Source: Paraphysomonas bandaiensis (taxonomy: Eukaryota; Protista; Chrysophyceae). Taken from it: a stretch of DNA of 64,000 nt. The notes below the pieces were generated by a model, which had not been told where the DNA came from, did no database searches, and was given only the letters and a program-made list of their open reading frames with translations. Position 1 is the first letter of the stretch. The number at the start of each line of letters is the position of its first letter. The DNA lies in contig CBFFRP010000433.1 in assembly GCA_965644295.1 (NCBI GenBank), positions 186,001-250,000 on the forward strand, given 5' to 3'. Below are positions 1 through 64,000 of the stretch, in pieces. Position numbers and translations under genes: made by a program.

Positions 1-744
1 GTGATATGCATATTAAGGGTGTGACGTGTGAGCGTGTGTCAATGTGTTTCAACTCTGTACATATTTTCATACTCTCACTATAGAAAAGATAAAAGTTATA
101 CGCTCTATGAGTATAAATATATATAGACTCCGTATATTTAAGTCAACTTTTGGCCTTCTACTGCTCTTCTTCTTCATACTTACCAGATCGCCTGCTTGCT
201 CAATAAGATGCTTAATAACGACTGGAATGACCCACTTAATGATGCCACGAATAAACCTCGTCTTATCTTTGCTTTAAAGGGTTGTGACATTGCTGTCTTA
301 TGTCGATATTGTCTTGTATTTGTTGCTATCTTTTAATGTGTCTATCACGTCTTTTATCTCTTCCACAGATAGAGCTCCATTATTGGGGTAAACCGTATGC
401 AATAAATTACCTTTTTTACAACTACCCTTTTCTCAATAGAATGCTGTATTTTTAGGGTAAAAATAGTAAAAATAGAAAAAATAAATTGCCGCCATCCTGT
501 AATCTGAGGGTGTGGGGAATAGTGAGTGGTGATGATGAGTGAGAACTTTTCTCGTTTTTCTGGACTTGTCTGGTAGGACTATGCGTATGCGTGTGTATCT
601 ACTAGTACCTACAACAGCAGCAGTGGGTGTCAGCACAGGGCAGTTGAGGTCCTCCTATATATACATATACAGATATATCCCACACACGATATTATTACTC
701 AGACAAAGCTATTAGAGTAGTAAACAGATAGCATTGTATACATA

Positions 745-1882
745 ATGATATTTCAGTATTGGTTTGGAGCTATAGTGTTATGTGTCTGTATATTGCGATG
801 TGAGTCACTTCGAACGCACTATTATGAATATGAGAATGGAGTGTTCAATAAGAAGACTGTAACTGAGGCTCCAAATACTGAAGACAATCCAAAGATTAAT
901 CACGCTATGAGAAGTAAGTTCAATTCACAGACAGGACAAGATCAGGTAGTATACAACACACTCGATAAGAAGAAGGGCGGCTATTTTGTCGATTTGGCAG
1001 CTAATCACTTCGTATTATTATCTAACACATTCTCGTTGGAGCAACATCACTCCTGGTCTGGTATTTGCATTGAGCCGAACCCTATGTATTTGTATGGGTT
1101 AGTTACTCGAAGGACGTGTAATGTATTAGTTAATCCCATAAGTGATAAAGCAGACGAACATTTAACATTCAGACTCAAGCATGTGTACGGTGGGTTTGTT
1201 GGTCCCGACATGGATAATTCGAACACTAATAAGCAGGATGGGAGTGATGTGACGTTAACCACGGCAACATTGACAGATACTTTGGACTTTTTCAATGCAC
1301 CGCACGTCATTGATTATTTATCTCTCGATGTTGAAGGGGCAGAGTACTTGGTACGTAATTGTGGTATAGGTGGTATTGAGTCATGTGTAGCTGTGTAATT
1401 GTGAGAATAGTAATGAGTGTGGTATCCATTTTGTGTTTCATACTATGATGTTCGCTATTCTATTCGTTTTATAAGTTGTATGTGTTGATTAGGCCTTAAA
1501 AACTTTCAACTTCTCGAAGTATACCTTCCTGATCATGAGCATAGAGAGGCCGACAGAAGAACTCCACAAGTTGCTCGCAAATAATGGATACTGGTTCGTT
1601 TCTAAATTATCTCCTTGGGGCGAGGTCGTTTATTTTCATGATAGTCTTCCTGATTTGGAGGTACATATGGCAAAGTATGTAAGTAGAGATGGTGATCAAC
1701 GTGCCACCGGGTGGGCCAAAGTATACCACCATTATTTACTCGTCCCCAACTTTTGGGGGGATCACGTAGAGGTAGAGAGTAGTGGCACGAAATTAGTTAT
1801 TGCCGAACGCAATGCGCATCGGTTGAACCGTTATTCCAAATTAAGGGGCTCCCATAAAAGTATGAATTCTTATACGGTATAG
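745..1882 (+). CDS. FkbM-family (Star-like) SAM-dependent methyltransferase, 2 exons (745-1350, 1493-1882), N-terminal signal/anchor
   Basis: Motifs GYFVDLAAN, SNTFSLE..WSGICIEPNP and IDYLSLDVEGAE. A GT(1351)..AG(1492) intron joins exon 1 in frame to ALKTFNFSKYTFLIMSIERP. Confidence 0.85.
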
Positions 1883-2161
1883 AATTGATATCATCGTTTA
1901 GTCATGATTATGTTTGATAATTACAGTAATTGTGTTGTTAATTTCTCCACAACGCGTTTAATTTGAAAAGTGATAATATTACTAATGATAGGCAGGAGGT
2001 TGAATGACTTTGTATCTAAAAGAAAATTCAATAAATTATAGAAAATAGAAACGTAGAACTTTCAATTGGGTGATTAAAAAAACATTTTTCACTCAATTAC
2101 TTATATCTGCATTCAAAATGCTCCTGGACTTAGCAGTAGGAATTCGTCTCCATATAATATC

Positions 2162-3755
2162 TCACAAAATTTCATTTCGGTATTCGTACCCGATGTACGG
2201 CTTAGCGTCATCATCAGAGCTATTGATATCATCACTCCATTCTACACGATCACGTCTCTTGGCTATGGATGAGAAGTTTGTTTCTGGGCATGTGCAGTGC
2301 TCTAGCAACAAGTCATATACAGAATCTTAAGAATAATCTTTACCTTGCAAACAATCAACTAAATATGGGTACACATTCTCCATTGCAACTGAGTGGAAAT
2401 CAAACTTCTCAAATATTCCACTATTAACCGCATCACGAATTCTTGAATGAATAGTACATTGGTATTCATTTGGGTCTACGTCATAAATCATAGGCTGCAA
2501 ATAGTAGCCTCTTTCAATGCTGTATGTATCCGGATTTAGTTCAAAAACTTTGTTTTCCTTATCAAAATGGACCTTTTTCAATCCAGAACGACAACCTCGT
2601 ATGCGATTCCATTGTGAAGCCAATGGATGGTAAACACAGTACCCATCTACAGATAATAAGTACTACATACATCATCTTCAGATTCGTGGTACCTGTATCT
2701 TTTACAATCTCACGAATTTTGCGATCGTTTAAATCAGACATATCACGCAGTTCATCCATACGTCTCTCGCATCGTCGTACCCATTTTAGTGGCAGAGGTG
2801 TAAATCCGCAACTTGAATTCATATTTTGCACACGTATTGCTGCATGCTCACTTGACGATATGAACTGTGAGAGGGCAAAGTCCGCAATATCTGCTATGGC
2901 AACATTAACACGACACTCGAAGTATTGTTTTGAGTAGTCAAGTAAATTTTCTACAGTTTGTCGTGCATCATAAACCGCCTTCATGTCTTCACGTGAAACT
3001 CTCATGTGCAAAATATCTCCTTTTCGAAGGTGTAGCAAGTCCCATGGCGAATTCACATTAAGATATTGTAGATTTAGTCGTACACGGGGATATACTGTAT
3101 CTTGAAATACCATGCTCAGTGTTAGTTCTTTGAAAGGATTTGTTTCAAAGAGAGCACAAGTATGCCTGTCAACATATTCGGGTCGACGAAGGCAGCTTTT
3201 TAAGTGGCGAATAGAACAATTTCGGGATCGGACATAGGGCCCATGAAGGTACGGTTTGTTTCGTATAGGTCGCCGGTTAAAGTGTGTAGTCAATGTAGGT
3301 TGCGTAATTCGACGCTGATTTACCACAGGTGTCGACGTTTTGCTTATAATTCGGTTCAGCGAAGGCTTGGGTAACATAAATTGCAAGTCAACAAATATAC
3401 GAGGCATATACATTGTCAGAGTTTCAATAATACGTTTTAGTGCTGAAGTTATTTTTGTCCTCTTCGGTTTGCTCTTTTTCCCCCAATTTTCATCTAGATC
3501 GAGCTGCATTGCTCGTATGTCGTCGATTGTTCCATTGCACGGCTCCTCCTTCGGCATCTCTCGAGCCATCTCGACGCCACGCTTTAGCCAGCTCTTGGCA
3601 ATGAATGATAGGTGTTGGTCAATTGTCTCTAAATCTTCATCACCCAAATCCAATAAGTCTTCCATCTTTCGGACTCCCATTCTGCGCAAGTGCTGCAGTA
3701 ACTCATCATTAGGCAGACACTCCCTCATAACATTCTCTTTTTTACTTTTATTCAT
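2162..3755 (-). CDS. Hypothetical protein with tentative SAM-like helical repeats; 3' part interrupted (possible pseudogene)
   Basis: 397-aa ORF with segments such as LRRMGVRKMEDLLDLGDEDL and LQYLNVNSPWDLLHLRKGDI. Protein-like sequence continues in another frame (2623-2327) and past an in-frame TAA to 2162. Confidence 0.4.
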
Positions 3756-3936
3756 GATATATACTTAAATTAGACACTATATGATTCTTGTGATCTTGAA
3801 CACTTCCTCGATAGCAATAAAAGCCAACACTGACTCGTCATAGAGTGTTGTAGAGTTCTGTTTATGGTATCTTTCTCCATTTCCGTAAAATCAGTGTAGC
3901 TTTCCGCAATATCTTCAAACCACATATCGGCAGTCT

Positions 3937-4375
3937 GCATCTTATTTATTCGGAAATAAATTGAAGCAAAATTCTTCTATATAAATGCAATACAACTACG
4001 GCTGGAATACAGATAATTGTTGTCTCAATATTAGAGGCATTTTAGAACAAAAATATACGAAGGATATCGATACGCCAGTTTCCTGGAAACTGATCTGTAT
4101 ATATATGTAGTGGAATACGTAGTTGGAAGGACTACTGTATTAATGAAATACTCAGCTGTATTCTTAGTATACGTTGTTGATTCGTTGTGTTTGTCCCAAT
4201 ATTAGAGACGGGGGTAGCAGTGCGACTTGAACATCATCGTATGCATCTTATTTTTCGGGAATAAATTGAAGCAAAAAGCCTCTATATTAGTGATATACAA
4301 CTACAGCAGGAATACAGACAATTATTGTCTCAATATTAGAGGCACCTTGGAAGAAAAATATACAAAGGAGCCGGA
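3937..4375. repeat. Diverged ~130-bp direct duplication (about 3937-4070 and 4243-4375)
   Basis: Both copies read gcatcttattt..cgg.aataaattgaagcaaaa..tacaactac..ggaatacaga.aatt.ttgtctcaatattagaggca. Confidence 0.75.
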
Positions 4376-5506
4376 TGCCGATAGATCATGATATGACACA
4401 CATCCTCATAGCTAGCTATGCATATGCTATGAGCCATACATAGATGATGATGAACAAAGTAACAGGCAGCAATATCGCCTATTTCTAATAAGTAGACTAT
4501 CATTACAAGAGAAGCTGAACTAATTTGATATCGCTCATAGTTATGTTCACGAACATGTCTTTAGCAACCAGTCAAGAATACACTGCATAGGCTCATGCAT
4601 ATTTATGTCTACACAAGTCTCAGTGATACAGTCCTGAACCCAGTATATGTTTATATAAACAACTCTTAGCTTTACTTATGTCTAGATATGCTATGAGAGA
4701 CACGTATAAACATGTAGATCATTACCTTCTTTTGACGCATTAGACGAAACATACTTCTTATAACTTGAATTCATTTCCACCTTAATCCTGATTTATTAGT
4801 ACTTTACAAGAAGTTATCATTCTTAATCTAATTTAGTGTATATGGCTAAGCCATGTAATTGAGAATCAGGTGTGTCTTGCAGTTTATAGATTTCCCAGAG
4901 CAAACACTCCGCAGTCTCTCTAATTAACGAATTGTGATCTTAGTTTCCTAAACACTTGTCAGATGCATAAATATAAACCTTGCAATCAATTTAAGCTACC
5001 TACCAGTGGTGCTCAGAACATTTTTTAGACGAGTTTAGTCTAGTTAGCACAAATTGAATCTGAGGAACATTTGCTAAAAAGTATCATATTAACTATTAAC
5101 TATTCAATGTTATAAGTTATGTGGTGTGTAAAAAACGTAAGTATACACAAATAGTCCAACCGATAAAATGTAGTGGTCGTATTGCTCTAGACTTATATTT
5201 CAATTGGAGTCATTGGGGTGTACCTCTCTACCAATAAGGTTCTTGATAGATTATATATGCCTGGCACTTGTATGCTTCCAATCGACTCTCTGGTAGCTGT
5301 CACAATTAAGAACGAATTGGTACAATATGTCGTCTAAGCAGAAACGAAAGTTTATAAATGACGCATAAGGCAGAAGAACACAAAAAATTTAGCAGTAGGT
5401 TGTTGGATTAGAGTTATAGTGCAACGCTGAAATAAACTACCCGTTAAGCAACATTAAGTCAGCACGCAACTAAAGTAAGCAAAGATAACTACAACTGGTC
5501 CCTCGT

Positions 5507-6310
5507 TTACTTTCCGCTGCCCTTCTTGCGCTTGAGCATCTTGGCGTAGAACTCGAGTTCCTTGCCCTCAAGGATGTAACCGTCGCAACGACCAGACTGG
5601 CCAGGGCGAGAAGAGATACAGGCCAAAAGACGACCAGAGCTGAATGCATCATCAAGAGCGGGGTCTAGAGTGCGGGTCTTCTGTCTCTCAGCGAGCTTTC
5701 TCTCAAGACTGCGAGACTTCTTAACAGCAGTCTAAATACAAACAAATAACATTAAATTAAAACTTCTACTATGTTTGATATTTTATACCTCCTCCTCGGC
5801 GGCGCCAGCCTTCTTAGCCTTCTTGACACCAACCTTGACACCGTAGTGCTGCTCGTACCAGGCACGGAATGGGGTGGCATCGATCTGAACAATAGAGTTC
5901 TTGACGAGGGTTTTGGTACGCACCAACTCGTTGTTAGAAGCGTTATATACGACATCCAGGACACGGGTCTTTCTGGTGCACACTACACACACAAAACATT
6001 TACCAACCTCAAGATAATTAACAACCGCATTTAATACCTTCACTTCCCCAAGAGAAGTTTCCAGAATCGAGCCTCATGGCACGGAACTTGAGGTTTCCAC
6101 CTCTGCAACGCACGGGGTGGATTCTCTGAGGTCCAAGCTTTGTGTTGGCAGGGGGTCTGCCGAGCTCATACTGCCTCTTCTTCTTAAGGTTGGCTTTTCT
6201 GCCACCAGTAGCTCGGCGTTTGTGTCTGCTATCACGAGAAATACCTAACCAATACAACAAACAAAGAAAATTAGAATATCACTACCAAGTTTTACTACTT
6301 TCTCACCCAT
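5507..6310 (-). CDS. RPS8: 40S ribosomal protein S8 (eS8), 4 exons (6310-6307, 6244-6038, 5982-5789, 5731-5507)
   Basis: Spliced product [86 protein letters not shown]. All introns are GT-AG. Confidence 0.98.
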
Positions 6311-7862
6311 ATTCAAGCTATCTCTTTTCCAACAATGAAATAACTTACATTAACATGCATTCCCACTACCATCAGAGGAGTGGTAAGAAATAATCTCAGA
6401 GCCACACCACAAACATAAAAAAAAATATAGTTAGAGTAACAAATCTCAAAGGGACAATTATTTTCAGTTTGTTATCTATATATTATTCAATATTTTATTA
6501 TGGAAAGTTGGAATTCCATAATTTTTAGATTTAAACCATTAAATACCAGGAAATGTTTGTGTAAATAGTAGGTTTTTTATGTAAGTTAACGTAAAATCAA
6601 TCTGATTAGATGTGGACATACAGTATCTATCGTCGCCTATGCAATTCTATGTACATGTATCTCATACTTAAGTCACCTGCCCTGTTATGATATCACCATA
6701 ACTATCATCTCTGGATATATCCTGAAGATAACAGACAACACTCAGCTCTTATCAACTAAAGGGGGTGTCCCATAACAAGAGCATGTCATAGTGTAGCAGT
6801 TAAGCTAATTAAGCTACTAGTATCCCGGAATATATATATATATGAGGTACGTGGACATTATTCATACTCGAAGTACGGCCCGTTTCAGGGCTTGAGATGT
6901 TAATAATGCTTCGAGATGAAAGAGAAGCTGCGTCTGACTCTAATGGGAGTTGGGTGCTTCAGTCAAGCGATCAAAGACTAGATAAGAGCAGTTTTAATAC
7001 TAGTACCTTCTTATATTTATAATAAATAAATAACTTTTAAAGTGTTATCTGTTATTCTAGTCAAGTAGTTTAGGGCCGACCTTTTCATTTCTTTAATAAG
7101 TATCACTAGTAGAAAGGGTGTACAGTAGCTTTACACTGCGGCCAAATAAATAATAAATGATTCAAGACCGCAATCGTCGTTACGTTACCACACCCAAAGG
7201 GTCACAGAACACGTCAGCAACACATGATTGAAACATAGAAACACAAGTCGAAAACCGCTGGTTCTCTATTATCGATTACTAGGTGTAACGAAGAGACCTT
7301 ACTCATCCCAGACGTCTACCTCTCCCACAGTCCCTTCACAAGTGGAAAAAAACGCTACGGCACAGCCTCCGTCTCAGGCTAAGTACACTCGACTAACAAA
7401 TTCAGAATCCTGTGCCTCCACAACGTCCTGCACTTCCAGGTTCCAGGGCTCACTCCCATAGAGATCTTCTCTCAAGTTTCATAGCGTTCTTATGTAGTAG
7501 GATAGGAGAACTTGTACTAGTTAATTACAGGTAGAAATCTATCTGCCGTGAATAGTTTTCATCTAGCTACTTATTTGGAGCTTATTCTCGACGCCTATTG
7601 CAAATACTAACACTTCATAAATACTAGACACTAAGAAACTAAGAAAGGGAAAATTTAGCTGCGAAGTTAAACTGTTGTAGTGTGTAGAATGTTTATCTCT
7701 ATATATCTATGGTATTAAAAGTTTACTTGTGTTCTTATTACATTGGTGATAAGTGTCTTCCTTTTTTTCTAGTCATTTGGGCTGATCACAGTTTATTCGT
7801 TTCATATAAGAATTATTAATATTATGTACTACTGCTATATATAATGACGAGTGAACTAATGG

Positions 7863-10800
7863 CTAGAACTCTTCCTCTTCCATTGTTCTTCCAGTTATTT
7901 CATAAAACTGCTCTTCTCTGGCTTGAAGACAGGCCATCAGCCTTCTAACTTCATCTTTTAATACTTCATTTTCCTGCACTACTTCATGATACATTCCCTG
8001 CAGGCCATCAAGTTCTTCGCTGAGGGAAGAATTTGCAGCAAGTAGGTTAGCCTGATTAACTTCTACCTACAGATAACAATCACAAGCATATTAGTTCTAT
8101 TGAAAAAAATAAACAGCTGATAATAATAGATTTGCATCAAAATATAACAAATCATATTCACACCTCCTTCAGTCCCTCCGTAAGCGTGGACAGCATATTG
8201 TCTTTCCTGTCAACATTCTCTTGTAGCCTATCAACTTCACTCTGAAGTTGTTTGTTGTCACTTTCTCGTCTCTTGAGTTCTGCCTGTAGCTGGGCGACTG
8301 TGGAAAGGGCTGAAATGCCGTTTGACTGGTTTTGACTTTGGATTGTGCTTGACGAACTAACGATAGCTGTAACATCAGCAGAATTGCTAGTCGTTACGCT
8401 CCCACTCGACCCGCCGCCAGATAGCCTACACAACAAAAACGAAGACAAGTACTTCATGAGTAGGAACAAAGAGAAATAGATATCAATTGTTTGGGAACTA
8501 TTGTATTCCAAAATACATACAGAACGAATGATATTAACCTAAACACACTGACAACACCATACTTGGATTTACTCGGCTTCGTGACATGCTGCTTTAATAT
8601 GTGAAGCATCTGAGAAACCCCCTCTAGCACTGGGTCAGCAGGCTTTGCTACTACTCTCTCCGTCGACGAAACTAGCTTCTCCCGAGGTACTCCTGCGAGA
8701 ATATCCTCAACTCGACTAGATGACAAACGACTATTTCCAGCGGGTGGCCCAATAGAGCGACGGGCATACATGGCTTTGGGAGACATCGACTGTTTCGGGG
8801 TGATACTTTTACGCTTAGAAATATCGGCAAAGAAGTCATCATCACCACCACTCTCACTTTCGTTCGTGTCATTGTGTTGGTCCTCCGAGCCCGAATCACT
8901 TCCATCATGTGTAGTTTCCCCTATTCCCTTTTTTGAATTCATGGTATCTGTGTTCGCAGAGGCGACCTGGACGTCAATGTCGGTCAAATCTGATGCACTT
9001 TTAGACTGTTTTACGGGTGGGCTTCCATCATTCGATGATTTTTTTACTGCAGTATGTGAAGGGCTTCTATTCTGTGCACTTGGTGTTGCAATCACTTTAC
9101 TGCCCGTTTTCTTGGTAGCTTGTCTAGGGCTGTTCGAATTCCGTGGTGACGACGTTCTTCGGGACGGACCTTTCAGCCTCGATATACCACTTGGCCTTTT
9201 GTCCCTAGCAGCTTTCGCCTCTGCTTCTTGCTTCGCTTGGGCTTCACCTTTCAGAATTAACCTTTCCATGTGATCTATCATCTGTAAAGATAAGTTGCAA
9301 TTACACGATACTACTGACAATAGGATGTGAAAATCTTACTTCAAGCATGAGCTGCTGGTTGTCCTCTGGTTCATCATCATCAGCCCCCTTTTTCTTGGTG
9401 GTCTGCATCATTGACTCCATATCTGCTAGCTTCGCTTTTAGTTGCTCTATTTCCACTCTATAAGCCCGTAAAAGTGTCTTATCATCCATTGTCTCATTTA
9501 CTCCAGCTTCCATCTTGATTCGCTTCGCCCTGGTGGCGAACTTCAACGTATTAGAAGTCTCCTCCACACATCGGATAGTTGGGGATATTGTACATATGAT
9601 GGTGATGAGAGCATTTCCCGATAGTGCGGTTTGCATAATCCTGAATGTTGAACACAACTTAAACCGTGCAATCACATATGGGGCATAAGGTAAAATACCT
9701 CGTCAATTTTGAGTCCCTATATGGTAGATGCTGCTTCTTCCGAGATCCGCCTTCTTCCTCACCAAGGCGATGTATAATGGTGGATAGCGTTAGCAAACTT
9801 TGATTTATATGTTTTGCCTCACGAGCCCGCACTCCCTTGCTATTTGTCATTTTTGCGTTCTCGGATCCAGCCAAGTCCACAAGGTTAAGGGTAGACACTC
9901 TAACAGGATCACCTATAAACATATCAGACCAAACTGGTGCTACACATACATCATGAGTTACCTGCAGTAGCCGAAAGTGCTTTGGACTCAATAATGAGTT
10001 TGAAAAGCGTGTGCGCTCGAGAACTTTTATCGTTCATATCTGTGGTGCCAACATGTCGATGCGCTTCTCCCCCTTGCAACAGCGCAATAACCTACAAAGT
10101 CACCCATTAAACACAAATATACATATTCATAACTGATAGCTGTCAACGCTGTGACATGAGAAAATACACAAGCTTGCAACACCTGGGCAGGATTCATCAC
10201 TACTTGCTCTTTCACACCACTGAGGACGATGCCAAGCTTAGGGTCCTGTTGAATCTTTATCTGTGTGCTGGACTCAGGATTGAGCAAATCATGAACCTAA
10301 GGCATAACATTAGTAAGAGTTCATGTGATATTTCATGTATCAACCGTTTCATTGTATATTTCCAGATATGATACTCTAAAGAGAAACTCCCTATCTCTGT
10401 ATTCTGAAATACATTCGAAACAATCGTATATAGCTTGTGGAATCAGTCCTGGCTGCTTAGCTGTTCCGTTCATCGTAAACGTCTTACCACTGGATGTCTG
10501 CAAGTCATATATATCAGCCAATAGTAAGTTAAACAAGCGCATATAACGAGAATGTGTACAAGTGAAAGGCATGTTCCTACCTGCCCGTAGGAGAATACAG
10601 AGCAATGATAGCCTTGCATGGCTTTATCCACTGTTTTCTTAACAATGCAGTTAAATATCATGTCATTTGTATGCTCTGGGTAGAACAGATGGTCAAAAGC
10701 GTAGGACATAGGAGGCGATAACGTCTCTGAAGTCTGGCGAAGTGATACAGAGTTCCGCTTTGGAATTGTGGAGGCATCCTGAGTGATTGTGTTGTTCTCC

Positions 10801-11030
10801 CAAACCCAAGCAAGTCGTTCATTTTTACTTCTCTCATCTTTTACTAGTGGACGAATTCGTACACATACTTGTACATTATCCTCCCCACTATCACTCTCTG
10901 TACAGGGAGATAGAGGAGGGGAAGGAGTGGCTATTGTCTCTGGTATAGTTGGTGATTGTAATGCAGAATCAGATGTTGATCGTCCTCTTGATGTTATACT
11001 TAATCTCTTTGTAAATGATTTCCACTTCAT
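7863..11030 (-). CDS. Kinesin motor protein, kinesin-7/CENP-E-like, multi-exon with coiled-coil tail
   Basis: VCVRIRP, YAFDHLF, spliced P-loop GQ|[60 protein letters not shown]. Coiled-coil exons continue to TAG at 7863. Confidence 0.9.
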
Positions 11031-11327
11031 AATGACCCTCTATAACCCTCTATATCCCTATAGAACCCTACACACTTATCAACACTGTCTACCTTCTATT
11101 CCAGTGAGAGCTAACACACAGCAACAACACTGATCAATATGATTGTTATGATCAGATAGATTTACAATCAACTTCACACTATAATGACATTCAATAAATA
11201 GAAGTCTATTAGTAGATATGTATGTATAGGTAGGTAGGTATATATATATATGAGGTGCTGTGATGATGAGATGCGTATATTAACTTAACGATAATTTTGT
11301 ATGTATATTTTTAGTAGATAATATTCT

Positions 11328-11545
11328 GTACGGTCTGTTTATACCCGTTATAATCCGTTAATATATCCGTAAGAATACTTTGGATGTCAGTGTGTACACT
11401 GCTCCCTGGACGAGATTTATATTCCCGTTACGGTCCGCTAATATATCTGTAAGAGTACACTCTGTTTGTTCTGCTCTGTAGATCCACAAGGACGAGATGT
11501 ATATACCCGTTACGGTCCGTTAATATATCCGTAAGAATACTCTGT
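11328..11545. repeat. Three ~82-85-bp imperfect tandem units in the divergent kinesin/Kelch intergenic region
   Basis: Core cccgtta(c/t)(gg/aa)tccg.taatatatc.gtaaga.tac recurs near 11344, 11424 and 11506. Confidence 0.75.
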
Positions 11546-11755
11546 ATGCGCGCAGACTCGTACTGCTGCTCTGACAGGAGTACGTGTCTAGATGGAGATG
11601 TCCTGATGGACCTGTACAGCCACTAATATATGCTGGAGGGGTTCTTGCAGGGTGGGTATTGGTTAAAACATCTCCCACTATCTCACTCTATCTCAACACT
11701 CCCTCATACGGGTACAGTATTGATCTAAACTGTACATATTACTTGAATTATCATC

Positions 11756-13019
11756 ATGACAGAGTATGAGAAGAAAGACAATGAAGAAGATACCTCTGAG
11801 TCCAGTGGTCATGTTTGTTCACGGTAGGAGTATATATATAGTCATATCTATGAGAAGGGATGTTATAATGATATTCATTAGATGCTCTACTAGTTTTACA
11901 TCACGAAATAAATTATTTAAACATCTTCGAGACTGTGGATCTTCTCATGAAACTGGAAAGAAACCAAAACCACAACTTTTAAATGATTCTAATATACCGT
12001 CGAATGTACGTGTATATGTCGTTGGTGGAAGACTGAGAGGACGTACACTGAGTGCTGTTCAAAGGCTGTCTATCGGCAGTGGAGAATGGGTTTCTGAAAC
12101 ACCTATGCTGGAAAATAGGGGTAGTCATGGTGCCGTCTTCCTCAATGGCATGTTGTATGCAATCGGTACGATGAGTTCGCTGGTGTTACAAACTATTTTA
12201 TGACTGAGCTGCAGGAGGTGGTGGTTTGCATTCAAACCTTTCCACGTGTGAAGTGTACGATGGAAGGGAGTGGAAGCTGATCGCCCCTAGTCAGATTTCT
12301 AGGCACGCCCTCTCTGTTACCTCGTATAAGAATAAAATATACGCTGTTGGTACGTAGTGTGTCTTATTCTCTGCACGTTCAATATGATGTCGTTTTTACC
12401 AGGAGGGTGGGTCGACGGTACCCTCTGTAGTGGGGCAGTAGAGAGTTATGATACCACTCCGTATGACTTAGCTGAACCTCAGTGGACTGTTCTTCCGAGC
12501 CTGATCTCTGCACGCCGCTTGCATGGAGTCGCAGCTCTTAAGGACCGTTTATATGCTTTTGGAGGTTGTCTTGATGATCCACACTGGCATACTGACTCGG
12601 CTGAGGTTTTAGATCTTGCTGCTTTAGAAGTAGCCCAGGATAGTAATGAGAGCAATTGTCAGTGGAGGCAACTGGAGAATAGAATACCTGCAACTGGGGG
12701 CGTCACAGCAGTAGCACTCTCTCCATATATCTTCCTATTTCTACACGGGAAGTACGTTGCTCGCTACGACCCTGAAGACGATAGTTATACACGTCTGTCC
12801 GACTTGCCAGTGTTCGATTGGCATTGTTTTGATGCTACTGCCATTAGCAGTACGCAGATAGTGCTTTTAGGAGGTGCTGCCGGTGGCAAGTGGTCTAAAG
12901 TAGTCTACAAGTACGATGCTCAGAATGACACCTGGGAAGACATGCCATCTATGAAACAAGCTAAACGGCGGTGCGCATGTGCTGCAGTTTTGGGGCAATT
13001 TCGCTCTGAGCAGAGTTAG
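11756..13019 (+). CDS. Kelch-repeat protein with an N-terminal zinc finger
   Basis: ATG 11756 MTEYEKK..HVCSR, spliced to CSTSFTSRNKLFKHLRDC. Kelch GG repeats VYVVGG, LYAIGG, IYAVGG, LYAFGG, IVLLGG with short GT-AG introns. Confidence 0.88.
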
Positions 13020-13254
13020 AAGATATGCGAAATGAAGGGATAGTTAGTTTTGGTGTACCCGTTACTATGTCATGCGTCATAAGCACCGTATCCATGTACC
13101 ATGTATACATCTAGCCTTTTAAATTGTGACATAAAAAGTATTTTTATTTTATAAAACGCAACGTACTCTCCTTCAAATTTCAACTTCTAGGCCCCGATAG
13201 ACGATAATATATTCTTACTGACATTCAGTAGTGAATAATGAATGTATTAGCAAT

Positions 13255-13364
13255 AGGCGTGTAAGAGTCAGAACTAAAACTAACATTTATACCCCCAAAA
13301 CTACTCTTCAGGCGTGTAAGAGTCAGAACTAAAACTAACATTCATACCCCCAAAAGTACTCTTC
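13255..13364. repeat. 55-bp tandem duplication
   Basis: aggcgtgtaagagtcagaactaaaactaacatt(t/c)atacccccaaaa(c/g)tactcttc occurs twice. Confidence 0.9.
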
Positions 13365-13474
13365 GTTACGCACTAAATAAGGAATAAAACCACAATGATG
13401 TTCGTCATAACCCACTACTACTTCTTCAAACGGCATATACGCTATACGCTACGTAGCAACTAAAGTACAGAACT

Positions 13475-14871
13475 TTAGCAGCGAACAACAATCTTTCCTA
13501 CAGACATTCCCGACTGTATGAGCTGATGTGCTTTAGCTATATCCTTCATTTCAAATACAGTGACCTCTGCAACCTTAATTTTGTCGCTCTCTAGCCAGCT
13601 TACTATCTGTTCCATATATTCGTGTATCAGAGCATGCTCCTCAGCAAAGAATGACAGGTTAAACCCCATCACCGCTCTAGATTCCACAACCATGGCCATT
13701 GCATCAAACTTTGGCATTTTTAAGATTCCAGATATCATATTGAGCCAGGCGAACGGAGAGAGGATATGTGACGCCTTAGGAAGGTTCGAGTGGAAACCAT
13801 ATGTGATGAGCCTAAATCCCAATAGTATCGGTTAAATTCCATGCACGTGAGCATACTTTAGAGTACAAACCTTCCGCACTGAGCCAGATGCTCATAAGAT
13901 TTAGCAAGGGTATCGACGCCCGTTGCATCGAATACGGCCACGTATCCCCCTGTGGACGCCTGGTGCACCGCAGGCCATATATCACCGCCCGCACATGAGC
14001 TCCGGTCAATTACGACATCGGCTCCCAGCTCACGGCATACAGAAACCTTGTGCGCTGATCCTACAACGGCCACAATTGGGCTAAACCCACATAGCTTGCA
14101 CACTTGTAGCAACATAGAGCCAACCCCACCTATACACGCATACCGACCAATAAAGGAGATTAATTAGAAAAATGAATAGAACTACCTACCAGCAGCGCTG
14201 TGAACCAGAACTGCCTTATTACATGTAATAACTTTTTGCTGTGGCCAAGCTCCTGTTAGTGATACAGCATGGAGAGCAGTTCCAGCTACCGCTGGGACTG
14301 CTGCGGCCACTTCCATACCCAATCCTTTTGGTACTCGCCTTATTTGATGACAGGGCACCATTATACGACTAGAGTACGCACCAAAGAGTGTAAAACCAAA
14401 TACCGCATCACCCTCTTCGAATCCAGAAGATGGTCCAGCCCACATGACGGTACCAGAAAAATCAAAGCCCGGGACAATCGGCCACCCCACATACCGTAGT
14501 GCACTTTCGTACAGACCCCAGCGGATAGTCACATCTGCATAGTTGACTGAGAAATAAGAAGTCTTGACTAACACATGGTTGTCTGCATAAATACTGTTTT
14601 TTGGCATGGAAGACAGTGCAAACGGTGGCTTCAGATCAGGTATATTGTACCCAATGGTCGCCATAGAATCTTTAGGTAAATCACGATATACAAGCTGATC
14701 TAATCCACCAGGACCATTAATAGTAACACATACTTGATCTGTTACAGGTGCTTTAGGGGTAGGATCATATATATATTTGGGAATATATGTAAGTAACCAA
14801 CTCAGTATGTTAAGCAGACACGCCTGTATCTGATTCATTAATACGGAAACATCTTGGCCTAATAGCTTCAT
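13475..14871 (-). CDS. MDR-family NAD(P)H oxidoreductase, VAT-1/quinone-reductase-like, 3 exons
   Basis: SVNYADV..RWGLY, PIVPGFDFSG, VLVHSAAG|GVGSML, LGADVVIDR, AHQLIQSGMSVGKIV. Confidence 0.88.
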
Positions 14872-15399
14872 ATGATATCAATGGAATAGATATATGAGAG
14901 AGTGATTGTAGAGTGAGTTGGAGAGTATGATGGTGGTACTGTGGACAGTGTTGGCTGGATGCATAGACAGAAGCAAGTAACTCTATACTATATGCATGTG
15001 TATATGTACAGAGTATATGTGTGTGTATATATGTGTGTGTATCAATATGTACTGCTGTACTGGTGTATATGAGGACCTATCACTGCACCTATATATAATA
15101 CAATGTATACAGAGTATACAGTACATGGGTGTCTATGTATATACAGTGACCGTACAAACTATTATACAGATTGTATTATGGGACAGCCATATCTTTGTGT
15201 ACAGAATGTGCCCATATATATATACATATATGCATATGAAGCGATACTGCAAACATTAGCACCACCATAAACTGTACTTAATTTACCATGTACACGGGAG
15301 TATCGATAAGTAGTAACGTGATCAAAAGATGATTTTAATGAATACAGTAAATATGCTCAGCCATTTCATTTTAGCGCAGTCCGGTCGATATCAATATAT

Positions 15400-16160
15400 C
15401 AGGGATAGGGAACAATATATTGCAATACTATTGTTAGATAGCGTTCCATCAATAATATTGATGGATTTTTTAAACTGGTCCTACAATACAATTACAATAT
15501 ATTGCAATATATTGTCAATGTATTGCAATATATTAGTATGACTACTCAGTAGGTAAACACATCCGTAGATTTCATTTTTAGTAGTAGTCATTAAGATCAC
15601 ATGACAACCAAACCAACTGCTGCTTATAGCTACTAAAAATCCACCTCGTCCTCATCCTCTGACCTCGTCCTCATCCTCTGAGCCATCATCGGTGAGGTCA
15701 ACATCAACATATTCAGAAACAACAGCATATTAAGTAGGATGGATACTTTTGCGAAACACTGATATAATATGTTTAGTTGCGCTGAACAGACGCTCCCATG
15801 TATTGGAAGTACATACCAGGGCCAGGCAACCGTTAATGACTCGTGGATCTGTACGTTTCTTAATATTTTGAGCTGACTGAAGATTTTTAGTCGCATTGTC
15901 AACATCAGCTTCATTATCCTTTGTAATGTTGTAATCAATTTCTCGGTTATTTATATCCATTTTGCACCCTACAGTTGAGAATCTTCTCTTATATGACTAT
16001 CATAATATTGATTGCAATGTATTGCAATAGTATTGTGAGCTCTTTTAACAGAAACACTATTGATGGAATATTTGACCAGTCCACCAATCAATATATTTTA
16101 CAATATATTGCAATATATTGTACAATGTATTGCAATACAATATATTGTTCCCTATCCCTG
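15400..16160 (-). mobile_element. Non-autonomous hAT derivative (761 bp, family 1) with a decayed transposase 3' remnant
   Basis: TIR cagggatagggaacaatatattg at both ends; 8-bp TSD caatatat (15392-15399 and 16161-16168). Internal VCTSNTWERLFSATKHIISVFRKSIHPT* matches the transposase at 38584-39570. Confidence 0.93.
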
Positions 16161-16496
16161 CAATATATCAATATGAAGTTCCTATTTCACATTGCTAATA
16201 GCCCTTCTGTTGTTCACTCTTCATGTAATACAGAATACACGAAAAACACAAAATATATTATAAAAACCTTTTACCTAAAGAGACCAATCCATAACGATGC
16301 AATATCTATTTTATCCACATATCGCAACTAATATGTATTATTTCTTACTGCAATATAATCATGCTACAGCAGGGATAGTAATCGTATACCATGATACTCT
16401 TTCTGTTGCAACAAATAGATCGCTGGTTGACTGACTATCAGTTACATTTATGCACACTATATATCTCATTGTCGATATTAATTTCTATAGCTCATA

Positions 16497-18825
16497 TCAT
16501 ACTTCATTATCCTGCAGAGGCGGCGGGCTGTATTCAGCTGAGAGCTCCGTACTGCTGTTGTTATTAGCTACGCTCTTGGTAAGGGGCTTGGGATGCAGCT
16601 TGACATCTTTAACTGGGCGAGAGGTCCAGGGAGTTTTGCTAGCTTCTTCAACTTGCTTGAGCTCTGCTGCGCTAAACTGTAGCAGCAAAGCAAGGACAGG
16701 TACCAAGGCATCTTTCTCTGTCGAAGCAGCAGGAAAACTCATATACTACAATGAAAACTCACATCAGACTAAGTATGTACTAAATATATATTATTCATTC
16801 ACCTGTAGAACCACATTTTTCAAGTAATCCATATTTACTCCCTCACGCCTTGCCATTCGTCGTAGTTCAGATAACTCCCCGACTGCCCTAGTATGATTCT
16901 GTTGGAGTCGAGCCAAATCTAGATCCTTCGCTGCCAAAGCTGTTTGAAGCTGTTGGAATGCTAGTTCCCTTGTATCCCTGCATAGATTTAGAACCGGTTA
17001 CGCTGTTTCAGTCATTGCAAGGTGAACACATACTTGCTAGCACCAATGGACGCCTCTCTTGAGGCCTGAGACTGCGCTAATTCAAATATCTTCCTCTCGC
17101 TTGGCCTCCCCGATGCGATCTCCTCCTGCAATTTATCCACCTTGTCCTTCAGTAGACGAATTTCTTCGTCCCTTTCGGATACTAAAACCCGAGCCGCTGC
17201 ACTCTTTTTGGCACATTCAGCCTGCGCTTCTTCAATCTGTTTGGAAGTAGACTCTTTCAATACCTTCAACTCTGTCTCGTGGTTGCTCTTCAAATCCGAT
17301 ATTGTTTTCGACATTTCATCTTTCATAGCATTGTGCTCTCTTATCCGCTCTTCTAATCTTGCCTCCCCTTCTGATATAGTGGCCTGTAGGGCAGTTACAC
17401 GCTCCACAGCTTCTTCCATCGCTTTGGTCTTCTCGTTTAGCTCTTCTCTTACCGACTCAAGCTCAGACTCTACAGTTGCAAGCATGGCCGTGCGCAAGGC
17501 ATGATTCGTCTCTGCAGTTGACAGCTGATTCTGCAGCCGAGTCACCAAAGAGTTTGCTTCATCTAGTTTCGTTTCCGCCTCAGCAAGATGTTCTTTGTTC
17601 TCCACCATGCGCACAAGCTGGCCCTCTGCCCTTACCCTGTATTCCTCTAGGTCTTTTACACGACGACTAAGTTCCTCTTTACTTGCTAGAGCCGACTTCA
17701 AATCTTTCCTAAGAGCACCAAGAAGAGCCTCCTGTTCCGCTTTGAGTAGAGCACCAGCATTGTTATTCCTTTCAAGTTCTCTGACTTTGTCCTTCGCCTT
17801 CTCACACTCTTCCTTCATTAATTGATGGGCTGATGTAAGCTCTTTTATCTCCGATTTTAGGCTTTCTACCATCGCAGTCTGAGCTGCTGATGTTGTCTCC
17901 TTTGCGGCAAGCACCTCTTTCTCCTTATCAACTTTCATTTGCTGCATTTTGTAGAACACAAGGTCTTCTTCTCTCCCCGTCTTCTCCGCCTCTAACTGCT
18001 TCTCCAATTCTTCTATTTGGCCTACCTTTTCTTCTACACTTACTTCGAGGTTGTGAATAGTACTCCTGAGGGAGCGCTCAGTACCTCGAAATTTGTCGTT
18101 TTCCTCTCTCAAAGAGTCTACCTCTGCTCGCAGTGATTCACATTCTTTTTGTGAGCGCTAAAAGTATCAAGACAACAGTTAATTTACGTATCCAGTATGG
18201 CACATTGCAAGTAAGCACACATACATGCATGATCATGTATTGAACAATATCATATCAAGTCACAGTATGCATAGCTCACCTCCAACTCATCTCTTAGTTC
18301 ATCTAGCTGCTCAGATGAAACGGTACTAACTTGGTCAGATGTAGCACTCATATTTCCAGGCCCAGAGTCCTTATCACGAGCTCGTAGTTCTGCTTTTAGC
18401 GCAGACACCTCACTCTGATGCTCATGCTTCAGAGACCGCAGCTTGTCTTCCAAGTCCAATACGTGCGACTTCTCGGAATTCAGTTGATGCAACCAGGCAT
18501 CTTTGACCGTATCAATATCAACTACGTCATTATTACTAGCGAATCCTGGATCAGAAATAGATGCTCGTAGAAGATCAAGCAATAGATTTCTATCCTGTAC
18601 CAATTGCTTTTGTTTTTTTACTAGCTCCTGACCCTTGCTCTCCATCGCCTGCATTCTCTTATTTAATTTCATACATAAATGAAGTAATTCCTCTTTTGGT
18701 ATATCATTTGGATCATTTTCAGTCTTAGTAGCGGGTTTATTACTATCCATTCCACCAAATATAGATGAAAAATAATTCCCCCCACTAGCACTCTTATTCT
18801 CTGCTTTCTTTAATGAATCTGACAT
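16497..18825 (-). CDS. GRIP-domain golgin (long coiled coil plus C-terminal GRIP)
   Basis: Heptad-rich exons. Spliced C-terminus REGVNMDYLKNVVLQ|YMSFP..EKDALVPVLALLLQFSAAE fits the GRIP consensus. Confidence 0.87.
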
Positions 18826-19405
18826 ATGATTAATCGATATATGAAAGTTAATTAAACAAATACTAGATAGATAGAATGAATCTCATGAATGATGAAGGTT
18901 AGAGATTGATAATCAAGAGATACTAACATACACCTGCAGCAGTGCTTTGTATGATGCCCCTCCGCTGCGACTGAAAACTGTGTATATATATACAGTAGAA
19001 GGACTATTTTGCCTAATAGTTTACAAAAATCATATATTTTTTTGAAAATATGGGTATATATTATACTCTATTGATAAAATCTGGATATTATAAAGAAAAC
19101 ATTCAATATATTATGAAAAATCTCTGTTCGTGTTGTTTACCCCATTTTCAGCCTCACTGAGCAGAGTGGGCATGTCATGTATGGATGTATATGTCCATAT
19201 GGACTGTGTAGTAGTACTGCTGTAGTGTACGTGTACTGACATATAGGAAGATCTCATACGAATATATCACTGCATTCTCACTGTACTTGAATGGTCCATC
19301 TAGAACTCAATGCATCTCTTGTGACTTCTCTCATATATATATACATACACTGATCTATATATACAATCACAGTGTTTATTCAATTAAACAATCCATAAGA
19401 ATCGG

Positions 19406-22044
19406 ATGTCTACTATCAAGTCCTGGACACCAATATATATAACCATAGGAAGTGCCTGTGGTTATATCCTTGTAACATCTTTAATCCATCAACCAGGATC
19501 ATCATTATGCCGATATGATTATGAATATGCTGAATGGACTCAATATGCTTTAATGGCAGCAATTGGTGCATTTGCTTTCTCTTGTCTTATACAACTCAGA
19601 CGATTAGTGTTTATTATGTTTTCTGGTAGTCATGACACTACATTTTATATCATACTCAGTACATTACTTATCAATATTCTTGGTGGTATGTCGGTTGCTT
19701 TGGAGCGTATAGAACATAACTTGTGTCATGATAATTTTGGGTAAGTTTTTGTTATGTTAGTTGCTATTTCTTATAATTTTTGGTGCATAGTGTTGTTACC
19801 TACGCAGCTAACTGGTGCTCGTGGACCATCACAGTACCATTGCTAATGTACACTGTGCTTGTACCTGAGTTTGGTAAGGCCCCGACTCCAACTGATGTCA
19901 AAGCCATTGTAACTATATTTCTTACCATTGTGTTTGGTTTTGCAATGCAGTTCAATGGTCTGCAACTCTTTGGTACTGTTATTTTTTTTATTCTCAGCTG
20001 CGTGACTTTCACTCTGGCATTATACTTCATGTATGTGTCCAATGCGGAAAGCAAGGAGCTATACAGTGAACTTGTTAATGCTAATTCGAATTTGTGCGGG
20101 GAGGAAAAGTTTCGATTAGATTTGAAGTTGGATCTGTCGGTTACTTTTGCAGTAGTGATGTGCTTTTTCCCTTTAGTCTATATTTTGGCAATGATTGGAG
20201 CTTTAAATCCAAGCACCACTCTCATGAGCTATCTTGTGTTAGATGTGGCTGCTAAGGGCTTTGTAGCCTTCACTGCCATGGACTCGCACCTGTCTCTGTT
20301 ATACTCGGTTAAAGCTGATCTAGCATTACAAGTCAAAGCCAATGCACGCAAGCGAGCATTCATTCGGTACATGTTCCACGAGACTCGCATCCCTCTTAAT
20401 GCTATTGCTATGGGTGTTGACTTTTTTGTTTCATCCGCGGGTAATGCTTTGAGTAAATCAGAAGGTAACGATGCTGTTTCGGCAAAGGAATCTCTGGACA
20501 CTATTGTTGCTGCGACTGATTACTTAGAAGAGGCACTTAACAGTTATCTGACCATGCAGCAAGTAGAGGAGGGTACTTTTGATATTGACTGCGAAGAAGT
20601 AAATTTAAAGAAATTGTGGGCAGAAATAGTGGATGACGTTTCGAAAAATCTGGACAAACGCAATCTTCAAGTGTTACAAAAATCGGGAGATCAGCTTCCA
20701 GAGAGTATATTTGCTGATCGTCGACAGTTGATGTATGCACTGAAAAGTCTTCTTTTTTGCGTCGCATCACGTTCTCACCCGGGAAGTGCAGTACAAGTGA
20801 CGACCTCAACTACTATTAAAGAATCTGTTAAAAGTGGCCCTCGAGGGGGCACTCAAGGCATATATTCTGTCGAGCTATCGTTTGATTCCTCAGGATGTAT
20901 CATATCTACTGAAGATCAAAGACATTTATTTGAAGCATATGGTACATTATTCACGGGGGATATGCTGGGGCAGTATGGTTCCGGACTATCGCCTGTGATT
21001 GCGAAAGAAATAATTTCTCTACACAATGGAACCGTTCATGTGTCGACCTCCTCTTCAGGCGGATTGGTGTGCACAGTGCGTATGAATCTACGAAGTGCTG
21101 GAAAGGATATGCTGCTGGAAAAACCCTCTAAGCGCCGCGCCCCCCATTACTTAGATTTATCAAAACTTCGCTCTGTTAGAGTGTCTGCTCGTGTTGGCAT
21201 TGCTTCACCATCTTCTCCCACAGCGAGTACTACCTCGTATCACCTGGGCCAATCTTTTAGCAATCGCGAGGGCTCTGAAAAATTAAAAACGTCAGCGAAT
21301 AATGGTCAGACCTCAAGCTCACCACATCACAAGTATACTTCAATATCGCAGAGTGAGCCGAACCACAGCGTGAATGTGGCTGATGAAAGTACAATAACAC
21401 ATCATCAGCCATCTATGGGAACTGGTAAGTAATGGAGTTGTGATTATATAAACATCCGTTTTTATCAATATTATGTTGTAGGAGTTGAGATGGTGGAATG
21501 GGATAAGAGGGATCTACCTGATGTGTCTGACCTTAGAGTATTATGTGTAGACGGTACGTGGAGTGTATAGTGATTAGCAGCATGTTTCTGATGTAATATT
21601 CTGTAGACACGCCTTCAAATACAAGAATGTTACAATGGCTCCTGAAGCAATTTAGTGTTAGTTCTATAGCTGCCACGAATGGATTGGAAGCTACATTGTT
21701 ATACCAAGAAAATCCAAGCCTCCACATTATATTTATGGATTACACGATGCCAGTTGTGGTAAGCGAAGCACTGTTTATTCTCTCCTTGTCATGTTAATTT
21801 GTTGTGATGACAGAATGGTATCGAAGCCACAAGAATAATTCGGAATAAAGGTTTCTTGGGTTGCATTGTTGCTGTTACTGGCAATGCTATGGACGATGAC
21901 GTGCAAGAATTTTTGGATGTTGGAGCTGATGCAGTTGTTACCAAACCAATGAAGCGAAATAAACTGGAGGCAATATTAGCGTGTTTTGTGATGTCACGAA
22001 CTCTAGGCGAAGCTCGTCACAATTTAAGGTCGCTGCAGCACTGA
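19406..22044 (+). CDS. Rhodopsin-histidine kinase-response regulator fusion (HKR-like), exons 19406-19740, 19791-21424, 21482-21553, 21607-21758, 21814-22044
   Basis: TM region has helix C-like YAANWCSWTITVPLLM, helix F-like MCFFPLVYIL and helix G YLVLDVAAKGF (DxxxK). H-box FIRYMFHETRIPLNAI and an HATPase-like region follow. Receiver: LRVLCVD|DTPSN..IFMDYTMP..VAVTGN..VTKP. Confidence 0.85.
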
Positions 22045-23733
22045 ATATCTTATTACTATTGATATAATCAGAGTAGTGACGATGGAACGAGCTGAGCGAG
22101 TAATCTCTGGGTTCTTAGTTGATATTGTATTAGAGATTACACTAGTTTTTGCAGAAGAGAAGTTCAGCAAAAACTGTATCAACGTAGTGCACACTGTTAA
22201 GTAGTTTGCGTTTTAATATTAGTTGTGCACTGAATCGTGTGGAGAATATTTGTGGTCAATATTTATGTATGGAGTAATGATTCGGACTTCGAAATTCTTG
22301 TGCTTATTGTCTTTTGCTCATTTTATACCTTAGATCGTTAGAGAAAAGTTAAGTCGTCAGACAGAATATTTATTAGTGCCTCTCATCGACATGAGTCTTT
22401 CTAACCTACTGAAGTAAAGGACACTTTCATTCCTTGTTTCCCTCGGCAAAAATTACTATATTATTGCATACACCATTGTGTCATTTCGCACAAAAGTCAT
22501 CACCAGCACAATTTTATTATTCTGATTGCAACCACTGATATCTTGAATCGTCATAATACTTCAGTTTTACAGATACACAACTTTACAGTATTTGGACTAC
22601 GCATTACTCTTTATCACATTGTACTTATCGAATAATACACTTTTATCCTCTTAGTAAAACGTATAGGTATGCTAACAGGTCTTCTATAAATTGCCCAGTT
22701 CTATTATCTAAAAAGAAATACAGCAGGCGCTAATAAGTTTGGGTTATGTTTCACGTTGCACTACTACTTCTGCGACAAGTAGAAAATTTCTTTAAACATA
22801 CATATATTCATCTGGGTTGTAATAATTAGATAGCCAGGCTATCCACTACACAAAATATTTCCCTGTTGTTATAAGTAATTAATTGATAGAAAAATAATAC
22901 TATGGTGGTACTAGTTTGACTTCATGCTACTTCTTTTATCTAGCTTGACTAGTTTGACCATGTAGCTACTCAGCTGGTGCAGATTTTAACGCCTATTGCT
23001 AATAATAAGACTTTCAATGTGATAATAGACGACCATATAATTAATTCACATGTTAGATATATATTCGACATTCTACATCCATGAATTCTAAAGCACTATA
23101 TCAGAATTACCACATTAAAGGCTATTAGTATAACCAGAAGTCGTACCACAGACTCTGCTGCTCAATTACATTCCTCATGTATATATGTATACATGGTATG
23201 TCGAAATTGTATAAAGAGTTCGGGAAGCGCTCCTGATTCTATAGACTGTGATATCTGCTATACTGTGACGTCTATAGGATATAGAGTGCATATATATATA
23301 TATTCAGATCAGACTATATGAATGGATCTTTGTAGGTGGAGGTGGGTTGGGTTGATGTACATGGAGGAGGGATGCATATAAAGATGATGCGTGGACATTT
23401 ATTGTACGTATGTTATACGTCAATATACAGTAACATATACAGGCAGCAGTTTCATATGTGTATGTGTATGTATATATACGTGTATGTTATATATGTACTG
23501 TATGGACTACGTACTACAGTACTGCTGTAGGCGTATGTGTCCTGTATATATGTATGTATACGTATATATATGGTATGTATATGTGCGTGTGTGCGTGTAT
23601 GTATGTATATATATATGTACGTATGTATGTGTATATGTTAGTTATGGTTGTTACACACATACATATACACACATACATAGACTCTTATCTCTCTCCTCCC
23701 TATCAACACACCTATGAATTAATAGTAATACAC

Positions 23734-26270
23734 ATGAGCTCTCCTGTAACTGTGGAAGGGACAGAAGGGTCCATTGATGATGATAATATCTCTATTAACA
23801 TCCATTCACGATCACGCGTTATCGAGTATGAAGTTATGCATAATATATCAAGACCTATAAGTCCAATGCATTTAATTGTTACTTCATCATCTAAAGAAGA
23901 CAAGAGATGGTCAGGTCCTACTGTATCAGTCACAAAGCCATCCTCACCTGACAATAGTACTCAACTGAACTCTTCCAGTATATATGGTGTGGGACCTGCA
24001 GTTAGTTATAAACGTATAGAGCCTCCGAGTCCCATACCTAATCGAAAAGGTAAAGGCAGTAATGTTGTATCACCATTGCCGGAGAGAGTACGTGAGAAGG
24101 GTTTAGTGAACGGGAATAGAGGCGACACTGCTATGATAAAAAATTCGAAACTCAACATGAATTCAGGAAAGGCATGTATTAGAACAAAATCACATGCTCC
24201 ACCTATTCTTGCCCAGGTACTTTTACTGTGTGTTATGATTCACTGTTGTTAGTTTCTTGTTTGTGGATGTTCGTAGGTTAAACTCGATGATTCCAAGAGA
24301 TATGTGAGAAATCCCACTCGTGCAGTGGCTGATTCACTATCGGGAAACACTGTAGCTCTTGGAGAAGCCAGAGAACAGTCCAATCGCATTCGTATTGCCA
24401 AAATTAAAGAGCAGCAAAAAATACGTCGCTATGGCCATGGGATATCACCTTCGCAACGAATATCAAAGCTGCAGACGGACTTACAGCAGGTAATTTTTAA
24501 TAAACAGAGGCAACAAGGTGGATCTGCTCTTCCTCTTCATATACTACAAACTCAATTGAGGCTGTCGAGTTCCTCGTCTATCATTGATAACTCCTTTAGA
24601 TCGACAGATGCCCTTCCATCTCAAATTATTCGTGTGGAAATGCCAGCCCGCCGTTCTCAATCTCCAACAAACCAAAATACTCAGATCGATGGAAATAGGA
24701 ACTCTATTTGTTCTAATAGTATGGCTTTCTCTGATGAGTGTAGTGATATTGCACCTGACAAGTCGCAGCCTTTGAAGCCTCCGACCACGGGAGATGAAGG
24801 ATCTATTGCCTCAACACTCTCAGGCTGCATGTCGGTGCCCACCGATATGAAGATATCAGATGATATTATTGATTCTCCTGCGGGTCCATCTGCCTTTGCT
24901 CTTGCAACGATGGCCAAGAGGGAGGCTAGCTTTACCGCAGGAAGTACTTCTCCTAATTCAAGACCTAACTCACGGGGTAGAACAAGGGGTCATACAACTG
25001 GTGGGATGGGGAGCGAATTGTTCCAAAGTGAGTCCATGGAAATGGAGCAATTAACATCACCAAATGAGAGGCCCCCTGTTAGACATCCTAATAGCGTGTC
25101 TGTCCAGGAAGTAGAATCCCAAAATGAAATTATGGAGTCTGTTGGGGAAGACGCTGCGAAGGGGATGACTGTTATTGTGCGGACACAGTCGCGTGAGACT
25201 GCACCTGAAGTTACTACACCTAGCATACATGCAGCTGTACCAGTACATCCTATTCCAAGCAGGTAATAGTGAGCACTCGTAGTATTGTAGTTACAGTTTT
25301 AGTTGCGTACCACTCGTCAGTTATATATCGCACGAATCAGCTAAAGTATTACGTCTAGATACTCAAGCGGTGACATCAGAGTTACAGAACTACCCCACGA
25401 TTCATCCACACGAGAATTATCCGGCAATGTTAGGTATGTATATCCAAAAGAATGTGGATATGTGAAGTATATAATGGCGATATATGTAATAAACACAATG
25501 TGTTTTGTGTCTTTAATCATGTCGACTGTATTTTCATCCACTGATTCTTTCGAAGGCGCGTGCAGAATCGTGAGATCGAGATAAAAGCCCGTATACATTG
25601 CGTTATGTGCATGGCATATGCGTCGATATGGTGTGTCGAGTGTCAGCGATCCTACTGCGCGCAATGCTGGAATTCTGTTCCACATCATGAATTTGTAGAC
25701 CCCAAAGAAGCGTGGCAGCATCGATGCCCCAAACACACTGTCAATGTGGTTGGTCATTCTGTTACGGGGCTTCATGTACACATGGACTCACGTGGTGGCA
25801 TTAGTAGAAGGCCTTCCTCCCATGGTGCTTATTCTCAGAAATATAGAGGTGCTCGAACCCTTTCGAAAACTTTGTCCCAGTTCCCTTCGACAGACAGTAT
25901 CATGGAGAATGGGTTCAATCACGCAGAGCAATGGGCCGATCTCAATGATGAATCCAGTTTTTATTCTGAGGGAAGTTCGAAGATTACGGGGTCGCAGAAA
26001 GCGAGTAGGTATGCGATGAAGCTGGACGTTTCATTGATCAATGATGACGACCTTGACTCGGCTTCGAATTTTAGTACAGACGATAGTCGAGATGAATTCT
26101 CCGTGTCAAATAAAGGTACACCTTGTCTACGTGGCAATGGTCCACGGGTGTTGTCACCCAAAGTATGCACTGTCAACGGGTCTAATGGAAACCCTGGGAG
26201 TCATGTAGGAGCTAGCCGAATGCAACTGCACCAACGCGTTAAGCCGTTAAATAGGATCACGAGAAAATGA
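23734..26270 (+). CDS. Ser/Pro-rich largely disordered protein with a B-box zinc finger, multi-exon
   Basis: Consecutive long ORFs linked by GT-AG introns. B-box pattern HCVMCMAYASIWCVECQRSYCAQCWNSVPHH. Confidence 0.7.
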
Positions 26271-26771
26271 TTCCCGCGAGCACTCTACCTGTTGTGTTCT
26301 GCCGAAAACACACAGTGTGTAAATATGCTGCCGTGAAATGGAAAGTGGTGGAAATGCAGCTATATATGCATTCTGTCAATGTTTGCATTGTAATATGGCT
26401 GCAAGAAGTCGTAGATGTTTGTAACTGTTGGACATAGTTTGTATGTTTAATGTCTAATGTGCAGTAGGTGTATTTACTTACAGCTAGAGCTAGTACAAAT
26501 AAGTGTTTAGGGTGTCTTAATTGTATGGGTGTTGTTATGATTTGAGGTTACATTCATAACCCGCTCAGTGCTCGGTTGTGTAATAGTTGAGTTCTAGCTG
26601 TATTTTATTCTATTAGCAACGTTATATATATTATTGTTTTTAGAAATTTCAGTTGCCAAAAATCTGACAACATGGATATAGTGCGTCACAGAACAGTATG
26701 AGTTATGAATTCGCTGTCAGTTTTCTATGTGCATCTATTGCTAATAACAGACATTCAATACTACTGTGTAC

Positions 26772-26892
26772 CAGGGCTAGGAAACAATATATTGTATTGC
26801 AATACATTGTACAACATATTGATTGGTGGATAGGCCACAATTTCCATCAATAGAATTGATACTATATTGCAATATATTGTTTCCTAGTCCTG
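26772..26892 (+). mobile_element. 121-bp hAT mini-MITE related to family 1
   Basis: Ends cagggctaggaaacaatatattg and caatatattgtttcctagtcctg; perfect 8-bp TSD ctgtgtac (26764-26771 and 26893-26900). Confidence 0.9.
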
Positions 26893-29322
26893 CTGTGTAC
26901 CTCTCTCGTAAACAGCCCCGTTTGAGAGCACTGTATTATAGTACATAACACACTTACAGACGACTCCATTTCTATATTGACTATTGGTCATTTTCACAAT
27001 TAAGATCGTTAAGAGAAATTTACTGTAATCAAACTAGACAGACTCTTTTTTAAATTGCTTACACAATTGTGTGTGTTGTCATGTAAAACATGTCATCAAC
27101 ATGATAAATTATTTCGTTCATGTCTAGCACTGCTCAACTTCCGTAGCTTGAATCGTCATGATACAATACTTCAATTTTACAGCTATAGCTATATAGTATC
27201 TTTAAAGTTTGACTACGTAATACTGCTTTTCACATTATATTTATTAACGTTCGTATTCTACAGTACTATCTTAGAGAACCATGCGTATTCCAACATTATT
27301 TGTGGTCCTTTCGAGGTATTTTTCTACCGATGGCTCTCTATTTTGTGCCACTCTTGTATCCGTTTATTAGCCGGGCCTCGGAATCACTTTCGTCATCAGA
27401 ATCGGCAGTATCTTTGTCTGAATTTAAAAATTATCATTTTTCCAAACTTTGGAAGATCTGAATCAGATGATGATGTATCTGGAATTCTGTTAACAACCTT
27501 GTCGACCAACAACTCCTCTTCCTCAGACAACTCAGAAGCGGAATCTCTAAGTAATTAGCTATAATATAACTGTATTGCTTCAAGTGTCTTTTATGATATA
27601 TATACTAATTAATGTTGGAATGCTTGTTTAGATGCTCTCCGAGCCAGTAATATTTAGTAATGTGGGAAGCAAGTATCAAATGAACTGCAAATCCTTTAAG
27701 ATGGGGTTTAATTTCGTTACCAACCATTTTCAGTAAATTGTTTCGTGTGTGTGAGATCGCTGCGTGTTGCTGTCATTAGTCTGCATTTTAATTAATATAA
27801 AGATAAGTTAGACTTGAATTGAAGATATACTTGAATTTTTTTCTGTCAAAATGGCGGCTTTGTGTATTGTCTTGGTATGCGTAATTATATGCGAGTACAG
27901 TCAGTATGATTATAGGTTTATATATCTAAAATTGGGTAGTAGGTTGAATCCTTTATTCTCTTGACTAGATTTTGCAACCAAATATAGTGTGACTATAGGT
28001 TTGTCAACCAAATTGACAGGTAGGTTAAATAATGTTTCCCAATACTTTTTCAGCATTAGTATTGTGGATTTTTTAAAAAAGTCGGTGTGATCATGAAACC
28101 TGGTAAAGTGATTTCACCAGGTTTCATATATGCAAAAATGTTGTATATGTACTTATTTGAAGACTAGGGTGAATGATAATTAAAATTTAGTTGTTTGTAT
28201 ATTTTCAATTATAATATATTTTAAAAATATTTTACTAAAATATTGTATTATATTGTTACTTTTCATATAAATCTACTGTATTACTACTTCTGAAAATCTC
28301 GCATCAACGTAACTATATATACACATACAACACATGATTAGGTACTATACTACTTTAAATATAATACCATAAATGAAACACAGTGTGGTTTCTAGCTACT
28401 TACGGCAGGTTAAAGGTTACATGAAATGCCTTCGAAGCACGAAGCTTTCGTAGTAACAGTCCTTTCTTCTGCATCATGACAGACAGACTGATACACACAC
28501 GTACATCCAAATGCTGCAGAGCTGATACCATTCTCAGATGACACTCTTTCTACGTAGTTCAGAGCTGCAGGCTTATGACCACCTTCCAGAAAGGTCACAT
28601 GATGTATCTTTATGGCAGTGTTTGGTCACGAGGCTGTAGCACAGAGCCTCTACAGTGGATTGAGGAGAGTGGACTCGTGTGGAGAGGTCCAACAAGTACA
28701 AACAGACAAAACAATATACCATCATTTGATTGTGCACGTTAGAACACTATGCAACGTCAGTGTCAGTGCATCTGCGATATAGTTGTGGAGAGGATATACT
28801 TACATATCGTATCCTTGTCCCCTATGGAGGTTCAGCATCTCTCTCACATCCACTGTATGAGGCTCAGTGCTACAGCCTCGTGACCAAACACTGTCATGAA
28901 GACCTTCCTGGAAGGCAGTTATAAGCCTGCAACTCTGAACCACATAGTAAGAAGTGTTATCTGAGACTGGTATCAGCTATGCGGCATTCGGATGTATGTG
29001 TGTGTGTCTGTCTGTCTGTGTGCTCAGGAGGTGTGATCCACACAACAATGAACACCTCATCCGATAAACCACACCTCCTGAGCACTCCTCACTGTCATCA
29101 ACAATGTCACCATATTAACATCAGAAGATACTGACTCTGAAGATCCATCCCTCTATATGTATGTGTATGTGTGTGTCTGTCTGTCTGTGTGCTCAGGAGG
29201 TGTGATCCACACAACAATGAACACCTCATCCGATAAACCACACCTCCTGAGCACTCCTCACTGTCATCAACAATGTCACCATATTAACATCAGAAGATAC
29301 TGACTCTGAAGATCCATCCCTC

Positions 29323-29354
<32 letters not shown>

Positions 29355-29669
29355 TGTATGTATGTATGTGTGTGTGTGTGTGTTAAGTTATGCATATGTA
29401 TTATGGTCGTGTTGTAGTCACTGCTCGTGCAGTGTGGTTGCGGTGTAGTGTGATGCACACCGCGTCCTCACCACACACTCATGACGCGTGTTCGATTCTC
29501 TTGTGGGGTGTTTTTGGTCAAATTCAAATTTTTTTTGTACGTGTTTTTCTATATGTTATGCGGCGCTTGATCTGTGGGGTGATCTGAGAGCATATTTGAA
29601 AATGCACTTCACTCACAATCATTCATATCATCATTATCACACCCCACTACCACACTAACACAACACCAT

Positions 29670-30270
29670 AGTGTATGTTACGCGTTGCCCTGGCTCATAA
29701 TCTGCTCCGTATGGTTCAGCATGTGCATGTGATGGCATCTGGTTCATACTTGTATATGTATGACTGTATATAGCGAATTAGAAATGCATCTAGCAGAGTG
29801 TGAGTCATTCTTTTGCCCCTGCACAAACTCTGCAACCGGCAGCTGAACGGGGTTTCACTGCAGGATGTAGCTTGTGCTGAGCGATGGCAATGAATGTTCA
29901 CTTGTATAATAGTGTATGTTACGCGTTGCCCTGGCACATATTCTGCTCCATATGGCCATATGGTTCAGCATGTGCATGTGATGGCATCGGTTTCATACCG
30001 TATATGTATGGCAATATAGCTAGAAAAGCATGTATTTTTGTACGTGGTGTGATTCATTTTTTTGCCCCTGCACAAACTCTGCAACCGGCAGCTGAACGGA
30101 GATTCACTGCAGGATGTAGCTTGTGCTGAGCGATGGCATTAAAAGTTTCACCTGTATATAAGTGTATGTTACGCTTTGCCCTGGCACATATTCTGCTCCA
30201 TATGACCATATGGTTCAGCATGTGCATGTGATGGCATCAGTTTCATACCGTATATGTATGGCAATATTAG
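29670..30270. repeat. ~240-250-bp diverged tandem repeat, about 2.5 copies
   Basis: agtgtatgttacgc.ttgccctggc starts units at 29670, 29911 and 30161. Confidence 0.85.
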
Positions 30271-30996
30271 CGCAGTAGCAAACTACGAAGATTCCCTTTC
30301 TAATACGTCATCGACTCGTTATTGAGAGGTGTCAAAAGTGATGAATGAACTGTTGGCTCTATTGAATACTTATGGCTCGACATATTGCTGTATCATATGC
30401 GTGTGTCAGCTGGTCGTATTTATGATCTGACAGAGTAAGTCCTATACTTAGTATTAAGCGGATATATTTAGTATGATGCCTATATCCATTGTTGTACTCG
30501 TATATAAAAGCTGTGTTTGGTCCTGGCACATTCGGTACCCATAGTGGGTGGCAATTCACTATGCACTATGTCGTACACTTGTGCAGTTGTATATATTTAT
30601 GTTTATGTTGCATGATGGCTTATTTCAGGAGATGCTCTAGTTATGCTTTTAATCATTTTATTATGGTTTGTAGGTATGTGTCAAAAGTTATGAAAGAACT
30701 GTTGGCTCTATTCAGCTGGTCGTCTTCATGATCTTCTAACAGAGTAAGTCCTGCATTGAGTATAAGGAAATATTGTATTAATGTTGCCTGTCATGGTATT
30801 ACATACGTATCTCTCACGAGACACTTTCTCTGTCCTGACACATTCAGGGCCCACAGTTGGGTGGCGATTCACTATGTCGTATTCTTATGCAGCTGTGTAG
30901 ACCTCCATAGATCGTATATATGTGTGCTATGTATATGTGTTGTATGATGGCTTATTTCAGGAGATGCATTCGTTATGCTTTTAATCATTTCGGTAT

Positions 30997-32292
30997 GGTT
31001 TGTAGGTTACTGTAGTCATCATGAAAGACCCGTTTGCTATGCTCAACACCTATGTATCAGTTTGTTGCTGCATCACCTGCATGATGACGTGTGCATGTGA
31101 GGCTGTTTCTTGTATATCGAGTAGTCATTGGTGAGGAGGGTGATGACATGTATCTCGTTGCTGGAAAGGATTTTTCAGGCCTACGCAGTGTCGCACGGGT
31201 ATATGGAGAACATTATAAGTCGTTTGCAACGTAAGAGTCAGTGTGGACTGTCTAACAGGGTTGCAAATATCATCCACTGTAGTGCTATCAGACATATCAG
31301 ATCGCAAGATTATGATTGTTTGTGTAATGTACCTAATATTGAATGTAGCCCACTAGGGCAAGCCTCATATCCCTTCCAGTAATAGTGACAGTACTCCGAG
31401 GTGGTTTGTAGGTTACTGTAGTCATCATGAAAGACCCGTTTGCTATGCTCAACACCTATGTATCAGTTTGTTGCTGCATCACCTGCATGATGACGTGTGC
31501 ATGTGAGGCTGTTTCTTGTATATCGAGTAGTCATTGGTGAGGAGGGTGATGACATGTATCTCGTTGCTGGAAAGGATTTTTCAGGCCTACGCAGTGTCGC
31601 ACGGGTATATGGAGAACATTATAAGTCGTTTGCAACGTAAGAGTCAGTGTGGACTGTCTAACAGGGTTGCAAATATCATCCACTGTAGTGCTATCAGACA
31701 TATCAGATCGCAAGATTATGATTGTTTGTGTAATGTACCTAATATTGAATGTAGCCCACTAGGGCAAGCCTCATATCCCTTCCAGTAATAGTGACAGTAC
31801 TCCGAGGTGGTTTGTAGGTTACTGTAGTCATCATGAAAGACCCGTTTGCTATGCTCAACACCTATGTGTTAGTTTGTTGTGCATCACCTGCATGATGACG
31901 TGTGCATGTGAGGCTGTTTCTTGTATAGAAATCGTGATGCTTGTTCGACTGTTACAACCAGCAGAGTTCGAAATGCTTGTCTTGTGAAGTTTATCTTATC
32001 ATATTTCGAGTAGTCATTGGTGAGGAGGGTGATGACATGTATCTCGTTGCTGGAAAGGATTTTTCAGGCCTACGCAGTGTCGCACGGCTATATGGAGAAC
32101 ATTATAAGTCGTTTGCAACGTAAGAGTCAGTGTGGACTGTCTAACAGGGTTGCAAATATCATCCACTGTAGTGCTATCAGACATATCAGATCGCAAGATT
32201 ATGATTGTTTGTGTAATGTACCTAATATTGAATGTAGCCCACTAGGGCAAGCCTCATATCCCTTCCAGTAATAGTGACAGTACTCCGAGGTG
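30997..32292. repeat. 406-bp near-identical tandem repeat, 3 copies (third has ~77 extra bp)
   Basis: Identical spurious ORFs at 31128, 31534 and 32017. Unit begins ggtttgtaggttactgtagtcatcatgaaagaccc. Confidence 0.95.
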
Positions 32293-34016
32293 GGGTTATA
32301 ATGAGAATCCCACTAAAAGGAGTGGTGGGTAGATATAGATGCAGTTGATTCTGCATCTATTATTACTAGTGAATGTGCCAGAAGTTCTGTTGATTATCGC
32401 TTGATTAGCCATCAGAACTTTGCTATACATAGATACACAGCACTATAGTACGCATATATCATGTATAGTGTAACCGTTACATTCTCACATTTTTGGCCTG
32501 TAACTAATATAAAACTTATTAAATGTCTTTAAAAACATGTTCCCTTCACACCTACTGCAGTATTTATTGCAAAAAGCATCAAAAACTCAATATAAATCGA
32601 CATTTTCAAAATTTCACCAGTTTTAGAGCGCTTCTCCAGGTTTCTTCATCACATCAACTAAAGTAATAATGAATTACACTATTTTATCTTTTTACTCTAT
32701 CCCGCAAGAAAAGGATAGTACATCTTAGACGCTTCCTTTCAATTTTAGCACCTTTTTAGTTAATATACAAGTTCTCAATTTTTATAATTCACTGTAGAAC
32801 TCGAACTAAATCGGAAGGGGACATCATGGACTGCGATCCTTCATCGCAATTCAAATTTCAATAAAAATATATCATAGGGGTTGTAAAACATGTTTTACTA
32901 CAACCTATGAAAGTTATTTTAGGGAAGTACTACTATTTCTGGTGTATACCTCATCTGCTGTGTACCTCATATGTATTATATGTGATAATAATACTAGCAG
33001 CGTGATTTCAACTCAACTGAAGTTCCAGTACACAAGAGTTATAATTGTGTTGGTTAACCAACATCTTCTTTGGCTCTAACATTTTTTCCCCATTCTGAGA
33101 GCGTATCCTAGTGAAGTGCTAGTGTTGATTAGTAGAGGCTAAGTAACGTATAGATTATTAATAGAATCTTGGCGTATTCTTTTTGTGTGTCAGCGCCAAC
33201 AAGCAAGCTCTATTATATAGCTAGATCTACACTATACTTGCATATAGCCTATATGGGAATACGAGAAAACCCCACGCATTCTAGGGGAGGGGAGGCGGCC
33301 AAAGTCACAATAGCCCTATACTGAGTCATGCATGGTCACGAGAAGCTCCGCGTAATCTTTGTTAGGTAATGGGATGGTACACATGGTTCTACTAGAATCT
33401 GAGCGAATTACATATATAAAAGTCATGCATAGTTATGAGAAACACCGCGTAATCTTAGCAAAGGTAAACACGGGTGTCGCGTAATCTTAGAATCAGGTCC
33501 ATGCAGTCAACTACGTTGGTACACGGGTAGGCGGGTGGTAGAATCAGTGCTATATTTCGGTGTAATAGGTGGTATACCTGCCAGCCTACACTATGACTAC
33601 GCCCTCGAATACGTTAAGTATAAAGTATAACTAACTGCATTACTTTTTAGTCGGATAGTCTGGCAATAATACACGTCTATCAGCGTGGATATAAAACCCG
33701 GAATTCTCCAGTAAATTTCTTCAGCCTAAATCTAATAATATCATATAAGTATCATTCATCAATATCTTCATCATTATGCTTGCATTATCAATCATTATGT
33801 CTTTTCTTTGCCTTTTTAATAACAATATGTATCAATAATAAGCATAAATAGTCCTTGTCATAATATCTCAATAGAAGTCAATATGGAATGTAATAATAAT
33901 ACTAATAATTTAATATGTACACTCTTAAGCATATTATACAATCGAGAGAACATATATAGTGTAAAACGTCCAAGAGCTGGTTATTACATATAAGCCCGCT
34001 TTATAGGCAGAATACT

Positions 34017-35937
34017 TTATGGCTCTACTACATAAGATGTAGGATTAACTTTAGTATACGAAAAAGCTTTTGTGTATAGAACCCATGCAGCACCAGCAAC
34101 AATTCCAAGGCCACCAAGTGACACAAAAACAACCACTGTCAACGACAACTCCTCTGCACTGTCATCATTACTGGATACTTGCTTCCCCCCAGCAAATATA
34201 GGTAGCGAAGGTGCAGAAGTAGGCACCATGGATGGCACCGTAGTAGGTATACCACTTGGATAGCCAGTCGGTATAGAACTTGGTGTACAAGAAGGTATAC
34301 AACTTGGATAGCCAGTCGGTAAAGAACGTGGTGCACAAGAAGGTATAACACTTGGATAGCCAGTCGGTATAGAACTTGGTGCACAAGAAGGTATACAACT
34401 TGGATAGCCAGTCGGTAAAGAACTTGGTGCACAAGAAGGTATACCACTTGGATAGCCAGTCGGTATAGAACTTGGTGCACAGGAAGGTATACCACTTGGA
34501 TAGCCAGTCGGTAAAGAACTTGGTGCACAAGAAGGTATACCACTTGGATAGCCAGTCGGTAAAGAACTTGGTGCACAAGAAGGTATACCACTTGGATAGC
34601 CAGTCGGTAAAGAACTTGGTGCACTTGGATAGCCAGTCGGTATAGAACTTGGTGCAATTGGACTTCCAGTCGGCACAGAAGTAGGTGCACTAGGAACAAA
34701 GGTAGGTATGCTGGTGGGCGCACTTGTTGGAAGAAAATACTTTATGACTTGGTAGTAAGTAGGAAACAGACAATACGAACCATCACTAGCGCAGCCTCCA
34801 CCGAATGAGGTTCCAGTCATAGAAAAAGTGGTAATCTGCTCAGTTGAAATGTCATACATATAGAAGTACGAGAAATATCTCTGTTTCATAACAATTGTTG
34901 TATCGCCAGGAAGAATTTGCATAAAATGGGGCACATTAACCGAAATAGTGCTCATGGTACTAACTGTCACAGTGGACACAATGATTTTCCGAACTCTTCT
35001 GTAGTCAAGAATGTAAAGAATGGAAAAATCAGAATTAAAGGCCCCAGTTGAAGGATTATCAAAAATCGCGTTCGTTCCTATGCCATCTGAAGAGCCACTT
35101 CTATACAATTGTCCTGCCCAAATAGAAACTGAATTCGCATCAAAATCGATTTTCGTGATATAACTGTATTCTTCAGTAAAGCAGAGGATGTAGGAGTCAT
35201 CTGGACCAATAACTATATCCGATGCTACATTGTAACCTTCTATTGAATCGACTACAGAATTGGTTGCTAAGTCGAGTGTATAAACCCAATGATTACGCTT
35301 CGAATATACAGCAAATGTCCCGTCATTAGATATCTCAAGTGCAGCTAATGCATCATCTAATGAGACTATTGTTTTGACCTCGTAAGTTGTTAAATTAACC
35401 GAACGAATCCCCACGTATTGATCAACCACCAGTGCAAATGAATCATCTCGTGATAAAGTAAGACGTTCAATATTTTCAAAATTTGCATTCGTCCCAACTG
35501 TATAGTAATGTTGTGTTATACAATATACACTTATATTGTTATATATTTTATAGATATATATTGTTACATATAGTTACAGTGCTATATAGTGTATAGTTAT
35601 ATTGTTATATATTGTACAGTTATATTGTAAGATACTGTATGGCTATATCGATACATACGGTATGATTATATTGTTATATATAGTTATAGTGTTATATAGA
35701 GCATGGTTCTAAATAGTTACAGTGTTATATAGTGTATAGTTTTATAGTTGTATAGTTTATAGTTATATATAGTTAGTGTGTTATACTTTGTTATATATAT
35801 ACTGTATATACAGGCATCACTATACCTCCATCTTGAGATCCAAACGAACCATCCCCTGCAATAACCTCAGTGCCGTTTATACCATATGATAACTGCATGC
35901 TAATGAAGCATATGATAATAGTGAGAAGAGATAACAT
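34017..35937 (-). CDS. Type I membrane/surface protein: signal peptide, NHL-like beta-propeller, P/S/T stalk, C-terminal TM helix; 2 exons
   Basis: ATG 35937 MLSLLTIIICFISMQLSYG..IAGDGSFGSQDG|VGTNANF; AGQLYRSGSSDGIGTNAIFDNP; PTGYPSGIPSCAPSS repeats; TM LTVVVFVSLGGLGIVAGAAWVLY. Confidence 0.82.
34245..34655. repeat. 48-bp coding tandem repeat (~8 copies)
   Basis: cttggatagccagtcggta(a/t)agaacttggtgcacaagaaggtatac(c/a)a repeated. Confidence 0.95.
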
Positions 35938-35981
35938 ACTTGCAGGTGATAGTTTCAACTGTAAGTACCCTCCTATATACC

Positions 35982-36013
<32 letters not shown>

Positions 36014-36585
36014 CTATATATATCTATATATATCTATGTATATATACATATATATCTATGCATATATACATACATATGGCGGATGCATTAAGCCACATGC
36101 AAAGTAACGATCTTGCTTTTGAAATCGTATTCTAAGCATGCAGAGAGGATTAAATGGGAATAACCTCACAATCATTAGGAAAGGGGTATTTTTTCAAATT
36201 ATCCTGATTATTTATGGAAAATAATAAAAACCCTATATTTTTGAACAGCAGTACACGGTATTTGTGGTGTTGCTTAATAAAAAATTCGTTATAAAAATAC
36301 GGAATTTTCATATTTTTTTGAATGAAAATAGAAATTATTTGATCAAAAATCCAGTTTTTTATATTGACCACTATAGTTGTTGGAGTGTATGTATATACAG
36401 CAGTATACCGTATATACGATGTACCAGCAGTATAGAGTGAATACATACAGCATACAGCATACAGCACTATGATTGTGATGGGACGGACGTACAGCAGTAC
36501 ATAGATGTGTATGTATGTATATATATCATCATATGGCTGTCTTCTGGAAGCAAGTAATTCTAGTCCTGTTATAGACTTAGTTAAT

Positions 36586-36813
36586 ATGAAGAAAGTAATC
36601 GATGCAGTGAAATCTATTTGGGGATCAGGCCAACCCAGGTATTTCCATATTGCGGCCTGGGGGTTAGCATTGGGAGTGTTTGGAGGGTGGACATACTACA
36701 ATCAGAATTATGGAATTGTCGATATCAATGACTGGAATGAAAAGATTAAGGCAAAAGAGAAAAAAATGAAAGCTACTGAGAAAGTTGAAGGAGAGAATAG
36801 TAATGAAAAATGA
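36586..36813 (+). CDS. Small single-TM hypothetical protein (75 aa)
   Basis: MKKVIDAVKSIWGSG..IAAWGLALGVFGGWTYY..DWNEKIK has protein-like composition and an upstream TA-rich tract. Confidence 0.6.
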   Translation: MKKVIDAVKSIWGSGQPRYFHIAAWGLALGVFGGWTYYNQNYGIVDINDWNEKIKAKEKKMKATEKVEGENSNEK

Positions 36814-37198
36814 TTTAAAGTTTTAGAACATTCGGGTTATAAGTTAAAGTTGTTGCTTGTCGATTGCACTCAGGTAGTGTGAGTGTGGGTGGGTATTTGA
36901 ATGACTTTTCAAAAGAAGTTATGAAGAAACATATCAATTCCATTCACATTTACAATCTTCTACTCGCCAAGTTTCAAGTAACTCGTGTACCATAGTTTAA
37001 ATAATAATTATAAAATGACTATATATTGATGAGGTCAACTGATACTTTTATATATGGAGAGGGTATGCAGAAAATCCTGCAATCAATCGATATGCTACTA
37101 GATATGACTAGTGTAGTACGCACTCACATTGCATTTATTGTATTAACATATATACCCCTGGGATATCATATACTTCTCATAACTATATTAGAAGACAG

Positions 37199-38269
37199 CA
37201 GGGATAGGGAACAATATATTGTATTGCAATATATTGTACAATATATTGCAATATATTGTAAAATATATTGATTGGTGGACTGGTCAAATATTCCATCAAT
37301 AGTGTTTCTGTTAATAGAGCTCACAATACTATTGCAATATATTGCAATCAATATTATGATAGTCATATAAGAGAAGATCCTCAACTGTATGGTGCAAAAT
37401 ATACGCCTCTGTATACAAATATCCGGAAAATAAGAAAAAAAGCCTATTTTTGATGTTATTTTCTATTTTTTATGTATCGCCAGCTCAAACAGCACTCTAC
37501 ACCTCTCCACATGTATGTACAGTACTTCTCTTAATATAGTATATATATCCTATAGTGACAAGAAGAGACAACTGAATGATGAGTGCATACAAGAGTAGGG
37601 ACATTTACCGCTGTTTTTGGAGTCCGGTCGAAGGTGTCCCGAACAAACACGAGTGTAAAATCTGCGGACGTAAACGACAACAGAATATTCGGAATGGATA
37701 CAACAATCTAAAGGATCACACTTTCTCTCATGATGTGTGGGAGGAGACATTGAAGAGGTATTTACGGGGTGTGATCCTTTAGATTGTTGTATCCATTCCG
37801 AATATTCTGTTGTCGTTTACGTCCGCAGATTTTACACTCGTGTTTGTTCGGGACACCTTCGACCGGACTCCAAAAACAGCGGTAAATGTCCCTACTCTTG
37901 TATGCACTCATCATTCAGTTGTCTCTTCTTGTCACTATAGGATATATATACTATATTAAGAGAAGTACTGTACATACATGTGGAGAGGTGTAGAGTGCTG
38001 TTTGAGCTGGCGATACATAAAAAATAGAAAATAACATCAAAAATAGGCTTTTTTTCTTATTTTCCGGATATTTGTATACAGAGGCGTATATTTTGCACCA
38101 TACAGTTGAGGATCTTCTCTTATATGACTATCATAATATTGATTGCAATATATTGCAATAGTATTGTGAGCTCTATTAACAGAAACACTATTGATGGAAT
38201 ATTTGACCAGTCCACCAATCAATATATTGTACAATATATTGCAATACAATATATTGTTCCCTATCCCTG
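37199..38269. mobile_element. Foldback (inverted duplication) of the hAT family-1 left end including the BED-finger start of the transposase
   Basis: Arms 37199-37721 and 37769-38269 are reverse complements with a 47-nt loop; the right arm lacks 22 nt of subterminal repeats. ORF 37576-37782 (IYRCFW..HECKICG..NGYNNLKDHTFSH) is a BED zinc finger. No TSD. Confidence 0.92.
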
Positions 38270-38583
38270 ATATATACAGCCCTCTCTATAAAACATAACA
38301 TCCATTCTTCTACAAATAAGATAAAATTTATTTTAGTGCTTTCATAGCTTTTTGAATTCTTTTTTGTCTCCACTTGGAGTAGGACATCGATGACCCAGAA
38401 GTCCCATCGTTGTGGTTAGTACACATGAGCGCATCGTAGTTTGGACTAACGAAATATGCCACCGAAGTACGTTCAGAACATTGACTAGAGACACTTGACG
38501 ATTCCGTGGGGTGAGGTGGGACTACTGATTCTGGTAACACCGTATTACTTGTGTGAAATTGTCGAATGTTATAATATATATTA

Positions 38584-39570
38584 GGTGTACCCCTAGTTGG
38601 ATGTGCATCTCACCGACTAAATCTCGCTGTCAATGAACTCATTGGCAGCAAAGAGAAGAGGAATAACCAAGGAGATGTGACAAGATCTGACGAAGGCATT
38701 AGGCCTCTTATTCGCAAAGTAGACCTACTAATGGGGAAGTTGAAGCAGATTAAGAATGCTGCATTGCTACGTGGCCAAACCAGTCTGCTACCAGAAAGGG
38801 TAAATGTCACAAGATGGTCTTCTATGTTTCAGGTTCTCGTAAAGTGGATGCGTATAAAAGATCATGTATTAAAAATTGAAGACTTACCGCTTGCAGTTAC
38901 TGATATGATTCCTACTCCTCGACAGAATACCGAAATAATCGCCCTTGTAGACGACCTGAGGAAGTTTGAAAGCGTCTCGAAATTGCTTCAAACTGGAGGA
39001 TCAAGTCAAGTGAATCTTTATGAATGCCGGAACATATTTGATGGCTTATTGAGGGACTTTAGGCCAAAGTATCCACTATCTGCTTTACAGAAAAACAGTC
39101 CCATTGTTAATGATCCGAATTTCGAGAATGGAATTGCAAAACTCCAAGCAGGCGAAGAATTGGACTTGACAAGATCTGAGAAAGATGCTGTTAGAATATA
39201 TCTCCGTTCAGACAGTGATTATTGCAACAATACAGAGGATGATGAAGCTGAAGTTGGCTATGCGGAAAAAATTCTTCAATCAGCTCAAAAACTTAAGAAG
39301 CGAAAAGTTGAAATATCTAAGTACAGGTGCACGAGTCATGTAGTATGTACTTCCAATACGTGTGAACGCCTGTTCAGCGCAGCAAAACTGATTATATCAG
39401 TGTTGCGCAAACGTATGCATCCTACTACACTTAATATGCTGTTGTTTCTGAAAGCTAACCGACAGTTGTGGCCGGATGCAAGCATATTTCAATCAATATT
39501 GAATGAATATGGTGATGATGATGTCACCGATGATGGCTCAGAGGATGAGTATGAGGAAACTTTTAATTAA
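38584..39570 (+). pseudogene. hAT transposase C-terminal half (5' part lost or rearranged)
   Basis: GVPLVGCASHRLNLAV (CxxH), NVTRWSS, TSNTCERLFSAAK..HPTTLNMLLFLKAN (hATC dimerisation region). In-frame stop just upstream. Confidence 0.92.
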
Positions 39571-39973
39571 AGTCGAGGTAATACCAAAACCTGGTAAAGC
39601 AATTTCACCAGGTTTCATATATAAGTATTGAGTTATTATTTTACTGTAATTTGTATCTGAGAGGTTAAAGATAAAGAAAAAGTCGCAAGTATAGTTGTTA
39701 TTAGCAGTATTTATTGCGTTAAAAGTTGGCCCTGCTATTATTACTTGTGTTTTGTAATATCATATTCTCATATAGCTACACCTGCTTCGCTTGAGACTGC
39801 AAACGCTCCAACCGAATAGCCTGATTTCGGATACATTGCATACGCATATAGCCATCTTTACCACTACTACTTACAGTAGTATTAGTACCTATGCTCGGAA
39901 ACGACGCGGCAACAGCCGCTGGGGGCACATTGCTAGTAGGTGGAGGATCATAAGCAGGTGAAGGATCATAAGC

Positions 39974-40589
39974 AGTTAGTACAGTGTATAGTAACAACGC
40001 ACAACAATAATCAGAACAATACCGCATATATACGACATACGACCCCGTCACCATCTTTATGAACAGTATTACTTACCCTGCTCGTGCGCTTTCGTGGTAT
40101 CTCTTCCTCCGCCTCCGGGTCGTCGTTGGATATGTCGCCACGAATGTTGACAACATTCTTCTTCCCGTTGCACTTCTCCTACACCATAATATGTACACAG
40201 TTAGTGCAGTGTATAGTAACAACGCACAACAATAATCAGAACAATACCGCATATATACGACATACGACCCCGTCACCATCTTTATGAACAGTATTACTTA
40301 CCCTGCTCGTGCACTTTCGTGGTATCTCTTCCTCCGCCTCCGGGTCGTCGTTGGATATGTCGCCACGAATGTTGACAACATTCTTCTTCCCGTTGCACTT
40401 CTCCTACACCATAATATGTACACAGTTAGTGCAGTGTATAGTAACAACGCACAACAATAATCAGAACAATACCGCATATATACGACATACGACCCCGTCA
40501 CCATCTTTATGAGCAGTATTGCTTACCCTGCTCGTGCACTTTCGTGGTATCTCTTCCTCCGCCTCCGGGTCGTCGTTGGATATGTCGCC
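39974..40589 (-). repeat. 225-bp tandem repeat resembling an exon (102 nt) plus intron (123 nt), ~2.7 copies
   Basis: Minus strand: tag|GAG AAG TGC..AGC AGG|gtaagt, with a CTAAC branch-point motif in the intron part. Confidence 0.85.
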
Positions 40590-41796
40590 ATGTCTGAGAG
40601 TGGTATCAGCTCTGGCAGCAATCTGATGTATGTGTACGTGTCTGTCTGTCTGTCTGTGTGCTCAGGAGGTGTGATCCACACAACAATGAACACCTCATCC
40701 GATAAACCACACCTCCTGAGCACTCCTCACTGTCATCAACAATGTCACCATATTAACATCAGAAGATACTAACTCAGAAGATACATGCATCACTCTATAT
40801 GTATGCATGTGTATGGTGTGTTAAGTTATGCATATATATATATTATTGTCATGATGTGCGTGTTGTAAGCACTGCTCGTGCAGTGTGGTTGCGGTGTAGT
40901 ATGATGGGTTCAATGTTCAGGTGGGCTCAAAGCAGGGGGAATAGGAAGTGTTCTAACGTGCACAATCAAACGATGTTATAATGTTTCGTCTGCTTGTACT
41001 TGTTGGACCTCTCTACACGAGTCCACACTCCTCAATCCACTGTATGAGGCTCTGTGCTACAGCCTCGTGACCAAACACTGTCATGAAGACCTTCCTGGAA
41101 GGCAGTTATAAGCCTGCAACTCTGAACCACATAGTAAGAAGTGTCATCTGAGAGTGGTGTGACCTCTGCAGCATTCGGAGGTGTGTGTATGTATGTGTGT
41201 GTCTGTCTGTGTGCTCAGGAGGTGTGATCCACACAACAATGAACACCTCATCCGATAAACCACACCTCCTGAGCACTCCTCACTGTCATCAACAATGTCA
41301 CCATCTAAGCACCAGAAGATACTGACTCAGAAGATCCATCCCTCTATATGTATGTATGTGTGTGTGTGTGTGTTAAGTTATGCATATGTATTATGGTCAA
41401 GATGTGCGTGTTGTAGTCACTGCTCGTGCAGTGTGGTTGCGGCGTAGTGTATGCACACCGCGTCCTCACCACACACTCATGACGCGTGTTCGACGCTCTT
41501 GTGGGGCGTTTTTGGTCAAATTCAAATTTTTTTTGTACGTGTTTTTCTATATGTTATGCTGCGCCGTGCTCGATCTGGGCGCACATGCATGTCTAGATGT
41601 GTCCGGTGCGAGGAACATATTTTGAAATGCATGCACTTCATCTCCATGTGCAGTTAGTTTCTATCACATCAACACCATATCAATAGTAGCATGTGATGTG
41701 ATGTGATGTGATGTCATCTGGGACACACAAAAAGGTACGACGACACGAACCTGTCTGCCATGAATGTCTGTTATGCTTGATTACATGTACGTACGT

Positions 41797-42783
41797 ATAT
41801 ATAATGGTTGCGGAAGGAAACCTGTGACTTCAACTCGCCTCAATAGCGGTGGCGACTGCTATTGGGACAGTGTCGTCATGAAAAGATGTGACCTTCCCAA
41901 CCTTCATATGTTATACTTGTTTGTTCGGTCACCTGTGATATCCACTCGTGTCAGTAGCGGTGGCGACTGCTATTGGCGCAGGGTTGTCATGAAAAGATGT
42001 CGACAGAACTTACTTGTATGTTATACTGTATATATAATGGTTGCGGAAGGAAACCTGTGACTTCAACTCGCCTCAATAGCGGTGGCGACTGCTATTGGGA
42101 CAGTGTCGTCATGAAAAGATGTGACCTTCCCAACCTTCATATGTTATACTTGTTTGTTCGGTCACCTGTGATATCCACTCGTGTCAGTAGCGGTGGCGAC
42201 TGCTATTGGCGCAGGGTTGTCATGAAAAGATGTCGACAGAACTTACTTGTATGTTATACTGTATATATAATGGTTGCGGAAGGAAACCTGTGACTTCAAC
42301 TCGCCTCAATAGCGGTGGCGACTGCTATTGGGACAGTGTCGTCATGAAAAGATGTGACCTTCCCAACCTTCATATGTTATACTTGTTTGTTCGGTCACCT
42401 GTGATATCCACTCGTGTCAGTAGCGGTGGCGACTGCTATTGGCGCAGGGTTGTCATGAAAAGATGTCGACAGAACTTACTTGTATGTTATACTGTATATA
42501 TAATGGTTGCGGAAGGAAACCTGTGACTTCAACTCGCCTCAATAGCGGTGGCGACTGCTATTGGGACAGTGTCGTCATGAAAAGATGTGACCTTCCCAAC
42601 CTTCATATGTTATACTTGTTTGTTCGGTCACCTGTGATATCCACTCGTGTCAGTAGCGGTGGCGACTGCTATTGGCGCAGGGTTGTCATGAAAAGATGTC
42701 GACAGAACTTACTTGTATGTTATACTGTATATATAATGGTTGCGGAAGGAAACCTGTGACTTCAACTCGCCTCAATAGCGGTG
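41797..42783. repeat. 233-bp tandem repeat, ~4.2 identical copies, each a dimer of two related subunits
   Basis: Period shown by identical ORFs at 41973, 42206 and 42439. Core tagcggtggcgactgctattgg..gtcatgaaaagatgt occurs twice per unit. Confidence 0.95.
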
Positions 42784-44500
42784 GTATATAGTGATATGGT
42801 ATAGTGGTATATTGTGAGATGGTATAGTGGTATATTGTGATATGGTATAGTGGTATATTGTGAGATGGTATAGTGGTATATTGTGAGATGGTATAGTGGT
42901 ATATAGTGATATGGTATAGTGTTATATAGTGAGATGGTATAGTGGTATATAGTGGGATGGTATCTGCGTGTATTGTGAGATGGTACAATGGTTGTATAGT
43001 GAGATGGTATAGTGGTATATAGTGAGATAGTATAGTGGTATATAGTGAGATGGTATAGTGATGTATAGTGAGATGGTATAGTGGTATAATATAGTGATGT
43101 ATAGTGAGGTAGTATATGGGTGTATAGTGAAATATAAAAGAATATCTGATTATTACATGAGAACGGTTGCGTACAGAAACTAGTTTTACATCTATAGAAT
43201 AACTAATAACTCGACTTACTATATACTACTATTAGCGGGCTACCGTCTCGGGACTGCTTGTGCATCGCTGCGAGCACCATGGTTCAACCGTCCCTTGCAG
43301 TGAGGTTAATCGGGGGGTCTGCCTTTGGGCAGTGTGTCTGCCGGGCCTGTATCGTGAGTTTTACGGGGGATGGTTGGGGCTAGATGTATATGAGAGTGTA
43401 AGTCGGTGGTGTAGATGGTGCTCGTTGTCGAGGTGGGATTTCGACCACAAGTAAGGAGGAGTTGTTTCCGGAGTGGTGGTGCTTGTCTCTGTCGGGTTCG
43501 GACTCTTGCAGCGGATAGAATTCTTGGGGTGGATGTCGCTAGGAGTAGTTGGAGTATTTTTGGTGTCGGGTGAGTATCCTGCGACGGGCGTTGCTGTGAG
43601 TGTGGTGGGGTCGTAATCGGTGTTACTGATGCCGTGTCTGTGTTGTGATGTCTGAGACCTCTGTTTCGAAGCATGCGGAGCCCTCCACCATATAGGGGAA
43701 GGAGGATAGAGGTTACGGATTTTTCGAGAACGTGGAACTGATGTTCGAGCAGTGAGCTGGATATGTGGCGTCCGAATGCGTCGGTCAATTGTGTGGCAGT
43801 AATGTGGCCGGTCCAGTAGCGCTCAGCCTGGGGTGTGTGTGGATTCCATGCGGCTTTTGCTAGTTTGATTATGGCGGTGTGGAACCAGGGATGGGGGAGC
43901 GTGCGTGTGCGAAGTTTGTCGAACTTGTGGTGTGCTTGGTGAACATCTTCACGTATGTGAGTGAGGTCGGGGTGTGTGCAGGTGAGAAGCATGTGTGCCA
44001 TGTTGTCGATTGGGAGTGCACAGTCTGCGCATGCTGAGGCCGTTGTTATGTGATCAGGCCCGGTTTTCCCTTTGGCTTGATTTCTGCCCATCGCGTATGA
44101 TTTGTCCCATACGTAGGTGTATAGTGAAATGGTATATGGGTGTATAGTGAGATAGTGTAGTGATGTATAGTTAGGTGGTATAGTGGTATACAGTAGATGG
44201 TATAGTGGTATAATATAGTGGGATGGTATAGTGATGCATAGTAATATGGTATGGGTGTATAGTGAGATGGTATATGGGTGTATAGTGAGATGGTATATGG
44301 GTGTATAGTGAGATAGTGTAGTGATGTATAGTTAGGTGGTATAGTGGCATACAGTAGATGGTATAGTGGTATAATATAGTGGGATGGTATAGTGATGCAT
44401 AGTAATATGGTATGGGTGTATAGTGAGATGGTATATGGGTGTATAGTGAGATGGTATGTGGGTGTATTCTGAGATGGTGTAGTGGTGTTTAGTGAGATGG
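42784..44500. repeat. G/T-rich minisatellite (about gtatagtgagatggtatagtg), interrupted by a LINE fragment
   Basis: Degenerate units at 42784-43133 and 44116-44500. Confidence 0.9.
43134..44115 (-). mobile_element. 5'-truncated non-LTR retrotransposon (LINE) 3' end
   Basis: GC-rich insert, open from its 5' edge, with a C-terminal zinc knuckle CADC..DNMAHMLLTC and terminal GRPPD*. Flanked by a 15-bp duplication ggtgtatagtgaaat (43119-43133 and 44116-44130). Confidence 0.8.
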
Positions 44501-44737
44501 TTATAGTTCATACTTGTGAACTGTATGTAATATATATGTGTAGTCGGTGACTTTTATTGCTGTAAAACTGAAGTAATATGGAAGAAATTAGTAAAAAATA
44601 TTATAAATAATACTCTTCACACTGTTATTAACTTCATAGTTACTTATTGTGCATAGTTATACCCTTTTCCGACCATCACCAAAAATTTCACCAGGTTTTA
44701 CATCAAAACCCAGGTTTTGGTATTACCTCGACTTTTA

Positions 44738-44979
44738 GTTAAGAGTAGTGGGTTTGATTATCAAGTGACCTTAGACCTTATAAAATATGGCAAGTACTAA
44801 AAATGAAAACTACGGATGTGTTTACTTACTGATTAGTCATACTAATATATTGCAATATATGGTACAATATATTGCAATATATTGCAATAGTATTGTAGGG
44901 CCGGTTTAAAAAATCCATCAATACTATTGATGGAACGCTACCTAACAATAGTATTGCAATATATTGTTCCCTATCCCTG
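44738..44979 (+). mobile_element. hAT family-1 right end, continuing the element interrupted at 39569
   Basis: Subterminal caatatattg palindromes and TIR caatatattgttccctatccctg; nearly identical to the reverse complement of 49368-49610. Confidence 0.92.
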
Positions 44980-45327
44980 GTATCGATCATCAAGAATGCA
45001 TATTTTAGGGGCCTACCACTAAGCATTCAGTTGTGCCCAACCATGAAATCTGACTATGGATGCTAAAGTAATTATAGTTAATTGAACGTGAGTATAAAAC
45101 GTGATCTATATTGCTTTGATAATTAAATTGATTACCACTAAACACTATCCCCGGTGCGTATGGGCGCAAAAAGCAACTATATGAGGGTACCAACGCATGT
45201 CAGGTCTTCAAAACAGCAGTAAATTTTTTAACTATATTTTACTCCGTTTCACTCTCAGTCATCAAAAGTATTCGATAAATTGGTAACTAATGCATAAATT
45301 ATGCTACAACACAGTTGTCAATGGTTA

Positions 45328-46475
45328 CTACACATAGTCAACAGGTGTCAGGGATGCTGAAGTCGGGGTGGTCACAGTTCGTTGAAAAGTGTACATATAG
45401 CACAAGGCCATAGCAGTCAACAAGTGCCAAAACGAATGACCCTGCAAAGGACTTGTAGAGCTCGAAAACATACGCAACACATCAAGTATGCGACAGAGAA
45501 ATCCAACTAAAACGCATGCGAACGACAGACCCATGAATCTCCATTCTGCTTGCCTATGCGGGTAGTACGCCCGATCTACAAGAGCTAGCGCATACCCAAG
45601 TATAATTAGTACAGGCAAGATAATAGAGGAAGCAGGAAAGCCTAGAAGTGCATCAAGCTCCCATTTGTAGACAAAAAAAAGTATGGCGCATAATATTACA
45701 ACAACGAAGTGAAGTGGCCAGCATGGTGTGCTTGATGAAGACTGGCCACCTCCAGTTGCTTCACGATGGTTCATATACGGGTACCAGCGGCATATCATTA
45801 AAGATATGAGAGCCATAAGTGGAGAATACATTGAAGCCTGTTGTATATTGCGTTAGGTATTCATGGAGAACTATTTAGAAGTGCACTTTATATGAATTTC
45901 AAGATACATAACTTACATCACGACATGCTGCAACATTGGTATATAGTGTAAAAAACAATAAACACCATTGCAGAATGAAACCTTACCACGTCGAGCTGTC
46001 GGCCTACAACTGTTAGTGATGCATGGAACAAGCCGCTGCCGATACCTAAATGAATGCATCCCATTCCAAACAACAAGCTGAACTGAGGGTTGGATAATAA
46101 GTAATTACTGGTTCCAGTCAAATAATATTTCTTTGAATAACTAGATAGAGCAATATAATCTTGATAAGCGGTAGCAATTGCATGGTAACCAACAACGATG
46201 TAGCAAATATTTGACCAAGAGTTCACTTCAGTACGAAATACATTGTTATAATGTCGTAATTCCGAATAAACAGGTTGCTCAGCTGTCAATTCAATATCAC
46301 CTTTCCAGTCCTTCCATATATTTTCCCCATCATATCGATACTCAGCATATCGTAAACAGAGAGCAGTTACAACTGTAGCAGCAATTGTAAACACAAGAGA
46401 TTTCTTTGTAGCCTCATCTGCATAGAAATAAAATTGAGGAGTAGAAATATTTGGTAAAGCAGGTTTTGATTTCAT
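45328..46475 (-). CDS. Alkaline ceramidase-like CREST-superfamily membrane hydrolase, 2 exons
   Basis: TEVNSWSNICY, GIGSGLFHAS, RQLD, GHSFWHLLTA; multiple TM helices. Confidence 0.8.
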
Positions 46476-47025
46476 ATTGATTATCAACAAGGATGATCAC
46501 ATATGAGGAGTGGTCATTAATGTATTGCACACTTGAGCACTGCGATACTTGCCTGCTGTATACTGCAGTCTAGATATCTGCAGGCAGTAGATATCTAGAG
46601 ATAGTGTGCAGAAAGTTGGGGGTTTATTTGTCACATCGTCAGTTTGCTATATGAAAACTTTATGATATCTAGTTTTTTGAGCCACAAAACCGGAAGTATT
46701 GAGTCACACTGTATTGAAAATCCCAAAAAATTGATTTGGTAGAACTGTTGTACATGCATTATGTATCCTCTGGTCTGTGGTGTGCATCATATGAGCTCTA
46801 CATACTCCATGATACTGCTGCATATGAAGTCGAAGTGTGGCTGTATGTGAAGTCGAAGTGTATCTATTGCTACTGTGTTATAGTATAGCTATATATATAT
46901 ATATATATACGTATATCTCAGCATGTAGTGACCATCTCTCTCATTATCTCAGTGATACTATGAACCATACAGTGATATATATATAGACCTCATCCTCACT
47001 ATTCCTTCAATTCAATTGATTGAAC

Positions 47026-48967
47026 ATGTTATCAGAAGAGAATCCATCTATGAGAGAGATTATTCATACACAACAGGCTCGTATTACATCACTAGAGATA
47101 CATGAAGAAGAGTATCAAGATAAGCTTATAAAACAACAAGATCTCATTATAATCATGCGAAAAGATATGAAAATACTTGAAGATCAACTTGATAATTGTC
47201 AGAAAGAGAATGAAATCTTAAAACGGAAACTGAATGAGTCTATGGAAGGGATAGAAGATAAGCTTGTTACCATACACAAGACAATGAGCACCATCAGATG
47301 TAATATGGAGCATATGGAGACTGAGGCTCAACAATTAATAGTTTTGGTTGATACTAATCATAACATATCTGAAGAATTACATACAATCGAAGAGATGGGA
47401 CAAATGGATAAATACTTTAATGATTCAGTAAGCGACGGGGTCCTCGTCAAGGAGACGTCTAATAATTCATCAGATCCAGATACTATACTTACTCAGGTAC
47501 TGCATTATTAGACTGACACTTTGCAAAAATGACGACCAGATGCATGCAGACTGGACTTGAAGGTTCCAGTGGCCGTAATATGCGGAATGTTATGCAGTTG
47601 ATAAGCGAACTCTGGTTGGTCTGTTCTCGAGTGGCTTCTGTATCAGGGAAATTATGTAAAACTCAAAACCATCTGTCCAGGCATCTGGAGACGGCACTGC
47701 GTCGTTTCGAACACGACAGAGCTGTGGCTCAGGAGCGTATTAATGAAGTTAATGACCATATGAAGAACCTTCGCCTAGAGCTGAGTGATAATGAGAAAAG
47801 TCGACACATAGTCGTGAAGTATGATGCTCTCTTGTCAGATTCTGTTAAGACCAGGTGTGCGTGGTTATATTAGCATATAGAATGATTAATATGTTCTACT
47901 CTAATTGACTTTGGATTTACAGGAGAGAGGTGGAAGACTTACGCCTAAATTTGTCAACAAGCCTACTAAAGAGCGAGCACTTATCCTACAAATATGATGA
48001 GGCCTTGCAACAGCTCGGAAGAGAGGCACAAAGTGCAGCTTTCGCTAATGCTAAAGTGGAGAGACTTCAGGGTGAACTTGATTGTATAGTAGAGATTGTG
48101 CGCAAGGATATGGTTGACAGGATAATTTCGAAAAATTCCACTGAAGACCTCGTAACTGTATCATCCCAGTTGGTTTCCCAAGGGGGAGGGGTTACTGCCT
48201 GGGAGCGAAACGAAAATATGGATGTGTTCATGGAGTATGACTGGGCGCAATTGATAAATGCTGTTGGACCACATATGACCGATAAGGCTGTGATGGAGAC
48301 GAAAGCCACTATAAAAAGCATAAAACATTCGTTCGATATACTCTCATCACGACTTTTTCTTGAGTGTCGAGCGAGATCTGAAGCCGACAAGCGTTTGAGA
48401 GGTAGCAAGGATGACCTACAAAGCATCAAAGAGCAAGTTTTACAGGAAGTTGGAAATCGCGCTAAACTAGTTGCCGAACTCCAGCATGCCAAGCAGGTAG
48501 CTGAAAACGAATCCAAAATTGCTCAAGATGCCATTAAACAAGCACAGTACTTTCAGCGTAAACTTCTTACAGAAAGTGGTCATCCGGACGAACGTGACCT
48601 TATGAATTATGGAATTAATATACACCCTATTAACCTCTGGAAGGATTTTGGATCTGAGGAAGAGTTTCAGAATGATGTCGATGGTTTGGTTTTGACTCCT
48701 GAAGCCAAAACCATTCATCGGACGAAACCCTTTTCACACGTATCGCACCAGTCATTATTCTCAAGACACAAGGATGGCATATTGGATACGAGCTTTAGGA
48801 GCGGTGACGAGCTTCGAACAGCGTCAGAGTCAGGGTTACTTGGACGAAAGTTGCCTACAGCGAAGAAGCGGAAAAAATTCGTTTTCTCTGGAAAGGGAAT
48901 GTTTAAAGGTGGAGCGAAGAAGAGTGGGGCAAAAGCGAATTCAGCTGTAGCACCATTCGGGGAGTAA
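47026..48967 (+). CDS. Coiled-coil hypothetical protein, 3 exons
   Basis: Three adjacent heptad-rich ORFs separated by short GT-AG introns. Confidence 0.7.
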
Positions 48968-49367
48968 GAAACGCAGAAAAGCCTCAAGCCATGAAATCTG
49001 CTGTAATAGTAAGAATAAGTGGCATATCGCTTGACTTACTAGGAACAAAATATGTATATCCCTTATATAATATTCTTACAATCGTTGGTGTTTATTGTAT
49101 ATTTATTGTTGTGTAAATGTAAGTTTTCAGTCCTCTTTCTTGCTCCGTTATTTTTTCTGAATGGAGATATGCATAAATATTAACAGAATGACGAATTTAC
49201 TTCCAGTGCTTTACCTTTAGTTGACCGAAATGACAATATGAACCAGGGCCTGGTAACCGTTAATGGTAATGCCATTATAATTGTCGGTAACCGGACTACC
49301 ATTAATGGGCCATTAATGGCATCCCATTAATGACCCGTACTGCTATATATAGATATATAGAACTGAG

Positions 49368-49923
49368 CAGGGATAGGGAACAATATATTGCAATACTATT
49401 GTTAGGTAGCGTTCCATCAATAGTATTGATGGATTTTTTAAACCGGCCCTACAATACTATTGCAATATATTGCAATATATTGTACAATATATTGCAATAT
49501 ATTAGTATGACTAATCAGTAAGTAAACACATCCGTAGTTTTCATTTTTAGTACTTGCCATATTTTATAAGGTCTAAGGTCACTTGATAATCAAACCCACT
49601 ACTCTTAACTAATTAAAAGGTGTAGAGTGCTGTTTGAGCTGGCGATACATAAAAAATAGAAAATAACATCAAAAATAGGCTTTTTTTCTTATTTTCCGGA
49701 TATTTGTATACAGAGGCGTATATTTTGCACCATACAGTTGAGGATCTTCTCTTATATGACTATCATAATATTGATTGCAATATATTGCAATAGTATTGTG
49801 AGCTCTATTAACAGAAACACTATTGATGGAATATTTGACCAGTCCACCAATCAATATATTTTACAATATATTGCAATATATTGTACAATATATTGCAATA
49901 CAATATATTGTTCCCTATCCCTG
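49368..49923 (-). mobile_element. 556-bp hAT family-1 MITE nested in the family-2 element
   Basis: TIR cagggatagggaacaatatattg; perfect 8-bp TSD gaactgag (49360-49367 and 49924-49931). Made of the right end joined directly to the left end. Confidence 0.95.
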
Positions 49924-50210
49924 GAACTGAGTGTTTTTAAGTTAATACAGAACACTCAGAGATGTGGAACCAATTTGTACCAGTTATTTTATATACTGCT
50001 ACAAGAATTTCCAGAGCTGCATCTATTGACTATTGTGTGACCACGTGGCATCTCGCGTGCCTTACTTACGTGGCTATAGTGTTCTCCTAAGGGGCTACAA
50101 GACACTAGATAGACTAACTACCAAGAAAACACTCAGAGATAACAACAATTATTAGTTACCACAAAAGGAGAAATGACTACTCACTTAAGGCGTAGCTTAC
50201 TCTTGCGGTG

Positions 50211-50698
50211 CTACCACTCACCATAGTCAGCAATCAGCTCCTCACCTTCGGATATAGGTCTCAGAGTCTTCACCCAGACCACATCCAACCCAGACTCATC
50301 AACGCAAAACTCACAGTTGTAATCCATACTGGCAGCGAGGTCAGCATCATACAGAGTGTTTACGTACCGGCCATGATTAGGTGGGGCATGAAGCAAATTG
50401 CGAGCAGGCACTGGAGGTAGAAGTCCAATACGGTGGAACAAACCTCGGATGCACATTCTGCGGAAGAACCGTAGAGATAAGGAACTACTTTGCAGAGCTT
50501 ACCAGACTTGTCTAAGACACCTTGAGGACATCGTGCAGCAATATCATGTGCACGGCGCTCTGCAGCATATTCTCGGATAGCTTTTCTCCGAGACTCCTCA
50601 TACCTTTGCAGGGAGGCTTTACCACGTCTTTTCTTGGATCTCTTCGCCTTAGACATACATTCTGAGCTTAAGGACGTGCAGGTGGTATGTTGCTGCAA
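50211..50698 (-). pseudogene. SET-domain gene fragment inside the hAT family-2 element
   Basis: GRYVNT..NCEF..VWVKTLRPISEGEELIADYGEW resembles the SET C-terminal RxxNH / I..GEEL..DY motifs. The upstream part is in another frame. Confidence 0.65.
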
Positions 50699-51323
50699 GA
50701 TTGTTGTTATGTTATGAAAGTGTACGTTAGTTAGTATTTTTCAAGTACAAGTGTAGTTATGAGGAATGCAACATGATATACATTATACAGTGTTGTACAA
50801 CCGTATTTGATAGAGTCGTTGACATGACTGTATATTGTTATACTGCTTGTATGACACAGCCTGCGTTGTGGTTGTGTGTTGCAACACAGTGTGACATGGA
50901 TGACGTTGTGTGTGTGCAGCTCTACGGTTGTCTTCATACTTTATGTTTCTGTTGTGACTCAGTTTTGTTTATGTTAACCATACTTGGGTACTAGCGACCT
51001 GACATCACTAGCGGTGGTGTTTGCGTGCTGATTCTTCGCGGGAGTCAGTCACTCGAGTATAGTTGATTGAAACATAAGTTTACCTGTAATAATATCACTT
51101 CTTTGGTCTCATTGTCTTGATTCCTATACAGTGATAGTAGTTAGCGTTATCACGAGCCATAGTCTTGGTTATCAAACCAAACTGTGAGGTGACAGTTGAG
51201 TTGTCAAACGAGGCTGCGTCATAATTGACCATTTGAGACAATGAAGATCGTGTAAGAGAAGTTAAAGTTGATCAAAACTAGATAGAATATGTTATTATAA
51301 TTGTATACCCAATTGTATTGCCA

Positions 51324-52127
51324 AGTAAAACTCATCAACAACATGATAATATAATTATTTGTTCATATTTTTCACATATCCACTTCCGTGTATCTTGTAC
51401 AGTTGTGGTACAATACTTCAGTTTCACAGTTATAGCAATATATAGTATGTTTGACTATGTATTACAGTTTCTCACATTGTATTCACCGTATTCTATAGTA
51501 GAACTATCTTAGAGAGACATAGATATTCCAACGCTAACGTGCGTATTCCAACAGCATCCATACCTTTCCCTGAATGTAAGCATTGTTGTCAGTAAAACTC
51601 ATCAACAACATGATAATATAATTATTTGTTCATATTTTTCACATATCCACTTCCGTGTATCTTGTACAGTTGTGGTACAATACTTCAGTTTCACAGTTAT
51701 AGCAATATATAGTATGTTTGACTATGTATTACAGTTTCTCACATTGTATTCACCGTATTCTATAGTAGAACTATCTTAGAGAGACATAGATATTCCAACG
51801 CTAACGTGCGTATTCCAACAGCATCCATACCTTTCCCTGAATGTAAGCATTGTTGTCAGTAAAACTCATCAACAACATGATAATATAATTATTTGTTCAT
51901 ATTTTTCACATATCCACTTCCGTGTATCTTGTACAGTTGTGGTACAATACTTCAGTTTCACAGTTATAGCAATATATAGTATGTTTGACTATGTATTACA
52001 GTTTCTCACATTGTATTCACCGTATTCTATAGTAGAACTATCTTAGAGAGACATAGATATTCCAACGCTAACGTGCGTATTCCAACAGCATCCATACCTT
52101 TCCCTGAATGTAAGCATTGTTGTCAGT
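51324..52127. repeat. 267-bp perfect tandem repeat, 3 copies
   Basis: agtaaaactcatcaacaacatgataatata at 51324, 51591 and 51858. Confidence 0.95.
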
Positions 52128-52513
52128 GCAATTTTTGAGCAAGCAGTGGCTAAAATTCAAGGGAACGATGAAAGAGGGTTGACAGGCAATGAGAGAAGAG
52201 CAGTTAGACATCTTCAACTGGATTCATCCATTGATTTTGGTGCACCTGATATTGCACAGTAGTGTGTTCTGGTCAGCGCCGAGCTCGACTTGGTATCTAT
52301 GAGTCCAACTACCACTGCTTGCTTCATATTGAAGCACAATCTAATGTTGTTGAGAGGCTCTTTAGTCGTGCAAAGTTGATAATCACACCTGAACATAGAA
52401 ACATGAATCTATATCGTCTAGAATCGTTGCTATTCCTACGAGCCAATAACATGTTGAGGGATGCTTATACCCTCCAGAAAGCCCTCTGCAAGAAGATCCT
52501 GATGTGCCAGTAG
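52120..52513 (+). pseudogene. hAT transposase C-terminal remnant (family 2)
   Basis: FEQAVAKIQG..LTGNERRAVRHL, then SNVVERLFSRAKLIIT..NMNLYRLESLLFLRAN, with a stop/frameshift between. Confidence 0.85.
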
Positions 52514-53335
52514 AGTGCGAGAAGTAGTTACAATTCGTAGTCTGCTATTTAATTAAAAATAAGTAATTAAGGGAGCACTATACTGTCTATTATGAGCGGT
52601 ATTATCTACTTTTAGTTAGTAGGTATTAATGGCCATTATAATTGCCGGGAACTGGACTACCATTAATAGGCCATTAATGATTACCAGGCCCTGATATGAA
52701 GTCATATAGTTACCCACTTTCTCAACATTCATTTCATTGAGATGAAGTCATTTAGTTACCCACTTGCTCAACATTCAACCAATTTAGATTTTTATTTCAA
52801 ATCCATAAACTATCAGTTGATTCATTAATATAAATCTTCTAATGAAAGGTGATTTATATACAAATGAGCTCTTGAAGACAGCGTGTATTGCTGAATTAGG
52901 ATTTATATAGAGTATTTAGTAAGAAGGTTATTATGTTGAGATATATTAATCAACCTAGTCAAATTGGTTGAATTTCCTATCTTCGGCGTAAAAATCTACT
53001 ACTCAAATGACTCATCGTAAAAATGACTCATCCTATAGTCAATTATAGTATTAAACCTAATCATGAGTTGTAATCGCATATATAGCTACGCATCACAGAA
53101 GAATGAGGTCATAGCAGGTGAAGTAGAACCAATGCAACATACATCAGGTCAAAACAAAGAGCGGTATATATAGCAGCATATAGGCAGAATTCCATCGCTC
53201 TCTTCAATGCTGTAGTAGGCTGGTAGACCATTCTTTCTCTCAACACAATCTTTATGCATGTCCTTCAGTTACCATTGAAAACATCGATGAAAGCTTGCTC
53301 TCTGGGGGTCTATCAGCATCACTTATATCTCAACA

Positions 53336-53590
53336 TGGGATCTATTTTTCAACCTAGTCAAATTGTGACTTTCCTAGTCACACCGCAATTGGTGTAAAAA
53401 CTTATTCATTAAATAATGACCAAATCCGGTGTAGCTCCCACTTTCACCTCTAGTCAACCTAATCATTGTAATGTTAAAATCTAATTATTTAATGACTAGG
53501 TTTTTCTACTTTTTGACTAGGTTTTTACACTAATTGCGGTGTGACTATAGGACAGTCAACCAATTTGACAAGGCTGAAAAATAGATCCCA
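53336..53590. mobile_element. 255-bp MITE with long imperfect TIRs and an apparent 3-bp TSD (aca)
   Basis: Left tgggatctatttttcaacctagtcaaattg..gtcacaccgcaattggtgtaaaaac; right gtttttacactaattgcggtgtgac..caatttgacaaggctgaaaaatagatccca. Related ends near 27960-28030 and 52950. Confidence 0.8.
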
Positions 53591-54085
53591 ACACAGTAAA
53601 TATAAATAGCAATATAAAACATAACTATCATGCACAACGGAATAGTTAGAAGTGCAACTGATAATGACTATCATTATGATGACGATCATGTATCTTCAAC
53701 AGATACTCTCTCTAATTCAGTTCATTATAACTCACAGATACTATCTTGTATTAAGCTGAATACTAATACAATGCTAAATTAGTTCTGACTCTTCAACACC
53801 TATTGCTAATAATATGACATTCACTACTCTTCCTTAAAATAATCATGTATGTCACCTACTTAGAATATCGAGAAGTAAGAGTATCGTTGAAGTTTACGAA
53901 TGCATGTCTGCAAATACGTTACAGTGTCTACAGAGGACAGAAATATATTATAATACTTTTACGCATCAGCACGCTACTGTACAACGCCGATCTACCTTCA
54001 CTGAAATTTAAAGTTCTCTAACTGCGATCGTCTATAATGCACGAGCCATATCGGACGACGTAAAAACAGAATGGCGATTTGAATA

Positions 54086-57000
54086 TTATTTCAAAATGGG
54101 ATATAACGTATATACTAATTGCTCCGCAATGACAGGACTTTCTAAATAACAAATATGCGCCGCTCGTCCGATTGCTCTATCCACATTTCCTGATTCTGCC
54201 ACGTTGTTGTGCAATGTAATACGTAGCAACTTTTCTGGCTCTATTTGCGCAATCAGATTAGCAGCCATTGTTACTACTGTGTAGCCTATCTGGGGGTTTA
54301 GAATCGCTTTCGGATTAACCTGAACAGTGGAAGCACTACCTTTACATATGGGGCTACAGAGCAGGCAGGATGTATACCTGAACCCTGGCGGAATACTCCG
54401 GAACATACATATCCAAGGGAGAAGACACGAAAACCACACGCCTGAAGTGCTGCAGAACGCCGTTCTCGGAAAGACGATATAACTCCGTATCATTGAAATC
54501 CCCCCCGATACTGTCTTTGAGGACCAACTCCTGGAGCACTGGACTTTTCTTAATCTTCAGTAGCGCCCACATCCCTGTAGATACCAACTGAGAGTCCGCA
54601 TACAGAGTACCAAGATGCGGTGAGGCCAAGGAAATATATGTGTCCAGTCGGTTCAAAATCATTTGTAACTTATCACTCTGCAGCCATGAATTAAAACACA
54701 AGAGTACAGTATATGAATCACCTCCAGTGCTTTCCTTATTATCAGCCCGCCGACTGAATGACCAATAAAAGTTACACGTCCTTTAAACTTTTCGTCACAC
54801 AACATGCGAGGGCATTTATCTGTTCACATTTAATTACGGCGACTCAATACAAGAAACAACTACCTTTGCAAAAAGAAATGACTTCTTGTGCTAGATTAGC
54901 TCCCATTGTTTTCAAGCTGTCACCACTGTTGGCTTCATTAGAGCTAGCAAGTAGAAACTGCACACAGAATAAGTTCATCGATGTATAAAATCGAAACGCA
55001 GTACCAAGGCATTGGGGAGCTCAACGTGTAAGGCATTTCTCAGTAAACGCATATCATAGCTATTTCCTTGGAAGCCATGCTGAAGAACGATAAGATGTAC
55101 ACCATCCGTTGCGTATTTGTCGCTCGTGGTGGGGTTATTATAGATACCTCCAGTGATGCCAAACCTCATCCCCTGGCAGGAGATATTTCGAGAAGCTGCC
55201 TCGGTCTCAAGTGCGTCAGGTGCATTGCTTACAGCATCACCGTACTTTAACCATCGCATTATGTCATCCATGTGAATGCTGTCATCACAGCCAGTAATAG
55301 ATCCACCTCGTAGCACTACTCCTTCTTCTGTATGCTCCGCATGGCCCTGCTCCTGCAGCAGCGATGTGGGCATATACTGCTGAATAATAAGAATGGGTAG
55401 TCGGGGGGACACCTGAAAGCATTGATATTACACATTCACTGAACGCACAGTATCACTGACAAGTACTCACAGCATGAAGACTTGGGTTAAAGAGCCTCAA
55501 CCCACGTGCCATGGCCATGTTTTCTTGGTGCTCAGTTTCCAGGCTGCGAAGTAACATCGCCAACTTGGCCTCCTCGTACAGGTGCGGCTTTTTCATTGCA
55601 ACAGTACTGCCGTAAACAGGCTATCACGGTAGTACATAGCAGCTAACTTACTGACCTACACGTATGTACCAGAGTTTGTCCTTTCCAATACGCTCGTATG
55701 CTGTCCGTATATCTCCGTTTCATACATGTGCAAATTTCTGTCATTACCTTTGGTAATGCTGAAAGGGCAATAGACCATCGTGAACAAAACTGCGCATTCC
55801 CTTCCTCAATATATCTCTCTAACGCATCACATAACTGCATACCACTAATCCATTACAATTCCCTAGATCACTCACCAAGCATACCTTTGGAATACTGTCT
55901 TCATTTAACAGACGCTCAACAATTTCCTCCTTGTTCTGGATAAGGTAGCACTCAGAGTCATCGATCAAAGTGTCAGTAAGTGAATGTCTCTTGGCCTTTC
56001 CTTTCCATGCAGAGAACAATTTTACGATTTCCTCCGTTCCCTTGATAAGGTATTTGTGATTGACAATGAGAGGGCAAGCATACACTTCGAAAAATATCTG
56101 AACCTCTTCTCTGGACAGTCCTGACGGACCGGACACACGCATACTGAATGCCTCTCTTTCAGTACAGTCAAATGAATTCACTGATTGGAGACTCTTCTTG
56201 CGCTTAGCGGGGTCGTCAGTCTCAGAAAAAGCGCTGTACTGTTTCCGATAAGAACTTCTGGAGTCCGTTGTGGAAGATCGGCGCACGACTGTGGTTGGAG
56301 GGGTCTTGAAAGATCGGCGCTGTGGAATAGGGTTGGTAGGTGGAGCTTCGCATGGTTGCTTCGGCGGGGATACGGCAACAGAGCTAGAAATAGGGAAATT
56401 CGGCGGGGATGGTGGGTCATCACAACAATATGACTCTTGCAGATCGGGGCTTGTGCCTGTGTTCTCCCCTCCGTACCAGACACCTTTCGGGGCATCACAA
56501 CTATTCTCAGTGCTGATATCACCAGCAAATGACAACGTGCCACTCTGGAGTATTCGACAGAACTCTGCATAAGACATACCGGCTGGGACAACAGAGGCGC
56601 TAATGGATGTGTATCTAATTGCTGTTACGGCTGTGTGGAACATCACATCCATGTCCATAAAGTGAAACTTGTCAAAACGAACCTTGACATACTGTGAGTA
56701 GTTAACATAGCAATTGCAGTGTAACACTCACCGGGTAATAGTGGTGAAATGCTGAAGAAGCGTGTTGCAACTGTACGTCCTGAGTTGCAGCCAAAGTAAA
56801 TTGGGGCTCGGGTGGGATAAAGTCTTCAATACTATTGAGAAGGTCGGAGGTGATATCATACGGAAGCAAGTCAGCGAACATCAGCTCAAATCTTACAACA
56901 AGAGACTCAAGACATTCCACTGGACGCAACATATGCAGCTCGTTCAGATGCAGCTAAAAATTGCGCAAACAATTATACACTATTACCTAGCAAGAAATGT

Positions 57001-57562
57001 GGTCACACTGTACACTAACCTCAGGGATTGTCAGTCTCCAGTGAGCTCCTTCGTTCAGCTCCTGTAATTATTGACGAGTGTAAGTTGATCACTGCCATCT
57101 ACACAAAAACGTACATGATTTTCATCTTTATATCTAATTACAAAGCATCGGCTGCAGAAGGAAGGTGGTGAAATCTCTATGGTGGATGGATTTATCATTG
57201 GAGAGGCTGGTACCTGATGGGAGTTACTCATATTCCATAAAACAATAAGAATATTACCGTTATGTCTCTCACAAATGAATCAAGTCTTGAAGGGGCTGAA
57301 AAGAGTCCAATTGGTATAATAGTTTGTTGAGGGCATCCAAATAGAAGAGATATCCTGATATAATACACTCTGTATACAACACATACACGAGTATTAAATA
57401 TCCACAGTAGTAGAGATGTCTGTCCCTACCCTCTACTGCATATATCCACATTGCGAAGATGTCCTGTTATACTTATATAAGCCAATATGTATATATGTAT
57501 ATGTATATATAGGTACCTAAATGAACAGTGACATCGAGATCAATATCAGCTGTAAGATTCAT
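54086..57562 (-). CDS. FAM135-family protein (N-terminal FAM135 region plus DUF676 alpha/beta-hydrolase), multi-exon
   Basis: Spliced N-terminus MNLTADIDLDVTVHLG|HLRNVDICSRG|VYYIRI..FCSRCFVIRYKDE. C-terminal HLIVLQHGFQGNSYDMRL, SFIGHSVGGLII, YISLASPHLG. Confidence 0.87.
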
Positions 57563-58101
57563 AATTTAATGATCGATATGATGTGTGTTGCCTACAATGA
57601 CACTATTGAATGGCTCTGTGATGATATCAGTGTCTCAGATGGTTAATATATCCATCTCTCTCTATATGTATGTATATATGGATATATGCATGAAGGAGTA
57701 AAGTATGACCCGATGTGTACTCCTATACACCACTATACACTATACTGCTGTACACTGTACACTCTGTACACTGTACACTATACAGCTGTGTGAAAGATGG
57801 TACTTTAGTATATGTACTACTCTATCGAACAACAGTATCTGAGTACATATACCATTGTAGTACAGTGTGTGTATATGGACTACTGCAGTATATTGTTCAC
57901 TTCGGTACTATGTACTGCTGTATAATGCACATGTACAGCAGTACATGCAGCAAGATACTGCCATATACACCCACTATCATGATAGTAAATGTATGTATGG
58001 GACACTTGCTTCACGTAATTCCAAACTAATTACTGCAAAACATAAAGGGCTAATGACATTAGATCTATGAACTGTAGCTAGATTGTTATTATAGTTGTGT
58101 G

Positions 58102-58491
58102 ATGTCTAATTCATCGTTACTCTTCATTGCAAACAGCTCATACAAACGAAAGAGTTGTAACGTTATCGATACAGAGTATCAAGACACGAAGAAACTTAAA
58201 GTGACGTCTCCAATATCAGAATTTTGTACAGATATTGATGGTAGAGTTGGTGAATATATTGCCCAAACAAGAGCACAAACTGGCAAGGTTTGTATCCATT
58301 GGACGCTGGAGTTCATGAGGTGTGTAGCTCTCATGTTCGCACATCGGCTCCGAATTAATTCCTTCAGAGCGTCAGATTTATGGATTCAGAATATTCAGAG
58401 AAGCTATGGTATCACTCTTATAGAGGGTGGTATGAGCCCTGACGAGATAAATGAGCTCTTGCGATTGAAACTATTTCTCGGATACGACTAG
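58102..58491 (+). CDS. Small protein with a CENP-B/Tc5-type HTH-like segment
   Basis: WTLEFMRCVALMFAHRLRINSFRASDLWIQNIQRSYGI resembles the FxASxGWLxxFxxRxGI motif. No DDE domain follows. Confidence 0.55.
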   Translation: MSNSSLLFIANSSYKRKSCNVIDTEYQDTKKLKVTSPISEFCTDIDGRVGEYIAQTRAQTGKVCIHWTLEFMRCVALMFAHRLRINSFRASDLWIQNIQRSYGITLIEGGMSPDEINELLRLKLFLGYD

Positions 58492-59249
58492 TGATATTTT
58501 AAAAGTAACGACCCAGATTTGCGACTTTCTGACCTCAGGCTGTTGAACAGTCTATGGTGCCCTATTCATGTACTGCAATTTTTCTTTATCTATTCAGTCG
58601 AACTTAAATTGTCAGCTATGTATTTATAGCCAAGTGACCATATCTACATAGCCCAGAGCCCAAGATAAATATTCCATTGTGTTAGGTTGTGCATTAAGTC
58701 TACTCCATTATATGAGCATAAATAATAAGCAGATATATCTGTTAATAGGAGAAGTACAGAAAGTCAAGCCAAATTGGGGAATATACGAATGTACTAAATG
58801 TTGGAAATTACTCATTTAAAGCTAGATCACAGAGAGAATTTAAAGACTAGACAGATTTATTAATAACGTTAACACGAAGTTGTGATAAACAACACTAACT
58901 CATTTTAATCCGTTGAACTAAAGAGTGCTGAAATATAGCTAGAGTCTAGAGTGCGACTACAGAGTTCTATAGAACTATACAACACATGCAACTTTACTGG
59001 TTTGGAGTACTGTTGAACACGTGTATGCATGTGGATACATGTGCAACTGATGCGACCAGGTGTACACGTCTTAAACAAGTGTTTGCTGCATCATAGGTTG
59101 AGAGCACGCAAAGAAATTGTATACTTGGAAATATTCGATTGTGCTATGTTATATGTGCAAAAGCTATTGGTACTTCACAACGTCTCACAATGGGTCAAAT
59201 ATACTACAGAAAGTATTGGAGTGTTGAGGACAATAGAGAGCATTCAGTT

Positions 59250-59975
59250 CTACCTTCTAAACAATCTGTGCCTGTTCTTTGAAAGGAAGTACATAGCCCC
59301 ATAAAGTGCTCCCCCAAGGTGCGCCGCATTGCCAGTTCCCGTGCCACCCTGGTAAAGACCGAACGACTCATAGCCAATGTAGAGTAATCCAAATAGAGCT
59401 GCAGGGATCGGGACAACCATATAGAGGTACACAATGCTAGAAGGGGCCTGCAAAATACTCCATGCCACAGCAGCTGATACGGCACCAGAGGCTCCCATTG
59501 CAGGTGCGTATCGAGAAGTTTGGTACCTTGCTGGCCATGATTTCGGGATTATATCTGGCCACACCACATAGCAGATGCTAGAGAGGAAACCTCCACCAAA
59601 GTAAAGTTGCATAAATTGTCTTGCACCTAATACCATAAGGGCCTGAGAGCCGAAAAAATAGAGTGTCACCATATTAGCAAGAAAATGACCAAGAGAAACG
59701 TGGGAAAACATTGTGGTAAACAGTGTATGTATACGTCCATGTCTAAATATTCCGTCATTGGACAAGGTGAAATGCTTGTACATATTCCTCTGCAGACTTC
59801 TGTCATTCGTTGATGCATTCCAAGCAAAAAATACGGCTGTGTTAGCTCCAATTATTCCATAAAGTAAGGCACTACCATCATTAGTATCAAATCTACCGAA
59901 ATTCGATATATTCCGCTTTCCTCTAACATTATTGAGGATGATATTGCGCTGAAATAAACTCCGTACACGGTTCAT
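59250..59975 (-). CDS. Rhomboid intramembrane serine protease, probably mitochondrial (PARL/Pcp1-like)
   Basis: FSHVSLGHFLANM, catalytic MGASG, AAHLGGALYG; Arg-rich presequence-like N-terminus. Confidence 0.92.
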   Translation of the reverse strand: MNRVRSLFQRNIILNNVRGKRNISNFGRFDTNDGSALLYGIIGANTAVFFAWNASTNDRSLQRNMYKHFTLSNDGIFRHGRIHTLFTTMFSHVSLGHFLANMVTLYFFGSQALMVLGARQFMQLYFGGGFLSSICYVVWPDIIPKSWPARYQTSRYAPAMGASGAVSAAVAWSILQAPSSIVYLYMVVPIPAALFGLLYIGYESFGLYQGGTGTGNAAHLGGALYGAMYFLSKNRHRLFRR

Positions 59976-60475
59976 ATGGGATTATGATGCAAAGAAATAT
60001 TAATTAATAGTAAAGTAGAAGGAATTATATATATATATATACATATATGGCAGTCTGGTATTGAAAATCTGTTCTTTCGAATGCTTGTGTGTGTCCGATG
60101 TACTCATATAAAGTGTACCACAGTACTGTACTGCTGTACTACTAGACCAGTGCCTATGTATAGCATATACTGAACCTGGACATACAGTGTACTGCTGTAT
60201 ATCTGCAGCAGTATATAGTATACGTTATGTAGTTCAGTTAGATCCTGCTGCTGCTGAAGGTATATCTATAAGGTGACATGTGACATACAGAATTTCCAAG
60301 TCCCACATCACACTATCAATATACGGTATTTTCAATATGTTGTGATGGAGTTGGGCAAGCAGATGAGTGGCCGGTAAATTGAGGAGAAGATCAGAATCAT
60401 AATTATAACCTCATAACATACTAACATTATAGTACATTGACACCATATACTATATTTTATTATTGATTTATTGAT

Positions 60476-61424
60476 ATGGCAACTACTTGTAAAATTGTCG
60501 CTACTGCTGATGAACAGTTGGATGCATCTGCTGTCCTCAAGAAGGCACTCAAGAGGGCTGGTCAAGGAGGCCTGGCAGGTTTTATTTACGATTCGTATTA
60601 CCGTATTAATTTATTTAATTTTATTAATTGTAGGCGCCGCTGCAATGGCAATTAATGTATGCAGTCTAATGTGGATGCGCACAACCATCAACTATCAGTA
60701 CCGGTACGGTATCCCAACTACAGAGGCTTTCAAGGCATTGTACAAAGAGGGTGGAATTCCGAGATTTTACAGAGGAATTGTTCCGGCCTTGGTTCAGGGA
60801 CCTCTCTCAAGATTCGGTGATACGGCTGCCAATGCCGGAACTATTGCTGCTTTGGACAGCATGGATTTGACTAAGGATCTTCCAGTTGGCGTCAAGACCG
60901 TGGCTGCTTCAACTGCTGCTGCGTTGTTTCGTATTCTTTTGATGCCTGTTGACACTTTCAAGACAAGCATGCAAGTGGGAGGTAAGGATGGTCTCAAGAA
61001 CCTCTTTGCGAAGGTGAAGTCTAAGGGACCCACCGTCTTCTGGTATGGCGCCCTTGCCTCAGCTTCTGCCACTTTCGTCGGTCACTACCCCTGGTTCTTT
61101 ACATACAACTTCCTCAATGAGAAGCTTCCCACTTACGACGACAAACTCAAGACCCTTGGTCGAAGTGCGTTTATCGGATTCTGCTCATCAGCCGTTTCTG
61201 ACACTTGCAGTAATTCCATCCGTGTGATTAAGGTGTACAAGCAAGCTAATGAGGAGGCTATCACTTATCCCCAGGCTCTGAAGAGAGTAATTGCAGAGGA
61301 TGGTGTAATGGGCCTCTTGGGTAGAGGTCTTAAGACCAAGATCATGGCCAACGGAATGCAGGGGCTTATGTTCTCTGTACTCTGGAAGTACATCGATGAC
61401 CAGTTCTTCAAGAAGGAGAAGTAA
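60476..61424 (+). CDS. Mitochondrial carrier family protein, 2 exons (intron 60579-60633)
   Basis: GGLAG|AAAMAINV..MWMRTTINYQYRYG, GGIPRFYRG, LMPVDTFKT, EDGVMGLLGRGL. Confidence 0.9.
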
Positions 61425-62909
61425 ATAAACATATCTAGGCAGAGCACTGTGAGTAGCGAAATCTTTGAAGTATTCTAGTTAGATGCTTATGCTGTTGTTT
61501 GTCGGTTGCCTTGGCCGTCATATTTCGTCGTACATCATAACATAATTAAATATATGGTGTCACATACTTTTAAATTTGCTAACTTAGCATGAATGAATGT
61601 CAAAGAAGCCATTGACGAGCTTTCCCACAACCACAGCTTGAATTGTATTACGCCTACCCATAAAAGAAATATTTCAGCTACAGCACTGGATGTGGTGCAT
61701 GCCATAGGCAACGTTTATGTGATTGGTACCAGACAAAAATTCTATTAATGTATTAATATTGTTAGTGATAAGTTGTTAAGTTAGATCACAATTTATCTCC
61801 TTTCTCATTTCACGAAGAACAGTTCCATTGTTAGTAATCCGAATTTAGATAATGGAATTAAAAATTGTTAGTAAAAATTATTATGAATAAGATTATGAGT
61901 AGCTAAGCAGTAAGTAATCTTCTTATGATCGTCATGTGTTTAACTACTGATTAGCGATACCTAACCCTAACCCTTTCTAACAATATTGATCCCTAGCCCT
62001 GATTAGTAGAGTATAAGATAGTATCAGAGTGAAAAAATACAAGATTGCTGATTTTGTGCTCATAGTGATTAAAAGTTAAATGTTACAATCCTTGTATTTT
62101 GGCTATGTAACTGAAAATTAGACCAAAAACTAAATGGAAGAACAAAATCTTTTCTTGCAACAAAAGTCATGTAAAATAGTAGTCGGGAAAATTGAAGTAC
62201 CACAGTTTGTACGGGGTTTCAATCGACGATTGCAATGCTTTATCCAGTCAGAACGCAGTTCTTCATTGTATTGGCAGCTTACTCCAGTTCCAGTTTGTCA
62301 AGTCGTTGCATCCAGTATTCTATTCCTAATGAGTTCTTCACCTGGCCATATATCTGTGGTCTTTCTCTATATTCTACCTACTTGACAGCTCATACTTTTT
62401 TCACATCTTTCTTCCTTGTGATCAGTATCTGATAGGGCTGACACTTGATAAGGCTCTTGCCAGCTATGATAGTGTTTAGAATATTAGTCAGAATGGTAAG
62501 ATGAAATATCAGACTAACTACGCTGTCCCCTCATCTCTTAGATTCATATGCTCAAGACGAATCCATGACAGCACATATCAAGGTCAGTGTACTGTATGTG
62601 TGTGCTACGAATGCATAAATGCATGAATAGATATGGCTGTATGAGCCATGATGATGATCAAGATATCCAGGAATACAATTGTATACAGAAATATACAATG
62701 ATATTATATACCGTACTGTATTGTGAAGAAAGTTTCAGTTTTGAGTTTTCAGTAAACATACCTCTTCAAGATACTCTGACCCCATGCAATTGATGATCTG
62801 AGACAGTGGTAATTGTCTATGTATATGTTGCTTCACACACCTCTATGTATCGTTTGAACAGATACTTAATATTGCAGCATTAGACTGATATTAAAAGCAA
62901 CTATTCGCC

Positions 62910-63178
62910 ATGCCTAAGGTACAGTTATATGAACAATGAGATAGTTATATTAATGCTTGCTGTAGCAAAAGAACCACACCGGCAGAAACGCTACTGTGAA
63001 AGCCCACAAAAATGGAATTAAGAAGCGCTCAAAATTCCAGATGAGATCTCTTAAGGGAGTAAGTACAGGTGAACAATAACATTTTTGTTGCTTACTTCTC
63101 TTATAGATGGATCCTAAATTCTTGCGCAACTTGAGATTTTCCAAGAAGAATAACAAGAAGGCTACCAAGGCTGAATAG
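62910..63178 (+). CDS. RPL29: 60S ribosomal protein L29 (eL29), exons 62910-62918, 62966-63058, 63107-63178 (not in the ORF track)
   Basis: Spliced [57 protein letters not shown]. Confidence 0.95.
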
Positions 63179-63735
63179 TTCGTCTTTTACGTTCTAAATA
63201 ACTTGACAATGCTGCTAATTTATTGAAGTTTCCTTTTCTCTGTATTTTAACCGGCATTTGTAGCGCTCTTAGATCTGAGTGATAACTTCACTGCCTTACA
63301 TAGCTGCACAGTAATAGCGGAAATCGGACCGCTAGCTACGTTAGTACTTGTTCAGAGGGTCACCACATTTGTCAATTAGCCTGTAGTTCGTAGACTAATA
63401 TCCTGTTCTGATTATATAACATCTATGCTACCAAAATTAAGTATAGCATAGGTGAATTTGTGAATAGTAGAAAAGCAACTGACGTATCCTACGCTTGCGT
63501 TTCAGTGATGAGTGCTACAGCTACACACCGACGCAATAGCTGACAACTCACTGCAATTGTTTGTTTAGTCTAATATGGGGTGTAGGTCGTTCACGTCGAG
63601 TGGTGATAAAAGCAGTGAAGAGTTGAATGATCACCTTAACTACTAAAATGCATGACTAACACTTGTACTTCATAGTACACCGTACACCTCGGAAAGAAAG
63701 TTGTGATACATTACACATACTGGTACAACTAATGC

Positions 63736-64000
63736 TTACTTCTTATTTAAGATATTGTGACACAATTCAAATGTCACAAAAAATAACATATTCCATGGTG
63801 CTAAACGTAGCCATGTGGCAAAGAATCCTCTGTATAGACCAAAGATACCGTGTGTTCTATACATTCCTTGTAAGCTTGACATCATACCAACAGGATTAGC
63901 ATCTGTAGGGTCGGCTGTCATAAGTAGTGTCTTACAACGATCAATAGGAGCAGAAACAATAGATGCAACCAACCCGCTCATAAGAGACGAAAACAAGTGT
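63736..64000 (-). CDS. Mitochondrial carrier (UCP/oxoglutarate-carrier-like), 3' end only
   Basis: SAPIDRCKTLLM, GIFGLYRGFFATWLRLAPWNMLFFVTFE; runs off the window edge. Confidence 0.88.
   Translation of the reverse strand, partial: HLFSSLMSGLVASIVSAPIDRCKTLLMTADPTDANPVGMMSSLQGMYRTHGIFGLYRGFFATWLRLAPWNMLFFVTFELCHNILNKK

Follow-up and report, generated by a model that had tools for sequence, protein, structure and literature searches.

A rhodopsin–histidine kinase–receiver gene with a degenerate ATP pocket in the colourless chrysophyte Paraphysomonas bandaiensis

The 64,000-nucleotide stretch of Paraphysomonas bandaiensis DNA analysed here (the window; contig CBFFRP010000433.1, positions 186,001 to 250,000) carries a real and expressed gene that fuses a rhodopsin to HisKA, HATPase and receiver domains. 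We favour, with modest confidence, the reading that its product is a light-sensing pseudokinase, which would act as a phosphate sink or modulator in the manner of RetS. Known histidine kinase rhodopsins (HKRs) share this layout; the interest lies in the putative pseudokinase and its counterion-swapped branch, the colourless host, the hidden size of the family and the virus-type copies.

Gene structure and rhodopsin sensor

The reading frame stays open across five exons and gives, on spliced translation of the plus strand, 807 amino acids without an internal stop (Table 1). All four introns are GT-AG. In three RNA-type runs, each from a different study, single contigs span all four splice joints with no extra letters; a fourth RNA run contains two of the four joints. 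The exon model of the original prediction was thus correct at every joint, and its call of a nuclear stramenopile gene is borne out by the host. No guanylyl cyclase or other output domain follows the receiver: the stop codon comes directly after it, and the transcript ends about 230 nt further on. The upstream neighbour (17012–18825, minus strand), 580 nt away and divergent, encodes a long coiled-coil protein, with no link seen to the rhodopsin gene. An AT/GT-rich simple-repeat stretch lies 3′ of the rhodopsin gene at 23400–23700.

Table 1 Features of the rhodopsin–kinase gene, in window positions
Feature	Position	Strand	Source
Spliced transcript contigs, extent	19379–22287	+	runs X1–X3
Exon 1: TM0, helices A and B; Cys35 (19508), Cys107 (19724)	19406–19740	+	
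Intron 1, 50 nt, GT-AG, phase 2	19741–19790	+	splice model and transcripts
Exon 2: helices C–G, linker, DHp, CA domain, Ser/Thr-rich spacer	19791–21424	+	
Rhodopsin helices C–G	19801–20289	+	Pfam PF01036
Helix G: Asp263 (BR D212) and Schiff-base Lys267 (20254–20256)	20242–20256	+	
Single unbroken predicted helix from helix G through linker to DHp helix 1, the putative signal path	20209–20445	+	model, H140–218, pLDDT mostly >80
HisKA/DHp; His308 (20377–20379); H+4 = Ile312	20350–20574	+	
Degenerate CA (HATPase_c) domain; C435 codon 20758, S478 codon 20887	20668–21093	+	
Intron 2, 57 nt	21425–21481	+	splice model and transcripts
Exon 3: receiver start, first Asp of acidic pair	21482–21553	+	
Intron 3, 53 nt; split codon encodes second Asp of acidic pair	21554–21606	+	
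Exon 4: receiver, phospho-acceptor Asp725 at 21738	21607–21758	+	
Intron 4, 55 nt	21759–21813	+	splice model and transcripts
Exon 5: receiver Thr753, Lys775, stop	21814–22044	+	

Domain searches were run exon by exon. Exon 2 matches Pfam Bac_rhodopsin (PF01036; E 1.6e-13, 51 bits, cut-off 24.6) and HATPase_c (E 4.8e-7), with HisKA just below cut-off (E 1.9e-5), and exons 4 and 5 match Response_reg, in line with the domains that the original prediction had named. Its by-eye alignments to helices C, F and G of bacteriorhodopsin (BR) proved correct, and the Schiff-base Lys is retained as it had claimed: Lys267 aligns in register with that of the solved rhodopsins 7zou, 8yel and 7w74. Feature searches of the ESM Atlas returned generic kinases only, and fold searches of the atlas returned generic rhodopsins.

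The predicted structure of exon 2 (pLDDT 91) contains helices C to G, with helix G running unbroken through the H-box. Exon 1 encodes three hydrophobic segments, from which eight transmembrane helices had been suggested, and aligns with the N-terminal region of the natural paralog P0164 and of the family. Folded with the family alignment and standing in for the window's own joined protein, P0164 gives an eight-helix model (pLDDT 92) that superposes on solved rhodopsins with Z 19–24 and RMSD of 2.5–3.5 Å. Its best structural match is SrRhoPDE from Salpingoeca (PDB 7d7q, also 7cj3; for 7d7q, Foldseek E 3e-7, Z 24.3, residues 1–285, aligned from residue 1), TM0 and the helical linker included, although identity is 14% and the output of the window protein is a two-component module rather than a phosphodiesterase. 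The type-1 rhodopsin fold is thus indicated by the profile match of exon 2 and the structural matches of the paralog model, on which the window protein is predicted to have TM0 plus seven helices, eight in all.

In BR numbering, the retinal pocket keeps W86, T89, P186 and D212 (Asp263) and replaces R82 (N119), D85 (S122), D96 (T133), W182 (M235) and W189 (Y242). The window protein therefore lacks both the Arg at BR82 and an acid at BR85, and Asp263 on helix G is the only acid at its two counterion sites. Two cysteines recur in the family: of 59 rows, 51 have the one that follows TM0 and 52 the one ahead of helix C. Cys35 and Cys107, and Asp109 with them, are shared by about 88% of full-length family rows. 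This conservation points to a possible extracellular disulfide tying the TM0–A loop to the B–C hairpin.

The protein is not a lone divergent one: the genome has three paralogs, this gene included, and a search of 1.84 billion representatives recovered 258 clusters of the family. Named members are the Paraphysomonas proteins and four Mallomonas annulata proteins, the remainder being metagenomic. Pfam Bac_rhodopsin matches only 18 of 59 rows of a family alignment, and for this reason the family is annotated as plain kinases, the JGI name for relatives being 'signal transduction histidine kinase'; a warning that such a gene is easily taken for a plain hybrid kinase was well placed. Among about 150 aligned members, 150 of 152 have the Schiff-base Lys, 116 of 118 have Trp86 and only 4 of 115 have Arg82. 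An acid at BR85 without one at BR212 is found in 97 of 116 relatives and the reverse, as in the window gene, in only 8; one acid at either site is present in 110 of 116. The residue at 7.46 (BR D212) is Ser in 82 members, Asn in 27, Asp in 21 and Gly in 15. Cluster 5 of a 2026 rhodopsin network, uncharacterised, likewise has no conserved residue at 7.46 and may be the same family (PMC13739731).

The supply of chromophore bears on the sensor as well. An RPE65-family carotenoid oxygenase, present in the genome as a single copy (L029:1318–2988, contig C133), is a candidate source of retinal from prey carotenoids; a blh/BCD search of the genome had a silent control. Paraphysomonas is a colourless genus, and neither a chlorophyll-binding light-harvesting gene nor a phytoene synthase was found by exon-wise searches of the genome, whose absences are not proof. 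Two PF00494 matches were rejected as phytoene synthase, their translations reading as an isomerase–squalene synthase fusion and an NDUFAF6-like protein. The former (L053; contig C394:118497–119339 and upstream) joins isopentenyl-diphosphate isomerase to squalene synthase in one open frame, as read from its translation.

It is possible, if unlikely, that the protein is a pseudokinase whose rhodopsin-like domain senses a ligand, an ion or the membrane state, or does its work without retinal, which its host would seldom contain. The replaced R82, D85 and W182 and the failure to find carotenoid synthesis or light-harvesting genes would fit such a sensor, as would the requirement of Chlamydomonas COP5/HKR1 for ammonium chemotaxis (PMC11621555). 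However, a nearly invariant Lys combined with an acid at either counterion site is what one would expect if the Schiff base were protonated, and the RPE65-family oxygenase is present. For the light-sensing pseudokinase, the Lys register in profile and solved structures, the eight-helix model and the conservation of Lys and Trp86 speak in favour, whereas the missing Arg82, Asp85 and Trp182 make retinal binding less than certain and, with no phytoene synthase found, the retinal supply would rest on diet and on this candidate oxygenase.

Replaced ATP-pocket residues in the window gene, its clade and its paralogs

Aligned to HK853, the CA domain carries the changes N376→S431, N380→C435, D411→S478, G415→I482 and G445→S512. 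Both Asn of the N-box are replaced (by Ser and Cys), as are the Asp and second Gly of G1 (by Ser and Ile) and the third Gly of G2 (by Ser). Despite these replacements the structure prediction still gives a CA fold, and does so at high confidence; His308 and Glu309 of the DHp domain are intact, and so is the D-D-D-T-K set of the receiver, phospho-acceptor Asp725 included. The HExxT/N transmitter-phosphatase motif is absent, with Ile312 instead of Thr/Asn at H+4. Two-component biochemistry assigns Mg binding to the N-box Asn and adenine binding to the G1 Asp, and losing both normally abolishes autophosphorylation. Judged by these residues, the kinase is probably dead, and ATP-dependent autophosphorylation is predicted to be absent. 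The original prediction of an H-box, HATPase-like domain and receiver behind the Lys, making up a divergent HKR without a cyclase, thus holds for the architecture, the domain order, the HATPase fold, His308 and the missing cyclase, but not for a working kinase. The gene has the build of an HKR without a cyclase but, having failed the catalytic-box test, should not be classed with the active HKRs.

Most of the family is different in this respect, with the N-box Asn kept in 87 of 109 members and the G1 Asp in 95 of 104. In quick, midpoint-rooted trees, whose node values are not bootstraps, rhodopsin and linker columns alone place the window gene in a clade (99) whose every row lacks the N-box Asn; kinase columns and one more member give a ten-row clade (100) in which the Asn is absent from all ten. 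Seven different residues occupy the N-box position in nine rows of this clade. The CA domain drifts faster here than in intact members: CA identity is 27% versus 49% at equal rhodopsin distance, the pairs not being independent.

The three copies of the rhodopsin kinase in the Paraphysomonas genome were recovered with protein and profile queries; a PF01036 profile search of the genome gave no match, its control being equally silent. Two of them lie head to head on contig C58 (140000–149999), at 2660–5546 of that piece on the minus strand and about 6103–8945 on the plus strand, and share two near-identical inverted stretches, one of 206 nt (97%) covering helices C–E and one of 370 nt (99%) covering the receiver, intron included. 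Set amid divergence elsewhere, these shared stretches suggest gene conversion. Both copies lack the N-box Asn, and the minus copy also has His changed to Tyr; in one of the two the G1 Asp is still present and an Asn stands immediately ahead of the N-box position. The N-box is intact in none of the rhodopsin kinases of this genome.

The nearest database proteins, P0001, P0164 and P0024, are 95–99% identical to the two C58 paralogs, P0024 being labelled MMETSP1103 (taxon 36769, genus Paraphysomonas, Chrysophyceae). P0001 and P0164, the consecutive MMETSP transcripts 21743 and 21744, combine exon 1 of the minus gene with the C-terminus of the plus gene. They are probably assembly chimeras across the shared repeats; an inversion swapping exon 1 between the paralogs, as P0001 might suggest, is less likely, because the two transcripts share their 5′ and 3′ ends via two near-identical repeats.

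Against this background, we consider it quite unlikely that the protein is an active, if atypical, light-regulated histidine kinase, as first predicted, in which His308 would autophosphorylate and pass phosphate to Asp725 and Hpt. The intact His308, Glu309 and receiver, the preserved CA fold, and the G1 Asp and displaced Asn of one C58 paralog leave some room for it, and some kinases with odd boxes retain weak activity, a point that also weighs against the pseudokinase. In the window gene, however, the replacements hit both Asn of the N-box, the Asp of G1 and two Gly at once, the N-box position varies widely across its clade, and no rhodopsin kinase of the genome has this box intact. In a further, improbable reading His308 is phosphorylated in trans, and the protein supplies the light sensor of an obligate pair formed with a paralog or a different kinase, comparable to the heterodimeric rhodopsin cyclases of fungi. 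Three paralogs with different losses, one of them His to Tyr, and a His that the clade has kept while its ATP site decayed would fit such a partnership, but all three lack the N-box Asn, which leaves no obvious active partner.

That the gene is a decaying relic of a photosynthetic ancestor's photoreceptor, as a colourless host and a degenerate ATP site might suggest, is very improbable: it is full-length, spliced and expressed in several studies; it is under selection, since amino-acid change is low where synonymous change has almost saturated; and seven further members of the clade, at 30–50% identity, share its anatomy, exon 1 and the position of intron 1 included, a conservation that largely refutes decay.

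Virus-type copies and their kinase motifs

An IMG/VR scan yielded an intron-free 706-aa family member on a catalogued viral contig (IMGVR_UViG_3300047476_002005; L048:4353–6473, plus strand). It has the Lys, the His, the N, G1 and G2 boxes and the receiver; its GC content is 25% versus 33% for its piece, and its contig neighbours are DVNP, RFC1, DUF7487 and S74 genes. This viral contig also carries a second, stand-alone Bac_rhodopsin gene (L049:15300–16007, minus strand; 235 aa, E 9e-23), which is separated from the rhodopsin kinase by about 9 kb. Further family members are found beside an intein-bearing Rpb2, glycosyltransferases and TspO (L085:3487–5868), beside ERCC4 and RNase III (L088:673–2955), beside Rpb6 and Rpb2 (L091:5595–7493) and, split into two ORFs (P0035), beside an AAA ATPase and GIY-YIG on an ERZ1426821 contig. 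For the Rpb2 of L091, human and yeast Pol II give similar scores, which exceed those of archaeal enzymes by no great margin.

These five contigs are gene-dense and intron-free, with a coding density of 0.87–0.96 versus 0.34 for the window, and are of giant-virus type, only that of L048 being catalogued as viral and the other four assigned from gene content. Where motifs were read, the virus-type members are kinase-intact. The tree covers four of the five copies, all but the split P0035: three group in a single clade of seven rows (98), and L048 stands apart. Two hybrid histidine kinases beside receiver-bearing genes in one giant-virus MAG (GVMAG-S-ERX555907-72; L051:5389–7179 and L052:5362–7068) were rejected as viral rhodopsin kinases, their two-helix sensors being non-rhodopsin.

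The viral rhodopsins known to us are pumps, channels and heliorhodopsins. Within the literature covered, from which subscription journals are mostly missing, we found no account of this rhodopsin–kinase family, of chrysophyte or viral HKRs, or of a viral rhodopsin with a kinase. A broader picture, which we put forward tentatively and with somewhat more doubt than belief, is that eight-helix rhodopsin kinases with no arginine and a single carboxylate form a large, separate family in chrysophytes. The branch with the window gene would have moved the counterion from helix C to helix G and given up catalysis, becoming a light-gated pseudokinase in non-photosynthetic grazers, and kinase-intact members would have been captured, perhaps more than once, by giant viruses as the first viral enzyme rhodopsins.

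A putative light input to a phosphorelay

Chlamydomonas Cop5/HKR1 and Cop6 and Ostreococcus Ot-HKR combine an eight-helix opsin, DHp, CA and receiver in one chain (PMC8006352; PMC12558739), as the window protein does, and the kinase of Cop5 may be non-functional too (PMC8006352). Unlike these green-algal HKRs and 2c-Cyclops, the window protein has no guanylyl cyclase, its ATP boxes are replaced, its host is a chrysophyte and it lacks the Arg at 3.42 that is conserved in nearly all characterised rhodopsin clusters (PMC13739731). Among the database hits, none was recognised as an algal HKR. Putative HKRs outside green algae, in Guillardia theta (clade C; PMC7714340) and the heterotroph Thecamonas trahens (HK4; PMC6324907), are likewise described as rhodopsin–kinase fusions, belong to other lineages and are uncharacterised; the surveys that describe them report none from stramenopiles. 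With such fusions reported from green algae, Guillardia and Thecamonas, neither the architecture nor the heterotrophic host is new.

When the fold of the cytoplasmic part is compared, the matches include the pseudo-histidine kinases RetS (Pseudomonas) and DivL (Caulobacter). RetS combines a degenerate HATPase domain, a kept H-box and a working, phosphorylatable receiver, and acts on GacS (PMC5992135); the window protein likewise has a degenerate HATPase domain, a kept DHp with its H-box and a receiver with its phospho-Asp. The likeness is a functional analogy only, for unlike RetS and DivL the protein has a rhodopsin sensor, one receiver and Ile in place of the HExxT Thr, which removes one RetS mechanism.

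The host offers many candidate targets. Its genome contains at least 51 receiver and at least 40 HATPase matches, a large expansion for a eukaryote, with only two Hpt genes and at least 20 other kinases whose N, G1 and G2 boxes are intact. These kinases and Hpt proteins as candidate partners, the intact receiver, selection on the gene and the RetS precedent, together with the replaced equivalents of HK853 N380 and D411, the N-box loss throughout the ten-row clade and the CA drift, are the grounds on which we prefer the light-sensing pseudokinase. In the mechanism we propose, the one RPE65-family oxygenase would cut retinal from prey carotenoids, and retinal would bind Lys267 with Asp263 as presumed sole counterion. 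Photoisomerisation would shift helix G and then the DHp dimer. Because the protein could not phosphorylate itself, its light state would act on others, changing either the uptake of phosphate from other hybrid kinases and the two Hpt proteins or their binding and damping: receiver Asp725 would serve as a phosphate sink, and DHp contact as a brake such as RetS applies to GacS. The output would be a light-dependent bias on the large phosphorelay network of a non-photosynthetic grazer, most likely affecting motility or daily timing.

To our knowledge, work on histidine kinase rhodopsins has been confined to green algae. The present family, with its hundreds of clusters that Pfam mostly overlooks, enlarges the known range of enzyme rhodopsins, and its natural counterion swap (helix C acid versus helix G acid, with no Arg82) offers material for studies of colour tuning and photochemistry. 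The virus-type copies suggest that giant viruses equip their hosts with a complete two-component receptor controlled by light. A rhodopsin pseudokinase, if true, would give light a new route into a phosphorelay, and it opens light sensing to direct tests in a colourless bacterivore that is widely used as a grazer in the laboratory.
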